This document shows, piece after piece, positions 1 through 64,000 of a DNA stretch of 64,000 bases. The notes beneath the pieces were generated by a model. It was not told the DNA's origin, ran no database searches, and saw nothing but the letters and a program-made list of their open reading frames with translations. Origin of the DNA: Betaproteobacteria bacterium (GTDB lineage: Bacteria > Pseudomonadota > Gammaproteobacteria > Burkholderiales > SG8-41); assembly GCA_028291945.1 (NCBI GenBank), contig JAQGNH010000392.1, positions 29,013 through 93,012 on the forward strand, read 5' to 3'. Position 1 is the stretch's first letter; each line of letters starts with the position of its first letter. Position numbers and translations under genes: made by a program.

Positions 1-226
1 CTTCCCCGCAGTCGATATCGAGCTCATGAACCTCGGCATGGACGCCCACCTCGGCGCAGGCCCGCACCTTGTTACGCACGTAGGCGAGCGAGGCCACATT
101 GTTTCCAACGAGTACCGTTGCGAGCCCCGGCCGGATACGCTTGCGCTCGAGCACAGCGACGCGTGGCTTGAGCTCGGACAAAACTTCACGCGCGATCGCC
201 GCGCCGTCGAGGACCAGAGCTGTCAT
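1..226 (-). CDS. folD: Bifunctional methylenetetrahydrofolate dehydrogenase/cyclohydrolase, N-terminal part (runs off window)
   Basis: Manual translation from ATG at 226: MTALVLDGAAIAREVLSELKPRVAVLERKRIRPGLATVLVGNNVASLAYVRNKVRACAEVG; matches FolD N-terminus (LDG..IA, PGLA.VLVG, YVRNK..AC). Confidence 0.88.
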   Translation of the reverse strand, partial: MTALVLDGAAIAREVLSELKPRVAVLERKRIRPGLATVLVGNNVASLAYVRNKVRACAEVGVHAEVHELDIDCGE

Positions 227-307
227 GCGAGATCAAATCGGGGAATTAGGAGATGCAACGCGCCGTAGCAATTGCGGGCGGAGTATTGCACAGGCACTGA
301 TGGCGTG

Positions 308-607
308 TCACCGAAGCTTTTTTGGGTTGCGTCCGCTGCCCTCGAGCACCTCGAAGAAAACTTCGTCCTGCTTGATCATGCCGAGCTCGCTCCGAGCGCG
401 CTCTTCTATGGCTTCGTAGCCGCGTTTCAGATCGCCCACATCGGCTTCGAGGGCGGCATTGCGCGTCTTGAGCCGTGTGTTGATCTCGCGCTGATCGTTG
501 ATCTGCTGATCGACCTCCCGTACGCGCAGCCAACCTCCCTTACCCAACCAGAGTGGATATTGGATCAACCCGACAAGCGCCAGGAGAAACACGGTGAGCC
601 ACTTCAT
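308..607 (-). CDS. ftsB: Cell division protein FtsB
   Basis: N-terminal TM, QYPLWLGKGG, coiled coil, EAIEERARSELGMIK; downstream of eno. Confidence 0.95.
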   Translation of the reverse strand: MKWLTVFLLALVGLIQYPLWLGKGGWLRVREVDQQINDQREINTRLKTRNAALEADVGDLKRGYEAIEERARSELGMIKQDEVFFEVLEGSGRNPKKLR

Positions 608-707
608 GGTGGCAATAACACGATAGGCGAGGTGCGAGAAAAACGCGAAAATTGGTCAGCTGTAGCTGCCGCGTTCGTAGCACCACTTTTCGCTCTGCTT
701 ACTCGTC

Positions 708-2003
<1,296 letters not shown>

Positions 2004-2888
2004 TTATTTTTTTTCCGACACCGGAGCCACCAGCATTTCAGCGAAGCCCGAACGCTTGACTGCGTCATCGAGCTGTTTCAGCGTCACCAGCAACTGCTTC
2101 ATGTGCTTGAGCGGCCAGGCATTGGGCCCGTCCGACAGCGCTTTTTCAGGATTCGGGTGAGTCTCCATGAACACGCCCGCCACTCCGGTGGCGACAGCCG
2201 CTCGCGCAAGCACCGGCACGAATTCGCGCTGGCCTCCGCTCGAGCTTCCTTGGCCACCCGGGAGCTGCACCGAATGCGTGGCATCGTAGACGACTGGACA
2301 GCCGGTCTCGCGCATGATGGCGAGCGAACGCATGTCGGACACGAGATTGTTGTAGCCGAACGAGGCGCCGCGCTCACACACCATGAGATGTTCGCCCGCC
2401 TGCGGATCGTTGGGCCGGCCCTGGCGCGCAGCATCGCGTGCCTTTTCAACCACGTTTTTCATGTCGCCGGGCGCGAGGAACTGCCCTTTCTTGATATTCA
2501 CGGGCTTGCCGGCGCTGGCGACCGCGCAAATGAAATCGGTCTGCCGGCACAGGAACGCCGGTGTCTGCAGCACATCGACTGCAGCAGCCGCATCTTCGAT
2601 CTCATCGATCGCATGCACGTCGGTGAGCACCGGCACGCCGAGTTTCTTGCGCACGTCCGCGAGGATCTCGAGGCCCTTATCCATGCCGAGACCGCGAAAC
2701 GATTTGATCGAGCTGCGATTCGCCTTGTCGTACGACGATTTATAGATGAAGGGGATGCCGAGGTCGGCGGCAATCTGCTTCAATTCACCCGCTGTGTCGA
2801 ATGCGAGATCGCGGGACTCGACGACACACGGACCCGCTATCAAAAAGAAGGGTCTGTCGAGTCCGACATCGAAGCCGCAGAGTTTCAT
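2004..2888 (-). CDS. kdsA: KDO 8-phosphate synthase
   Basis: [43 protein letters not shown]. Confidence 0.98.
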
Positions 2889-2890
2889 GA

Positions 2891-4624
<1,734 letters not shown>

Positions 4625-4790
4625 TTAGGGAAAAAAGCTTCGCACCGCCTTTGAGCACGACGGCGCAACGCGCGCGAGAACGGGCGCGGATCTGTGCGCG
4701 TCGACAGGCTCGAGCGCGCCGTCCCACATGCGACAGCGGCAGCGCAAAGAGCCGCCAGAGAGAGTCTGAAGCGCGAAAGCTTACGCGCGA

Positions 4791-4973
4791 AGCAGCCTCG
4801 CACACTACGGTATCAAGCGGGCAGAGAAGCCTCACCCGCAACGGATCAAGGGCGGAGGAGCTTCGCGCGCAACGGCATCAGGGGCGTGGAGCGACCTCGC
4901 GCGCAACGGCATCAAGGGCGCGGAGAAGCTTCGCGCGCAACGGTATCAGGGCCGCGGAGAGCTTCGCGCGCAA
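4791..4973. repeat. ~34 bp tandem repeat (about 5.5 degenerate units) overlapping the ppsA 3' end
   Basis: Core ACGG(C/T)ATCA at 4807, 4841 (variant ACGGATCA), 4872, 4906, 4940; unit consensus GAGAAGCTTCGCGCGCAACGGCATCAAGGGCGCG. Confidence 0.85.
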
Positions 4974-7332
4974 GATATAGCCAGGTTTCGACCACCGAGT
5001 CGGGATTGAGCGACAAACTTTCGATGCCTTCGTCCATCAGCCATTTGGCGAGGTCAGGATGGTCGGAAGGTCCCTGACCGCAGATGCCCACGTACTTGCC
5101 GGCCTTGCGGCACGCCTGGATCGCGAGGTGCAGCATGTGTTTGACGGCGGGATCGCGCTCGTCGAACGCATCGGCAATGAGTCCGCCGGAATCCCTGTCG
5201 AGCGCAAGCGTCATCTGCGTCATGTCGTTGGAGCCGATGGAAAACCCGTCGAAGTGCTCGAGGAACTGCTCGGCAAGCACCGCATTCGCAGGGATTTCAC
5301 ACATCATGATGATGCGCAGTCCATTTTCGCCGCGCTTCAGGCCATGTTCCGCGAGTAGCTCGATCACTTTGCGCGCTTCAGCGATGGTGCGCACGAAAGG
5401 CACCATGATTTCGACGTTGGTGAGTCCCATCTCCTCGCGCACTTTCTTCATCGCCCGGCACTCGAGGGCGAAGCAATCGCGAAAAGAAGACGACACGTAG
5501 CGTGACGCGCCGCGAAAACCGAGCATCGGATTCTCTTCGTGAGGCTCGTACCGGGAACCGCCGGTGAGGCTGGAGTACTCGTTCGACTTGAAATCAGAGA
5601 GCCGCACTATCACAGGCTTGGGCCAGAACGCAGCACCCAGCGTGGCGACGCCCTCCGTGAGCTTCTCGACATAAAAGGTCACAGGATCCGCATAGCCCGC
5701 ACTGTGCTCCTCCACCGCGACCTTGAGGTCCGCCGACAGGTCAGGGTACGCGAGCACCGCTTTCGGATGCACACCGATCATGCGGGCGATGATGAATTCG
5801 AGCCGCGCGAGACCAACGCCTTCATTCGGAAGTCGTTGAAATTCGAATGCGAGCTCCGGATTACCCACATTCATCGTGATTTTGACCGGCGGCTTCGGCA
5901 TTTTCGCGAGCGACAGGTCGATCACCTCCGTTTCGAGCACCCCGCGGTAGACGAATCCCGTGTCTCCTTCGCAACATGAGACCGTGACCGACTTGCCATC
6001 CTTCAGCACGCGCGTCGCGTCACCACAACCGACCACCGCGGGAATGCCCAGCTCGCGCGCGATGATTGCGGCGTGGCAAGTACGACCTCCGCGGTTCGTA
6101 ACGATCGCGGCGGCGCGCTTCATGACCGGTTCCCAGTCCGGATCAGTCATGTCAGTGACGAGCACCTCGCCTTCGCGAACGCTGTCCATTTCCGCTGCGC
6201 TCTTCACCAGCCGAACAGGACCAGCACCGATGCGCTGCCCGATCGCGCGGCCCGTAGCGAGCACCTCAGAGCGTTGTTTGAGGCGATAGCGGCGCAGGGT
6301 GTCTACCCGTTCGCCTGCTTTGACTGTTTCAGGGCGCGCCTGCAGGACGTACAACTTACCGTCGACACCGTCCTTGCCCCACTCGATGTCCATGGGCCGG
6401 CCATAGTGTTTTTCGATCGTCATCGCATAGCGCGCGAGCTCTTCGACTTCCGTATCGGTGATGGAAAATCGGCCCCGCTCGTCTTCCGACACGCTCACCG
6501 TCTTCACTGAACGGCCGGCCTGCTGCTCATCACCGTACACCATCTTGACGGCTTTCGATCCCAGGCCCCGTCTGAGGATCGCTTTTTTGCCCTCCTTGAG
6601 CCCGCGCTTGTAGACGTAGAACTCATCGGGGTTCACCTGGCCTTGCACGATGGTCTCGCCCAGCCCATACGACGACGTGATCAGCACCACTTGATCGAAT
6701 CCCGACTCGGTATCCAGCGTAAACATCACGCCGCTCGATGCGAGATCGCTGCGTACCATCCTCTGCACAGCGGCCGAGAGCGCAACATCCGCGTGCGCGT
6801 AGCCCTGGTGCACGCGATACGAAATCGCGCGATCGTTGTAGAGCGATGCGTAAACGTGCCGGATCGCCTCCAGCAGGTTCTCCAAGCCGTGCACGTTGAG
6901 AAACGATTCCTGCTGCCCGGCGAAGGAAGCGTCCGGGAGATCTTCAGCGGTAGCAGATGAACGCACCGCGAACGAAGTGTCGGCATCGGAGTTTCGGGTG
7001 AGTGCCTTGTAGCTCGCACCAATTTGCTCTGTCAGCTCGGGCGGGAAAGGCTGCGCGATGATCCATTCCCGGATTTCCTTACCCGCGGTAGCGAGCGCCT
7101 TGATGTCTTCGGCATTCAGTTTGGCAAGGCGCTGCGAAATCCGCTCGGCGAGACGGTCTTTGGCCAGAAACAGCCGGTAGGCCTGCGCCGTTGTGGCAAA
7201 CCCACCCGGAACCCGCACGCCTGCGGCCCCAAGCTGACTTATCATTTCACCGAGCGAAGCGCTTTTGCCCCCGACGTTCGCAACGTCAGTCATGCGGACT
7301 TTTGACAGGTCGAGTACCAGAGACTCATTCAT
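4912..7332 (-). CDS. ppsA: Phosphoenolpyruvate synthase
   Basis: [44 protein letters not shown] phospho-His motif, FSIGSND; alternative start at 7356. Confidence 0.98.
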
Positions 7333-7410
7333 GGATGTCACCGCGTGTTTGTGCATGTCGGGAAAACACGATATTTTACCGGAAGCCTCACTCTCCCCTC
7401 CTGACTATCT

Positions 7411-8238
7411 ATGGCCGCCCAGAAACGGATTGCGTTTTTCATTTCCGACCGCACCGGAATCACGGCCGAGATGCTGGGCCATAGCCTGCTCACGCAATTC
7501 GAGGGCGTCCGGTTCCAGGAGGTGACGCTGCCCTTCGTCGACACGGTGGAAAAGGCCCACGAAATCGTGCTGCGGATCAACGAGAGCGCGGCGACCGAAG
7601 GCGTGCGACCCATCGTCATCAGCACACTCGTCAATACCGAGATCGCGACGATCGTCGGGGCCGCCAACGCTCTTTTCCTCGACTGCTTTGAAATTTTCAT
7701 CTCACCGCTCGAAAAAGAGCTCGGCGAGCGCGCATCTCACGCGATCGGACGCAGTCACAGCGTCAACGACCTGGTGAACTACTATCACCGCATCGATGCG
7801 GTCAATTATGCGCTCGGCCATGACGACGGCGTTGCAACGCGTGACCTCGCCGATGCCGACATCATCCTCGTCGGCGTGTCGCGCTCGGGCAAGACGCCCA
7901 CATGCCTCTACATGGCGATGCAGTTCGGCATACGCGCCGCCAATTACCCGCTCATCCCCGAGGACTTCAGCAGTATGCAACTACCGGGCCAACTGCGTCC
8001 TCTGCGCGGCCGATTGCGTGGTCTGACAATCAAGCCCGAGCGGCTGCAGCAGATCCGCAATGAGCGGCGTCCCGGCAGTAAATACGCGACGCTCGCCAAT
8101 TGCGAATTCGAAGTGCGCGAAGCGGAAGCCCTCATGCGACAGGAGGGCATTCCCTATCTCGATGCCACGAGCAAGTCGGTGGAGGAGCTTGCGACGACCA
8201 TACTGCACGAGGCGAAGCTGCTGAGGCGGATCTACTGA
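7411..8238 (+). CDS. ppsR: PEP synthase regulatory protein (kinase/pyrophosphorylase, DUF299)
   Basis: [28 protein letters not shown]; divergent from ppsA. Confidence 0.96.
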
Positions 8239-8394
8239 CAAACCCGTGCGCCGCGAAGCGTGAACCGTGAGTCGTGAACTGTGACGAATCTCATTCTGGC
8301 CGACCCTAAACGATAAGCAGTCAGATCTTGCGCCTCGTGACGCGCTCAGCGGGGTGAAACGCGATGCGCCAGACAAAGCGAGTAACCATACGGC

Positions 8395-9201
8395 TCACGG
8401 CTCACGGCTCACCGCTTGTTGCCTCACCCTCTCGAACAAGCACACCGCCGCTGCGGCAGCTACGTTCAGCGACTCGGCGTGACCCGGCATCGGTATGGAA
8501 ATACTTGCATGTGCCGCATCGCGCAGGGATGCAGAGAGCCCGCTGCCCTCATTCCCAAAGAGAAGCGCTACACGCCCGCTCAGGTCGGCTGAATAAAATG
8601 CGGTCGCGCTGTCACTCGCGACCGCCAGCACGCGGCCCGGATAGTCACGAGCGAGCGCCTCCAGATCTACACCTTCGTGGATGCGCAGACTGAAATGGGC
8701 GCCCATCGCTGCCCGCAGCACGCGCGGTGACCACGCTTGAACGCAGCTCGTGGACAAATACACCTCTTTGATCCCGGCGGCGGCGGCCGACCTGAAGATC
8801 GAGCCCACGTTGCCGGGATCCTGCACGTCCTCCAGCAACACGCACGCGTCAGGTTGCGCCGGCAATGCAGACGGCTGGGGCGTTCTCACCGCCGCGATGA
8901 TGCCGGTCGGCGTAGACACTGACGACAATTGCCGAAACAGCGCGTCACTGAAGATCAACGGCGCGGGCACAGTGGAGGACCCGAGTAACGCGGCAATCTC
9001 GACGTCATCAAGATGAGACCGGCTGATGGCGACATATTCAGGCGCTCCGACATGCTCCAGATACGCAGCGACGAGATGTACTCCGTCGAGCAGCGACAAT
9101 CCGGCTTTGCGCCGCTCGCGCGAAGACTGGTGCAGTTTGAGCAAGGTGCGGAACCGCGGGTTTTCGGCCGATGTGATCTGCAGGGGCGAGGCTCGGGTCA
9201 T
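8395..9201 (-). CDS. TrmH/SpoU-family RNA 2'-O-methyltransferase
   Basis: ITSAENP, QDPGNVGSIFRSA, FGNEGSG, ESLNVAAA SPOUT motifs. Confidence 0.93.
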   Translation of the reverse strand: MTRASPLQITSAENPRFRTLLKLHQSSRERRKAGLSLLDGVHLVAAYLEHVGAPEYVAISRSHLDDVEIAALLGSSTVPAPLIFSDALFRQLSSVSTPTGIIAAVRTPQPSALPAQPDACVLLEDVQDPGNVGSIFRSAAAAGIKEVYLSTSCVQAWSPRVLRAAMGAHFSLRIHEGVDLEALARDYPGRVLAVASDSATAFYSADLSGRVALLFGNEGSGLSASLRDAAHASISIPMPGHAESLNVAAAAAVCLFERVRQQAVSREP

Positions 9202-10487
9202 GCGCAGGTACGAAAACCGGCAAACACGTCGCGGCGATCAGGCGTATAGAAGTTGCGCCAGGTGTTGCGGATCAGGTCGGCGCGCGTCGCAAAGCATCCA
9301 CCGCGAAGCACTTTGTGATCGCCAAACCACGGCTGCGAGTATTCCTTGTAGGCATCGACCACGAATCCAGGATAGGGCTCGAACGCGTCAGCGGTCCACT
9401 CCCAGACATTACCGATCATTTGCCGGCATCCCCACGCGCTCTCCCCCTGCGCATAACCCGCAACATCGACCGCGTGGTCCGAACTGCCATAAAGATTGGC
9501 GCGTTGCGCATCAGGCTCTTGATTGCCCCACGGATAGCGCCGCTTGCGAGAGAGATCAGCCGGCTCGCTGGCTGCCGCGAATTCCCATTCTGCTTCTGAC
9601 GGTAACCGTCGGCGCGCCCATCGGCAATATGCGTCCGCTTCATACCAATTGACGTGGATCACCGCCGCATCCGCCACGATGGGCAACCACCTATCATAAA
9701 CACGCGCACACCATGCGTTTCCGGCTTTGCGCCAATAAGCCGGATGCGATGCGTTTGCGGACGCACACCATGCCCATCCGTCGCCAGACCATAGCTCAGG
9801 TCGCGAGTAACCTGCGTCTTCAACGAACGACACGAACTCAGCGTTTGTCACGCATGCCCGCGCGATGCTGAAAGGGGCGACCGTCACTTGATGCGCCCAT
9901 TTCTCGTTGTCGAATACGAAACCATCGTCCGGTCTCGCGCCGAGCATGAAGATGCCTCCAGCGATGTCGGCGTCACCCTGGGGCACGCTATGCTTGTCGC
10001 GGAGTGAACTCGCGCCAGAACCGCATGGCGCACTGTAGCCCAGCGTTTGCCGCGTGTAGGTGAACGCTTCGCAATGCATTTCTTCGTGCAAGGCAGCAAG
10101 CTGTGCGAAGTACGACCACGCGCCGGCCGGCTTCGCCGCCAGTTTGTCGAGCACGCGCTGCAGCACTTCATGCAGGTATTCCAGCGTCCTTTCGAGCCCA
10201 GGCAACGGAAGATGCCATCGCCTGTCGTGCGGCACCGAAGACGAATCGTACAGGCCATCAGCGTCATGGCGGACGGAAGGAAGAAGCTCAGGCTCTCCTT
10301 CGCGATGACGCAGGCACCAGCGCTCCTGAAACCACGCGAGGTGGCCGATCTCCCACAGCGGCGGATTTACGATCTTCAATCGCGGACCGAGCAGCTGCGA
10401 GCCTGTCAGGTCCAACGTGAGGCTCAGCGTGCGTGCGCGCGCATCGAGCAGCTGCTGCTGAAGGACTTCGGTGTCGACGTGGATCAT
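9198..10487 (-). CDS. senA: Selenoneine synthase SenA (EgtB-like, DinB + FGE-sulfatase domains)
   Basis: NPPLWEIGHLAWFQERWCLR, YDSSSVPH, HEEMHCEA metal motif, RLPSEAEWE, GNVWEW, RNFYTPDRRDVFAGFRTC; adjacent to senB. Confidence 0.85.
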   Translation of the reverse strand: MIHVDTEVLQQQLLDARARTLSLTLDLTGSQLLGPRLKIVNPPLWEIGHLAWFQERWCLRHREGEPELLPSVRHDADGLYDSSSVPHDRRWHLPLPGLERTLEYLHEVLQRVLDKLAAKPAGAWSYFAQLAALHEEMHCEAFTYTRQTLGYSAPCGSGASSLRDKHSVPQGDADIAGGIFMLGARPDDGFVFDNEKWAHQVTVAPFSIARACVTNAEFVSFVEDAGYSRPELWSGDGWAWCASANASHPAYWRKAGNAWCARVYDRWLPIVADAAVIHVNWYEADAYCRWARRRLPSEAEWEFAAASEPADLSRKRRYPWGNQEPDAQRANLYGSSDHAVDVAGYAQGESAWGCRQMIGNVWEWTADAFEPYPGFVVDAYKEYSQPWFGDHKVLRGGCFATRADLIRNTWRNFYTPDRRDVFAGFRTCA

Positions 10488-10542
10488 GCGCGCAGGCGTT
10501 TGCTGTAGTATCCCGCGTTAGTTTAGCTTGCGCCGTCAGCGC

Positions 10543-11556
10543 ATGAGAATTTCGATCATCACACCCGCAGCCGCCCGCGTGCGCAATGGCAATCGCAACA
10601 CCGCAGCACGCTGGGCGGGTTTTCTGCGAGACCTGGGGCACCGCGTGACAGTCGAACAGGACTGGAGTGGCCGGCCTGCAGATCTCATGATCGCTTTGCA
10701 TGCCCGCCGCAGCTTCGACTCAATCGCACGCTATGCTGACGTGTGTCCCGGCCGACCGCTGATCGTCGTTCTTACTGGTACCGACGTGTATCGCGATATC
10801 CGCAGTGACGCCGATGCGAAACGTGCTCTCCAGCTCGCGACGCGCCTTGTCGTTCTGCAGGAAATGGCGGTCAAGGAGCTCACTCCGGCGCTGCGCAGAA
10901 AAGTGCGTGTGATCTACCAATCGTCGCGAACAATCGCGCGGCCGCCTGCCCTGACCTCGTGTTTCGAAGTGATCGTGAGCGGACACTTGCGCGAGGAAAA
11001 AGACCCCTTCAGGACAGCAGCCGCTCTGGAGTATCTGCCTGGCAGCAGCCGCATACGTGTTACGCACATCGGCCGTGCGCTCGCTGCCGATGCTGCAGCA
11101 GAGGCACGCGCCTGGATGGAGCGGGAGCCACGCTATCGGTGGGTCAGCGAAGTCCCGCACTGGCGTGCGATGCGCCTGTTGGGCCGCGCCCGCCTCATGG
11201 TCATCAGCTCGCGCATGGAGGGTGGCGCGAACGTCGTGTCCGAAGCGCTGCGCCTCGGCGTGCCCATCGTCGCGTCGAAGGTTTCAGGCAACATCGGCAT
11301 GCTCGGAGTACCCTATGCGGGCTACTATCCTGTGGGAAACGAACGCGCGCTCGCGCGCATCTTGTCCCGCGCCGAGCGCGATCATGACTACTACCGCCTT
11401 CTGAACAATGCTTGCGCAGCGCGGGCACCGCTGGTAGCGCCGAAGCGCGAGCGTGACGCGCTGCGCGCGCTTATCTCGGAATGGACGTCGGGCGACCGCG
11501 TCGAGACTCGCGGCACGCGCCACTTGCCACTCGCGAAGAGCGCGTTGTTTCGCTGA
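10543..11556 (+). CDS. senB: Selenosugar synthase SenB (GT-B glycosyltransferase)
   Basis: GNRNTAARW, ALHARRS, VLTGTDVY, GHLREEKDP, SRMEGGANV, characteristic of the SenB family. Confidence 0.87.
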   Translation: MRISIITPAAARVRNGNRNTAARWAGFLRDLGHRVTVEQDWSGRPADLMIALHARRSFDSIARYADVCPGRPLIVVLTGTDVYRDIRSDADAKRALQLATRLVVLQEMAVKELTPALRRKVRVIYQSSRTIARPPALTSCFEVIVSGHLREEKDPFRTAAALEYLPGSSRIRVTHIGRALAADAAAEARAWMEREPRYRWVSEVPHWRAMRLLGRARLMVISSRMEGGANVVSEALRLGVPIVASKVSGNIGMLGVPYAGYYPVGNERALARILSRAERDHDYYRLLNNACAARAPLVAPKRERDALRALISEWTSGDRVETRGTRHLPLAKSALFR

Positions 11557-11562
11557 CAGCGC

Positions 11563-12732
11563 TCACACCGGCACACGCGAGAGCAGCGGCATCAGTGCGG
11601 CAGCGGCTTTCTCAGCGGTATTCTGACGCAAATCGTGGCGCATCGATTCGAAATGGGTGTCGAGCCGCGCCCGCGCGTCCTTGTCGTAAAGAAGCGTCTT
11701 GACGGCTTCGGCGAGCGTCTCCGGAGTTGCTGCATCCTGCAGGAGTTCTGGGACCACTGACTCTCCCGCCAGGATATTCGGCATGCCGACGAAAGAAAGA
11801 TACGCACGCTTTCGCAGCATCCACCAAGACAGCCGATTCATCTTGTACGTGATCACCATCGGACGCTTCAGCAGTGCGGCTTCGAGGGACGCCGTTCCTG
11901 ATGCAACGAGCACCACATCGGCTGCGGCCATCGCCTCGAGTGAATGTCCGATGACCATCGTGAGATTCAGATTCTCCGGTTCGACCCGGTACAGCGCCGC
12001 TTCGAACAAAGCCTTCGTATCGCGGCTGGCAAAAGGTACGAGGAAACGGATATTCTCGATCTGCTCGTTCAGTTTGACTGCGGTGCGCACGAAAAGCTCC
12101 GCCATATTCTCGAGCTCGCTTACCCGACTTCCGGGCAGCATGGCAACGACCGGCACGCCGATCGGCACTCTCAATTCTTCCCGCACCAGTTCCGGCGGCG
12201 GCAGATCCGCGAGCAGATCCGCGAGAGGATGCCCTACGTAGCACACGGGCACTCCCGCGCCTTCGTACAGCCGGGTCTCGAATGGAAACAGCGTCAGTAG
12301 CGCCGAGACGGCCTGTTTTACTTTCTGGATCCGTTCGCGGCGCCACGCCCATACGGCGGGCGCCACGTACTGAACCGTGGGAATTCCCGCCTTCCTCAGG
12401 TCGATCTCGAGGTCGAGGTTGAAATCAGGCGCATCGACGCCGATGAAAAGCGCCGGCGGGTTTCGAAGAAAATATCTGCGCAGCCGGCGGCGGATGCCGA
12501 CGATTTCCCAGTAATGCCTGATCACTTCGACATAGCCGCGCACCGCGAGCTTTTCCATCGGAAAAAGTATTTCGGCGCCCGCCGCTTCCATTTTCGGACC
12601 GCCGATGCCGACGAAATGCAATCGTGGATTGCGCGCGAGAAGGGATCGCATGAGATGTGCACCGAGCTGGTCGCCCGAGGCTTCGCCCGCGACAATACCG
12701 ATCACATACGCGCGATCGGTGGACTTAGGCAT
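11563..12732 (-). CDS. lpxB: Lipid-A-disaccharide synthase
   Basis: AGEASGDQLG, DAPDFN, VWAWR, VGHPL, LPGSR, SGTASLE. Confidence 0.98.
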   Translation of the reverse strand: MPKSTDRAYVIGIVAGEASGDQLGAHLMRSLLARNPRLHFVGIGGPKMEAAGAEILFPMEKLAVRGYVEVIRHYWEIVGIRRRLRRYFLRNPPALFIGVDAPDFNLDLEIDLRKAGIPTVQYVAPAVWAWRRERIQKVKQAVSALLTLFPFETRLYEGAGVPVCYVGHPLADLLADLPPPELVREELRVPIGVPVVAMLPGSRVSELENMAELFVRTAVKLNEQIENIRFLVPFASRDTKALFEAALYRVEPENLNLTMVIGHSLEAMAAADVVLVASGTASLEAALLKRPMVITYKMNRLSWWMLRKRAYLSFVGMPNILAGESVVPELLQDAATPETLAEAVKTLLYDKDARARLDTHFESMRHDLRQNTAEKAAAALMPLLSRVPV

Positions 12733-12747
12733 TTCGACGATATCCGT

Positions 12748-13566
12748 TCAGCGAATGATGCCGCGACTCGGCGCGGCAACGAAATCGAGCAAGGGTTGCA
12801 CCTCAGGACACTCTTGCGCCTGTTGCGCGAGCTCGCGCTGTGCTTCCTCGAGTCCGAGACTCGAACGGTACAGTGTCCTGTAGGCGCGCTTGAGCCCGGC
12901 GATGGCTTGGGCGGAAAAGCCGCGGCGGCGCAGTCCTTCCGCATTGATGCCGTAGGGTCGCGATGGATTTCCTGATACTTTTATGTAAGGCGGCACGTCC
13001 TGCAGCAGGATCGTGCCCATACCCGATATGCTGTGCTTACCGATGCGTACGAACTGATGCACGACCGTGAAGCCGCCCAGGATCGCGTCATCGTCTACGC
13101 GCACATGCCCGGCAAGCTGCGCATTGTTCGCGAAGACGGTGCGGCTTCCGATCTGGCAATCGTGGGCGATATGAACGTAAGCCATGATCCAGTTGTCGTC
13201 ACCGATGCGCGTGACGCCAGCGTCCTGCGCCGTTCCACGGTTCAAAGTACAGAACTCACGTATGGTGTTGTTATCGCCGATCTCGAGTCGTGTCGGCTCG
13301 CCGCCATACTTCTTGTCCTGCGGCGCGTCTCCCAGCGACACGAACTGGGAGACCGTGTTGTTCTTTCCAAGGCGCGTGTGACCAGTGATCACCGTATGCG
13401 GGCCGATACGGCTGCCCGACCCAATTTCGACATGGGGTCCGAGGACGGTATAAGGACCGACTTCCACGTCAGCGGCGATCAACGCGGCGGGATCGACAAT
13501 CGCCGTCGGGTGAATAGCATCACGCCTCGAAGCGCTTTTCGCGCGCGTCGCGCGTTCAGCGCCCAT
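12748..13566 (-). CDS. lpxA: UDP-N-acetylglucosamine acyltransferase
   Basis: IHPTAIV, hexapeptide repeats, PQDKKY, HIAHDC, LAGHV. Confidence 0.98.
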
Positions 13567-14017
13567 GCTCGTTATTCAGTTCGCGTATCGTGCATAGCAG
13601 ATCAGCTTCGGCCACGGTCGAATCCTCGACGCGCGCGATGCCATGGAATTTCCACAGTCCGCGCATGTGCCGCACCAGCGAAACATCCAGGTGCAAAGCG
13701 TCCCCGGCCGTGACCGGCTTTTTGAAGCGCGCATTGTCGATGCCGACGAAGTAGTACACCATGTTCTCGTCCGCTTTATGTCCTTCCGTCGAGAACGTCA
13801 GTATTGCGGCGGCCTGTGCCATCGCTTCGATGATCAGCACTCCGGGCATTACCGGGTGATGCGGGAAGTGCCCCCCAAAAAACGGTTCATTGATCGTCAC
13901 GTTCTTCAGCGCGACCACATTCTTGCCCGGATCGCACGACAGCACACGATCGATCATCAGGAATGGATACCGGTGCGGCAGATACTCGAGGACACGATGT
14001 ATGTCCATGCTGTTCAA
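13556..14017 (-). CDS. fabZ: 3-hydroxyacyl-ACP dehydratase
   Basis: [34 protein letters not shown]. Confidence 0.98.
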
Positions 14018-15063
14018 GATTGGCTCCTTCTAATCTGAGCGAGTCCATCCTCGAGAGCCGCCACGCGCTTGGCAATTTCTGCGAGATGGCGTAGTTGCAC
14101 TGCATTTCGACGCCAGTCGCGGTTCGGCTCGAACGGGTACACACCGCTGTAGACGCCGGGTTTATCGATCGATTTCGTAATCGACGTGTGACCCGACACC
14201 TCCACGTGATCTGCGATCGTGACGTGCCCGGCGATACCCACCGCACCTCCAATTCGGCAATGCCGCCCGATGCGTACGCTGCCTGCAATGCCGGTGCATG
14301 CCGCTATCGCGGTGTGGGCGCCGATGTGGACGTTATGGGCGATCTGAATCTGGTTGTCGAGTTTCACACCGTCTTCTATGACGGTGTCGTCGATCGCGCC
14401 GCGATCGATCGTTGTGTTCGCGCCAATCTCGACATCATCTGCGATGCGCACACGGCCGACCTGGGGTACTTTCACCCAACGATCGCCATCAAACGCAATG
14501 CCGAAGCCGTCGGCACCGATCACCACGCCCGCGTGAGCGATGACGCGATCACCCAGTAGGCATTCCGCGTATATCGCGACGTGCGCGTGAAGATGGCAAT
14601 CACGTCCCACGCGCGCGTTCTCCCCCAGCGTGGCGCCGGGACCGATGACGGAGCCTTGTCCGACACGCGCGCCGCGGCCAATGACGACGTAAGGGCCGAT
14701 CTCTGCGCTGCTATCGACGTGAGCCTCCGAGTGAACCGTGGCCGTGGTATGTATTCCAGGTACAGGCGTACGGGGAGACGCAAGCAGCGTTGACACGCGC
14801 GCAAAGTACAAATAAGGCTGCTCGTGCACGATTCGGGCAGTCTGGGCAAGATCGCGCTCAGTCGGAGACAGTATGACTGCGGCGGCTTTCGTAGTGGCGA
14901 GATGCCTCAGATAGCGCGGGTTTGCGAGAAAAGCGATCGTTTCGGGACCCGCGTTTTCCAGGGTCGCCACGCGGCTCACCCTCACTTCAGGGTCACCGAC
15001 GACTTCGCCCCCGAAGCGCGCGATGAGTTCGCGCAGGCTGTAGGAAACTACGCTGCCGTTCAT
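14014..15063 (-). CDS. lpxD: UDP-3-O-acylglucosamine N-acyltransferase
   Basis: Hexapeptide repeats, [28 protein letters not shown]. Confidence 0.98.
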
Positions 15064-15100
15064 GAGCGCGAGGCTGGGCGCTCGCAGGCGGCGGCTCGTG

Positions 15101-15640
15101 TTATCTCTCGGACGCGAGCGCTTTCAGCACTCGCTCGGTGATGTCGAGACGAGGACTGCGGTAAACAGCCTCCTGCACGATCAGATCGAATTTTTCGGCT
15201 TCCGCGATTTGCTTGATCACCCGGTTCGCGCGCTCGAACAGCGTCTGCAGTTCCTGGTTGCGACGCAGATTGAGGTCTTCCGTGTAGGAGCGCTGCATCC
15301 GCTGGAAATCAAGGGTCATGCGCGACAGCTCCTGCTCTTTCGCCCGGCGATCGCTCTCGCTCATGGTCATAGCTTCTTTTTCGAGCTGTCCCTGAAGGCT
15401 TTTAATCTGACCCTCACGCCGCTGCAGCTCCTGCGCTCGCGGAGCGAACTCCTTCTCGAGGCGTTTGCTCGCAACCTCGGCGGGCGCGGACTCGCGATTG
15501 ATGCGCTCCGCGTCGATGAATCCGATCTTGAGCTCCGCCGCCGCCACGGCAGCCGCAGTGGACAACAGCGCGAACGACAGCGCCACGCGACCGAGCGCCC
15601 CATAAAAATGCTTCAATGTCGTCTCCTTCATCGCCGTCAA
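15101..15640 (-). CDS. skp: Periplasmic chaperone Skp/OmpH
   Basis: Signal peptide, KIGFID, long coiled coil, DITERVL; lies between bamA and lpxD. Confidence 0.94.
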   Translation of the reverse strand: MTAMKETTLKHFYGALGRVALSFALLSTAAAVAAAELKIGFIDAERINRESAPAEVASKRLEKEFAPRAQELQRREGQIKSLQGQLEKEAMTMSESDRRAKEQELSRMTLDFQRMQRSYTEDLNLRRNQELQTLFERANRVIKQIAEAEKFDLIVQEAVYRSPRLDITERVLKALASER

Positions 15641-17907
15641 AACGCTCCACCGAACGTAAACTGAAAGATCTGCTTGCTATCGCCCTCCAGCGACCGGATT
15701 GGCGCTGCAACACTTATTTTAAGCGGACCCATGGGTGAAACCCAGAGTACGCCGAGACCGACCGCAGCGCGCATCTCGCTGAAGGCGAAGCTTTCCGAAG
15801 CCATCCCGGTATCGACGAATGCGCTCATGCGCACGCTCTTTTCACCCTGCAACCCAGGGAACGGAAACAGGAACTCCGCGTTACCCAGGACCTTGTGGCT
15901 GCCCCCGCGGGGATTACCCTGCACGTCCTTGGGCCCGGCCGTGAACACCTTGAAGCCGCGCAGGGAGTTTACTCCACCAACGTAGAAGTTTTTGAAGAAT
16001 GGCAGCGCAGTCGTATCGCTATAGCCCGCGCCATAGCCGAGTTCGCCATTAAGCATGAGCGTGTAATCGCGGCTGATCGGGAAATATCGCTGATACTGAT
16101 ACTGGGCTTTATAGTATTTGAGGCTGGCGCCCGGCACCCCGACTTCTGCGCTTGCTCGCTGCATGACGCCCTTCGTCGGATAGATCAGGCTGTCGCGGTT
16201 GTCGCGCGTCCAGCCGACCGTGGCCAGTATCGCGTCGCTGGTGCTCCCGAACGTTTTGACATAATCGAGATAAATGAGAGGACTGTCGGCAAACGTCGAT
16301 ATGCTGGTTCTCTCATAGCCCAGTCCGTAATTGATTGTGTCGATATCCGTGATGGGCACGCCGAACCGTACCGCACCGCCTGTGGTCTGCGTGGTGTAGT
16401 CGCCAAGACCGGCGTTGGCGGCATTGATTTTGCGCTGGTAAATGTCAAAGCCACGGCTCACGCCGTCGACCGTGTAAAACGGATCGGTATAGGACAGTGC
16501 GTAGTTCGTGTTGAGCTTGCTCGTGTTGAGCCCGATCGACACGTGCTTGCCGGATCCGAAAATGTTCTGTTGCGTTACCGAACCCGACAATATGACGCCT
16601 TCGCCGCTTCCGAACCCTGCACCGAGCAGCACGGAGCCCGTAGGTTTCTCGGTTACCGAGACGTTCACATCGACCTGGTCGGTTGTCCCCTGCACCGCCG
16701 GCGTTTCGATATTGACCTCGTTGAAATAGCCCAGGCGGTCTATCCGGCTGCGTGAATTCGCTATCTTGTCGGACGAGAACCAGCCGCCCTCCATCTGGCG
16801 GAATTCCCGCCGTATGACTTCATCGCGGGTGCGGTTGTTACCCAGCACATTGATGCGCCGGACATACACGCGGCGGCCTGGGTCGATGAAAAAAGTAAAC
16901 GACGCCTGCCTCTTCTCCTTGTCAAGCTCCGGTGCTGCGTTCACGTTGGCGAAGGCGTAGCCCTCGCTACCGAGACGGTCGCTGATTTTCTTGGTTGATT
17001 CTGCGACACGTGCGCGAGAAAAAACGTCGCCGCGCTTTAGCGTGATGAGTTTGCGGATCTCGGCCTCGGGCAGCAGCAGTTCGCCACCAACTTTGACGTC
17101 CGCTACCGTGTACTTGGGACCTTCAGTGATCGAGATCGATATGTAGATGTCTTTCTTGTCCGGCGTGATCGACACCTGCGTGGATTCAACATTGAATTCC
17201 AGATAGCCGCGGTCCAGATAGTAGGACCGCAGCGTCTCCAGATCCGCAGCGAGTTTCTGGCGGGAATATTGATCCGCTTTGCTGTACCACGTGAGGATGC
17301 CGGGCGTGCGAAGACTGATCTGCCGCTTCAGCTCTTTTTCGCTGAAAGCCTGATTTCCGATGATGCTGACCTGCCGGATCTTTGCAGCATCGCCTTCTTC
17401 GACGGCGAAATTGAGCGCGACGCGGTTGCGTTCGAGTGGCGTCACGGTGGTGCTGACGTTCGCGCCGTAACGGCCCCGCGTCAGGTATTGCCGTTTCAAT
17501 TCCTGTTCGGCGCGGTCGAGGAGTCCTTTATCGAAGATCCTGCCCTCGGCAAGGCCGATCTGATTCATTGCCTTCAAAACGGTGTCCTTATCGAACTCGC
17601 GCAGCCCGGTAAATTCAATCTGGGCGATTGAAGGCCGCTCCTGTACGACTACGACGAGCACGCCCTCTTCAGCTTCGATCGAGACGTCTCTGAAAAACCC
17701 CGTGGCAAACAGCGCTCTGATGGTCTGGGAGGCTTTTTCGTCTGTCATCGTATCGCCAACCTTGACAGGAAGGTAGCTGAAGACAGTGCCGGCCTCGGTT
17801 CGCTGTATCCCTTCTACGCGGATGTCTTTGATGACGAAGGGTTCGATTGCTCGCGCCGGGAGGGAACTCAACGCCAACGCCAAAACACCTACACGCAAAA
17901 AATGCAT
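15637..17907 (-). CDS. bamA: Outer membrane protein assembly factor BamA
   Basis: POTRA repeats (IKDIRVEGIQR), SLRGF loop motif, C-terminal FQFTFGGAF. Confidence 0.98.
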   Translation of the reverse strand: MHFLRVGVLALALSSLPARAIEPFVIKDIRVEGIQRTEAGTVFSYLPVKVGDTMTDEKASQTIRALFATGFFRDVSIEAEEGVLVVVVQERPSIAQIEFTGLREFDKDTVLKAMNQIGLAEGRIFDKGLLDRAEQELKRQYLTRGRYGANVSTTVTPLERNRVALNFAVEEGDAAKIRQVSIIGNQAFSEKELKRQISLRTPGILTWYSKADQYSRQKLAADLETLRSYYLDRGYLEFNVESTQVSITPDKKDIYISISITEGPKYTVADVKVGGELLLPEAEIRKLITLKRGDVFSRARVAESTKKISDRLGSEGYAFANVNAAPELDKEKRQASFTFFIDPGRRVYVRRINVLGNNRTRDEVIRREFRQMEGGWFSSDKIANSRSRIDRLGYFNEVNIETPAVQGTTDQVDVNVSVTEKPTGSVLLGAGFGSGEGVILSGSVTQQNIFGSGKHVSIGLNTSKLNTNYALSYTDPFYTVDGVSRGFDIYQRKINAANAGLGDYTTQTTGGAVRFGVPITDIDTINYGLGYERTSISTFADSPLIYLDYVKTFGSTSDAILATVGWTRDNRDSLIYPTKGVMQRASAEVGVPGASLKYYKAQYQYQRYFPISRDYTLMLNGELGYGAGYSDTTALPFFKNFYVGGVNSLRGFKVFTAGPKDVQGNPRGGSHKVLGNAEFLFPFPGLQGEKSVRMSAFVDTGMASESFAFSEMRAAVGLGVLWVSPMGPLKISVAAPIRSLEGDSKQIFQFTFGGAF

Positions 17908-17910
17908 CGA

Positions 17911-19278
17911 TCAGCCGCTGATGAGACGATTTATGTCGTTATAAAGTGCGAAAGCCATCAATACGAACAACAGCGCCATGCCCAAGTGTTGTCCGATTTC
18001 GATGGCTTTGTCCGATACCGGACTGCCTTTGAAAACTTCGAAGACATAATACATCAAATGCCCACCATCCAATAATGGTATTGGCAGCAGGTTCAGCACA
18101 CCCAAACTGATGCTGATAAGCGCGAGAAACAGCAGAAAAGAAACCCAGCCCATTTGCGCGGACTGTCCTGCGTAATCAGCAATAGTGATCGGGCCACTCA
18201 GATTTTTGAGCGACACCTCGCCGACGATCATCTTGCCCAGCATCTGCAGACTGAATGCCGAGGTATCCCACGTTTTATAAAGTGCCTTTGCAATGCTTTC
18301 GACAGGACCGTAACGCACTTCCGTCATGAGCTCGGCGAATGCGTCGCGATCCACTTTGGGTCCCGCACCGATTCTCCCGATGGCTTTTCCACTCTCCGTA
18401 AAAACCTCAGGCGTGACCGGCACGGTCGTCGCTGTCTTTTCCGCGCGTTTGACTTCGAACATCAGAGGTTCACCTGGATGCGCGCGAACAGCTGATACGA
18501 CCTCTTCCCAGGTTTTGACCGGACGATCATTGATCGCCACGATCTGATCGCCGGGTTGCAGTCCAGCGCGCTCCGCCACGCCGCCGGCAACAACATTGCC
18601 GATCACAGGCGCGATCGGCGGCTGGTAACGCGCAAGGCCGAGCACGCGCAGAAAGTCGCTGTCGAGGTCACCAGCGCTGACATGGCTCAAGTCGAGCTCG
18701 CGCTGCACGATCTCGCCGGAACGTGTACGTACCGTTACGGGAACGCGATCTTTCTTCACTGCCCGCTGCAACAGCACCCAGCGCGCGTCCTGCCACGTGT
18801 CTACCGTTTCGTTTCCGATTTTGGCAATGGTGTCGCCGTTAGCGAATCCCGCCACCGCTGCGGGCGTGTTCGCCGCGACCGGCCCCAGCACGGCTTTCAT
18901 GCCCGGAACGCCGTGCATGAACAGGATCCAGTACAGGAAGATCGCGAGCAGGAAGTTCGCTACGGGACCCGCGAGTACTATTCCGAAGCGCCGTGCGACG
19001 GACTGCCTGTTGAACGCCCGATGAGCTTCGCTCGAATCCACCGGACCTTCCCGCTCGTCGAGCATTTTCACGTAGCCGCCGAATGGAAACGCTGAAATGC
19101 TCCACTCGGTTTGATCCGGACCGCGCCTGCGCGACCACAGCGGGCGACCGAATCCGACGGAAAAGCGCAACACCTTTACATTACACAGCCGGGCCACACA
19201 GTAATGACCCAACTCGTGAATGATGATAAGCAGCCCGAGCGTGACGACGAATGCGACGATCGTAGTAAGGAAGTTCAT
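17911..19278 (-). CDS. rseP: RIP metalloprotease RseP
   Basis: HELGH zinc motif, PDZ domains, [11 protein letters not shown]; start ATG 19278 overlaps dxr stop. Confidence 0.97.
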
Positions 19279-20537
19279 GTGCGTGCCTGCGGCGTCGATG
19301 TGACATGATGTAAGAGCGGCGAACTGCGCGATGCGTTCCCGCGTGTGCCGGCGAATCGCTCGGCGAGACAGCGCTCGGCGCATACGCGCGCGGCGCGGTC
19401 GGCTTCGAGCACGTCCTCCAGTTTCTCCACCCGCCCGCTCTCGCAACGCGCAAGCACATCCTGTATCAGCTGCGCAATTTGCGGAAACGCGATATCGCCG
19501 GCGAGGAAGCGCTCGACCGCGATCTCATTCGCAGCATTCAGGATGGCTGGCGCTCGACCGCCTGCTGAGAGCGCTTCGTAAGCGAGCCGCAGACAGGGAA
19601 AGCGTGCGGTATCCGGCTCCTCGAAGTGCAGCAGCCCGGTGCGCGCCAGATCCAGAAACTTTACGCCCGCGTCGATGCGGTCGGGATAAGCGAGAGCGTG
19701 CGCGATGGGCGTTCGCATGTCGGGATTGCCGAGCTGCGCGATCACTGAGCCATCGACGTATTCGACCAGTGAATGCACCACGCTTTCCGGGTGGATCACC
19801 ACTTCGATCTGATCCGGGCTGGCATTGAATAGCCAATGGGCTTCGATCACTTCGAGCCCCTTGTTCATCATCGTTGCGGAGTCTACCGAAATTTTGCGTC
19901 CCATCGTCCAGTTCGGATGTGCGCAAGCGGCTTCGGGGCTAACGTGCACAAGCTCGCTGAGCGGCGTCTGTCTGAACGGACCGCCAGAAGCGGTCAGCAG
20001 TATGCGGCGAACGCCGACTGCCTTGAGATCGCCCGTGAAGCTGCGGGGCAGCGACTGGAAAACCGCGTTGTGCTCGCTATCGATCGGCAGCAGTGGCGCG
20101 CCACCGGAGCGCGCCGCCTGCATGAGCACGGCGCCGGCAGTGACGAGGGCTTCCTTATTCGCGAGGAGCAGCTTCTTTCCAGCTTCAGCCGCGACGATCG
20201 TGGGTTTGAGACCGGCGATGCCGACGATCGCTGCCATGACGGTGTCCACTTCAGGCAGGCTCGCAACATACTCGAGCGCCTCAGTCCCGCAGAGCACTTG
20301 CGTATCGAGACCCGCGCGCTTCATACGGCGAGCAAGGTCCTCTGCGGCCTGCGGCTGGGAAATCACTGCGTAACGCGGCTGGTACCTGACGCATTGAGCG
20401 AACAAAATCGCTGATTGCGTATGCGCTGTCAGGGCGATAACCCGAAAACGGTCGGGATGACGCTGCACGACATCAAGCGTACTCGCACCCACACTGCCGG
20501 TAGAGCCGAGAATCGTCAGATTTTGAAGAGAGGGCAT
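19275..20537 (-). CDS. dxr: 1-deoxy-D-xylulose-5-phosphate reductoisomerase
   Basis: [49 protein letters not shown]. Confidence 0.99.
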
Positions 20538-20550
20538 GGGTGGGGGCGCT

Positions 20551-21360
20551 TCAGCGCAGATAGTAGGCTAACGCCGCCGCGGGCATGGTTGCGGTCAGAC
20601 CATCGATGCGGTCCAGGATACCGCCGTGCCCGGGTAGAAGCTGCCCGCTGTCTTTCACTCCGGCGGTACGTTTGATCCACGACTCGAAGAGATCGCCTTC
20701 GACGCTCAGAACCAGGATCACTGCGAACACGATAAGCCCCCACGAGCGGTCGAGATAGTGATTGCTCGCGGGCAGAGTAAGCAACAGGATGGCGTAATAG
20801 ATGGCCACCGCTGTGGCCGCTCCCAAGGCGCCTTCCCACGTTTTCCCCGGACTGATGAGCGGCGCAAGTTTGCGGCGACCCCATCGCTTGCCCGTCAGAT
20901 ACGCTGCGGTGTCTGACACCCACACCACCGACATAAAAAGCAGCAGAGCCCACGGCGCGGCCTGCAACTGCACCAGCGCGAGCCACATCGGAACGAGCAC
21001 GATCCAGCCGACGAGCGCGAGCAGCAAGGGATTGCGAGTAGCCCACCGCTCGACGAGCCACACCGGCGCAATCGCGAGCCAGAAGACGCAACTCAGGGCG
21101 TAGATTCCAATGTCAACGCGCACTGGAACACCGCCAGCACGCGGCACCAGATAGAAGAGCGCCGCCGCGGAAATGACGAGTGTGGCAGCATACGCCAGAC
21201 GCGACGCGGGCGTATAGCCGGCAAGCCCCGCCCATTCCCAGCTCGCGATGGCAAGGACGGGGAACATCACCAACGCCCACAGTTGTTGCGGCAGGAACAG
21301 CAGCGCCGCGATGACAAACGGAAGCGATATCGCAACGGTGAGCAGGCGCGTCACGAACAT
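20551..21360 (-). CDS. cdsA: Phosphatidate cytidylyltransferase
   Basis: [36 protein letters not shown]. Confidence 0.97.
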
Positions 21361-21400
21361 GGAAGAGCGTTCCTGCTGCGGCGCGCGCGGAAAATGCGGA

Positions 21401-22180
21401 TCAGCCTGCGGAGATCCGAGCCACGCGGCGGCTCGACTGCACTTGTTCGCTGGTGCGGCCGAAACGGCGTTCGCGCTCCTGATACGACCGGATCGCGTCA
21501 TCGAGTGCCGCGACGTCGAAATCGGGCCACAGCGTATCGGTAAAATAGAGCTCGCTGTAGGCGAGCTGCCACAGGAGAAAATTGCTGATGCGCTGCTCGC
21601 CCCCGGTGCGCACGAAGAGGTCCGGCTCCGGTGCGTAACTCATCGAGAAATACGGCGTCAGATCTGCTTCGGAGAAGCCGGCCGCCAGCTCAGGCCGTTC
21701 CTGCAGCATACGATTGGCCGCTTGCAGCATATCCCATCGCCCGCCGTAGTTCGCTGCAATGGTGAGTAATAGACGGTTGTTCTCTGCGGTACGGGCTTCG
21801 GCCTCTTCGACCAGACGCACGATGCGAGGCTCGAAACGGCTCAAGTCACCCACGACCCGAAAGCGCACACCGTTCGCATGCAGTTTTTCGATTTCCTGCT
21901 CGAGCGCCGCGACGAAGAGCTGCATGAGAAACTTCACTTCGTCCTGCGGACGACGCCAGTTCTCACTGCTGAAGGCGAACAGCGTCAGGTACTCCACCCC
22001 ACGCTTCACGCACGCCTTGACTGTGGCGCGAACGGCTTCGAGGCCCCGCTTGTGTCCCGCCACACGCGGCAGAAAACGCTGCTTTGCCCAGCGACCGTTG
22101 CCATCCATGATGATTGCGACATGCCGGGGAACGCTGCGCGACTCGGGTATGGCGAGAGTAGAGCTCTTGTGCTTGTCCAC
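21401..22180 (-). CDS. uppS: Undecaprenyl diphosphate synthase
   Basis: [37 protein letters not shown]. Confidence 0.98.
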
Positions 22181-22183
22181 GGG

Positions 22184-22741
22184 TCAGATCGCCATCAAAT
22201 CCGCTTCTTTCGCCTGCAGAGCCTTGTCGATGTCGGCGATATAGCGGTCCGTCAGTTTCTGAACATCGTCCTGGGCCCGGCGCTCTTCGTCCTCCGCCAC
22301 CTTTTTCTGTTTGAGCAGGTCCTTTAGCTGGTGTATTGCATCGCGCCTCACGTTGCGGATGGCCACGCGCGCGTTCTCACCTTCCTTGTGCACGACTTTG
22401 ATCAGATCCTTGCGCCGCTCTTCCGTGAGAGCCGGCATCGGCACACGCACCGTGTCACCCATGCTCGAGGGATTCAAGCCGAGATCGGAGTCCCGAATCG
22501 CTTTTTCGATCGCGGACGCCATTTTTTTCTCCCAAGGTGTGACGCCTATCGTGCGCGCGTCGAGCAGCGTCACGTTTGCAACCTGCGGCACTGCGGTGGG
22601 CGTCCCGTAATAGTCCACCATCACGTGGTCGAGCAAGCCTGCGTGCGCGCGGCCGGTGCGGACTTTGGACAAATCATTTTTTAGCGCTTCCAGGCTCTTC
22701 TTCATTTTCTGGTCAGCGGTTTTTTTTACGTCGGCAATCAT
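22184..22741 (-). CDS. frr: Ribosome recycling factor
   Basis: [26 protein letters not shown]. Confidence 0.99.
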
Positions 22742-22785
22742 GCTGCAGCCCTCCGCAAGTTAGAGTGCGTGACACTCTCACCCAT

Positions 22786-23505
22786 TTACACGTGCACCAT
22801 CGTACCTTCGTCCTGCCCCAGTACGACACGTTTCAGCGCATGCGGCTTGAAGATGCTAAATACGTTGATCGGAAGTTTCTGGTCACGGCACAAAGTAAGA
22901 GCAGTCGCGTCCATCACCTTCAGATTTTTGATGATGGCTTCATCAAACGTGAGGTCCTTGTATCGCACGGCGTCAGGGTGGGTTTTCGGATCGTCGGTAT
23001 AAACGCCGTCCACTTTGGTCGCCTTGAGCACCAGCTCCACATTCATTTCCATGCCACGGAGGGCTGCTGCGGTATCGGTCGTGAAAAACGGATTGCCAGT
23101 ACCGGCAGCGAAAATCACGATCTTGCCCTCTTCCAGATAGCGCATGGCTTTGCCGCGTATATAAGGCTCCACCACCTGCTCGATATTGAGTGCAGATTGT
23201 ACGCGGCTCACCAAATTGACACGCCGCATCGCGTCCTGTAACGCAAGCGCGTTCATGACTGTCGCAAGCATCCCCATGTAATCGGCTGTCGCGCGGTCCA
23301 TGTGGGACGCTCCGGGAGCTACCCCGCGAAAGATGTTGCCTCCGCCAATCACGACTGCAACCTCGATGCCGAGATGCGCGACCTCCGCCACTTCGTTGAC
23401 GATGCTCTCGATCGTCTGACGGTTGATGCCGTAGCTGTCCTCGCCCATCAGAGCTTCGCCGCTCAACTTCAGAAGTATGCGCTTATAGGCGGGTGTCTCG
23501 GCCAT
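22786..23505 (-). CDS. pyrH: Uridylate kinase
   Basis: [28 protein letters not shown]. Confidence 0.99.
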
Positions 23506-23523
23506 GTTCTGCTCGACGAGGGA

Positions 23524-24438
23524 TCAGGAGGGTTGTGCGCTTTTTTCTGACTTGCTGCCTGCCTGACCGACCTGCGCCATTACTTCGGCTGCGAAATCGT
23601 CCTTGCGTTTTTCGATGCCCTCACCGACCACGTACAGTGAAAATGCTGCGACTGACGCGCCTTTCGATTTCAACAGATCGGCGATGGTTTGTTTGTCGTT
23701 CTTCACGAAAGGCTGCCCGAGAAGGGTCACGTCCTTCAGGAATTTGCTGACGGCGCCCTCGACCATTTTTTCCACGATGTTCGCGGGCTTGCCCGATTCC
23801 GCGGCTTTCGCTGCAGCGATATCGCGCTCTTTCTGCACGATCTCCGGAGACACTTCATCACGCGACAACGCCAGAGGTTTGCTCGCAGCGACATGCATGG
23901 CGATGTCCTTGGCAAGCGCATCGTCGCCACCGACCACGTCTACCAGCACGCCGATTTTCGAACCGCCGTGGACGTAGCTCGCCAGGCGGCCTTTCGCCTC
24001 GCGGCGCTGGAAGCGCCGCAACGATACGTTTTCTCCAATCTTGCCCACGAGGCTCTTGCGGCGCTCTTCCACCGTCGCACCGTCGAGCGCAAGCTGAGAC
24101 AACGCGGTGACATCGACGGGATTGCTGTTCGCCACAAGCCGTGCGACGGCGTCCGCAAATGCACGAAACTCTTCGTTTTTGGCGACGAAATCTGTTTCGC
24201 TGTTCACTTCGATGATCGCGCCGAGCTTGCCATCACCTGCGATGTACGCGGCAACTACGCCTTCCGCGGCTACCCGTCCTGCCGCTTTGCTCGCCTTGTT
24301 ACCCAGTTTGATGCGCAGTATCTCTTCGGCCTTGCCCAGATCGCCTGCGGCCTCGGTCAACGCCTTTTTGCACTCCATCATGGGTGCATCGGTTTTCTCG
24401 CGTAGCTCGCGGACCATACCCGCTGTTATTTCAGCCAT
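23524..24438 (-). CDS. tsf: Elongation factor Ts
   Basis: [28 protein letters not shown]. Confidence 0.99.
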
Positions 24439-24457
24439 GTAACCAGTCTCCGCTCTT

Positions 24458-24481
24458 AAAAAAAGGGGCTCGCGCCCCTCT
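24458..24481 (-). terminator. Rho-independent attenuator/terminator between rpsB and tsf
   Basis: AGGGGC-TCGC-GCCCCT stem followed on the - strand by a 7-nt U tract. Confidence 0.7.
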
Positions 24482-24524
24482 TAGCGCACCGGCGTGAAGC
24501 CGGTCTCGTGTTCGATCGCCCGCG

Positions 24525-25265
24525 TCAGCGAGACTCTTCCTCGACCTCGACGAACTCATCGCCGCCGGTCACAATTTCCTGCAGGCTATCGTTGCGACCC
24601 TCGAGGTACGCGTCCGCGATACCGCGCACATACAGGCGAATGGCGCGGCTTGAGTCGTCGTTCCCTGGAATGATGTAATCGACACCAATAGGCGTGTGGT
24701 TGGTATCGACCACAGCGATCACGGGGATGCCGAGCTTATTGGCTTCGGCGATTGCGTTCTTCTGGTAGCCCACGTCGATTACGAACATCGCGTCGGGCAA
24801 TCCGTTCATGTCCTTGATGCCGCCGAGACTGCGATCCAGCTTGGCCATTTCTCTCTGATAATTGAGGGCTTCTTTTTTCGTAAGCTTGTCGAACGTTCCA
24901 TCCTGCTGCATCTGCTCCATGTCCTTCAGACGCTTGATCGACTGCTTGACGGTTTTGTAGTTCGTCAGCATTCCTCCGAGCCAGCGGTGATCGACGAACG
25001 GCGCGCCGGAACGCAGCGCCTCTTCCCGAATGATCTCGCGCGCCTGACGCTTCGTGCCTACGAAAAGGACGCTTCCCTTGTTCGCGGATAGCTGACGCAC
25101 GAACTTCAGCGCGTCCTGATACATCGCGAGGGTTTTTTCGAGGTTTACGATATGGATCTTGTTGCGATGCCCGAAGATATAAGGCGCCATCTTCGGGTTC
25201 CAATAACGGGTTTGATGTCCGAAATGGACGCCCGCTTCCAGCATTTCACGCATAGTAACCGACAT
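24525..25265 (-). CDS. rpsB: 30S ribosomal protein S2
   Basis: [33 protein letters not shown]. Confidence 0.99.
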
Positions 25266-25282
25266 ACTGCCTGACTCCTGAC

Positions 25283-25362
25283 AAGGGTTGAGCCTCCATC
25301 CGCCAGCACACCCCGCTCGGCTTCGAGCGCGGCACCCTGGGTAATTACGGCGGATGTGCGAA
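25283..25362 (-). promoter_or_regulatory. rpsB 5' leader (t44 / S2 autoregulatory RNA)
   Basis: - strand reads CATCCGCC...GGGTGCC...GGCGGATGGAGGCTCAACCC, with the GGGUGCC and UGGAGGC-AACCC elements of the t44 leader. Confidence 0.7.
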
Positions 25363-25590
25363 TTCGGCGCGCTGGACGGCAGACTTTCCTGGAATGCCCG
25401 CCACGCCGTACTGTAGCCCGTCCATGACGAGCTAACCGCCTATTTTACCACTGTAAGTCGTCAGCTCTCAAGCATCCGTGGGCAGGCCGGCAGCGGGTGC
25501 CGTGTCGCAACCGGATCTGGACTACAATTCCGGTTGCCTGCAAAACCAAGCACTTGGAATTCCTTCTTCCGGACCCATGTCCGGATTGCT

Positions 25591-26391
25591 ATGTCCGTTA
25601 CGCTCAAATCCTCAGAAGATATCGCTCAGATGCGGGTCGCCGGCCGGCTCGCAGCCGAAGTGCTCGATTACATCGGTCCACTCGTCAAACCGGGCGTATC
25701 AACCGGTGAGATCGACCGTCTTTGCCATGAATACATGGTCGAAGTCCAGGGCACGACACCCGCCCCTCTGAACTACGCGCCTCCAGGTTACCAGCCTTAT
25801 CCGAAGTCCATCTGCACGTCGGTTAATCATGTCGTCTGTCACGGGGTGCCCGGCGAAAAAAAACTCAAGTCCGGCGACGTCGTGAACATCGATATCACTG
25901 TGATCAAGGACGGCTATCACGGCGACACGAGCCGCATGTTTTATGTGGGGCAGCCTTCGATACAGGCTCGGCGGCTGTGTGACGTGACTTTCGACTGCAT
26001 GTGGCGAGGCATCGATGCGGTCCGAGCCGGGGCTCATCTGGGTGACATAGGATTCGCGATACAAAGCCATGCCGAACAGCACGGATTCAGCGTCGTGCGC
26101 GAGTTTTGTGGACACGGCATCGGCCGCAAATTCCACGAGGAGCCTCAGGTGCTCCACTACGGGCGGCCGGGGACGGGTTTGAGGCTGCAGGCGGGAATGA
26201 TATTCACCGTAGAGCCCATGATCAATGCAGGCAAGGCGGACATCCGTCAACTCGCCGATGGCTGGACCATCGTCACCAAAGACCACAGCTTGTCCGCGCA
26301 ATGGGAGCACACCGTTCTTGTCACCGAAACCGGCCACGAGATTCTGACGTCGTCAGCCGGTACGCCTGCGCGGCCTCACGCCGCATTCTGA
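25591..26391 (+). CDS. map: Methionine aminopeptidase
   Basis: CTSVNHVVCHGVP, DITVIKDGYHGDTS, CGHGIG, FTVEPM, SAQWEHT. Confidence 0.98.
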   Translation: MSVTLKSSEDIAQMRVAGRLAAEVLDYIGPLVKPGVSTGEIDRLCHEYMVEVQGTTPAPLNYAPPGYQPYPKSICTSVNHVVCHGVPGEKKLKSGDVVNIDITVIKDGYHGDTSRMFYVGQPSIQARRLCDVTFDCMWRGIDAVRAGAHLGDIGFAIQSHAEQHGFSVVREFCGHGIGRKFHEEPQVLHYGRPGTGLRLQAGMIFTVEPMINAGKADIRQLADGWTIVTKDHSLSAQWEHTVLVTETGHEILTSSAGTPARPHAAF

Positions 26392-26395
26392 GCTC

Positions 26396-28981
26396 ATGGA
26401 CGCCTCCGCGGCGGTCGCGCGCCCCGCACCTGGGTCCACACTCACGCACTGGAAGCAGCGGCTGGCGCTCGAACGCCAGCAGCTCAAAACGCAATTTCTG
26501 AACCGCCCAGCGCCTGCGGGACTATTGCGGCGCCTGAGCTCTGTCGTCGACCGACAGCTGCGCGAAGTCTGGGACAGTTATGCAATGCCCGCCGGCCTTG
26601 CCTTAGTCGCCGTAGGTGGCTACGGCCGGGGCGCGCTCTATCCCTATTCCGACGTTGATCTGCTTATTCTTCTCCCCAGCCCGGCTCACGAAGTTCCCGA
26701 GCGCGAGTTGCAGCAGTTCATCGGCACCTTGTGGGACATCGGCCTCGAAGTGGGTCACAGCGTTCGCACCGTCGCACAGTGTCTGTCTCTGGCGGAACAG
26801 GACATTACCGTGCAGACAACGCTGCTCGAGTCCCGACTGATCACCGGAAATCGGGCGCTCTTCCGGGAGTTCGAGGCGGCGACCTCTGCTGCCATGGACA
26901 CCCGGGCCTTCTTGGAGGCAAAGCAACTAGAGCAGCAGCAGCGACACGCACGCTTTCAGGCAACAAACCTGGAACCCAATATCAAGGAAAGTGCCGGCGG
27001 CTTGCGGGACCTGCAAACAATACTCTGGATCGCGCGTGCTGCAGGCATCGGTAAGAGCTGGAAGGAGGTTGCCGAGCGCGACCTGATCACGGCGACCGAG
27101 GCACGAGAGATTCAGCGCCACGAACGTTTTCTGCAGACCCTGCGCACGCGGCTGCATTATCTCGCCTCGCGGCGTGAGGATCGGCTCCTCTTCGACCATC
27201 AATCGGCGCTCGCGGCGCAGATGGGTTTGCAGGACAAACCGCATCGGCTCGCGAGCGAACAGCTCATGCAGCAGTATTATCAAGCGGCCAAAGCCGTCGC
27301 ACAGCTGAATACGATTTTGCTTCAAAACCTTACGGCACTGATCTCACCGCCACAGGATCGCGAGTTTCACCCGATCAATGATCGCTTCGGCATGCGGGGA
27401 GAGTTGCTCGAGGCAAAGACCGACGATCTCTACGAACGCCATCCTGCCGCGCTGCTGGAGACTTTCGTGCTGTTACAGACCCATCACGAGCTGAAAGGCA
27501 TCAGCGCAGGCACGCTGCGCGCTTTGTGGCGAGGCCGCCGTTTGATCGACGATCAGTTCAGACGGAACGCTGTGAATCGCGATCTCTTCATGCGCATACT
27601 GAAAAGCCCATCCAGAGTGGACCGCGAGCTTCGACGGATGAACCAGTACGGCGTTCTCGGCCGATATCTTCCCGAATTCGGGCGCGTGGTCGGGCAGATG
27701 CAACACGATCTGTACCACGTATACACTGTTGACGAGCACATCCTAAAAGTCGTGCGCAACCTGCGCCGATTTGCCGTGCCTGAGCTCGCTCACGAATTCC
27801 CGTTGTGCACTCGTCTGATGACCGACTTCGCGCAGCCCGAAGTTCTTTACCTCGCGGGACTGTTCCACGATATCGCAAAGGGGCGTGGCGGCGATCACTC
27901 ACATCTCGGTGCGCAGGACGCGCTCCGTTTTGCCCGCACGCACGAGCTCTCTGCCGAGGACGCGAATCTCGTGGCATGGCTCGTGGAAAATCACCTGGTC
28001 ATGTCATCGACGGCGCAAAAGCAGGACATCAGTGACCCCGATGTCATCCGTGCATTTGCGGAACGCGTGGGCGATGACCGCAGGCTTAGCGCACTCTACT
28101 TGCTCACCGTCGCAGATATACGAGGCACCAGTCCGAAGGTCTGGAACGCGTGGAAAGCGAAGCTCCTGGAGGATCTATTTCATCTTACGCGGCGCCTCCT
28201 GGCAGGTCACGGCGCGAGCGTCGAAAGCAGTATTCAGACGCGCCAGGAAGAAGCGCGCTCAAAATTGCGCCTCTATGCGGTCCCGGAACACGCACACGAA
28301 AAGCTGTGGGCACAGCTCGACACCGCTTATTTTCTGCGCCACGACCCCCAGGAAATCGCCTGGCATACGCGACTTCTGTATTACCGCCCCGACACCCCGA
28401 CACCCGTGGTGAAGGCACGGCTGTCCCCCGCCGGTGAAGGGCTGCAGGTCATGGTCTACGCTGAGGACCAGAAAGAACTGTTTGCGCGCATCTGCAGCTT
28501 CTTCGAAAGCATCAGCTACGACATCCACGAAGCCAAGGTATACACCTCCCGCACCGGATACGCGCTTGACACCTTTCAGGTGCAGGACCCGAACAACGAC
28601 AGCCCGCGCTATCGGGACATCATGAGCTACATCGAATACGAGCTTGCGGAGCGCCTCGTGCACAAGTCGCCGCTCCCGGCGTTACCGCATCCGCGCCTGA
28701 ATCGGCAGCTTCGACATTTTCCGATATCACCTGAAGTCAACATCCAACCCGACGACAAAGGTACTTATCAGGTGCTTTCCGTCATCGCAGGTGACCGGCC
28801 GGGGCTGCTGTCGCGAATCGCACGGGTGCTCACGGCGTACGACATCAGCCTGCATACCGCAAAAATCAATACGCTGGGCGCCCGTGCCGAAGACGTATTT
28901 CTGATCAGCGGCAATACACTGCACAATGCGAAGCGGGTGATCCGTTTCGAAGCAGATCTCATCGAGCAGCTGCGTACGTAG
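26396..28981 (+). CDS. glnD: [Protein-PII] uridylyltransferase
   Basis: AVGGYGRG..SDVD nucleotidyltransferase motif, HVYTVDEH, HDIAKGRGGDHS, C-terminal ACT domains. Confidence 0.98.
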   Translation: MDASAAVARPAPGSTLTHWKQRLALERQQLKTQFLNRPAPAGLLRRLSSVVDRQLREVWDSYAMPAGLALVAVGGYGRGALYPYSDVDLLILLPSPAHEVPERELQQFIGTLWDIGLEVGHSVRTVAQCLSLAEQDITVQTTLLESRLITGNRALFREFEAATSAAMDTRAFLEAKQLEQQQRHARFQATNLEPNIKESAGGLRDLQTILWIARAAGIGKSWKEVAERDLITATEAREIQRHERFLQTLRTRLHYLASRREDRLLFDHQSALAAQMGLQDKPHRLASEQLMQQYYQAAKAVAQLNTILLQNLTALISPPQDREFHPINDRFGMRGELLEAKTDDLYERHPAALLETFVLLQTHHELKGISAGTLRALWRGRRLIDDQFRRNAVNRDLFMRILKSPSRVDRELRRMNQYGVLGRYLPEFGRVVGQMQHDLYHVYTVDEHILKVVRNLRRFAVPELAHEFPLCTRLMTDFAQPEVLYLAGLFHDIAKGRGGDHSHLGAQDALRFARTHELSAEDANLVAWLVENHLVMSSTAQKQDISDPDVIRAFAERVGDDRRLSALYLLTVADIRGTSPKVWNAWKAKLLEDLFHLTRRLLAGHGASVESSIQTRQEEARSKLRLYAVPEHAHEKLWAQLDTAYFLRHDPQEIAWHTRLLYYRPDTPTPVVKARLSPAGEGLQVMVYAEDQKELFARICSFFESISYDIHEAKVYTSRTGYALDTFQVQDPNNDSPRYRDIMSYIEYELAERLVHKSPLPALPHPRLNRQLRHFPISPEVNIQPDDKGTYQVLSVIAGDRPGLLSRIARVLTAYDISLHTAKINTLGARAEDVFLISGNTLHNAKRVIRFEADLIEQLRT

Positions 28982-28987
28982 ACAACG

Positions 28988-29932
28988 ATGAGTCAGATCC
29001 TGCAGGCTGATTTCTGTGAGTTAAGGAGTGAGGGCCTCATCGCTTTCAGCGGGGAAGATGCGCTTTCTTTTCTCCACGCGCAGTTAACGAGCGATGTTGC
29101 CGGCCTCTTCGAATCGCAGACTCAATACAGCGGCTACTGCTCCCCTAAAGGGCGTCTGCTCGCCACGTTTTTACTGTGGCGGCGGCCGGCGGATGTCCTC
29201 ATGCAGCTGCCCGCCGATTTGCGGGAAAGCGTGCAGCAACGCCTCTCAAAATACGTGCTGCGTGCACGCGTTCGCGTGAGTGCTGCAAGCGGGCGGTATC
29301 TGATGTTCGGATTGGCGGGCGAACGCGCGCGCTCAGTCCTGGCCGAAATGAACTTGCCGCTGCCGAGCGCCGACCACGAGGTCACTTCGGCGGGCGATGT
29401 ATACGTCACACGTCTGCCTGTGAACCGATATGTAATCCTCGCAGAGGCTGATCGCGGAGCGAGCCTGCGTGCAAGCCTCGATAAACACGCGCGGCCTCAG
29501 GACGTCACCCTCTGGGACCGGCTCGACATTGAGGCGGGCATCCCTGTGATCACGAGTCAGACTCAAGATCAGCACGTTCCGCAGATGGTGAACCTGGATT
29601 TGATCGGGGCCGTAAGCTACAGCAAGGGGTGTTATCCCGGACAAGAGATTGTGGCGCGCACGCATTACCTGGGGCGGCTGAAACAGCGTATGTACAGACT
29701 GTCTGTTCCAACACTCCAGCCGGTGCGCGCGGGCGATCCGCTTTTCAGTGCGCAGTTCGGTGACGCGCAGGCAAGCGGCTCGATCGTGCAGGCAACCCGC
29801 CGCCACAGCGCTGTTTTTGAGGCACTTGCGGTCATTCAGACGGCCAGCGTGCAGGCAGGCGCCGTTCACTTCACCTCCCCGCAGGGTCCTGTCGTGGATT
29901 TTCTCTCTTTGCCATACGCGATACCCAGCTGA
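28988..29932 (+). CDS. ygfZ: Folate-binding protein YgfZ
   Basis: KGCYPGQE signature; GEDALSFLHAQLTSD. Confidence 0.95.
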   Translation: MSQILQADFCELRSEGLIAFSGEDALSFLHAQLTSDVAGLFESQTQYSGYCSPKGRLLATFLLWRRPADVLMQLPADLRESVQQRLSKYVLRARVRVSAASGRYLMFGLAGERARSVLAEMNLPLPSADHEVTSAGDVYVTRLPVNRYVILAEADRGASLRASLDKHARPQDVTLWDRLDIEAGIPVITSQTQDQHVPQMVNLDLIGAVSYSKGCYPGQEIVARTHYLGRLKQRMYRLSVPTLQPVRAGDPLFSAQFGDAQASGSIVQATRRHSAVFEALAVIQTASVQAGAVHFTSPQGPVVDFLSLPYAIPS

Positions 29933-30029
29933 TTTCCGCTGGATGAATCCATGCCGTGGCATGCCGCTTGCTGATTCATTACCGAAGCGCAACTGCCGTT
30001 GCGCACTTAATAGTCAGCAGGGAAACATC

Positions 30030-30341
30030 ATGGCCGGATTTGAATCGCTGTTCGCATCGATAGACGCCTGGTTTGGTTTCGTGGGCTCGTGTGTAGCGGG
30101 TGGCGGTTCGGCCTGCCGTCCCTTTCTCGCGTTTGTCGCTTTGACTGCGGCTGCCGGCGCGGCGCTCGCGCTTCTCGCCCTCGCGTATAGGGCACTGCTG
30201 CAGCAGGACCAGTCGCGACAAGTTGAGTCAAGTCAAAAGCCTCAACGCGAGCCGCAAGCTCGCCAACCCGTGCGCAGTCTTCCAGCGCGAGTACCTGGCG
30301 CGAACGCTGCGCCGGTAGGCGGCTGGCGAATGACCGCCTAG
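30030..30341 (+). CDS. Hypothetical small membrane protein
   Basis: ATG 30030 after AGGGA; hydrophobic stretch FLAFVALTAAAGAALALLALAY; no recognised family. Confidence 0.5.
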   Translation: MAGFESLFASIDAWFGFVGSCVAGGGSACRPFLAFVALTAAAGAALALLALAYRALLQQDQSRQVESSQKPQREPQARQPVRSLPARVPGANAAPVGGWRMTA

Positions 30342-30418
30342 AGTCGAGTAGGCCTCCATAGCACGGCAATCGCTCCCTGACGGGCGCGATCAGCTTACAA
30401 TGCGGTGGCGGGGTCTGC

Positions 30419-30700
30419 ATGGCTTATTCGTATTACATCTATTATCGCGTCGCAACCGATCACGCCAACAGCTGCGAATCGCGCGTACTCGAGCTCTTTT
30501 CAGCGATCAAGCAAGCGACGAACATCGCAGGCCGGCTGCTGAAGAAGCGCAGCGAACCGCTGCTGTGGATGGAAGTGTACGAGAACGTCCGTGATGATGC
30601 GAAGTTCGAGCTTGAGCTCGAGCAGGCAGCCGCGCAGCTGAAAATTGCGGAGTGTCTGCAGGAGGGATCCACGCGTCGCGCCGAATGCTTTGAGGCGTGA
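30419..30700 (+). CDS. DUF4936-family protein
   Basis: YYIYYRV, WMEVYE, RRAECF motifs. Confidence 0.8.
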   Translation: MAYSYYIYYRVATDHANSCESRVLELFSAIKQATNIAGRLLKKRSEPLLWMEVYENVRDDAKFELELEQAAAQLKIAECLQEGSTRRAECFEA

Positions 30701-30703
30701 CGC

Positions 30704-31537
30704 ATGTGCGTGATCCTCTTCGCCGTCGGAGCCCATCCCCGATTTCCGCTGATTGTTGCTGCGAACCGCGACGAAGCCTACGCCCGCCCCGCCGCACAGG
30801 CCGAATTCTGGCAGGACCCGCCCCACGTCTACGGCGGCAGGGATCTCGAACGGGGTGGCACATGGCTCGGCCTTGCATTGAACGGTCGCTTTGCCGCGAT
30901 CACCAATTATCGCCAAGGTCATCACGGGAAAGCTCCAAGATCGCGCGGTGATCTCACTCGTGACTACCTGGCCGGAATCGCGGAACCCTTGCATTATCTG
31001 CGCGGGGCGGAGGAACGCTGCAGGCAATATCGCGGCTTCAGCCTGATCGCGGGCACCGTCTACGGCCTGTACTTTTATTCGAACCGCAGCCACGGAATCC
31101 AGGCGATCGAGCCCGGTGTGCATGGCCTCAGCAATCGTCTCCTCGATGAACCATGGCCCAAGGTTGAGCGTGGTGTGGCCGTACTGACGAGTCTGCTCGA
31201 GAGTTCCGAAACCGACATTACGCAAGCGCTACTCGCGCTGCTCCGCGACCGCACGCCGGCGCCGGACCATCTTCTTCCATCGACGGGCATTGCACTGGAA
31301 CGCGAGCGCGCGCTATCCGCAGCTTTTATCGCGGGCGACACTTACGGAACGCGCGCTTCAACGGTCTTACTGGTCAGTCAAGATGGGGAAGTGCTGTATT
31401 GCGAGCGCAGCTTCGGCCCGCACGGCACACCTCTTGGCAGTGTCGATCGGCGTTTTCAGCTCAACGACGCGTCACGTGTCAGCGCGCCGATACCAGCGGC
31501 AGCTCCATTATCCGGTGCGGGATACCAGCCTCCGTAA
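30704..31537 (+). CDS. NRDE/TANGO2-family protein
   Basis: MCVILF start, AANRDE, GGTWLG, SRG, YGTRAST. Confidence 0.93.
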   Translation: MCVILFAVGAHPRFPLIVAANRDEAYARPAAQAEFWQDPPHVYGGRDLERGGTWLGLALNGRFAAITNYRQGHHGKAPRSRGDLTRDYLAGIAEPLHYLRGAEERCRQYRGFSLIAGTVYGLYFYSNRSHGIQAIEPGVHGLSNRLLDEPWPKVERGVAVLTSLLESSETDITQALLALLRDRTPAPDHLLPSTGIALERERALSAAFIAGDTYGTRASTVLLVSQDGEVLYCERSFGPHGTPLGSVDRRFQLNDASRVSAPIPAAAPLSGAGYQPP

Positions 31538-31931
31538 ACTCCGGACCCACCGCGATGAACCCGCAACGCGCGTAGAAGCCGATCGCGTGGGTTTGAGCGT
31601 GCAGCCGCACAGTGCTGCAGCCATCGTTTCGAGCGATTTCCACCAGCGTTCTCAGGATGGCGTCCCCGACGCCGCGGCCGCGCCATCCTTTCAAAACGGC
31701 CATTCGCCCGATGTGACAGTCGCTCTTAAGTCTTCCCGTGCCGATCGGAGCGCCATCAGGATCGATGGCAAGCACGTGACGCGAGCGCTCGTCTTCGTCG
31801 TCCCATTCGAGATTTTCGGGAACGCTCTGCTCTTCGATGAAGACCGCGCGGCGGACGAAGTGGAGGTCGGCCCGCCTTGCATCCCACTCGACGCGCTGTA
31901 CCGTGAATGACGCAATAGCTGGCATCGCCAT
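31479..31931 (-). CDS. GNAT N-acetyltransferase (YjcF/ElaA-like)
   Basis: RRAVFIEEQ, IGRMAVLKGWRGRGVG, LHAQTHAIGFY, EAGIPH. Confidence 0.9.
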   Translation of the reverse strand: MAMPAIASFTVQRVEWDARRADLHFVRRAVFIEEQSVPENLEWDDEDERSRHVLAIDPDGAPIGTGRLKSDCHIGRMAVLKGWRGRGVGDAILRTLVEIARNDGCSTVRLHAQTHAIGFYARCGFIAVGPEFTEAGIPHRIMELPLVSAR

Positions 31932-32063
31932 GCGGTATTGTAACGGCCGCAAGCACTGCCCCGAGCACCCCGCCGTGGAACTGCTGCTACCGGGTTATGA
32001 ACGGCAACAGCTCGATGTAATCAGCAACGCGGCCTTTGCAGCCGCCAGCCGCGCTGAGCTCGC

Positions 32064-32804
32064 CTAGATCGTGAGCCCGCCGCTAACTTCGATAACGGCA
32101 CCGTTGATGTAGCTGGCTTCGTCCGACGCCAGAAATGCGAAGGTGTTGGCGACCTCCTCCGGCCTGCCGAGTCGGCCCATCGGGACCTTTTCTTCGAGGG
32201 CGTGGAGCACGCGCTCCGGAATCGAGCCCAGGATGCTCGTTGCGATAAAACCCGGGCAAACCGCATTCGCCCGTATACCTTTACGGCCCAGCTCGCGCGC
32301 CCACGTTTTCACCATGCCGATTACACCGAACTTGCTCGCCGCATAGTTCGTCTGGCCGAAATTGCCATACAGACCGACGATTGACGACGCGTTCAGGATC
32401 ACGCCTGACTGCTGCGCGAGCATCGTGTTCACGACCGCCTTGGTACAGTTGTAGACGCCCTTCAGATTGATTTCGATGACGCTATCGAACTGATCGTCCG
32501 TCATATTCTTCAACTGTGCATCCATGACGATGCCGGCGTTGTTGACGAGGCAGTCCACACGTCCCCACTTGGCGATGGTCACTTCGACCATCTGCTCCAG
32601 TGACTTGACGTCTCGCACATCGGCGACGTAGCCGAATGCGTCGCCGCGGGTTTCCTTGCACATCTCAACCGTTTCTTCGATCCATTCGGGCGAGAGGTCA
32701 CAGACGACGACTTTCGCGCCTTCGCGCGCGAACTTGACGGCTGTGGCCTGCCCAATGCCCCGGCCTGCCCCCGTGATGATCGCTACTTTGTCTTGGAGTC
32801 TCAT
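32064..32804 (-). CDS. fabG: 3-oxoacyl-ACP / acetoacetyl-CoA reductase (FabG/PhaB-like SDR)
   Basis: TGAGRGIG, NNAGI, GNFGQTNYAASK. Confidence 0.85.
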   Translation of the reverse strand: MRLQDKVAIITGAGRGIGQATAVKFAREGAKVVVCDLSPEWIEETVEMCKETRGDAFGYVADVRDVKSLEQMVEVTIAKWGRVDCLVNNAGIVMDAQLKNMTDDQFDSVIEINLKGVYNCTKAVVNTMLAQQSGVILNASSIVGLYGNFGQTNYAASKFGVIGMVKTWARELGRKGIRANAVCPGFIATSILGSIPERVLHALEEKVPMGRLGRPEEVANTFAFLASDEASYINGAVIEVSGGLTI

Positions 32805-32838
32805 CGACCTACAACCTCTCTGTCAGGAATACGCCGCG

Positions 32839-32879
32839 CTGCGCCGCACAATGTAGCGTAATTTTCTGCGTTGCACAAT
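32839..32879. promoter_or_regulatory. Pair of TGC-N3-GCA boxes (PhaR-like operator) upstream of the SDR gene
   Basis: CTGCGCCGCACAAT (32839-32852) and CTGCGTTGCACAAT (32866-32879). Confidence 0.45.
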
Positions 32880-33005
32880 CCGTGCCCGATTCAGCGCACC
32901 CCCTACTTATGCGGTTAAGTTCCACTTAAGACGCTAGATGTAGGGGAACGTGCCAAAATACACGCAGCGTTCTGCGGCGCGTCCGCGCGGACTGTCAACA
33001 CCGCT

Positions 33006-35053
<2,048 letters not shown>

Positions 35054-35161
35054 AACAGGCGTCAGCGGTCAGGCTTAAACGGTCCGCAGGGGAACGGCAG
35101 TGCACGTGCAAGCAAGCGACTCGAAATTGCGGTAACCCGCAACGGCTGACCGCTGACCGGT

Positions 35162-36628
35162 TTACTCAATACGGTAGTTCGGAGCTTCCTTGGTGATCTG
35201 CACGTCGTGCACATGAGACTCGCGGATCCCGGCCGCAGTAATTTCGACAAACTCTGCTTTCGTTCTGACCTCTTCGATCGTGCCGCAGCCGAGATAACCC
35301 ATGCTTGCGCGCAAACCGCCCATCAACTGCTGGATCAGCGGAACGAGCCCGCCCTTGTAAGGCACACGACCCTCGACGCCTTCCGGCACGAGTTTGTCAG
35401 TGTCGAGCTCGTCATTGTCCTGAAAATAGCGGTCGGCGGAGCCTTGCTGCATCGCGCCCAGCGAGCCCATGCCGCGGTAAGCCTTATACGAGCGCCCCTG
35501 ATAGAGCTCCGTCTCGCCGGGTGCCTCTTCGGTCCCGGCAAAGAGGCTGCCGATCATGACACTGTGCGCGCCGGCGGCGAGGGCTTTCGCAATGTCGCCC
35601 GAGTAACGGATGCCGCCATCTGCAATGAGCGGCACGTCAGTGCGCGCAAGCGCTTTCGCAACGTTTGCCACCGCTGTGATCTGGGGTACGCCGATGCCTG
35701 CGACGATGCGCGTCGTGCAAATCGAGCCCGGTCCGATGCCGACTTTAACCCCGTCTGCGCCGTTGTCGACGAGCGCTTTTGCCGCAGCCGCCGTCGCAAT
35801 ATTTCCGCCTATCACCTGCGTCTTGGGATGCGTGCGTTTGATCCAGCGCACGCGGCTGAGTACGCCTTCCGAGTGACCGTGTGCAGTGTCGACGACAATG
35901 ACGTCGACAGCCGCTTCAAGCAAGGCTTCTACGCGTTCCTCGGTGCCCTCGCCCACCCCCACGGCCGCACCGACGCGCAGCCGCCCAAGATCGTCCTTGC
36001 TCGCGTGCGGATGTTCCGATGACTTCAGGATATCCTTCACCGTAATCAGTCCACGCAGCTCGAAGTTGTCGTTGATGACGAGCACGCGTTCGAGACGATG
36101 CTTGTGCATCAGGGCCAGCGCCTCCTCTCGCGGCGAACCTTCGCGCACCGTAACGAGCCGCTCGCGCGGCGTCATGATGTTCTTGATCGGTTGGTCGAGC
36201 TCAGTCTCGAAACGCAGATCTCGGTTAGTGACGATCCCGATGATCTTGCCGGAGGCGTTGATGACCGGCAGTCCTGAGATGCGGTGCTGCTGCGTGATCT
36301 GCAAAACATCACGCACCGTCATCGCCTCGGTGACCGTGATCGGATCCTTGACAATGCCGCTCTCGAAGCGCTTCACCTTGGTGACTTCGACGGCTTGCGC
36401 TTTCGGCGACATATTCTTGTGCACGATGCCGATGCCGCCTTCCTGAGCAACCGCGATAGCCAAACGCGCTTCCGTGACGGTGTCCATGGCAGCGGAGGCC
36501 ACGGGAATATTCAGGGTAATGCCGCGGGTCAGACGTGACTTCAGGTTTACGTCGCGCGGAAGGATAGTCGAGTGGGCCGGAACCAGGAGAACGTCGTCGA
36601 AGGTTAGGGCTTTCTCCACCACGCGCAT
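35162..36628 (-). CDS. guaB: IMP dehydrogenase
   Basis: [12 protein letters not shown] pair, [17 protein letters not shown]. Confidence 0.99.
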
Positions 36629-36783
36629 ATTTGTTCCTTCGCAAAGTCAGCATTATACGTGCGGTCACGTAAACCGCCAACGAAACCAGGCGTTAGTGGT
36701 TTGACTGTGCACGACAAAATGGCTATGTTCGCGCTCGCCCATGGGCGCTCGAAGCGCCTGTGCATACACATTGGGGGACGTTC

Positions 36784-37242
36784 ATGAAAATATTTGCCGT
36801 GCTGTTCATGATGATGGTGTCCGCTGTTGCTTCCGCGCAGATCAATAAATGCATCGATAAGAGCGGTAAGGTGGTGGGCTATGGTAACGAGTGCCCTGAC
36901 GGCATGACGTCCGAGCAAAGCGGTGTCAAGAGCACGTCGCCCGCTTCTTCTGCTCCCGCGTCGGCGCCACAGCAGAAATCACTTGCGGAGCGTGACGCGG
37001 AATTCCGTAAGCGGCAGATCGAGAAGCAGGAAGCCGCGGCGAAAGCAGAAAAGAAGAGCGCAGAAGTCGAACAGCGCAAGCGCGCATGCGACGACTCGCA
37101 AGCGTATCTAAAGACGCTGCAAGCTGGGCAGCGGATAAGCCGCACCGATCCGAAAACGGGCGAGCGAATCTTTCTTTCTGATGGTGAATATCCGAAGGAA
37201 ATCGCAACCGCCGAACGTTCGGTCGCCGGTAACTGCAAGTAA
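36784..37242 (+). CDS. DUF4124-family exported protein
   Basis: Signal peptide, INKCIDKSGKVVGY, coiled coil, paired Cys, C-terminal NCK. Confidence 0.75.
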   Translation: MKIFAVLFMMMVSAVASAQINKCIDKSGKVVGYGNECPDGMTSEQSGVKSTSPASSAPASAPQQKSLAERDAEFRKRQIEKQEAAAKAEKKSAEVEQRKRACDDSQAYLKTLQAGQRISRTDPKTGERIFLSDGEYPKEIATAERSVAGNCK

Positions 37243-37247
37243 CCGCC

Positions 37248-37535
37248 CTACTTAAGCCCGCGAGCGGCGCGGCGGTGGCGCGCCTGTTTCGCATCCGCTA
37301 GGAGCGGACGATAGATCTCCACCCGGTCGCCATCGCGCAAAAGGACATCGCCAGTTACGAGCCTTCCGTAGATGCCCACCGGCGCCTGCTGCAGTTCGGC
37401 AAGGCTTGTCTGCAGCGCCGCGCGATCAACCGCTTCGCGGACCGTGCTACCCGCAGGCATGCTGAGTGCGATTACGATCTGCTTCTCCGGCCGCGCGTAA
37501 ACAACCTCGACGCCGATAGTCTGTTCAGGCGCCAT
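37248..37535 (-). CDS. ratB: RnfH/RatB ubiquitin-like protein
   Basis: VEVVYA, VGIYG, GDRVEIYRPL..DAKQAR. Confidence 0.93.
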   Translation of the reverse strand: MAPEQTIGVEVVYARPEKQIVIALSMPAGSTVREAVDRAALQTSLAELQQAPVGIYGRLVTGDVLLRDGDRVEIYRPLLADAKQARHRRAARGLK

Positions 37536-37956
37536 ACACTTTGTCCGCGCGATGCACGAAGGCGTCGACGAGTGTATTCGCGATGTAGGTAAACACAGGC
37601 CCGACCAGCATTTCGAGGATCTTGCTCGAAAACTCGTAGTGCAGGCAGAACTCGATCTTGCAGGCGTTTTCAGCCAAGCTTGTGAAGCGCCATTCGCCAT
37701 CGAGTACTCTGAAAGGCCCTTCCACCAGCCGAATGGACATCAGCCGCGGCGCTTCCTTTGTATTCTCAGTGGTAAAGCTCTGCTTGGCACCGTGATAGTT
37801 GACGTTTATGGTCGCCCGTGTGCGGGTCGCGTCGCGGTAGATCACCTTCGTTCCGTTGCACCACGGGAGGAATTCCGGATAGGCCTCCACCGCATCGACC
37901 AGCGCGAACATCTGCTGCGCGGAATGGCCGACGAGCACTGATTTTTGTACGAGCAC
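37525..37956 (-). CDS. ratA: RatA/PasT (Coq10-like START protein)
   Basis: SAQQMFALV, YPEFLPWC, GPFRVLDGEWRF; divergent from smpB. Confidence 0.94.
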   Translation of the reverse strand: MLVQKSVLVGHSAQQMFALVDAVEAYPEFLPWCNGTKVIYRDATRTRATINVNYHGAKQSFTTENTKEAPRLMSIRLVEGPFRVLDGEWRFTSLAENACKIEFCLHYEFSSKILEMLVGPVFTYIANTLVDAFVHRADKVYGA

Positions 37957-38017
37957 TTTTTCTCCGTCCAGCCAACCGCACGTGGGCTGCTAGAATACCC
38001 GCGCACGGCAGTCACCC

Positions 38018-38464
38018 ATGAGTATTATTGAAAACAAGAAAGCGTTCCACGACTATTTTATAGAGGAGCGCTACGAGGCCGGTATCGCCCTGGAGGGGTG
38101 GGAAGTTAAAGCCATCCGTGCCGGACGCGCGCAGCTTAAGGAAGCTTACGTAATCGTCAGCAACGGCGAGCTCTTTCTGCTCGGCTCTCATATCAGTCCG
38201 CTGACGAGCGCATCGACGCACGTGCAGCCCGATCCGACACGCACGAGGAAGCTCTTGCTCAATGCTTCCGAAATCAGCAAACTGATCGGCGCAGTAGAGC
38301 GCGCCGGCTATACGCTCGTGCCGATCAACATGCATTACATGCGTGGCCGCATCAAGCTCGAGATCGGGCTTGCCAAAGGCAAGAAGCAACACGACAAGCG
38401 TGACGCGGAAAAAGACCGCGACTGGAAACGGGAACAGCAGCGTTTGCTGCGCCACAATCGGTGA
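38018..38464 (+). CDS. smpB: SsrA-binding protein
   Basis: [33 protein letters not shown]. Confidence 0.98.
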
Positions 38465-38623
38465 TCCGACATCATAGCGCGGCTGGCTTTGCTGTTTATC
38501 GGAAGCAGCCGGCTGCGGGGATACGAGAGCAGCAGCTGAAAGAATGATGGGCTGCCTCGTCAGAACATCGGATGTGAATTGCATTAACCGCGTAGACTGT
38601 TCGCACACACAAGGGAGCGCCGT

Positions 38624-39334
38624 TTGGAGATTCAGGTTACCAAACGCAGAAAAAGGACGCACCGGCCGAGCCTCAAATTCGAAAAAGAGGCTGCCTGCGT
38701 CGTTTGCGGGGTTGATGAAGTCGGCTGTGCACCGCTCGCCGGGCCGGTTGTCGCGGCGGCAGTAATCCTGCCGAGCACGGGATTACCGAGGAAACTCGCC
38801 GCACTGATCAACGACAGCAAGATCGTCCCCGCACCGAAACGCGAGGCGGCTGCATTCGCGCTTCCCCAATACTGCGTGATCAGTTTTGGGGAGGCCAGCG
38901 TCGAAGAGATCGACACGCTGAATATTTACCACGCGCGAATGCTGGCCATGCGGCGCGCGGTGGCAGGACTGAGTGTGCTTCCGCAGCTGGCGCTGATCGA
39001 CGGCAACGCAACGCCGAAAGACCTCGCATGCCCTGCGCGCACGATCGTCGATGGAGATGCGAAGTGCCTGTCGATCGCGGCCGCCTCGATCGTTGCCAAA
39101 GTTTTTCGCGATGCCTATATGCACAAGCTCGCAGATGAATTCCCCGGCTATGGGTGGGAAACAAACGTCGGGTATGGGACCCGCGACCATCGCAGCGCCC
39201 TCGTTCGCCTGGGACTCACGCCGCACCATCGCCGCAGCTTCGCGCCCGTTCGCATGCACCTCGGTCTACCGCTTTTTCCCGACGACTGTCCAATCCCCGC
39301 AATCGACGACCCAGAACAGGACCACTGGGACTGA
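38624..39334 (+). CDS. rnhB: Ribonuclease HII
   Basis: GVDEVG..LAGPVVAAAVIL, NDSK, IDGN, IAAASIVAKVFRD, GYGT, HRRSFAPV; start codon uncertain. Confidence 0.92.
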   Translation: MEIQVTKRRKRTHRPSLKFEKEAACVVCGVDEVGCAPLAGPVVAAAVILPSTGLPRKLAALINDSKIVPAPKREAAAFALPQYCVISFGEASVEEIDTLNIYHARMLAMRRAVAGLSVLPQLALIDGNATPKDLACPARTIVDGDAKCLSIAAASIVAKVFRDAYMHKLADEFPGYGWETNVGYGTRDHRSALVRLGLTPHHRRSFAPVRMHLGLPLFPDDCPIPAIDDPEQDHWD

Positions 39335-39377
39335 AGCACATCACACGACCGTGTGAGAGCGTGCCATACCGGAGGAT

Positions 39378-39714
39378 GGGAGGTTACGGACGAAAACCTT
39401 GGGTTTCCCTCTGTCCGTTCATAGGCCCGCCTCGCGGAGCGAGCTTCCGAGGGCAAACAAGCACTGGGCGCAATCAGCGCACCGCATTGGCTCAGTGCCT
39501 CAAAGCGAGCGCTGCGAGCCGAAGGAAGAGAGGTTACGGAGAGAAACCTAAGTGTCTCTGTTCGTTCAGGCGGGGCGCCTAGCGGAGCAAGGTTGCGCAG
39601 CGAAACTATCGCCGGGCGCAATCCAGCGCATCGCATTGGCTCAGTGCCCCGAAGCGAGCGACGAGCCCGACGATGGGAGGTTACGGAGGGAAACCTTGGT
39701 TTCCCTCTGTTCGT
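39378..39714. repeat. ~150 bp tandem repeat (2.3 units) with REP-like hairpins
   Basis: AGGTTACGGA at 39381, 39531, 39678; shared GGGCGCAATC(C)AGCGCA(C/T)CGCATTGGCTCAGTGCC; hairpin ACGGAGGGAAACC-TT-GGTTTCCCTCTGT. Confidence 0.85.
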
Positions 39715-39719
39715 AAATT

Positions 39720-39746
39720 CCATTATCGCGCTTCACGCGATAATGG
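39720..39746. terminator. Perfect 11-bp hairpin overlapping the CCA end of the displaced tRNA-His 3' fragment
   Basis: CCATTATCGCG-CTTCA-CGCGATAATGG. Confidence 0.5.
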
Positions 39747-39793
39747 GGTGGCTGATGGGACTCGAACCCACGACAACCGGAATCACAACCCGG
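39744..39793 (-). repeat. att site: duplicated 3' half of tRNA-His (distal end of the island)
   Basis: 47/50 identical to 45040-45089; 18-bp perfect core CGACAACCGGAATCACAA (39771-39788 = 45067-45084) extending into the anticodon loop. Confidence 0.93.
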
Positions 39794-39818
39794 ACGCCAC
39801 AGATTCTGAATTTTGTTA

Positions 39819-39831
39819 AATCAACAGGTTA
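39819..39831 (+). promoter_or_regulatory. IHF consensus site in att arm
   Basis: AATCAACAGGTTA matches WATCAANNNNTTR; a near-consensus counterpart lies at 45013-45025 on the - strand (GTTCAACGACTTA). Confidence 0.6.
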
Positions 39832-40196
39832 GGCAGCGCCGGCTCTTCCTGTGTCGATTTAATAGCCCCTGATGGCCTATCCTTCCAGCACACTTTTGAC
39901 ACAGCATTTCATACCGACGTCGCTTCCCATACTGTCCGCGGGGGAAGCGTTACTGCGACATGTAGGTGAGCCAGACCCGGACTAGCCTCATCGACGAGCT
40001 CAATTGAACGGATTTCGAACCGTTAATTGCCGCTCGAAAATCTGTCCGTGCTGCAGTCTTCGGAATAAAGCTCTTTGCATCCCGCCAGAAGCGCCGAAGC
40101 GACGATCATCGCGTCTTAAATACTAAGCCCGTAACGAGCGGCAATTGCGGAACATCGCGACAGTAGGCAAGCTGGGTAAGCCATGTCAGCACTGAG

Positions 40197-41036
40197 GTGC
40201 TACAGTTCCGCCATAAACCACTCACAGCTGAGTCTAGTGTGAATCACGGCCTCGAGTACAACCGCCAGCTCTTGTTACTTGGTGCCAAGCGGAACGCAGT
40301 TCTTGAACTGTCGGAAGTGCAGCGTTATGGAACGGATAGCTACGGCGATCCTGACTACGTAACGATTTACGGTTTGCGACCCGCCGACTGGTTCGCGAAG
40401 GGAGTCCGGCTCCTCGGGCGCACAGCGGTCGAATGCACCCGAGATGAGCTCGCCAACGCAGTCGGAAAAGAAATCGCGGCAATTGCTGCAAGTGGCGCAG
40501 AGGCGGCGCATGTCGTTTTGGACCCGTTTGCTGGGTCCGGCAACACGCTGTACTGGATCTTGCGCCACCTGCCTGGTGCGCGCGCTACCGGTTTCGAGCT
40601 CGATCCTAAAGTTTTTGAGCTCACCCGAGCCAATCTGTCGATACTCGGGCTTCCAGTTACGATCCTGAACGCCGACTACGCGAGCGAACTGTCCAATGTT
40701 GCACCTGCTACCGATGAGCTTCTGGTTACGTTCATAGCCCCACCTTGGGGCGAAGCGCTCAGCGCAAAGTCAGGACTCGATCTACGACGCACCACTCCGG
40801 CCGTAACCGAAATCGTTGACCTACTCACGAAACAGTATCGGCACAATCGGCTCGTATGCGCCGTTCAGGTTCACGAGCGACTTGATCATGCCGGTGTACG
40901 CGAAATTACGCAGCGCTTCGACTGGTCAGCGTTATCCATCTTTGATCTGAATCCGCCCGGAGAACGGCACGGACTTCTTCTTGGCACAATCGGGTGGGTG
41001 CCACGACTCGGAGCTGCAGCAGCGAATCATGCATAG
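40197..41036 (+). CDS. SAM-dependent class I methyltransferase (Tgs1/RsmD-like)
   Basis: Motif I VVLDPFAGSGN, GFELD, motif IV-like FIAPPWG; start codon uncertain. Confidence 0.8.
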   Translation: MLQFRHKPLTAESSVNHGLEYNRQLLLLGAKRNAVLELSEVQRYGTDSYGDPDYVTIYGLRPADWFAKGVRLLGRTAVECTRDELANAVGKEIAAIAASGAEAAHVVLDPFAGSGNTLYWILRHLPGARATGFELDPKVFELTRANLSILGLPVTILNADYASELSNVAPATDELLVTFIAPPWGEALSAKSGLDLRRTTPAVTEIVDLLTKQYRHNRLVCAVQVHERLDHAGVREITQRFDWSALSIFDLNPPGERHGLLLGTIGWVPRLGAAAANHA

Positions 41037-41204
41037 CTACGCTGCTGTGGCGTTCAATCGCCAGGACGTCGCGGCACAAGTATGTGTGGTGCCGCTTATG
41101 GCCCGATAGCTGCCTGCTGCTTGGCGCTGCCCCAGTTGGTGTAACAGGGGACCTACGGATACAGGCGGAGCGCGTAATCGCATGATTACGCATCCCTGCT
41201 CTGC

Positions 41205-41281
41205 CATAAAACGCATTAGGACGAAAACAACGAGCGCCGCCTCAGCTCATGCCTACTTGTTTTCGTCATAACGCGTCTATG
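41205..41281. other. Inverted pair of dif-like (tyrosine recombinase core-type) sites
   Basis: CATAA-AACGCA-TTAGGACGAAAACAA ... 26 bp ... TTGTTTTCGTCATAA-CGCGT-CTATG; perfect 11-bp IR at 41220-41230/41257-41267. Confidence 0.5.
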
Positions 41282-41707
41282 AGGCGGTCTTTCATCAACG
41301 AATTTCTATCCGCCAAGCGGTTTTGATCAGACAGCGTTTAATCATACTGCTGCCCTTGCAAGCGGGCGCATGCTGATTACCTCCACGGTTAAGTTGTTGC
41401 TCAATTCTCCGTGCTAATCCCCGAGCTAATCGCGATATCCCTTTTTTTTGCCACCATTTCTCATTGCGCGACGATACGAGACCAATCAAGATCACCAGCA
41501 ACATCGCCTGAACAGTGCATCGATTGACGCGCAAAAAGTGACGGCGTAAAAATGAGTCTCACGTTGTACAGGTAGTTGGCATCCTGGCCGTTCGTTGCGA
41601 GCGGCGAAGCCAGCGCAGTGGTTATCGCAGCCGATCATCGCGATCGAGTAACACACGCCAGCTCGCCGCGTGGGAAGTAGCCAAGCCCAAGAGAAAGATT
41701 CAAAAGA

Positions 41708-42546
41708 GCGCGAGGTTAACCCGTATTGCCTCGTGCGCGCGCCTGCAAGGGCGTTCGGGAGAGAGTGACGCGCGTGGCTTGACAGTGCGCGTCGCAAGCC
41801 CTCGAGCTTGCAGAGAGACGGCCGTCCCCAAGACGGTCGCATAGGATTGCACAGTGGCCGTCGCTTCCTGGGCGGCCTGTCAAAGAGATCCCGAACGGGA
41901 TCACCGAGCGTTCACGGCAAGTGAGCGCCCGGTCACGAGATCGAGCGAGTTTGTTGTCTCGCCTCGATCGTGGACGCGTGACGTCCAGTAGCAACGTGTC
42001 GGTCCGGTGCTCGATGCCAGACCGACACGTTTTCCGACATTGATTCCGAGAGTCGCCGCCTGTTTCGGTGCGTGACGTGCGAAGGCCGCACGCCGCCCGT
42101 GTGCCGCGAGCCTTGAGCTCGCGTGCACGCGACGTGGGGTAACGGCCGTAGCCGCTCACGCACACAGCTATCGCCACCCGCACGCGCGTCGTTACTAGCG
42201 GGCCACCGCTAGTGACGTACGCGCTAACACGACCGGCGCGGGGTGCAAGTCCCGCGTGTCTGCGAACTCGGAACCACGTGACGAACCTCCTGAAGGCGAG
42301 TCATGCCAGCTTTGCGATGGGTGCAATGCCCTCGCCGAATGATTCGCGTAACGGACCGATGAGACGCGCCTTAACGGCGCTCCTTGAGTCCTGGGTTAAT
42401 GACTCTCGCGACGGGCGATTCTGCAGGATCGCCCTCGCGACGCCTACAAGGCGGCGTGCGGCGCCGGCGAGCAGCAAAAACTTCCGCACGAAACGGGAGT
42501 GGTGTCCCGTGCTCAATCTTAGTCCTCGTGGCCGCTACGGCGTCAC
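41708..42546 (+). ncRNA. Putative large structured ncRNA or folded ssDNA: array of ~20 consecutive stem-loops
   Basis: Back-to-back hairpins, e.g. 41794-41811, 41887-41902, 41971-41987, 41993-42031 (12 bp perfect), 42190-42217, 42406-42440, 42493-42510; G-T wobbles on the + strand; no credible ORF. Confidence 0.6.
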
Positions 42547-42775
42547 AGGCGAGCAGAAACACTTACCTGACACGAACACACCAAGGCAGCACAGGCAGCA
42601 CGGCAGAAACGCTTTACGGGACGAATGGAACGCTTTTCAAGAAAGGACCTGAATCATGCGAGACAAACGATCACCGCTCCCGCCGTCGGTTCCCACTCTG
42701 GCGGCGGCGCTTCAAATCGCGGGCATGGATTGCCTCCCGCGTGTTCGCTCTCACTCACATGACAAGGACGCGCCC

Positions 42776-43645
42776 ATGCGTGATCTGAACTACGCCTTGA
42801 AGCAGCTCTCCATGCGAAACCGTGATGGCAGCTTCGCGACCCAGGCCGACCGCCAGCACATCCTCAATCTCGTTGCCAATCAGCTCCACGAGATGGGGTT
42901 CCGGCACATGGACGCCCACAGCCTGAAGCCCAAGCACGTAGAGAAGCTCGTTGAGCGCTGGCTTGGCGAGGACCTGTCGGCGGGGACGCTCAAGAACCGG
43001 ATGACGGCGCTGCGCTGGTGGGCCGAGAAGATCGGCAAGGAGAACGTTGTCGCGCGCAGCAACGACGCCTACGGCATTCCGGATCGAGTCTTCGTGACCA
43101 ATGTTTCGAAGGCCACCGAGCTTGACGCCGAGAAGGTCGGGCAAATTCGGGATGCCTACATCCAAATGTCACTCCGACTGCAAGCCGCATTTGGCCTGCG
43201 CCGCGAAGCCTCGATCAAGATCATTCCGGCGCTGGCGGATCAAGGCACCTGGCTCGTACTCCAAGAGTCCTGGAACAAGGGCGGGCGAGAGATCAGACTT
43301 CCCATCCTCACGCCGGAGCAGCGCGATCTCCTCGACCAGGCCAAAGCACTTGCTCAAGGCAAGAGCCTCGTTGCGCCCGGCCATACCACCTACCGCGACT
43401 ATCTCGCGCACTTTCGTTACGAATGCAAGCGCGTCGGCATTCACGCCTTCCACGGCCATCGACATTTCTACGCGCAGGCGCGCTACAAAGCATTGACCGG
43501 TCACGAATGCCCGGCGCGGGGTGGCCCTACTTCCAAACAACTCACGCCCGAGCAGAAGGCCGCCGATCGCGAGGCGCGGCAGACGATCAGTCACGAGATG
43601 GGCCATAACCGCGAACAGATCACTGCCGTGTATTTGGGACGCTGA
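42776..43645 (+). CDS. Tyrosine recombinase, Integrase_l_N + Integrase_1-like family
   Basis: MRDLNYALKQL..RDGSFATQADR, LKNRMTALRWWAEK, catalytic FGLRREA, HGHRH, MGHNR, AVYLG; RBS AAGGA. An in-frame ATG at 42656 also has an RBS. Confidence 0.88.
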   Translation: MRDLNYALKQLSMRNRDGSFATQADRQHILNLVANQLHEMGFRHMDAHSLKPKHVEKLVERWLGEDLSAGTLKNRMTALRWWAEKIGKENVVARSNDAYGIPDRVFVTNVSKATELDAEKVGQIRDAYIQMSLRLQAAFGLRREASIKIIPALADQGTWLVLQESWNKGGREIRLPILTPEQRDLLDQAKALAQGKSLVAPGHTTYRDYLAHFRYECKRVGIHAFHGHRHFYAQARYKALTGHECPARGGPTSKQLTPEQKAADREARQTISHEMGHNREQITAVYLGR

Positions 43646-43681
43646 CGCACAACGCACGTGCGAGAGCTGGCAGATAGCGAG

Positions 43682-44002
43682 ATGAGTCACGCAGTCCCAC
43701 TCACTCAAGCGGCCGCCGTCTTGGGGGTCGCCTATAAGACGGTGTGGAAAGCCGCCGCTACGGGGAAGATCAAGGCGTTCCGTGCGTGGCCAGGTGGGCC
43801 ATGGCGCATATGGCAGCACGAGCTCGACCGCTTATTGCATAATGAGCACGGGCCGGCGCTGCCTCCAGATATGGAGGTTGCATGCCCCATAAGCGTGAAG
43901 GGAGCCGATATTGGTGGGTGCGTATCGGCGGAGTACGACAATCTGCTGAAACAGAGGACTTCGAAGCAGCGACGCGGATCGAGCGTGACGGCAACGAGAT
44001 AA
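43682..44002 (+). CDS. Excisionase / HTH_17 DNA-binding protein
   Basis: LTQAAAVLGVAYKTVWKAAATGKIKAFR...WRI winged-HTH pattern; 3' end overlaps int by 121 bp. Confidence 0.8.
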   Translation: MSHAVPLTQAAAVLGVAYKTVWKAAATGKIKAFRAWPGGPWRIWQHELDRLLHNEHGPALPPDMEVACPISVKGADIGGCVSAEYDNLLKQRTSKQRRGSSVTATR

Positions 44003-45015
44003 TTCAGCTGTCACGTCAGAAGGCCAAGATAGAGGCGATGCGCCTTGAATTGGTCGGCGCCAAACCGGCGCGGTCGTGGAAAGAGCTTTGTGTTCGCTGG
44101 TCGAAGGAGAAAGCAGCAAAGGCGTCTTGGCTGGATGATCTGAGGATGATCGAGTGGTGGGGTCAGCATCTGGATCACATTACTGACATCCGCGTGATCA
44201 CTCGCGAGCGGGTTGACGATGTCATGCGGACGCATCGCAGCGGCATAACCGTAGCATCAGCAGTACCGGCCAATTCAACGGCTAACCGCTACGTGGCGTT
44301 GCTCTCCGCCATGCTGAATGCCGCGTGCAAGCGGTGGGACTGGATCGAGCGTGCCCCGCTCTTGATGCGCTACCCAGAACCGGAAGGCCGCGAGTCGTGG
44401 CTGACGGTTACCGAGTGGCGCTTACTCGAGCAGCAGTGCCCCGAGCACCTGCGGCGGCCAGCGACATTTGCACTGGCTACCGGGTTACGCGATGCCAAGG
44501 TGTTTGGTTTGGAATGGCCACAGATAAACATGTCGGAGCGGTATTTGATGCACAAGGGAACCGGGAACAAGCTGGGCAACGTCATTCCGTTGAACGATAC
44601 GGCCATGGCGGTGCTGCGCGAGATCCAGGCATCCCCGGTGCGTCATATGACGCGGGTGTTTACGTGGATGAAGCCAAAGAAGGTGGATGATGTTCTAACG
44701 TACACGGTCGAGCCGTTGAATGATTACGGTAAGGCGTGGTGGAAAGCGCTCGCGCGTGCTGGTCTGGGGCATTACGATGCAGATGGACGCTGGCGGGGGG
44801 AATTTACGTGGCATGGACTACGCCACACCTTCGCAACGTGGCTACGCAGCGGTGGTGCTCCCGATTGGGCAATCGACGCTTTGGGAGGCTGGTCAAGGGC
44901 TGCAACACGCGAGCGTTATTCGCATGTGTACGTCGAGTCTCTGCGGCCGTTCGCGCAGATGATCGACACAGTTCTGACACAGCAACCGGATATTAGAGCA
45001 GCACAACACCGGTAA
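43882..45015 (+). CDS. Phage-type site-specific integrase (tyrosine recombinase)
   Basis: N-terminal arm-binding-like KREGSRYWWVRI, STANRY, ATGLR, WHGLRHTFATW, LGGWS, ERYSH; ends 25 bp from tRNA-His. Confidence 0.93.
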   Translation: MPHKREGSRYWWVRIGGVRQSAETEDFEAATRIERDGNEIIQLSRQKAKIEAMRLELVGAKPARSWKELCVRWSKEKAAKASWLDDLRMIEWWGQHLDHITDIRVITRERVDDVMRTHRSGITVASAVPANSTANRYVALLSAMLNAACKRWDWIERAPLLMRYPEPEGRESWLTVTEWRLLEQQCPEHLRRPATFALATGLRDAKVFGLEWPQINMSERYLMHKGTGNKLGNVIPLNDTAMAVLREIQASPVRHMTRVFTWMKPKKVDDVLTYTVEPLNDYGKAWWKALARAGLGHYDADGRWRGEFTWHGLRHTFATWLRSGGAPDWAIDALGGWSRAATRERYSHVYVESLRPFAQMIDTVLTQQPDIRAAQHR

Positions 45016-45039
45016 GTCGTTGAACTGCAGGTGAGAAGA

Positions 45040-45116
45040 TGGGGTGGCTGACGGGACTCGAACCCGCGACAACCGGAATCACAATCCGGGACTCTACCAG
45101 CTGAGCTACAGCCACC
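45040..45116 (-). tRNA. tRNA-His(GUG)
   Basis: GGTGGCTGTAGCTCAGCTGGTAGAG..CCGGA-TTGTGAT-TCCGG..GGTTCGAGTCCC..CAGCCACCCCA; G-1:C73 pair, encoded CCA. Confidence 0.98.
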
Positions 45117-45143
45117 ATCGGAAAACTAGGAGCGCAATTGGAA

Positions 45144-45220
45144 TGGCGCGCCCGGCGGGACTCGAACCCACAACCCCCGGCTTAGAAGGCCGGTGCTCTA
45201 TCCGATTGAGCTACGGGCAC
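45144..45220 (-). tRNA. tRNA-Arg(UCU)
   Basis: GTGCCCGTAGCTCAATCGGATAGAGCA-CCGGC-CTTCTAA-GCCGG..GGTTCGAGTCCC..GGGCGCGCCA. Confidence 0.97.
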
Positions 45221-45402
45221 TGTCGACGCTAAGGGCAACCGCCACGCTTGACGGACGCCTCCAAGAGGCCCGTAATCATATATCCCGGCTGCTTCGACGG
45301 TCAATCTAAAGTAGGCTCCGAATGCAATGTCCGAGTTTCCTTGCTACCCCTGGGGAATTCTGATAGAAAAGCGCTCTTTTAACGACTGGACAGTACATTC
45401 AA

Positions 45403-45825
45403 ATGCCCTCCGAACTGCACAAAGCCATCCCTCCGTACAAGCCCAAGGGCAAGGAGGAGTACATGAATGCGCGCCAGCTCGACTACTTCCGCAAAATGCT
45501 GGAAGAGATGAAACGAGAGCTGTCGCAGGATATCGATCGCACGGTCCACACGATGCAGGACGAGGCCACGATCTTCGCCGACCCCAATGATCGCGCGAGT
45601 CAGGAGTCCGATATGTCGCTCGAGCTGCGCAATCGCGATCGCGAGCGCAAGCTGATCAAGAAGATCGACGAGACCATTATGCGCATCGACCAGGGCGAGT
45701 ACGGTTACTGCGACTCGTGCGGCGTCGAAATAGGGCTGAAGCGACTCGAAGTGCGCCCGACCGCCACGCTTTGCATCGACTGCAAGACGCTCGACGAGAT
45801 GAGGGAACGCCAGGTCGCGAAGTAG
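45403..45825 (+). CDS. dksA: RNA polymerase-binding factor DksA
   Basis: EEYMN..QL.YF, DPNDRASQE, RDRERKLIKKI, CDSC/CIDC zinc finger. Confidence 0.98.
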   Translation: MPSELHKAIPPYKPKGKEEYMNARQLDYFRKMLEEMKRELSQDIDRTVHTMQDEATIFADPNDRASQESDMSLELRNRDRERKLIKKIDETIMRIDQGEYGYCDSCGVEIGLKRLEVRPTATLCIDCKTLDEMRERQVAK

Positions 45826-45882
45826 TCTGCGAGAATCTGGGAGGGCTCTCGCCGGCGATCAGCGCGACCGGAAGCGACGAAC

Positions 45883-45912
45883 AAAAAGGGGCAGCCTGAG
45901 CTGCCCCTTTCT
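45883..45912. terminator. Bidirectional rho-independent terminator between dksA and pnp
   Basis: AAAAAGGGGCAGC-CTGA-GCTGCCCCTTTCT. Confidence 0.85.
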
Positions 45913-45930
45913 TATTACGAGCCTGAAATC

Positions 45931-48093
45931 CTACTGCACAGGTTGCGGTTGCGGCTGTTGCTGCTGCGTTTGTGGCTGCTGGCCCTGCTGACTTTCGTTC
46001 GCCGCGGCTTTCATCGACAGCCGGAGGCGGCCCTTGTCATCCGCTTCGAGGACCTTCACGCGAACCTGCTGGCCTTCCTTCAGGTGGTCCGAGACCGCGT
46101 TCACGCGCTCGTTCGCGATCTGAGAAATGTGCAGCAGCCCGTCGCGTCCCGGGAGCACGCTGACGATCGCACCGAAGTCGAGCAGCTTCAACACTGTGCC
46201 ATCGTAGATCTTGCCCACTTCGACATCTGCTGTCAGCTCTTCGATACGTTTCCTCGCGGCCTCTCCGCCCTCCGAGGACACGCAGGCAATCGTCACAGTG
46301 CCGTCGTCTTGAATGTCTATCGTGGTACCGGTTTCCTCGGTCAGCGCGCGAATGACCGCCCCGCCTTTACCGATGACGTCGCGGATTTTCTCGGGCTTGA
46401 TCTTCAACGTGATCATGCGCGGCGCGTAGGCAGAGAGCTCTTCACGTGGATGGTCGACAGCCTGCTTCATTTTCTCGAGGATGTGCATGCGGCCTTCGCG
46501 TGCCTGAACGAGCGCGGCGTGCATGATCTCTTTCGTGATCCCTTGTATCTTGATATCCATCTGCAGCGCGGTGACACCGCGTTCGGTGCCGGCAACCTTG
46601 AAGTCCATGTCGCCAAGATGGTCCTCGTCGCCGAGGATGTCGGTCAGCACGGCAAACCGATTACCTTCCTTGATGAGGCCCATCGCGATCCCCGCCACGT
46701 GCCCTTTCAGCGGCACACCGGCATCCATCAGCGCGAGACAGCCGCCGCACACCGAAGCCATCGAGCTCGAACCATTCGACTCGGTGATCTCGGATACGAC
46801 ACGCAGCGAATAACCGAACTCCTCCGGCGTCGGCAGCACTGCGAGGAGCGCGCGCTTAGCCAATCGGCCATGACCGATTTCCCGACGCTTCGGCGAACCG
46901 ACACGGCCGGTCTCGCCCGTGGAGTACGGGGGAAAGTTGTAATGGAGCATGAAGCGCTCACGGTACTCGCCCTGGAGCGCGTCGATGATCTGTTCGTCGC
47001 GCGAGGTGCCGAGCGTTGCGACTACAAGCGCCTGAGTTTCGCCACGCGTGAACAGTGCACTGCCGTGCGCGCGTGGAAGCACGCCCGTGCGTATCGTGAT
47101 GGGTCGCACCGTTCGCGTGTCGCGGCCGTCGATGCGCGGTTCGCCGTCAAGGATCTGATTACGGACGATTTTCGCTTCCACGTTGCTGAATTCCGCGCCG
47201 AGCGTGATGAGTTGGTCGGGCGTTGAAGCTTCCGAGGCAAGCTCGAGCATGACTCGATTGCGGATTTCGTCGACGCGTCGCGTGCGCTCCTGCTTGCCGC
47301 GGATTTCATAAGCCTGCCGCAGATCGCTCTCCGCGATCTGGGCCATGCGCTCGATCAGCGACTGATCCTTGGCCGGAGGCGTCCAGTCCCACATCGGCTT
47401 CCCGGCTTCGTCCGCAAGCTCGTTGATGAGCTTGATCGCAGCCTGCATCTGGTCGTGACCAAACACAACCGCGCCGAGCATGACATCCTCCGGCAGCTCG
47501 TGCGCTTCCGACTCCACCATCAGTACGGCGCGCTCCGTACCCGCGACGACGAGATTCAGTTTCGAGGTTTGGAGCTCGGTTGCAGTTGGATTCAAGACAT
47601 ACTGACCATTCGCGTAGCCCACGCGCGCTGCTCCGATCGGACCGTCGAACGGTATGCCGGAAATCGCAAGCGCGGCGGAAGCGCCAATCATCGCCGGGAT
47701 GTCCGAATCGACTTCATTGTTCGATGACATCACTGTCGCGACGATCTGCACTTCGTTGTAGAAGCCTTCAGGAAACAGCGGCCGGATCGGACGGTCGATG
47801 AGGCGCGACGTCAGGATTTCCTTTTCTGAAGGGCGGCCCTCGCGTTTGAAAAAGCCGCCCGGTATCTTACCGGCGGCATACGTGCGCTCCTGATAATCCA
47901 CGGTGAGTGGAAACCAGTCCTGTCCCGGTTTGGCGTCATGATTGCCAACGACGGTCACCAGCACGATGGTATCTTCCATGTTGACCAGCACGGCACCGCT
48001 CGCCTGACGCGCGATCTCGCCCGTTTCCAGCGTAAGTTGCCGGCCGCCCCAGTTCAAAGTCTTGGTTACTCGTTTCATCTTGTCCTTGTCCAC
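45931..48093 (-). CDS. pnp: Polyribonucleotide nucleotidyltransferase
   Basis: [43 protein letters not shown] and S1 domains. Confidence 0.99.
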
Positions 48094-48121
48094 AAATAAA
48101 AAAGACCGCGCGAGCGGTCTT
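48094..48121 (-). terminator. Terminator-like hairpin between rpsO and pnp
   Basis: AAGACCGC-GCGA-GCGGTCTT followed by a U-rich tract on the - strand. Confidence 0.6.
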
Positions 48122-48216
48122 GCGGTTATAAAGTGCGAGCGGCGGATTGCGCTGGACCGGCCACGCGATTCAGAGTGCGTAACGCGAGCCGGCAGCGAGC
48201 CCCCATGCGGGTTGCT

Positions 48217-48486
48217 TTACTTGCGCAGTCCCAGCCGTTCGATGATCGCCTTGTACTTATCGGCGTTCGTCCGCTTGAGATAATCGAGCAGCTTGCGGCG
48301 GCGGCTCACCATGCGCAGCAACCCACGGCGCGAATGATGATCTTTGACGTGCGTTTTGAAGTGCTCCGTCAAATCAGTGATACGCGCAGTCAAGAGCGCG
48401 ATCTGGACTTCAGGAGAACCAGTGTCGCCCTGCGCCCGCTGGTAGTCCTTCATCAGCTGAGCTTTCTGCGTAACGTTTACGGCCAT
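48217..48486 (-). CDS. rpsO: 30S ribosomal protein S15
   Basis: [28 protein letters not shown]. Confidence 0.99.
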
Positions 48487-48540
48487 CTTTACTTCTCCAG
48501 CGGAAAATCCGGCTATTTTACTCTGTAAACCCACGTTTTC

Positions 48541-49461
48541 TCAAGCTTTCACGGCACCCGTGGAAAGCAGCCTGCGCGCCACCAGATGCCCGTCCGGAGA
48601 AGCTTCTGCGACCCCGAGAAAGCCTGAATCTCGACCATACACACGTACCAGGCCGCTGATCGTTGGTGGCGAGGCCACCACCTGACCGCGAACCATGCGC
48701 TGAGTCTGTTCAGCATCGAGCTCGAACGCCGGTAGACCGGCAAGGAGCGCATCCACGGGCCGCATGTGTCGAGAGCGCGCGTCGTCGGTCATCGAGCTCA
48801 GCGCATCCAACGTCACCGCGTCATCCACGGAAAAAGCGCCGACGCGCGTTCGCCGAAGCCCAGCCAAGGTCGCGCCGCAGCCGAGTGCCTTGCCAATATC
48901 CTCGGCAAGCACGCGGATGTAGGTCCCCTTGCTGCAGGTCACATCGATGCGCAGCTCTGCGTTTTCATAACATTCCACACGCAACGCGTGGATCGTCACG
49001 CGACGGGGCACGCGAACGACATCGGTCCCTGCGCGAGCGTACTCGTAGAGTGGCTTGCCCGCGTGCTTGAGAGCGCTATACATCGGCGGCATCTGGAGGA
49101 TCTCGCCACGAAACTGCGCAACAGCCGCGTCGATCTGTGGCCGATCGACCTCCACGGCAGAGCGTGTAAGTACTTCACCTTCCAAGTCCCCGGTCGTCGT
49201 GGTCACACCGAGTCGCACTGTTGCCAGGTACCCTTTATCGGCATCGAGCAAGGTCTGCGAAAACTTGGTTGCTTCTCCGAAGGTCACCGGCAGTAGACCC
49301 GTAGCCATTGGATCCAGAGTGCCGGTATGGCCCGCCTTTGCGGCCTCGAAAAGACTCTTGACGCGTGTAACCGCGCCTTGCGAAGAGATGCCTAGAGATT
49401 TGTCGAGCAACAGCACGCCGTTCACTGCGCGACGGCGCTTGCGCTCGGACGATGCGCTCAC
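48541..49461 (-). CDS. truB: tRNA pseudouridine(55) synthase
   Basis: GVLLLDK, GHTGTLDPMATG, PPMYSALK, CSKGTYIR. Confidence 0.98.
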   Translation of the reverse strand: MSASSERKRRRAVNGVLLLDKSLGISSQGAVTRVKSLFEAAKAGHTGTLDPMATGLLPVTFGEATKFSQTLLDADKGYLATVRLGVTTTTGDLEGEVLTRSAVEVDRPQIDAAVAQFRGEILQMPPMYSALKHAGKPLYEYARAGTDVVRVPRRVTIHALRVECYENAELRIDVTCSKGTYIRVLAEDIGKALGCGATLAGLRRTRVGAFSVDDAVTLDALSSMTDDARSRHMRPVDALLAGLPAFELDAEQTQRMVRGQVVASPPTISGLVRVYGRDSGFLGVAEASPDGHLVARRLLSTGAVKA

Positions 49462-49835
49462 TCCTCGGTCGGAAGCTTGGGCGCGCTGCCCACGGCCTCG
49501 TCGATCAAGCGCGAAAGTTTCATCCCGCGCTCGACGGAGGCGTCGTACTTGAACTCGAGCGTCGGGACGGTGCGCAGCTTCATGCGCTGCGAGAGCTGAG
49601 TTCTCAGAAATCCGGCCGCCCGCGTGAATCCTACGGTCGCTTCTTCGATCTGCGCGGCATCACCCAACAGGGTGAAAAAAACTTTCGCATGCGCCTGATC
49701 GTGGGTCACTTCCACGTCGGTGATCGTAACGAGGCCGCTAACGCGCGGATCCTTGAGCTCAAAGCGGATCAGCTCGGCCAGCTCGCGCTGGATTTGCTCG
49801 GCAATTCGTTGGCTGCGGGAATAGTCTTTCGGCAC
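49458..49835 (-). CDS. rbfA: Ribosome-binding factor A
   Basis: RIAEQIQREL, KDPR, LRTVPTLEF.YD. Confidence 0.97.
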   Translation of the reverse strand: MPKDYSRSQRIAEQIQRELAELIRFELKDPRVSGLVTITDVEVTHDQAHAKVFFTLLGDAAQIEEATVGFTRAAGFLRTQLSQRMKLRTVPTLEFKYDASVERGMKLSRLIDEAVGSAPKLPTEE

Positions 49836-49844
49836 GGCTGGAAT

Positions 49845-49955
49845 GTGCGGTGATGAATGATAAATGATAAACGCAGAGCGTGAAATTCCAGAACGATTAC
49901 GGCAGCACCTTCTCAGTGCTCATTCCGCATTCATCATTCCGCGTTCATCATTTGC
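49845..49955. repeat. Heptamer (GAATGAT-like) inverted tandem repeats between infB and rbfA
   Basis: GATGAATGATAAATGATAAA ... CATTCCGCATTCATCATTCCGCGTTCATCATT. Confidence 0.65.
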
Positions 49956-49958
49956 ACG

Positions 49959-52553
49959 CTAAAGCGAGCGAGCCACCTCTACGACCTCGTACACTTCGAG
50001 CTGATCGCCGACTTTGATATCGTTGTAGCCCTTGAGCGAGAGACCACACTCGAACCCGGCCTTCACTTCGCGCACGTCATCCTTGAACCGCTTGAGGGAA
50101 TCGAGCTCGCCCTCGTGCACGACCACGTTGTCGCGCAGCAGCCGGATTCTGGCACTGCGACGAATCAGACCGTCGACGACATAGCAGCCGGCAACCGTTC
50201 CAATCTTCGATATCTTGAAGACCTGACGGATCTCGACAACCCCAAGAGTGCTCTCCTTACGCTCTGGCGCGAGCATCCCGGACAGTGCCGCTTTGATCTC
50301 GTCTACGGCCTCGTAAATGATGTTGTAGTAGCGGATTTCCACGCCGCCCGATTCAGCGAGCTTGCGCGCCGCGCCGTCGGCGCGTGTGTTGAAGCCGATC
50401 ACTACCGCTTTGGACGCAAGCGCAAGATTGATGTCCGATTCCGTGATACCGCCGACAGCCGCGTGAACGATGTTCACTTTGACCTCGTCAGTCGACAATC
50501 TCGAAAGCGCGTGTGCCAGACCCTCGTACGAACCCTGCACGTCCGCTTTAATGATGATGGTGAGAGTCCTCTTCTCGCCTTCACCAATGTGGCTGAACAT
50601 GTTCTCCAGATTTGCTGATTGCTGCTTGGCGAGCTTGACGTCCCGGAACTTGCCTTGGCGGAAGAGCGCAATCTCGCGCGCTTTGCGCTCATCGCCCAAC
50701 GCGATGACTTCGGAACCGGCCACCGGTACATCGGAAAGGCCGAGCACTTCGACCGGCAGCGAGGGCCCGCCCGACTCTATCGTCTTACCCGTTTCGTCGA
50801 GCAGCGCACGCACGCGCCCGAAAACAGCGCCCGCCAGCAATATATCGCCGCGTTTGAGCGTCCCGGACTGCACGAGCACTGTCGCAACCGGGCCCCGGCC
50901 TTTGTCGAGCCGCGACTCGATGACGATGCCCTTTGCAAAGGCGTCGCGTGCGGCGCGCAGCTCCAGAACTTCAGCCTGCAGCAGGACGCGCTCGAGCAAG
51001 CTGTCTATGCCCTGGCCTGTCTTCGCCGAAACCTGAACGAACATTGTGTCGCCGCCCCATTCTTCGGGCACGACTTCGCGCGAAGCGAGCTCCTGCATGA
51101 CACGTTCGGCATTGGCTTCCGGCTTGTCGATCTTGTTCAGCGCGACCACGATCGGCACCTTGCCGGCTTTCGCATGGGCAATCGCTTCTTCCGTCTGCGG
51201 CATCACGCCATCGTCAGCTGCGACGACGAGAATGACGATGTCGGTGACTTTGGCGCCCCGTGCCCGCATTGCTGTAAAGGCTTCGTGACCCGGTGTGTCC
51301 AGAAACGTGATCATGCCGCGCGGCGTCTCGACGTGGTAGGCGCCGATGTGCTGCGTGATGCCGCCGGCCTCACCGCTCGCTACACGAGTGCGGCGGATGT
51401 GGTCGAGCAGCGAGGTCTTGCCATGGTCGACGTGACCCATGACGGTGACAACCGGCGCGCGCGGCTCGAGCTTCAGCTCCGCGTGTCGCGTTTCGTGTTC
51501 TTCCGCAAGGAAAGCATCCGGATCGTCGAGCTTCGCGCGAACCGCCTTATGTCCCATTTCCTCGATGACGATCATCGCGGTGTCCTGGTCGATCACCTGG
51601 TTGATCGTCGCCATCGTACCGAGCTTCATCAGCGCCTTGATGACTTCGGCAGCCTTCACCGACATCTTGTGCGCAAGCTCAGCGACGGTAATAGTCTCGC
51701 CTACGACGATGTCTCGCACCAACGGTTCTGCCGGTGCAGCAAAAGCATGCTGGTCCGTATCTTCAGAATGAGCGCCGTGGCGTCCCGCTTTCCGCGCGCG
51801 CCAACCCAGACCGCCGCTTGAATCGCCGCGAGTCTTGATCGTGCGCCGCTTGACCGCCTCGTCACGCCAGACCACCTGCTTGGCCGGTTTCTTCGCGGTC
51901 TTCTTGTCTTTATCGGCCGGCTTGGTCGTCGGCTTGTGCAGCGTGCCTTCGACAGGCAGACCTGACGCCGTCGTCGCCGCCGCGGCCGCTGCGGGTGCAG
52001 CTTCGGCAGGAGCAGCCGTTTCGGCTTTACCTTTCGCTTTGGTCTCGGCCTTCGCCTCTTCGACCTGCGCCTGCGCTTCAGCAACCGCTTCTTTCTTGCG
52101 GCGTTCCTGTTCGGCCTTCTCCGCCTTACGCTCGACGTCTTCGGCCTGCCGCGCAGCGAGTTCCGCGTGCTGCTTGGCCTCGGCTTCGCGCAGGGCAATC
52201 TGCTCCACGCCGAGTACGGGCTTGGCCGTTTCGACCGGCTCGGGCTCTACTGCATCGCGCTTGACGAGCACGCGCTTCTTGCGCACTTCCACCTGAATCG
52301 TACGCGACTTGCCCGTAGCGTCGGATTTCTTGATTTCCGTCGTCTGCCGACGCGTCAGGGTGATCTTCTGCTTCGACTCCTTGGCTCCGTGTGACTGGCG
52401 GAGATAGTCGAGCAGTTGCGTCTTGTCTTTCTCGGTGAGCGACGTGTCTGCCGCGAGTGCGCGCGTGACGCCCGCCGCCTGCAGCTGCTCGATGAGCAGC
52501 GCGGGCGGCAGCCCGAGTTCCTTCGCGAATTGTGTAACGTTGATTTGCGCCAT
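49959..52553 (-). CDS. infB: Translation initiation factor IF-2
   Basis: [35 protein letters not shown]. Confidence 0.99.
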
Positions 52554-52584
52554 CTAGTCTATGTGTGTTGGTCCGGTCCGGACA

Positions 52585-54069
52585 TCAAGCATTATTTTCC
52601 GCAAACCATGGCGCTCGTGCCGCCATGATCAATGTCTTCGCACGCTCTTCTGGAAGACCCGTCGCTTCGACGAGGTCGTCCGTCGCGTAGTCGGCGAGGT
52701 CTTCCTGCGTACCCACACCTTTCGATGCGAGGAGCCGCGCGGTATCGGTGTCCATGCCCTCGACTTTCAGCAGGTCTTCGATATCGTGCTCCACTTTCTC
52801 TTCACTTGCGATCGCCTGGGTCAGCAGCGCATTGCGCGCGCGGCTGCGTAGCTCGTTCACCGTCGCCTCGTCGAAGGATTCGATCTCCAGCATCTCCGTG
52901 AGCGGAACGTAAGCCACTTCCTCCAGCGTCGAAAACCCTTCCTGCACGAGGATGTCGGCCACTTCCTCGTCGACGTCGAGCTTTTCAATGAATACCGATT
53001 TAGTGTGCGAGGATTCTTCCTGGGTCTTCTTTTCCGACTCTTCGAGCGTCATGATGTTGAGCTCCCAGCCGCTCAGCTCGGCGGCGAGACGCACATTCTG
53101 CCCGTTGCGGCCGATCGCCTGCGCGAGGTTCACTTCCTCGACCACGATGTCCATGCTGTGCTTTTCTTCGTCGACGGTGATGCGGCTCACCTCGGCAGGC
53201 GCGAGCGCGTTGATGACGAACTGCGCGGGGTCGGGATTCCACAACACGATGTCGACGCGCTCGCCTGCGAGCTCGGAAGTGACGGCCTGCACGCGAGAGC
53301 CCCGCATGCCTACGCACGTACCGATCGGGTCGATCCGTTTGTCGTTGGAATGCACCGCGATTTTCGCGCGCGAGCCGGGGTCGCGTGCGGCGGCCTTGAT
53401 CTCGAGCAAACCATCTTCCAGCTCGGGTACTTCGAGCTCGAAGAGCTGGACCAGGAATTCGGGAGCCGTCCTCGACAGGATCAGTTGCGGACCCCGCGCT
53501 GCGCGGTCGATTTTCCAGATGTAGGCGCGCACGCGGTCGCCTATTCTTAGATTTTCTTTCGGGATCATCTGGTCGCGAGGCAGCACGGCTTCAAGCCGTC
53601 CTGATTCGATCAGCGCGTTCCCGCGCTCCATGCGCTTGATCACCCCGGTGACGAGGTGTTCCTTGCGCGAGAGGAAGTCGTTCAGGATCTGTTCGCGCTC
53701 GGCGTCGCGGATTTTCTGCAGAATCACCTGCTTCGCGGTCTGCGCACCGATGCGGCCGACTTCCAGACCGGAAAGCGGCTCTTCGATATATTCGCCCATC
53801 TGAATTTCGGGCTTTTCCTCGCGCGCTTCGTGCAGCATGTATTGCCGCGAAGGCACCTCGAACTCCTCGTTCGGCACTACGTGCCAGCGGCGGAAGAAGG
53901 AGAATTCACCATTGGCGCGGTCCACAACAGCGCGCACTTCCACGTCTTCGTTAAAACGCTTCTTGGTGGCCGAGGCCAAGGCGAGCTCCAGCGCGCCGAA
54001 CACGGTTTCCTTGTCGACGTTCTTCTCGCGCGAAAGCGCATCCACGAGCAATAATATTTCTCGGCTCAT
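52585..54069 (-). CDS. nusA: Transcription factor NusA
   Basis: [35 protein letters not shown]. Confidence 0.99.
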
Positions 54070-54111
54070 CTCAACTCCTTAACGCGTAACGGAATGACTC
54101 GTCACGCACTC

Positions 54112-54540
54112 TTAAATTGCAGGCACCAGCCGCGCCTTGTCGAAATTCTCAAGCTCGAGCGACATGACTTTGCCGTCGACTTCGATTTCGACCTTTCCGG
54201 CACGCGTCTCCCGCAATACCCCCACGAAGTTGCGCTGTCCTTCGAACGGCACACGCAGCTTGATGCGCGCCCTGTGGCCGGCGAAGCGCACGAAATCCTG
54301 TTCTTTCCTCAGCAACCGGTCGAGCCCCGGCGATGAGATTTCGAGGCGCTCGTAATCGACGCCTTCGACCGCAAGCACGCGGCTCAAGTGGTTGCTCACC
54401 GTGGCGCAGTCTTCGACGTGAATGCCGCTGGGCTTATCTATGTACACTCGCAGCAGCTTGCCTTTTCCTGAGCGCTCGAGATCCACGAACTCGTAGCCCA
54501 AGCCTGCCAAGGTCGATTCCAGCAACTGCAGCAAGTCCAT
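54112..54540 (-). CDS. rimP: Ribosome maturation factor RimP
   Basis: LRVYIDK, EDCATVS, LEISSPGLDR, KARLVP. Confidence 0.97.
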   Translation of the reverse strand: MDLLQLLESTLAGLGYEFVDLERSGKGKLLRVYIDKPSGIHVEDCATVSNHLSRVLAVEGVDYERLEISSPGLDRLLRKEQDFVRFAGHRARIKLRVPFEGQRNFVGVLRETRAGKVEIEVDGKVMSLELENFDKARLVPAI

Positions 54541-54554
54541 AAATCCTGCGCCAC

Positions 54555-54580
54555 AAACAAAAAATGGGCGAGCCGCCCAT
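54555..54580 (-). promoter_or_regulatory. rimP leader hairpin (terminator-like)
   Basis: ATGGGCG-GCT-CGCCCAT followed by TTTTTGTTT just upstream of rimP. Confidence 0.7.
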
Positions 54581-54663
54581 CGTTTCCCACAGAGCCTTGA
54601 AGTGTAACAGAAATAAGGTCACAAACCAAGGCTGCTGAGCGGCGCAGCACAGCCTGGCGGGGC

Positions 54664-54696
54664 TTGTCATGCGGGGTTTACTGTATATAATTACAG
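54664..54696 (+). promoter_or_regulatory. lexA promoter with overlapping SOS box
   Basis: -35 TTGTCA (54664), -10 TATAAT (54686), LexA box CTGT-ATATAATT-ACAG (54681-54696). Confidence 0.9.
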
Positions 54697-54711
54697 CTAA
54701 GGAGATCCCCC

Positions 54712-55314
54712 ATGGACACACTCACCCCTCGCCAGGCGCAAATACTGAAGTTGATCGAGGACTACACCGAAAAATCGGGGTTTCCGCCGACGCGCAGTGA
54801 TATCTGTGAAGCCATGGGCTTTCGCTCGCCCAATGCCGCGGAGGAGCACTTGCGCGCCCTCGCCCGCAAAGGCGTCATCGAAATGATCCCCGGTACCTCT
54901 CGCGGTATACGACTGAAGCAGGAGCCTGGGGTTCCCATCGTCGGCCGTGTCGCCGCAGGCTCGCCGATACTCGCTTCAGAGCATATTGAGGGCCGCTACC
55001 AACTTGACGCCGCGCTCTTCAACCCGCGCGCAGATTACCTGCTCAAAGTGCGGGGCTTAAGCATGCGCGATGCGGGTATCCTCGACGGCGATCTGCTGGC
55101 GGTCCATCGCACGACCGAATTCCGGTCGGGACAGATCGTGGTTGCGCGGCTTCACGACGAAGTCACCGTCAAGCGCATCCGCAAAAACCGCGACAAAGTC
55201 GAGCTGATCGCAGAAAACCCGGCATTCGCGACGCGTGTCATCGATTTGAAGCGCGACACGCTTGAAATCGAAGGCATCGCGGTGGGCATCATTCGCAACG
55301 GCCGGACTCTATAG
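54712..55314 (+). CDS. lexA: SOS repressor LexA
   Basis: [24 protein letters not shown] cleavage site, GLSM, VTVKR. Confidence 0.97.
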
Positions 55315-55316
55315 AT

Positions 55317-55994
55317 ATGGGCCTCGAAGCCGTTCTCAACCACCCCGCGGTCTGGCGCGGCAACGAATGTGCGCGCGTTGCGTTCGCTGTTCCGACTGGC
55401 TTTGCCGAGCTCGACGCGCAACTGCCCGGCGGCGGCTGGCCGACGGGCGCGATCACCGAGATTTACGCCGAGCGCGCAGGTGTTGGCGAAATGAAGCTCA
55501 CTGTCACTGCGGCCGCGCGACTGACGCAGGAAGGCCGCTGGCTCAGCGTGATCGCACCGCCCCACGTTCCTTATGCACCCGCGCTCGCTTCACACGGCAT
55601 ACGCCTCGAGCGGCTGCTGCTGATCCAGCCGGGCAGCGTGGAAGACAATCTCTGGGCTGCCGAGCAGGCGTTACGTGCGTCATGCTGTGGTGCCGTGCTG
55701 CTGTGGCAGGACCACATCAACGAACGCGCCCTGCGCAGACTGCAGCTCGCTGCAGAAAGCGCGTCCACTTCGTTGTTCCTGTTCCGCTCCGCACGCGTTG
55801 CACCGGCTTCCCCGGCAGCGCTGCGGCTGCATGTGTCACGCGTGCAGGGGAGGACGATCGTGCGCATACTCAAGCGCCGCGGAGGCGGGCTGCCTGCACC
55901 CATTACGCTCGATCTGCACGGGACGCCTGTTTCGCGCGTCAGACGACCGGCAGCTCCGCGTGTGCGCGAACCGCTGCTCACAGCATTATTCTGA
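55317..55994 (+). CDS. imuA: Translesion synthesis accessory protein ImuA
   Basis: VWRG, TGFAELDAQLPGGGWP, GVGE, RRLQLAA, ILKRRG. Confidence 0.93.
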   Translation: MGLEAVLNHPAVWRGNECARVAFAVPTGFAELDAQLPGGGWPTGAITEIYAERAGVGEMKLTVTAAARLTQEGRWLSVIAPPHVPYAPALASHGIRLERLLLIQPGSVEDNLWAAEQALRASCCGAVLLWQDHINERALRRLQLAAESASTSLFLFRSARVAPASPAALRLHVSRVQGRTIVRILKRRGGGLPAPITLDLHGTPVSRVRRPAAPRVREPLLTALF

Positions 55995-56016
55995 AACTTA
56001 TCAGCTGGAATGAGCG

Positions 56017-57456
56017 ATGCTGTGGCTCGCTTTGCGGTTTGCTTCACTGCCTCTGGAAGTTTACGCACGCGCCGTACGCGCGTCGGATCCGCTCGCTGTC
56101 GTCAGCTCGACCGGCACTCAGGCTGAAATCGTCGCGTGCAATGACTGCGCGCGCCGTCGGGGCGTCAAACAGGGCATGCCGCCCGCTGCAGCTTCGGCGC
56201 TCGCTTCCGATCTTCAGGTCGTTCCGCGCGATGTCGCAGCCGAGAGCGCTGCGCTCGAGCGTATCGCAGCATGGGCCATTCAATTCACGCCTGCGGTCAG
56301 CATCGCGCCTCCGGGCGAAGTCCTGCTCGAAATAGCAGGCTCGCTCGCGATCTTCGGTGGATTGAAGCGCTTGTGGCGCGAAGTGTCCGAGGGCTTGCGC
56401 GCGCTAGGCTATGCAGCCACGATCGCGTGTGCGCCCACACCGCTCGCCGCGCAGTGGTTTGCCCGCGCAGGATCGAGTGTGCGGCTGCGCAACAGTGACG
56501 CATTGCGTGCAGGCCTTGCGGAGTTGCCGATCGAAGTGATGCAGCCATCACCCGACGCGCTCGGGCTGCTGCAGAACATCGGAGCGAGGACTCTGAGCGA
56601 TTACCTCGCCTTGCCACGCGACGGCATGGCACGGCGTCTCGGCCAGGCGCTGCTCGATGATGTCGACCGTGCGCTTGGAAGACTACCGGACCCACGCCCC
56701 TTCTTTACGCCGCCTACTTTTTTCAAAGCATCACAACCGCTGCCCGCACCCGCGCAGGAAGCCGAAATGCTGCTATTCGCGGCGCGGCGTCTGCTCGTCG
56801 AGCTGTGTGGCTATCTCTCGGCGACGGCCAGCGGTGCACAGCGTCTGACGTTTTCATTCTCTCACCATGGACGCGAGCCCACACGCGTCACGTTGTCGCT
56901 CGTCTCCGCCACGCGCGATGCCGATCATTTGACCAATGTGCTGCGCGAGCGGCTCGAACGCACTGCGCTTCCCTGCCCTGCAACAGACATCGCGCTCGAA
57001 AGCGAGCTTCTTCTGCCGCTCGCGTCACGCAATCTTTCCTTGTTGCCAGACGCGGGACAGGACGAGGAAGCCGCAGCGCAGCTGATCGAGCGCCTGCGTG
57101 CACGGCTCGGGGACGAAGCTGTGCTGGGTCTCAAGCGCTTTGCCGACCACCGCCCTGAATACGCCTGGCGGCCGTGTCAACCGGGAAACAAAGACACGAG
57201 CACGGGTTTGGTTGCAGGACGTCCGCTATGGCTGCTCGCGCAACCGCGCTCGCTCGGCGAAGACGCTGCCGCACCGTGTTACGACGGACGACTGACGTTA
57301 CTCGCCGGACCCGAGCGCATCGAAGCCGGCTGGTGGGATGGCCATGACATCACGCGTGATTATTTCGTGGCGTCCAATCCGAACGAGGCGCTGCTCTGGA
57401 TATACCGCGAACGCGACCCGGGCGGCCGATGGTTTTTGCATGGATTTTTCGCTTGA
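56017..57456 (+). CDS. imuB: Inactive Y-family polymerase ImuB
   Basis: MLWLALRF, FTPAVS, LLEIAGSL..FGG, LRARLG, RPLWLL, GPERIEAGWWD, RDYF, WFLHG. Confidence 0.93.
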   Translation: MLWLALRFASLPLEVYARAVRASDPLAVVSSTGTQAEIVACNDCARRRGVKQGMPPAAASALASDLQVVPRDVAAESAALERIAAWAIQFTPAVSIAPPGEVLLEIAGSLAIFGGLKRLWREVSEGLRALGYAATIACAPTPLAAQWFARAGSSVRLRNSDALRAGLAELPIEVMQPSPDALGLLQNIGARTLSDYLALPRDGMARRLGQALLDDVDRALGRLPDPRPFFTPPTFFKASQPLPAPAQEAEMLLFAARRLLVELCGYLSATASGAQRLTFSFSHHGREPTRVTLSLVSATRDADHLTNVLRERLERTALPCPATDIALESELLLPLASRNLSLLPDAGQDEEAAAQLIERLRARLGDEAVLGLKRFADHRPEYAWRPCQPGNKDTSTGLVAGRPLWLLAQPRSLGEDAAAPCYDGRLTLLAGPERIEAGWWDGHDITRDYFVASNPNEALLWIYRERDPGGRWFLHGFFA

Positions 57457-57524
57457 AAGACAAGAAGCCTCAACGCAAAGGGACGCAAAGGAAAAACCAA
57501 GGACGCCAAGCGATGAAGGCGTAA

Positions 57525-57632
57525 CTCGTCACTATTAATCGTCACCCGTTCCCGGTCACCCTCACTCGTCACTCCGCTCCTCGTCACTTCGTCACCTGTC
57601 ACCGTCACCGTCACTTAGTTACCTCATCACCC
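57525..57632. repeat. Degenerate (C)GTCAC hexa/heptamer tandem repeat between imuB and dnaE2
   Basis: CGTCACCCG..GGTCACCC..CGTCACTCC..CGTCACTTCGTCACCTGTCACCGTCACCGTCAC. Confidence 0.65.
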
Positions 57633-57639
57633 CCACCCG

Positions 57640-60600
57640 ATGCTCCCCCTCCCCGCCTACACCGAGCTGCACTGCCTCAGCAACTTCAGCTTCCTGCGCG
57701 GTGCATCGCATGCTGAAGAGCTCGTCGAGCGTGCACATGCACTCGGCTACAGCGCGCTCGCGATTACGGATGAGTGTTCGGTCGCCGGCTTAGTGCGCGC
57801 GCATGTCGCTGCAAAACGCCTTGGACTGAAGCTCGTCATCGGCACTGAATTGAAGCTCGCGAATGGCGTCAAGCTCGTGCTGCTTGCCACTGACCGCGCG
57901 AGTTATGGACGGCTGTGTGCATTGATCACGTGTGCGCGCATGCGTACGCCGAAAGGCGAATATCGCGTCGAAGCGACTGACTTCGATGATGGCCTTGCAG
58001 GCTGTCTCGCTCTGCTCGTGCCGCAGGGCACGTCCGACCTCGAGCACGCGCGTTTCATCGCACAGCGTTTTCCAGGCCGCGCATGGATTGCCGTCGAGCT
58101 CGTGTCAGGCTCGAACGATGCCGCGCGATTCGCTGCGATGCGCGAGCTGAGCGCGCAATGCGGATTGCCGCTCGTTGCAGCCGGCGACGTGCACATGCAC
58201 GTGCGCTCGCGCCGGCCGCTGCAAGATGTGCTCACGGCGATCCGTCTCGGCGTCAGCGTGCATACGGCAGGCGATGCGCTGCACCCGAACGCCGAGCGCC
58301 ATCTGCGACGTCGCGTGCAGCTCGCATCGACCTACCCTGCCGAGCTTCTGGCCGAGACCGGGCGCATCGCCGAACGCTGCGATTTCCAGCTCGATGCGCT
58401 GCGTTACGAATATCCCGCCGAGCTCGTTCCAGCAGGTCACACTGCGACGAGCTATCTGCGAGAGCTCACCGAAGCCGGTTTGAAATGGCGCTTCCCGCGA
58501 GGCACGCCTCAAAACGTGCGCGAACTGGTGGAACATGAGCTCGCGCTCATTTCCGAGCTCGAATACGAACATTTTTTTCTGACTGTCTACGATGTGGTGA
58601 GTTACGCCCGCAGCAAACACATCCTGTGTCAGGGACGCGGCTCCGCAGCCAATTCCGTGGTTTGCTACAGCCTCGGCATCACCGAGGTCGATCCCGCACG
58701 CAGAAATGTGCTGTTCGAGCGCTTCATTTCACGCGAGCGCAAAGAACCGCCGGATATCGATGTCGACTTCGAGCATCAGCGGCGCGAAGAAGTGATTCAG
58801 TACGTGTACGAAAAGTATGGACGTAACCGTGCGGCCATCGCTGCGACCGTCATCTGCTATCGGCCGCGCAGCGCGGTGCGGGACGTAGGCAAAGCGCTGG
58901 GACTCGAGCTCGCTCAGGTTGATCGTCTGGCCAAATCGCTGGCGTGGTGGGATAGCCGGCATGCGATACCGGACCGCCTGCGTGAAGCCGGCTTCGATCC
59001 AGAAAGCGCAGTCATGGTCCATCTCGTCGAGCTGGTGACGACAGTCATAGGATTTCCCCGCCACCTGTCCCAGCACGTCGGCGGTTTCGTCATCTCACGC
59101 GGGCCGCTCGCGGAGCTCGTGCCGATTGAAAACGCGGCGATGCCGGCACGCAGCGTGATCCAGTGGGATAAAGACGATCTCGAAGCACTCGGCCTTCTCA
59201 AAGTTGACGTGCTCGCGCTGGGCATGCTCTCGGTTATTCGGCACGCGCTCGAATTCGTCGACCCCGGACGCAAACCCGCCGCGACGATGGCCGCAATCGT
59301 CGACCGCGGAGACGATCCTAAAGTGTTCGAGATGATCCAGCATGCCGATACGATAGGCGTGTTCCAGATCGAGTCGCGGGCGCAAATGTCCATGCTGCCA
59401 CGTCTGAAGCCCACGGAGTTCTACGATCTCGTCATCGAGATTGCAATCGTGCGCCCGGGCCCCATTCAGGGTGGCATGGTGCATCCCTATCTGCGCCGCA
59501 AACAGGGTCTCGAACCGACGAGCTATCCGTCGGAAGCCGTCAGGAAAGTGCTCGAGCGCACGCTTGGCGTGCCGATTTTCCAGGAGCAGGTCATGGAACT
59601 GGCGATGGTCGCCGCTGATTTCACTGCGGGCGAAGCGGATCAACTACGCCGCGCGATGGCCGCATGGAAACGCAAAGGCGGGCTCGAGCCGTTCGAGCGC
59701 AGGCTGCGCGAAGGCATGCTGAAGAATGGATACACCGAGGAATTTGCCGAGCGTGTCTTCAGCCAGATCTGTGGATTCGGCGAATATGGATTTCCCGAAT
59801 CGCATTCGGCAAGCTTCGCGCTACTCGCTTATGTCTCAGCATGGATCAAGCATTATGAGCCGGCGGCTTTTCTCGCTGCATTGTTGAACAGCCAGCCGAT
59901 GGGCTTTTACTCGCCTTCGGTGCTCGTTCAGGATGCGCAGCGCCATGGCGTCGAAGTGCGTCCGGTCGACGTCACGATCAGCGTGTGGGACTGCACACTC
60001 GAACGCGCCGGCGACAACAAGCCGGCAGTGCGTCTCGGCTTACGCATCATCAAAGACATGACGAAAGTGGGGGCGGAGCGTATCGAAGATGCACGCAAAC
60101 AAGGTTTATTCGAGGACGTCAGCGATCTCGCACGGCGCGCCGCGCTGAACCGCCGCGATCTGGCCCATCTTGCAGCCTCGGGCGCGCTCACGATGCTCGC
60201 AGGGCATCGACGCAATGCGCATTGGGCCGTGGCGGGCGCAATAAGCGAGCCGCATCTCTTACGCGATGCACCCGTGCAGGAATCGCTGCCCTTACTCCAA
60301 ACTCCAACCGAAGGCGAGAACATCATCGCCGACTATCGCAGCCTCGGTCTGACACTGGGCCGCCATCCGCTTGCGTTACTGCGCAAGCGTCTGCAACGCA
60401 TGCGCCTTGCGAGTGCCGAAGAGCTCAAGGCGATGCCTGATGGAAGGCCGGCAAAGACAGCAGGTATTGTCACGTGCCGACAACGCCCCGGAACCGCGCA
60501 AGGCGTCATTTTCGTCACGATCGAAGACGAGACGGGTTATACCAACGTCGTTGTCTGGAACGATCTCGTGGAGAGGCAGAGAAAAGAGCTGCTCGGTGCG

Positions 60601-60726
60601 CGGCTGCTCGGCGTGGAAGGCTACATGCAGAAAGCAGGGGGAGTGATCCACCTCATCGCGCGTCGTCTAGTCGATCACAGTCCGCTGCTGGGAAGACTGC
60701 TGACGGAGTCACGCGACTTTCATTAA
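57640..60726 (+). CDS. dnaE2: Error-prone DNA polymerase DnaE2 (ImuC)
   Basis: [18 protein letters not shown] domain, [25 protein letters not shown]-terminal SRDFH signature. Confidence 0.97.
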
Positions 60727-61256
60727 TCGTCGGCGACTTCTTCGCCGGGGAAAAGCTCTGCGGTGAAACCAAAGGTGCGCATATCGCGTATCCGCATCGG
60801 GTACAGGATGCCCAGCAGATGATCGACTTCATGCTGCACCACGCGCGCGTGAAAGTCGGTCACCGTGCGGTCGATCGGCTTTCCGTACGGATCGACGCCG
60901 CGGTAACGCAAATGCTTGTATCGCGGCACGACCCCGCGCATGCCAGGAACGGAAAGGCACCCTTCCCAGCCCTCCTCCATCTCATCGCCGATCGGCTCGA
61001 GCTCGGGATTGATCAAGACGGTATACGGGACCGGTTCTGCTTCCGGATAGCGGGGGTTGAAGTCGAGACCGAAGATAACGACCTGCAACCCGACGCCGAT
61101 CTGCGGCGCCGCGAGTCCCGCACCACTGAGCTCACGCATGGTGTTCTGCATGTCGCCAACAAGCTCGTGAAGCTCGGGCGTGTCGAATGCTTCAACGCGC
61201 TGTGCGACGTTCAGCAAACGCGGATCGCCCATGCGCAACACGGGCCTAACGGCCAT
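60723..61256 (-). CDS. def: Peptide deformylase
   Basis: [25 protein letters not shown]. Confidence 0.97.
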
Positions 61257-61992
61257 CGAGCGTCACCAGGTAGTCGAGGATCTTGTGCACCCGGGTAAGG
61301 GCTCCGCGTGACACCGTGTTGATATCGGCCAGCTTGATGCCTGCCGCGCTGTCACCGCGCCCCGCGGCGTGATTGACGACCACCGCGATCGCTGCGTAAC
61401 AAAGGCCAAGCTCGCGTGCGAGACCTGCTTCCGGCATACCGGTCATGCCCACCATGTCAGCCCCGTCGCGCTCGAAGCGGTTGATCTCCGCTGCGGTTTC
61501 GAGCCGCGGGCCCTGGCTCGCCGCATACGTTCCGCCCTCGAGCAGCGGCTCTGCCGCCTGTTTCGCCGCCTGCAGCAGGCGCTGCCGCAATGCCTCGCAA
61601 TAGGGATGCGTGAAATCGACGTGTACCACGCTGCGATCGGTGCCGTTGAAATACGTGAACTCGCGACCGTGCGTGTAATCGATGATCTGATCAGGTATCG
61701 CGAGCGTGCCCGGCGTAAGGTCGGCCCGTATGCCGCCCACCGAAGCAACTGCGACTACATATTTAACCGGGTACTGCGAGAGCGCCCACATGTTCGCCCT
61801 GTAGTTGACCTTGTGCGGCGGTATCGTATGCCCGTAGCCGTGCCGCGCCAGAAATGCCACTGACTCGCCGCGCATCGTTCCGAACGTGATCGCGCCTGAA
61901 GGATCGCCATAAGGCGTCCGCACTACTTCTCGCCGTACCACATCGAGGTTGGCAAGCTGCGTGAGACCGGTGCCGCCGATGATGGCTAACAT
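61246..61992 (-). CDS. mtnP: S-methyl-5'-thioinosine/thioadenosine phosphorylase
   Basis: [43 protein letters not shown]. Confidence 0.9.
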
Positions 61993-61999
61993 TTCTTCT

Positions 62000-62125
62000 T
62001 GAATGCGAAATGATGAACGATGAATGATGAATAGCGAACGAGAGCGACGCGCGCGTTCACGGCCCTAATGCCAAACAGGCAGGCAGCAAATTTTACCCTC
62101 CGCATTTCCGCATCCATCATTCACC
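62000..62125. repeat. Heptamer (GAATGAT-like) repeats between hpt and mtnP
   Basis: AATGATGAACGATGAATGATGAAT ... CCGCATTTCCGCATCCATCATTCA. Confidence 0.55.
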
Positions 62126-62683
62126 AGTCATCATTTCATCTCGAAGCGCATAGATCGCGGGCAGGTTCCGCCATGCGCCGTAGACGTCCATTCCGAAGCC
62201 GAATACGTACCTGTTGGGAACGGTGATCCCGACAAAGTCCGCGACGATCGGTTTAGGACGTCCGAGGTCCTTCTGTGCGAACACGGCGCTGTAAAACTCC
62301 GTCGCGCCTGCGTCGAGGAGCTTCTGCCGTACGGCTGCGAGCGTGTGGCCTTCGTCGAGAATATCATCGACGACGAGCACGATCCGGCCGGCTACAGCGG
62401 TGCCTGGGCTCACCTTCCAGGTGATCTCACCGCCCACGGTGGCCGTACCGTAGCGCGTCACATCGAGATAATCGAAATGCAGCGGAAAACGCAGTTGCGG
62501 CAGCAAGTGTCCGGCGAACATGACACTGCCGCGCATCACGCCGAGCACGAGCGGATGACTGTCCTTGAGCTTCGCGCTCACTTCCGCCGCGACTCGGGTA
62601 ACCTCTGCAGCCACGCATTCAGCGGAACAGACTTCTTCGGCCGTTTCGAGTATGCGCCAGGCTTGTTCGGGCGTCGCCTTCAA
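62117..62683 (-). CDS. hpt: Hypoxanthine-guanine phosphoribosyltransferase
   Basis: VLVVDDILDEGHTL PRPP motif, YVFGFGMD, RNLPAI. Confidence 0.93.
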   Translation of the reverse strand: MKATPEQAWRILETAEEVCSAECVAAEVTRVAAEVSAKLKDSHPLVLGVMRGSVMFAGHLLPQLRFPLHFDYLDVTRYGTATVGGEITWKVSPGTAVAGRIVLVVDDILDEGHTLAAVRQKLLDAGATEFYSAVFAQKDLGRPKPIVADFVGITVPNRYVFGFGMDVYGAWRNLPAIYALRDEMMTGE

Positions 62684-62753
62684 TGGCTGATGTGACGAAC
62701 GGTTCGTTACTAAGATGCGCCCAACTATATCAGCGCACGGATGACGCTGCGCG

Positions 62754-63635
62754 CTATTCCGGAACCCGGCAGCCCATTGATTTGAGATAGCCGCGAAACT
62801 CGGCCCCTATTTCGGGATGCTTGACGGCAAACGCAAGATTGGCCTTGAGGTAATCGAGCTTGCTCCCGCAATCGTAGCGCACACCTTCGAACTCGTACGC
62901 AAACACATCCTCGTCCGCAAGCAGTGCGGCAATCGCATCGGTCAGCTGGATCTCTCCGCCCGTCCCAGGCGTCTGGTGCTGAAGGTGATGGAAGATGCGC
63001 GGCGTCAGGATGTACCGACCGACCACGCCGAGCCTGGAAGGCGCCTTCTCCGGATCCGGTTTCTCGACGATACCACCGATGCGATGCGGCGATTTCGACT
63101 GCTCTTCAACGCGTACGATGCCGTAGCGTTTGGTTTCATCGCGGCCTACGTTTTGGACTGCCAGGATCGAACGGCCGCAGCGGCCGTAGATCGAAGTCAT
63201 TTGCGAGAGCACCGGCGTTTGGGCATCGATCAGATCGTCCGCAAGCACGACAGCAAAAGGTTCCTCGCCGACAACGGGAAGGGCGCACAGGACCGCATGC
63301 CCGAGCCCGAGCGCCTGCGGCTGCCTCACGTAGACGCACGACACGTTCCTGGGAATGATCTCCTGAACGATCTGCAGCAAATCCGTTTTGCCTCGCTGAC
63401 TCAGCTCTGCTTCGAGCTCCGTCGCCTTGTCGAAATGGTCTTCGATCGCACGCTTGCCGCGTCCCGTGATGAAAATCATCTCTGTCATGCCGGCCGCGAC
63501 CGCTTCTTCAACCGCATACTGAATAAGAGGCTTGTCGACCACCGGCATCATTTCCTTCGCACTGGCCTTGGTCGCCGGCAGGAACCGCGTTCCCATTCCC
63601 GCCACTGGGAATACTGCTTTCGTCACTTCGTTCAT
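62754..63635 (-). CDS. galU: UTP-glucose-1-phosphate uridylyltransferase
   Basis: [44 protein letters not shown]. Confidence 0.98.
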
Positions 63636-63654
63636 CAAGCCAACTTTCTATTTA

Positions 63655-63853
63655 GCGGCATCGCCGCATAAGCACGTCTCTGCGCCCATACCAAACCAGT
63701 GGCGTAGAGTTGATTGTATCCGGCGGCCGTAACCGCTTTAGCAGGCCTTCGCCCAGAGCGAGGGTGGGAGCGCCGTAGCGTCATTGTACCCGGCGGCCGT
63801 AGCCGCATAAGCGCGTCTTCGCCCCCGAAGCGTAGCGAAGGAGCGGCGTAGAT
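63655..63853. repeat. ~70 bp tandem repeat (3 degenerate units) between ligA and galU
   Basis: GCGGC(CGTA)(G/A)CCGC(ATA)AGC..GTCTTCGCCC-like unit at 63655, 63723, 63793. Confidence 0.75.
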
Positions 63854-63854
63854 C

Positions 63855-64000
<146 letters not shown>

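What the first reader, a model, noticed from the sequence alone, without database searches (positions are those of the whole stretch)
41708..43645. ~840-bp chain of ~20 distinct stem-loops upstream of an Integrase_1-like tyrosine recombinase: candidate structured RNA/ssDNA-recombinase system
Seen: from 41708 to 42546 the DNA has no credible ORF and is almost fully tiled by short hairpins of different sequence. Examples: GCGCGAGG/CCTCGTGC (41708-36); CGCCT-GCAA-GGGCG; GACGCGCG/TGCGCGTC; GCAAGC/GCTTGC (41794-811); CGGCCGTC/GACGGTCG; GGCCGTC/GGCGGCC; GATCCC/GGGATC (41887-902); GCGTTCAC/GTGAGCGC; GATCGAG-CGAG/CTCG-C-CTCGATC; TGGACG/CGTCCA (41971-87); AACGTGTCGGTC/GACCGACACGTT (41993-42031); CGTGCG/CGCACG; CGCGAGC/GCTCGCG; CGTTACTAGCGG/CCGCTAGTGACG (42190-217); GCGCGGG-GTGCAAGT-CCCGCGT; GCGCC/GGCGC; GAGTC/GACTC; TCGCGA-C-GGGCGATTC/GGATCGCCC-TCGCGA (42406-40); ACGGGA/TCCCGT (42493-510). 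In about ten stems the imperfect pairs are G-T on the + strand (A-C on the - strand), and GCAA recurs in several loops. Long-range complements also exist: CGTTCGGGA 41752 / TCCCGAACG 41889 and TTGACAG 41779 / CTGTCAA 41877. About 230 bp downstream, on the same strand, is a recombinase with intact R, HxxR, H, Y residues. Known: this recombinase family is annotated only generically, and I know of no defined substrate for it. Some tyrosine recombinases act on folded ssDNA (IntI on attC, XerCD on CTX phage ssDNA) or work as relaxases. Inference: the strand-biased wobbles indicate selection on a single-stranded fold. The region may be a large ncRNA partner of the recombinase, or a folded ssDNA substrate/origin it processes. 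The element already has int/xis for integration, so the second recombinase probably has another job.
Basis: partly seen in the sequence, partly recalled or inferred. Interest (0 to 1): 0.88.

Follow-up and report, generated by a model that had tools for sequence, protein, structure and literature searches.

The report
Hairpin-rich mobilization region of small island
A 0.9-kb protein-free stretch packed with conserved hairpins sits in front of a recombinase-like DNA-transfer enzyme in a tiny mobile island; it most likely holds the island's transfer origin and a structured helper RNA like the one known from Salmonella Genomic Island 1.

Summary
Window 41700-42600 has no conserved ORF and folds far better than shuffles (z -6.2 on +, -5.1 on -; the neighbouring gene gives +0.45). 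It is conserved upstream of homologous recombinases.

The "second recombinase" (42776-43645) is not an orphan. It shares the Pfam family Integrase_1 with MpsA of Salmonella Genomic Island 1 and is 37% identical to it over the catalytic half. MpsA is a tyrosine-recombinase-like MOB_M relaxase. The element is a 5.3-kb tRNA-His integrative mobilizable element.

Two parts are widely conserved:
- A long inverted repeat (42183-42226) occurs in 70 of 86 loci. It is the best oriT-core candidate.
- A 214-nt, 10-helix domain (42362-42575) ends in AACACTTACC. It lies upstream of 80 of 80 homologues, and 41 of 47 pairs show compensatory changes.

The layout matches SGI1: oriT, then the sgm-sRNA core, then mpsA.

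RNA versus folded DNA stays open. Wobble strand bias is weak in the 3' domain, GNRA loops are not enriched, no RNA data exist, and intact copies occur in three genomes without the relaxase.

Verdict: a new, structure-rich variant of a known mobilization module, not a new kind of system.

The parts
39743..39793 (.). Left attachment repeat: 51-nt copy of the 3' half of tRNA-His; left boundary of the island
   Evidence: Direct repeat family D1, 94% identical to 45039-45089. RNase HII lies just outside at 38624-39334.
40197..41036 (+). Cargo ORF with weak methyltransferase-like matches
   Evidence: Pfam Cons_hypoth95 8.9e-05 and Methyltransf_25 0.0024, both below curated cut-off. NCBIfam PrmC 2.2e-4, far below cut-off. 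No homologue in the 80 related loci.
41524..41553 (+). Promoter-like site upstream of the hairpin region (TTGACG-18-AAAAAT)
   Evidence: The only sigma-70-like site in 41000-43000; shuffles give a mean of 0.3. Not conserved: 0 sites in L016 and L023, 1 on + in L036. Weak evidence only.
41700..42035 (+). 5' hairpin domain, conserved only in the closest relatives
   Evidence: nhmmer finds it in 13 loci plus the window only. 55 consensus pairs, 21 with compensatory change, 93.1% of cells paired against 87.7% shuffled and 31-41% slid. G-U 100 against A-C 21.
42036..42361 (+). Middle hairpins. The window lacks a ~180-nt hairpin block that most close relatives carry after 42031.
   Evidence: Alignment A1 columns 563-745 are gaps in the window row. 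Consensus helices are in A3.
42183..42226 (.). Long inverted repeat (GCGTCGTYACT...RAGTGACGWCGC type); best candidate for the oriT core
   Evidence: Found in 70 of 86 loci, a median of 148 nt upstream of the 3' domain. Outer arms are conserved in sequence and inner arms differ between loci yet stay complementary in the examples printed. blastn also finds it in distant loci. It sits about 440-560 nt upstream of the ATG, against 304-428 nt for oriT_SGI1. Function is inferred.
42362..42575 (+). Widely conserved 214-nt domain of 10 helices; positional equivalent of the SGI1 sgm-sRNA core
   Evidence: Model R1 finds it full-length, on the gene's strand, upstream of 80 of 80 homologous loci; L076 is cut by its contig end. 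There were 88 matches in 88 sources at E<=1e-10. 95.2% of cells are paired against 80.4% shuffled and 33-44% slid. 41 of 47 pairs show changes on both sides.
42493..42510 (+). Nearly invariant hairpin ACGGGA-GTGGTG-TCCCGT inside the 3' domain
   Evidence: Helix 7 in A9: 2 of 6 pairs never vary and the other 4 show only a few compensatory changes. The loop is invariant in the alignments shown.
42558..42567 (+). Invariant single-stranded motif AACACTTACC that closes the domain, preceded by a hairpin
   Evidence: AACACTKACC is present in 76 of the 96 loci held, once per locus with two exceptions, at a fixed place. A related motif lies 15-59 nt upstream of the gene in 5 of 7 distant loci: SGI1-type, pSIO1, and Pleionea, Agrobacterium and Gallibacterium plasmids.
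42776..43645 (+). MOB_M-type (MpsA/MobK-like) tyrosine-recombinase-fold relaxase; alternative start at 42656
   Evidence: Pfam Phage_int_SAM_2 3.3e-20 and Integrase_1 6.6e-06, above cut-off. 37% identical to SGI1-type MpsA over 174 aa, E 2e-23. MpsA itself hits Integrase_1 at 4e-11. Plasmid homologues sit next to a T4 coupling protein.
43658..44002 (+). AlpA/excisionase-type HTH protein
   Evidence: Pfam HTH_17 1.9e-07. NCBIfam excisionase domain 3.2e-05, below cut-off.
43882..45015 (+). Island integrase (tyrosine recombinase)
   Evidence: Pfam Phage_integrase 5.4e-16. It ends 25 nt from the 3' end of tRNA-His.
45039..45115 (-). tRNA-His target gene; its 3' half (45039-45089) is the right attachment repeat
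   Evidence: ARAGORN tRNA-His 45040-45115. Repeat family D1.

Best explanation
The region is the non-coding half of the mobilization module of a 5.3-kb integrative mobilizable element (39743-45089) inserted in tRNA-His.

The Integrase_1 protein is not a second integrase. It is a MOB_M-type relaxase of the MpsA/MobK kind. It would nick the excised island at an origin of transfer, so that the secretion system of a co-resident conjugative element can export one strand.

The hairpin region upstream of its gene holds that origin. The long inverted repeat at 42183-42226 is the most likely core. I also think the region is transcribed rightward, on the strand of the relaxase gene. The 214-nt, 10-helix domain at 42362-42575 would then be the counterpart of the sgm-sRNA core of Salmonella Genomic Island 1, an RNA needed in trans for transfer, probably as part of the relaxase complex.

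Shown here:
- island boundaries;
- family membership of the protein;
- conservation, covariation and fixed position of the two elements;
- the same order of parts as in SGI1.

Inferred:
- which element is oriT;
- that an RNA is made;
- what the RNA does.

My odds: about 0.8 that this is the oriT-bearing mobilization region of a MOB_M relaxase, and about 0.45 that a functional structured RNA is part of it. The confidence given is for the combined statement.
For: Island:
- 51-nt tRNA-His repeats at 39743 and 45039.
- Housekeeping genes on both sides.
- int and an AlpA-like gene next to the tRNA.

Protein:
- Integrase_1 plus Phage_int_SAM_2.
- 37% identity to MpsA, E 2e-23, with R, HxxR, H and Y aligned.
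- MpsA is itself an Integrase_1 member.
- The SGI1-type locus was recognised by the published P5 promoter, 1 match against 0.00 expected.
- Homologues of 49-54% identity lie beside a T4 coupling protein on a 4.9-kb and a 35-kb plasmid.
- MOB_M relaxases are reported as the commonest chromosomal relaxases, 96% of them near an integrase (bioRxiv 10.64898/2026.01.13.699239, passages).

Region:
- The 3' domain is upstream of 80 of 80 homologues on the gene's strand.
- 41 of 47 pairs are compensatory; 95.2% of cells are paired against 33-44% when slid.
- The inverted repeat is in 70 of 86 loci.
- Upstream regions fold better than shuffles in SGI1 (z -8.2) and two distant plasmids (-6.9, -4.4), and in 6 of 6 more distant loci (z -2.0 to -9.4; -5 or lower in 4). 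The gene controls were near 0 in 5 of 6 and -3.2 in one.

SGI1 precedent:
- oriT lies 304-428 nt upstream of mpsA (PMC6414798).
- A 650-700-nt primary RNA runs on the mpsA strand. Its essential core lies between oriT and mpsA and acts in trans (PMC9299015, sections 11-12).
- The shared motif CACTTACC lies 59 nt before mpsA, outside the minimal oriT.

Strand hints for +:
- Lower z on + with both parameter sets.
- 5' domain G-U 100 against A-C 21.
- Several pairs where G-U is the commonest state.
- Unpaired positions are rich in A and C.
Against: - No transcript is shown. No RNA run holds the stretch (a blank, not evidence).
- Promoter-like sites are not conserved: 0, 0 and 1 in three relatives.
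- Wobble asymmetry in the 3' domain is weak (112 against 78). G-U is only about 3% of cells there. Alifold favours - in two of five alignments.
- GNRA loops are not enriched.
- Neither model finds the SGI1 or pSIO1 region on +. Homology of the RNA therefore rests on position and one 8-nt motif.
- Intact copies of the 3' domain, with the inverted repeat nearby in the two folded sequences where I saw it, stand without a relaxase gene in 4 of 10 loci from relatives.
- Three of 5 genomes checked have the domain but no relaxase homologue anywhere. One of those genomes is only 85% complete, and a single protein query was used. This fits a cis-acting DNA site better than an RNA cofactor of the relaxase.
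- No helper conjugative system was looked for.
Confidence: 0.5

Rival explanations
1. DNA only. The whole region is an unusually large origin of transfer and relaxosome platform. The hairpins matter as intrastrand DNA structures, either cruciforms in supercoiled DNA or folds of the displaced or transferred strand. They are read by the relaxase and accessory proteins. The 3' domain with its hairpin followed by AACACTTACC is the recognition and nicking site. No functional RNA is made.
For: - Orphan copies sit in islands and genomes without the relaxase. These resemble the oriT-only hitcher islands of bioRxiv 10.64898/2026.01.13.699239.
- Watson-Crick pairs dominate, with few G-T and near-equal A-C in the 3' domain.
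- An inverted repeat, then a short spacer, then a conserved single-stranded motif is the usual build of nic regions. This point is recalled general knowledge.
- In pIGRK the minimal 186-bp oriT lies just upstream of the mobK promoter (PMC8152469).
- The fold z-score is also strong with DNA parameters.
Against: - In SGI1 the stretch between oriT and mpsA, which carries the shared motif, is not needed in cis. It works as an RNA in trans.
- More than 25 hairpins over 0.9 kb is far more than any minimal oriT described in the papers read (125-186 bp).
- The domain always lies on the strand of the downstream genes, orphans included (4 of 4).
Confidence: 0.3
2. Cis-acting leader. The domain is the structured 5' leader of the operon that follows it: relaxase, AlpA and integrase here, other recombination genes in the orphans. 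It controls their expression, for instance by binding the relaxase or a helper-encoded factor.
For: - Fixed distance and same strand as the downstream gene in 80 of 80 loci and in 4 of 4 orphans.
- The motif lies 15-90 nt before start codons.
- In SGI1 the mpsAB promoter maps to the ~100 bp before the ATG.
Against: - In SGI1 the RNA does not act through MpsAB expression (PMC9299015 discussion).
- No terminator or sequestered ribosome site is evident. The only terminator-like site in 41000-43000 is at 41274.
- Downstream genes in the orphans are unrelated to each other.
Confidence: 0.08
3. Post-transfer single-strand functions. The hairpins act in the incoming single strand in the recipient, as priming sites for complementary-strand synthesis or as single-strand promoters of the Frpo kind that switch on the relaxase, AlpA and integrase genes early.
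For: - Both strands fold better than shuffles.
- A 5-kb island must be copied and integrated quickly after entry. This is inference.
- If the transferred strand is the template of the downstream genes it would be the - strand, which the weak wobble bias in the 3' domain does not exclude.
Against: - Frpo-type elements form one long imperfect hairpin that rebuilds -35 and -10 boxes (recalled). Here there are many short stems and no promoter boxes on -.
- The 5' domain favours +.
- Which strand is transferred is unknown for this relaxase class.
Confidence: 0.05
4. Unrelated passenger. The region is a large non-coding RNA or a decayed gene that merely sits next to the relaxase gene.
For: No Rfam match. 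Orphan copies exist.
Against: - Strict linkage and orientation in 80 of 80 loci.
- The same layout in SGI1.
- No conserved reading frame.
Confidence: 0.03

Closest known systems
mobSGI1 module of Salmonella Genomic Island 1: oriT_SGI1, sgm-sRNA, MpsA/MpsB (Kiss 2019 PMC6414798; Nagy 2021 PMC9299015)
   Same: - The relaxase is of the same Pfam family and 37% identical in the catalytic half.
- It sits in an integrase-bearing island.
- A hairpin-rich stretch of 0.7-0.9 kb lies upstream on the same strand (z -8.2 against -6.2).
- The order of parts is variable 5' part, inverted-repeat cluster, about 250 nt of conserved structure, then the gene.
- The motif CACTTACC lies shortly before the gene.
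   Different: - Here the DNA-binding N-terminal domain is fused to the catalytic domain. In SGI1 a separate small MpsB is needed (PMC8152469).
- There is no detectable sequence or model similarity of the non-coding parts beyond the motif.
- No S022-like ORF is present.
- The host is a soil betaproteobacterium and the island is 5.3 kb with no T4SS genes.
- The structure here is backed by covariation. The text I read of the SGI1 papers reports conservation only; their Figures S7 and S8 were not visible.
MobK and oriT of Klebsiella plasmid pIGRK (Nowak 2021 PMC8152469)
   Same: - A tyrosine-recombinase-like relaxase with its oriT in the intergenic region just upstream of its gene.
- Inverted and direct repeats are needed.
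- It is mobilized by an unrelated T4SS.
   Different: - The paper states that MobK, TcpM and MpsA share little sequence. I did not compare MobK with the window protein, because no copy was fetched.
- The pIGRK region is 456 bp, with a 186-bp minimal oriT.
- No RNA is reported.
oriT regions of MOB_M relaxases (oriT_rM families) and oriT-only islands (bioRxiv 10.64898/2026.01.13.699239)
   Same: - The first large intergenic region upstream of a MOB_M relaxase is treated as the oriT region.
[quoted passage not shown]
   Different: - That survey covers a set of well-studied species.
- In the passages I read it says nothing on secondary structure (0 occurrences of 'hairpin' and of 'secondary structure').
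- Its supplementary profiles could not be opened, so I cannot say whether this family is among them.
   Same: A tyrosine-recombinase fold acts where DNA can form hairpins.
   Different: - Those are recombination sites of about 60-150 nt used for integration.
- Here the island has its own int, xis and att, and the protein groups with relaxases.
- Not tested further.
Large ornate bacterial RNAs found on mobile elements (GOLLD, ROOL, HEARO/omega RNA)
   Same: Size class and location on mobile elements.
   Different: No Rfam family matches, even at E<=10. The partner protein is different.

Membership tests
MOB_M (MpsA/MobK/TcpM) tyrosine-recombinase-like relaxases | Tyrosine-recombinase catalytic fold with conserved Arg, His-x-x-Arg, His and the Tyr nucleophile | tested here: met
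   Pfam Integrase_1 above cut-off. The alignment to MpsA keeps LRxE, HGxRH, GH and YLG.
MOB_M (MpsA/MobK/TcpM) tyrosine-recombinase-like relaxases | Sequence relatedness to a member with genetic proof of function | tested here: met
   BLASTP to the SGI1-type MpsA gives E 2e-23 and 37% over 174 aa. Both fall in Integrase_1. The published MOB_M profile itself could not be run, because it is a supplementary dataset.
MOB_M (MpsA/MobK/TcpM) tyrosine-recombinase-like relaxases | Genomic setting: next to an integrase in an island, or with a coupling protein on small plasmids | tested here: met
   int and AlpA follow the gene and att repeats bound the island. A T4 coupling protein follows the homologue on pSIO1 and the Pleionea plasmid.
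MOB_M (MpsA/MobK/TcpM) tyrosine-recombinase-like relaxases | Site- and strand-specific nicking at oriT and requirement for conjugative mobilization | not testable with these tools
   Needs mating assays and biochemistry.
sgm-sRNA of SGI1 | Encoded between oriT and the relaxase gene, on the strand of the gene | tested here: inconclusive
   The 214-nt domain lies between the conserved inverted repeat and the gene on its strand. That the repeat is oriT is inferred.
sgm-sRNA of SGI1 | Sequence or structure homology to the SGI1 core | tested here: not met
   R1 and R2 give no + strand match in the SGI1-type locus; the best is E 1.5, and a - strand match over oriT has E 0.043. Only the 8-nt motif is shared, and 15 of 200 shuffles give such a match somewhere in the locus.
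sgm-sRNA of SGI1 | A transcript exists and is processed from a longer primary RNA | not testable with these tools
   No RNA run holds the stretch.
sgm-sRNA of SGI1 | Required in trans for mobilization | not testable with these tools
   Genetic test needed. Orphan copies without a relaxase argue for caution.
Origin of transfer (oriT) | Cis-acting site next to the relaxase gene, with inverted repeats | tested here: inconclusive
   Position and repeats fit. Cis action was not tested.
Any Rfam 15 family | Score at or above the family's gathering threshold | tested here: not met
   Only two tRNAs in the window. Nothing meaningful in 41000-43000 at E<=10.
Integrative mobilizable element | Integrase, attachment repeats at a tRNA, a relaxase, and no mating-pore genes of its own | tested here: met
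   The 5.3 kb hold only five plausible genes, none with a T4SS domain among those scanned.

The most novel reading that the evidence does not exclude
MOB_M relaxases work as ribonucleoproteins. The 214-nt, 10-helix RNA, with its invariant GUGGUG loop and AACACUUACC tail, would be an obligate subunit that assembles the tyrosine-recombinase-like relaxase on oriT or couples it to a foreign secretion system. This RNA requirement would be ancestral to the family, from soil betaproteobacterial islands to SGI1. The orphan copies would then be RNA genes or decoys that exploit or interfere with incoming relatives.
Probability: 0.25. Interest if true: 0.8.

Novelty: new variant of a known kind. Interest (0 to 1): 0.55.

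Why it matters
Tyrosine-recombinase-like relaxases were recognised only recently, and a 2026 preprint reports them as the commonest relaxases in bacterial chromosomes. How they nick, which strand they transfer and how they dock to foreign secretion systems is unknown. The SGI1 group reports that its attempts to map the nic site failed. The one RNA reported to be needed for their action, sgm-sRNA, has no known mechanism and had been seen only in SGI1 relatives.

This locus belongs to a set of at least 88 loci in which the equivalent stretch has a well-defined fold supported by covariation. It has invariant loops and a tail motif that reaches SGI1 and plasmids of alpha- and gammaproteobacteria. 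That gives a concrete structural model with testable helices.

It also offers harmless cultured carriers, such as Janthinobacterium, Massilia and Thauera strains. And it provides a natural experiment, the relaxase-less copies, to decide whether the element acts as RNA or as folded DNA.

If it is only an oriT, it is still an unusually large and ornate one.

Tried and rejected
Database searches of the region itself:
- Rfam gave nothing beyond two tRNAs.
- The phage collection search with the region gave no match.
- The region is single copy in its own genome.

Coding reading rejected:
- No Pfam family matches the internal ORFs.
- There is no conserved frame.

Prophage or ICE reading rejected: the flanks are housekeeping genes and the island is 5.3 kb.

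GNRA-rich 'ornate RNA' impression: my own first reading of alignment A1. A count did not bear it out.

Strand call from wobbles and alifold energies is inconclusive. Raw MFE differences between strands in distant loci follow base composition and were not used.

An alternative hairpin overlapping helix 6 (a possible switch or pseudoknot) was looked at by eye. An automatic scan found no consistent register, so it was dropped. A pair-scan for helices in A6 was too noisy in this GC-rich sequence.

Homology of the non-coding part to distant loci:
- The SGI1 and pSIO1 regions were not found with R1 or R2.
- Of four motifs sought in seven distant loci, only the tail motif recurs.

Promoter scans gave no conserved site.

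Sequencing runs: no RNA holder is listed. 20 DNA metagenome rows were listed and none were laid.

Literature searches found no paper on a structured RNA or a covariation-supported fold upstream of these relaxases other than sgm-sRNA (searches). The language-model preprint 10.64898/2026.10.21.760802 has 0 occurrences of integrase, relaxase or oriT in its main text.

These may bear on novelty and were not seen:
- Figures S7 and S8 of PMC9299015;
- the oriT and MOB_M profiles of the 2026 preprint.

TcpM (Wisniewski 2016) was not read; it is known to me only through citations in the papers above.

Tools not used: read laying, structure prediction, fold search, complex prediction, the search for homologous proteins, the search of protein representatives, the protein-atlas search, the listing of cluster members.

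Full report
WHAT IS THERE

The window comes from a soil betaproteobacterial genome assembly (G000, 587 contigs). Between RNase HII (38624-39334) and tRNA-His/tRNA-Arg/PNPase lies a small foreign segment. Two 51-nt direct repeats bound it. One is the 3' half of tRNA-His (45039-45089) and the other is a 94% identical copy at 39743-39793. The island is therefore about 5.3 kb. Read on the + strand it holds:
- a weakly methyltransferase-like ORF;
- about 1.7 kb without a credible gene;
- the Integrase_1 protein (42776-43645);
- an AlpA/excisionase-like HTH protein;
- a Phage_integrase-family integrase that ends 25 nt from the tRNA.

CHECKING THE OBSERVATION

Fold z-scores against 20 dinucleotide shuffles per test:

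| Stretch | Parameters | Strand | z |
|---|---|---|---|
| 41700-42560 | RNA | + | -6.2 |
| 41700-42560 | RNA | - | -5.1 |
| 41700-42600 | DNA | + | -6.1 |
| 41700-42600 | DNA | - | -3.1 |
| recombinase gene (control) | RNA | + | +0.45 |

The region is not a decayed gene:
- The four ORFs inside it hit no Pfam family.
- ORFs in 13 related loci differ in place, strand and frame.
- Translated comparisons give short, frame-hopping matches on both strands, with lower identity than the DNA itself.

Rfam has nothing. The phage collection has nothing.

THE PROTEIN IS A RELAXASE OF A KNOWN, RECENTLY RECOGNISED KIND

- A tblastn search of plasmids found 221 records. Among them are very small plasmids on which the homologue lies directly before a type IV coupling protein: pSIO1 of 4.9 kb and a 35-kb Pleionea plasmid.
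- One weaker hit is a Salmonella record. Its locus carries the published P5 promoter of the SGI1 mobilization region, TTGACG-16-TAATAT (1 match against 0.00 expected). About 755 nt downstream sit a 321-aa and a 75-aa gene, the sizes and order of mpsA and mpsB.
- That MpsA falls in Pfam Integrase_1 (4e-11). It aligns to the catalytic half of the window protein at 37% identity (E 2e-23), with the Arg, HxxR, His and Tyr positions in register.
- The window protein also carries the N-terminal Phage_int_SAM_2 domain. In SGI1 a DNA-binding function is thought to be supplied by the separate MpsB (PMC8152469). MpsB itself shows no significant similarity to the window protein.

The literature, as far as I read it:
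- Kiss 2019 (PMC6414798; abstract and passages): MpsA is an atypical relaxase essential for SGI1 transfer. Its 125-bp, GC-rich, repeat-laden oriT lies at SGI1 positions 18016-18140, and the mpsA start is at 17712.
- Nowak 2021 (PMC8152469; passages): MobK of pIGRK nicks DNA. Its minimal oriT of 186 bp lies just upstream of the mobK promoter.
- A 2026 preprint (10.64898/2026.01.13.699239; passages): these 'MOB_M' relaxases are the commonest in chromosomes, 96% of them sit near an integrase, and the first large intergenic region upstream is treated as the oriT region.

The window's island fits this description as a minimal integrative mobilizable element.

THE NON-CODING REGION IN RELATIVES

With the protein as query, 268 relatives were confirmed in one-genome-per-species contigs, and the best 80 loci were kept.

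Thirteen loci with 70-76% identical proteins share the whole region. blastn gives about 70-80% identity over 42046-42591 and weaker identity over 41705-42030. More distant loci share about 42375-42583.

A covariance model was built from the 14 closest sequences of 42362-42575, using a hand-drawn structure of 48 pairs. It finds a full-length match on the strand of the gene, ending some 60-90 nt before it, in 80 of 80 loci; one is cut by its contig end. At E<=1e-10 there were 88 matches in 88 sources.

On the resulting alignment (86 distinct rows):
- 95.2% of cells form standard pairs, against 80.4% after shuffling partners and 33-44% when partners are slid by 1-3 columns.
- 41 of 47 pairs show changes on both sides.
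- All ten helices contain such pairs.

That alignment is fitted to the model. An independent MAFFT/RNAalifold run on 79 sequences already gave 26 of 32 pairs with compensatory changes.

Sequence-invariant features are the hairpin ACGGGA-GTGGTG-TCCCGT (42493-42510), the loop GGGTYAATG, and the tail AGAAACACTTACC (42555-42567).

The 5' domain (41700-42035) is confined to the 13 close loci. There it also covaries: 21 of 55 pairs, 93.1% paired against 87.7% shuffled.

A second widely conserved element is the long inverted repeat at 42183-42226. A version of it occurs in 70 of 86 loci, a median of 148 nt before the 3' domain. Its outer arms are conserved; in the 12 examples printed the inner arms differ between loci yet stay complementary, which I read by eye and did not count.

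Hairpin-rich upstream regions are a family trait:
- In six more distant loci, the 500 nt before the domain gave z -2.0 to -9.4.
- The gene controls gave z +0.7 to -1.2 in five of the six, and -3.2 in the sixth.
- The SGI1 region gives z -8.2.
- The Pleionea plasmid gives z -6.9 and pSIO1 gives z -4.4.

COMPARISON WITH SGI1

Nagy 2021 (PMC9299015; outline and sections 11 and 12 in full) shows the following:
- A 650-700-nt primary RNA starts at P5 and runs toward mpsA through ORF S022 and oriT.
- Only its 3' part, between oriT and mpsA, is essential.
- It acts in trans.
- It does not act by raising MpsAB.
- Its role is unknown. The authors suggest a part in the transfer complex.

From the published coordinates, oriT_SGI1 maps to 304-428 nt upstream of the mpsA ATG in the SGI1-type locus. 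The core lies between the two.

In the present family the conserved inverted repeat lies about 440 nt before the ATG, or 559 nt in the window, which has a 120-nt insert. The 10-helix domain fills the space between the repeat and the gene. The order and spacing of parts are thus the same.

Sequence similarity is not detectable with either model, with one exception:
- The tail motif CACTTACC occurs once in the SGI1-type locus, on the right strand, 59 nt before mpsA. 15 of 200 shuffles give a match somewhere in the 6.5 kb.
- Variants occur 15-47 nt before the gene in four of six other distant loci.
- By my mapping the SGI1 copy lies outside the minimal oriT, near the 3' limit of the essential RNA core. 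That mapping depends on an assumed start site and is an inference.

RNA OR FOLDED DNA?

Covariation shows selection for intrastrand pairing. It does not tell RNA from single-stranded or cruciform DNA.

For RNA on the + strand:
- the SGI1 precedent;
- the constant orientation;
- lower z on + with both parameter sets;
- the 5' domain, with G-U 100 cells against A-C 21 and alifold -53.7 against -30.1;
- pairs where G-U is the commonest state;
- A/C-rich unpaired positions.

Against, or neutral:
- In the 3' domain G-U against A-C is 112 against 78 overall, and 81 against 25 in the seven well-aligned helices. A few positions dominate the count.
- Shared + and - helices give 69 against 45.
- Alifold prefers - for A3 and A7, and + for A2, A5 and A9.
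- GNRA tetraloops are at background.
- Promoter-like sites are not conserved.
- No RNA data set holds the stretch.

The most telling counter-evidence comes from relatives:
- Of ten loci recovered by DNA similarity, four have an intact domain but no relaxase gene behind it.
- Of five genomes re-searched, three have one high-scoring domain and no relaxase homologue at E<=1e-10. These are G003 (85% complete), G014 and G024 (both 98%).
- G035 has two domains and one relaxase. G042 has seven domains and six relaxases.
- In these 'orphans' the domain again lies upstream of genes on the same strand. The genes are two small ORFs, an integrase and tRNA-Lys in one locus, a large serine recombinase in another, and an unknown 472-aa protein in a third.
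- A repeat of the same type is visible in two of the three folded upstream regions.

Such copies look like the oriT-only hitcher islands of the 2026 preprint. They favour a cis-acting role for at least part of what they conserve.

VERDICT

I am confident (about 0.8) that the region is the oriT-bearing, non-coding half of a MOB_M mobilization module.

I think it more likely than not that the long inverted repeat is the oriT core. I put the odds that the 10-helix domain works as an RNA like sgm-sRNA at a little under even. The main rival is that it is a DNA-level part of the origin.

Either way this is a structure-rich variant of a known kind of system, not a new kind. The literature I could search does not contain:
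- the covariation-supported fold;
- its breadth: 88 loci here, and 8 of 151 genomes sampled across the order, with up to seven copies in one genome;
- the motif shared with SGI1 and with plasmids of other classes;
- the relaxase-less copies.

Supplements were closed.

LIMITS

- All z-scores rest on 12-20 shuffles; pSIO1 had 100.
- Related sequences are not independent, so cell counts overstate support.
- The models' E-values are rough.
- Absence of a relaxase was tested with one protein query.
- No helper conjugative element was sought.

Noticed in passing
window 39365-39710: Three tandem copies of a ~148-nt unit (repeat families D2-D4, 64-92% identical) lie between RNase HII and the left attachment repeat. 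They may be a REP-like or other intergenic repeat array.
   Followed up: no
window 42031/42032 against L015-L027 (alignment A1 columns 563-745): The window lacks a block of about 180 nt that most of its 13 closest relatives carry in the middle of the region. The block holds several strong hairpins, so the window copy is a shortened version.
   Followed up: partly
L016 2555-2648, L022 2556-2648, L024 2557-2650, L026 2399-2493, L021 2413-2517: Five close relatives carry a tandem second copy of the ~95-nt module (four small hairpins) that starts the conserved 3' part (nhmmer positions 3-97; partial model hits). This points to modular, duplicable units.
   Followed up: partly
window 42656-42775; L018, L021, L025, L026: An in-frame ATG 120 nt upstream would add about 40 residues to the relaxase. 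Four of the 13 close relatives have a similar insert with a conserved stretch; the others go straight from the tail motif to the gene. The true start was not settled.
   Followed up: partly
G003:C2:917418-917624, G014:C6:128213-128427, G024:C281:1526-1736 (L104, L102, L005): Intact copies of the 214-nt domain occur in genomes where no homologue of the relaxase was found. They sit next to an integrase and tRNA-Lys, a large serine recombinase, or an MqsR/MqsA pair.
   Followed up: partly
G042 (seven places): One genome of another family in the same order holds seven copies of the domain and six relaxase genes. Two of the domain copies have identical scores, so there was recent spread within a genome.
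   Followed up: no
L101 1672-3367 (Legionella adelaidensis plasmid): Two Integrase_1-type genes lie in tandem, annotated as overlapping by 8 nt. No tail motif was found before the second one.
   Followed up: no
L098 889-2000 (Agrobacterium plasmid): A 1.1-kb gene-free, strongly pairing region precedes the homologue. Model R2 gives a weak full-length match (E 0.015) that ends in AAAACTTACC just before the gene. The same plasmid also has a MobA/MobL relaxase.
   Followed up: partly
window 42190-42201 and 42558-42567; orphan loci L103, L104: The left arm of the conserved inverted repeat (GTCACTAC in many loci) resembles the tail motif (ACACTTACC). The tail could be a third half-site for the same protein. 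This was seen by eye only.
   Followed up: no
window 40197-41036: The island's only cargo-like ORF has sub-threshold methyltransferase matches and no counterpart in the 80 related loci, so the cargo is variable.
   Followed up: partly
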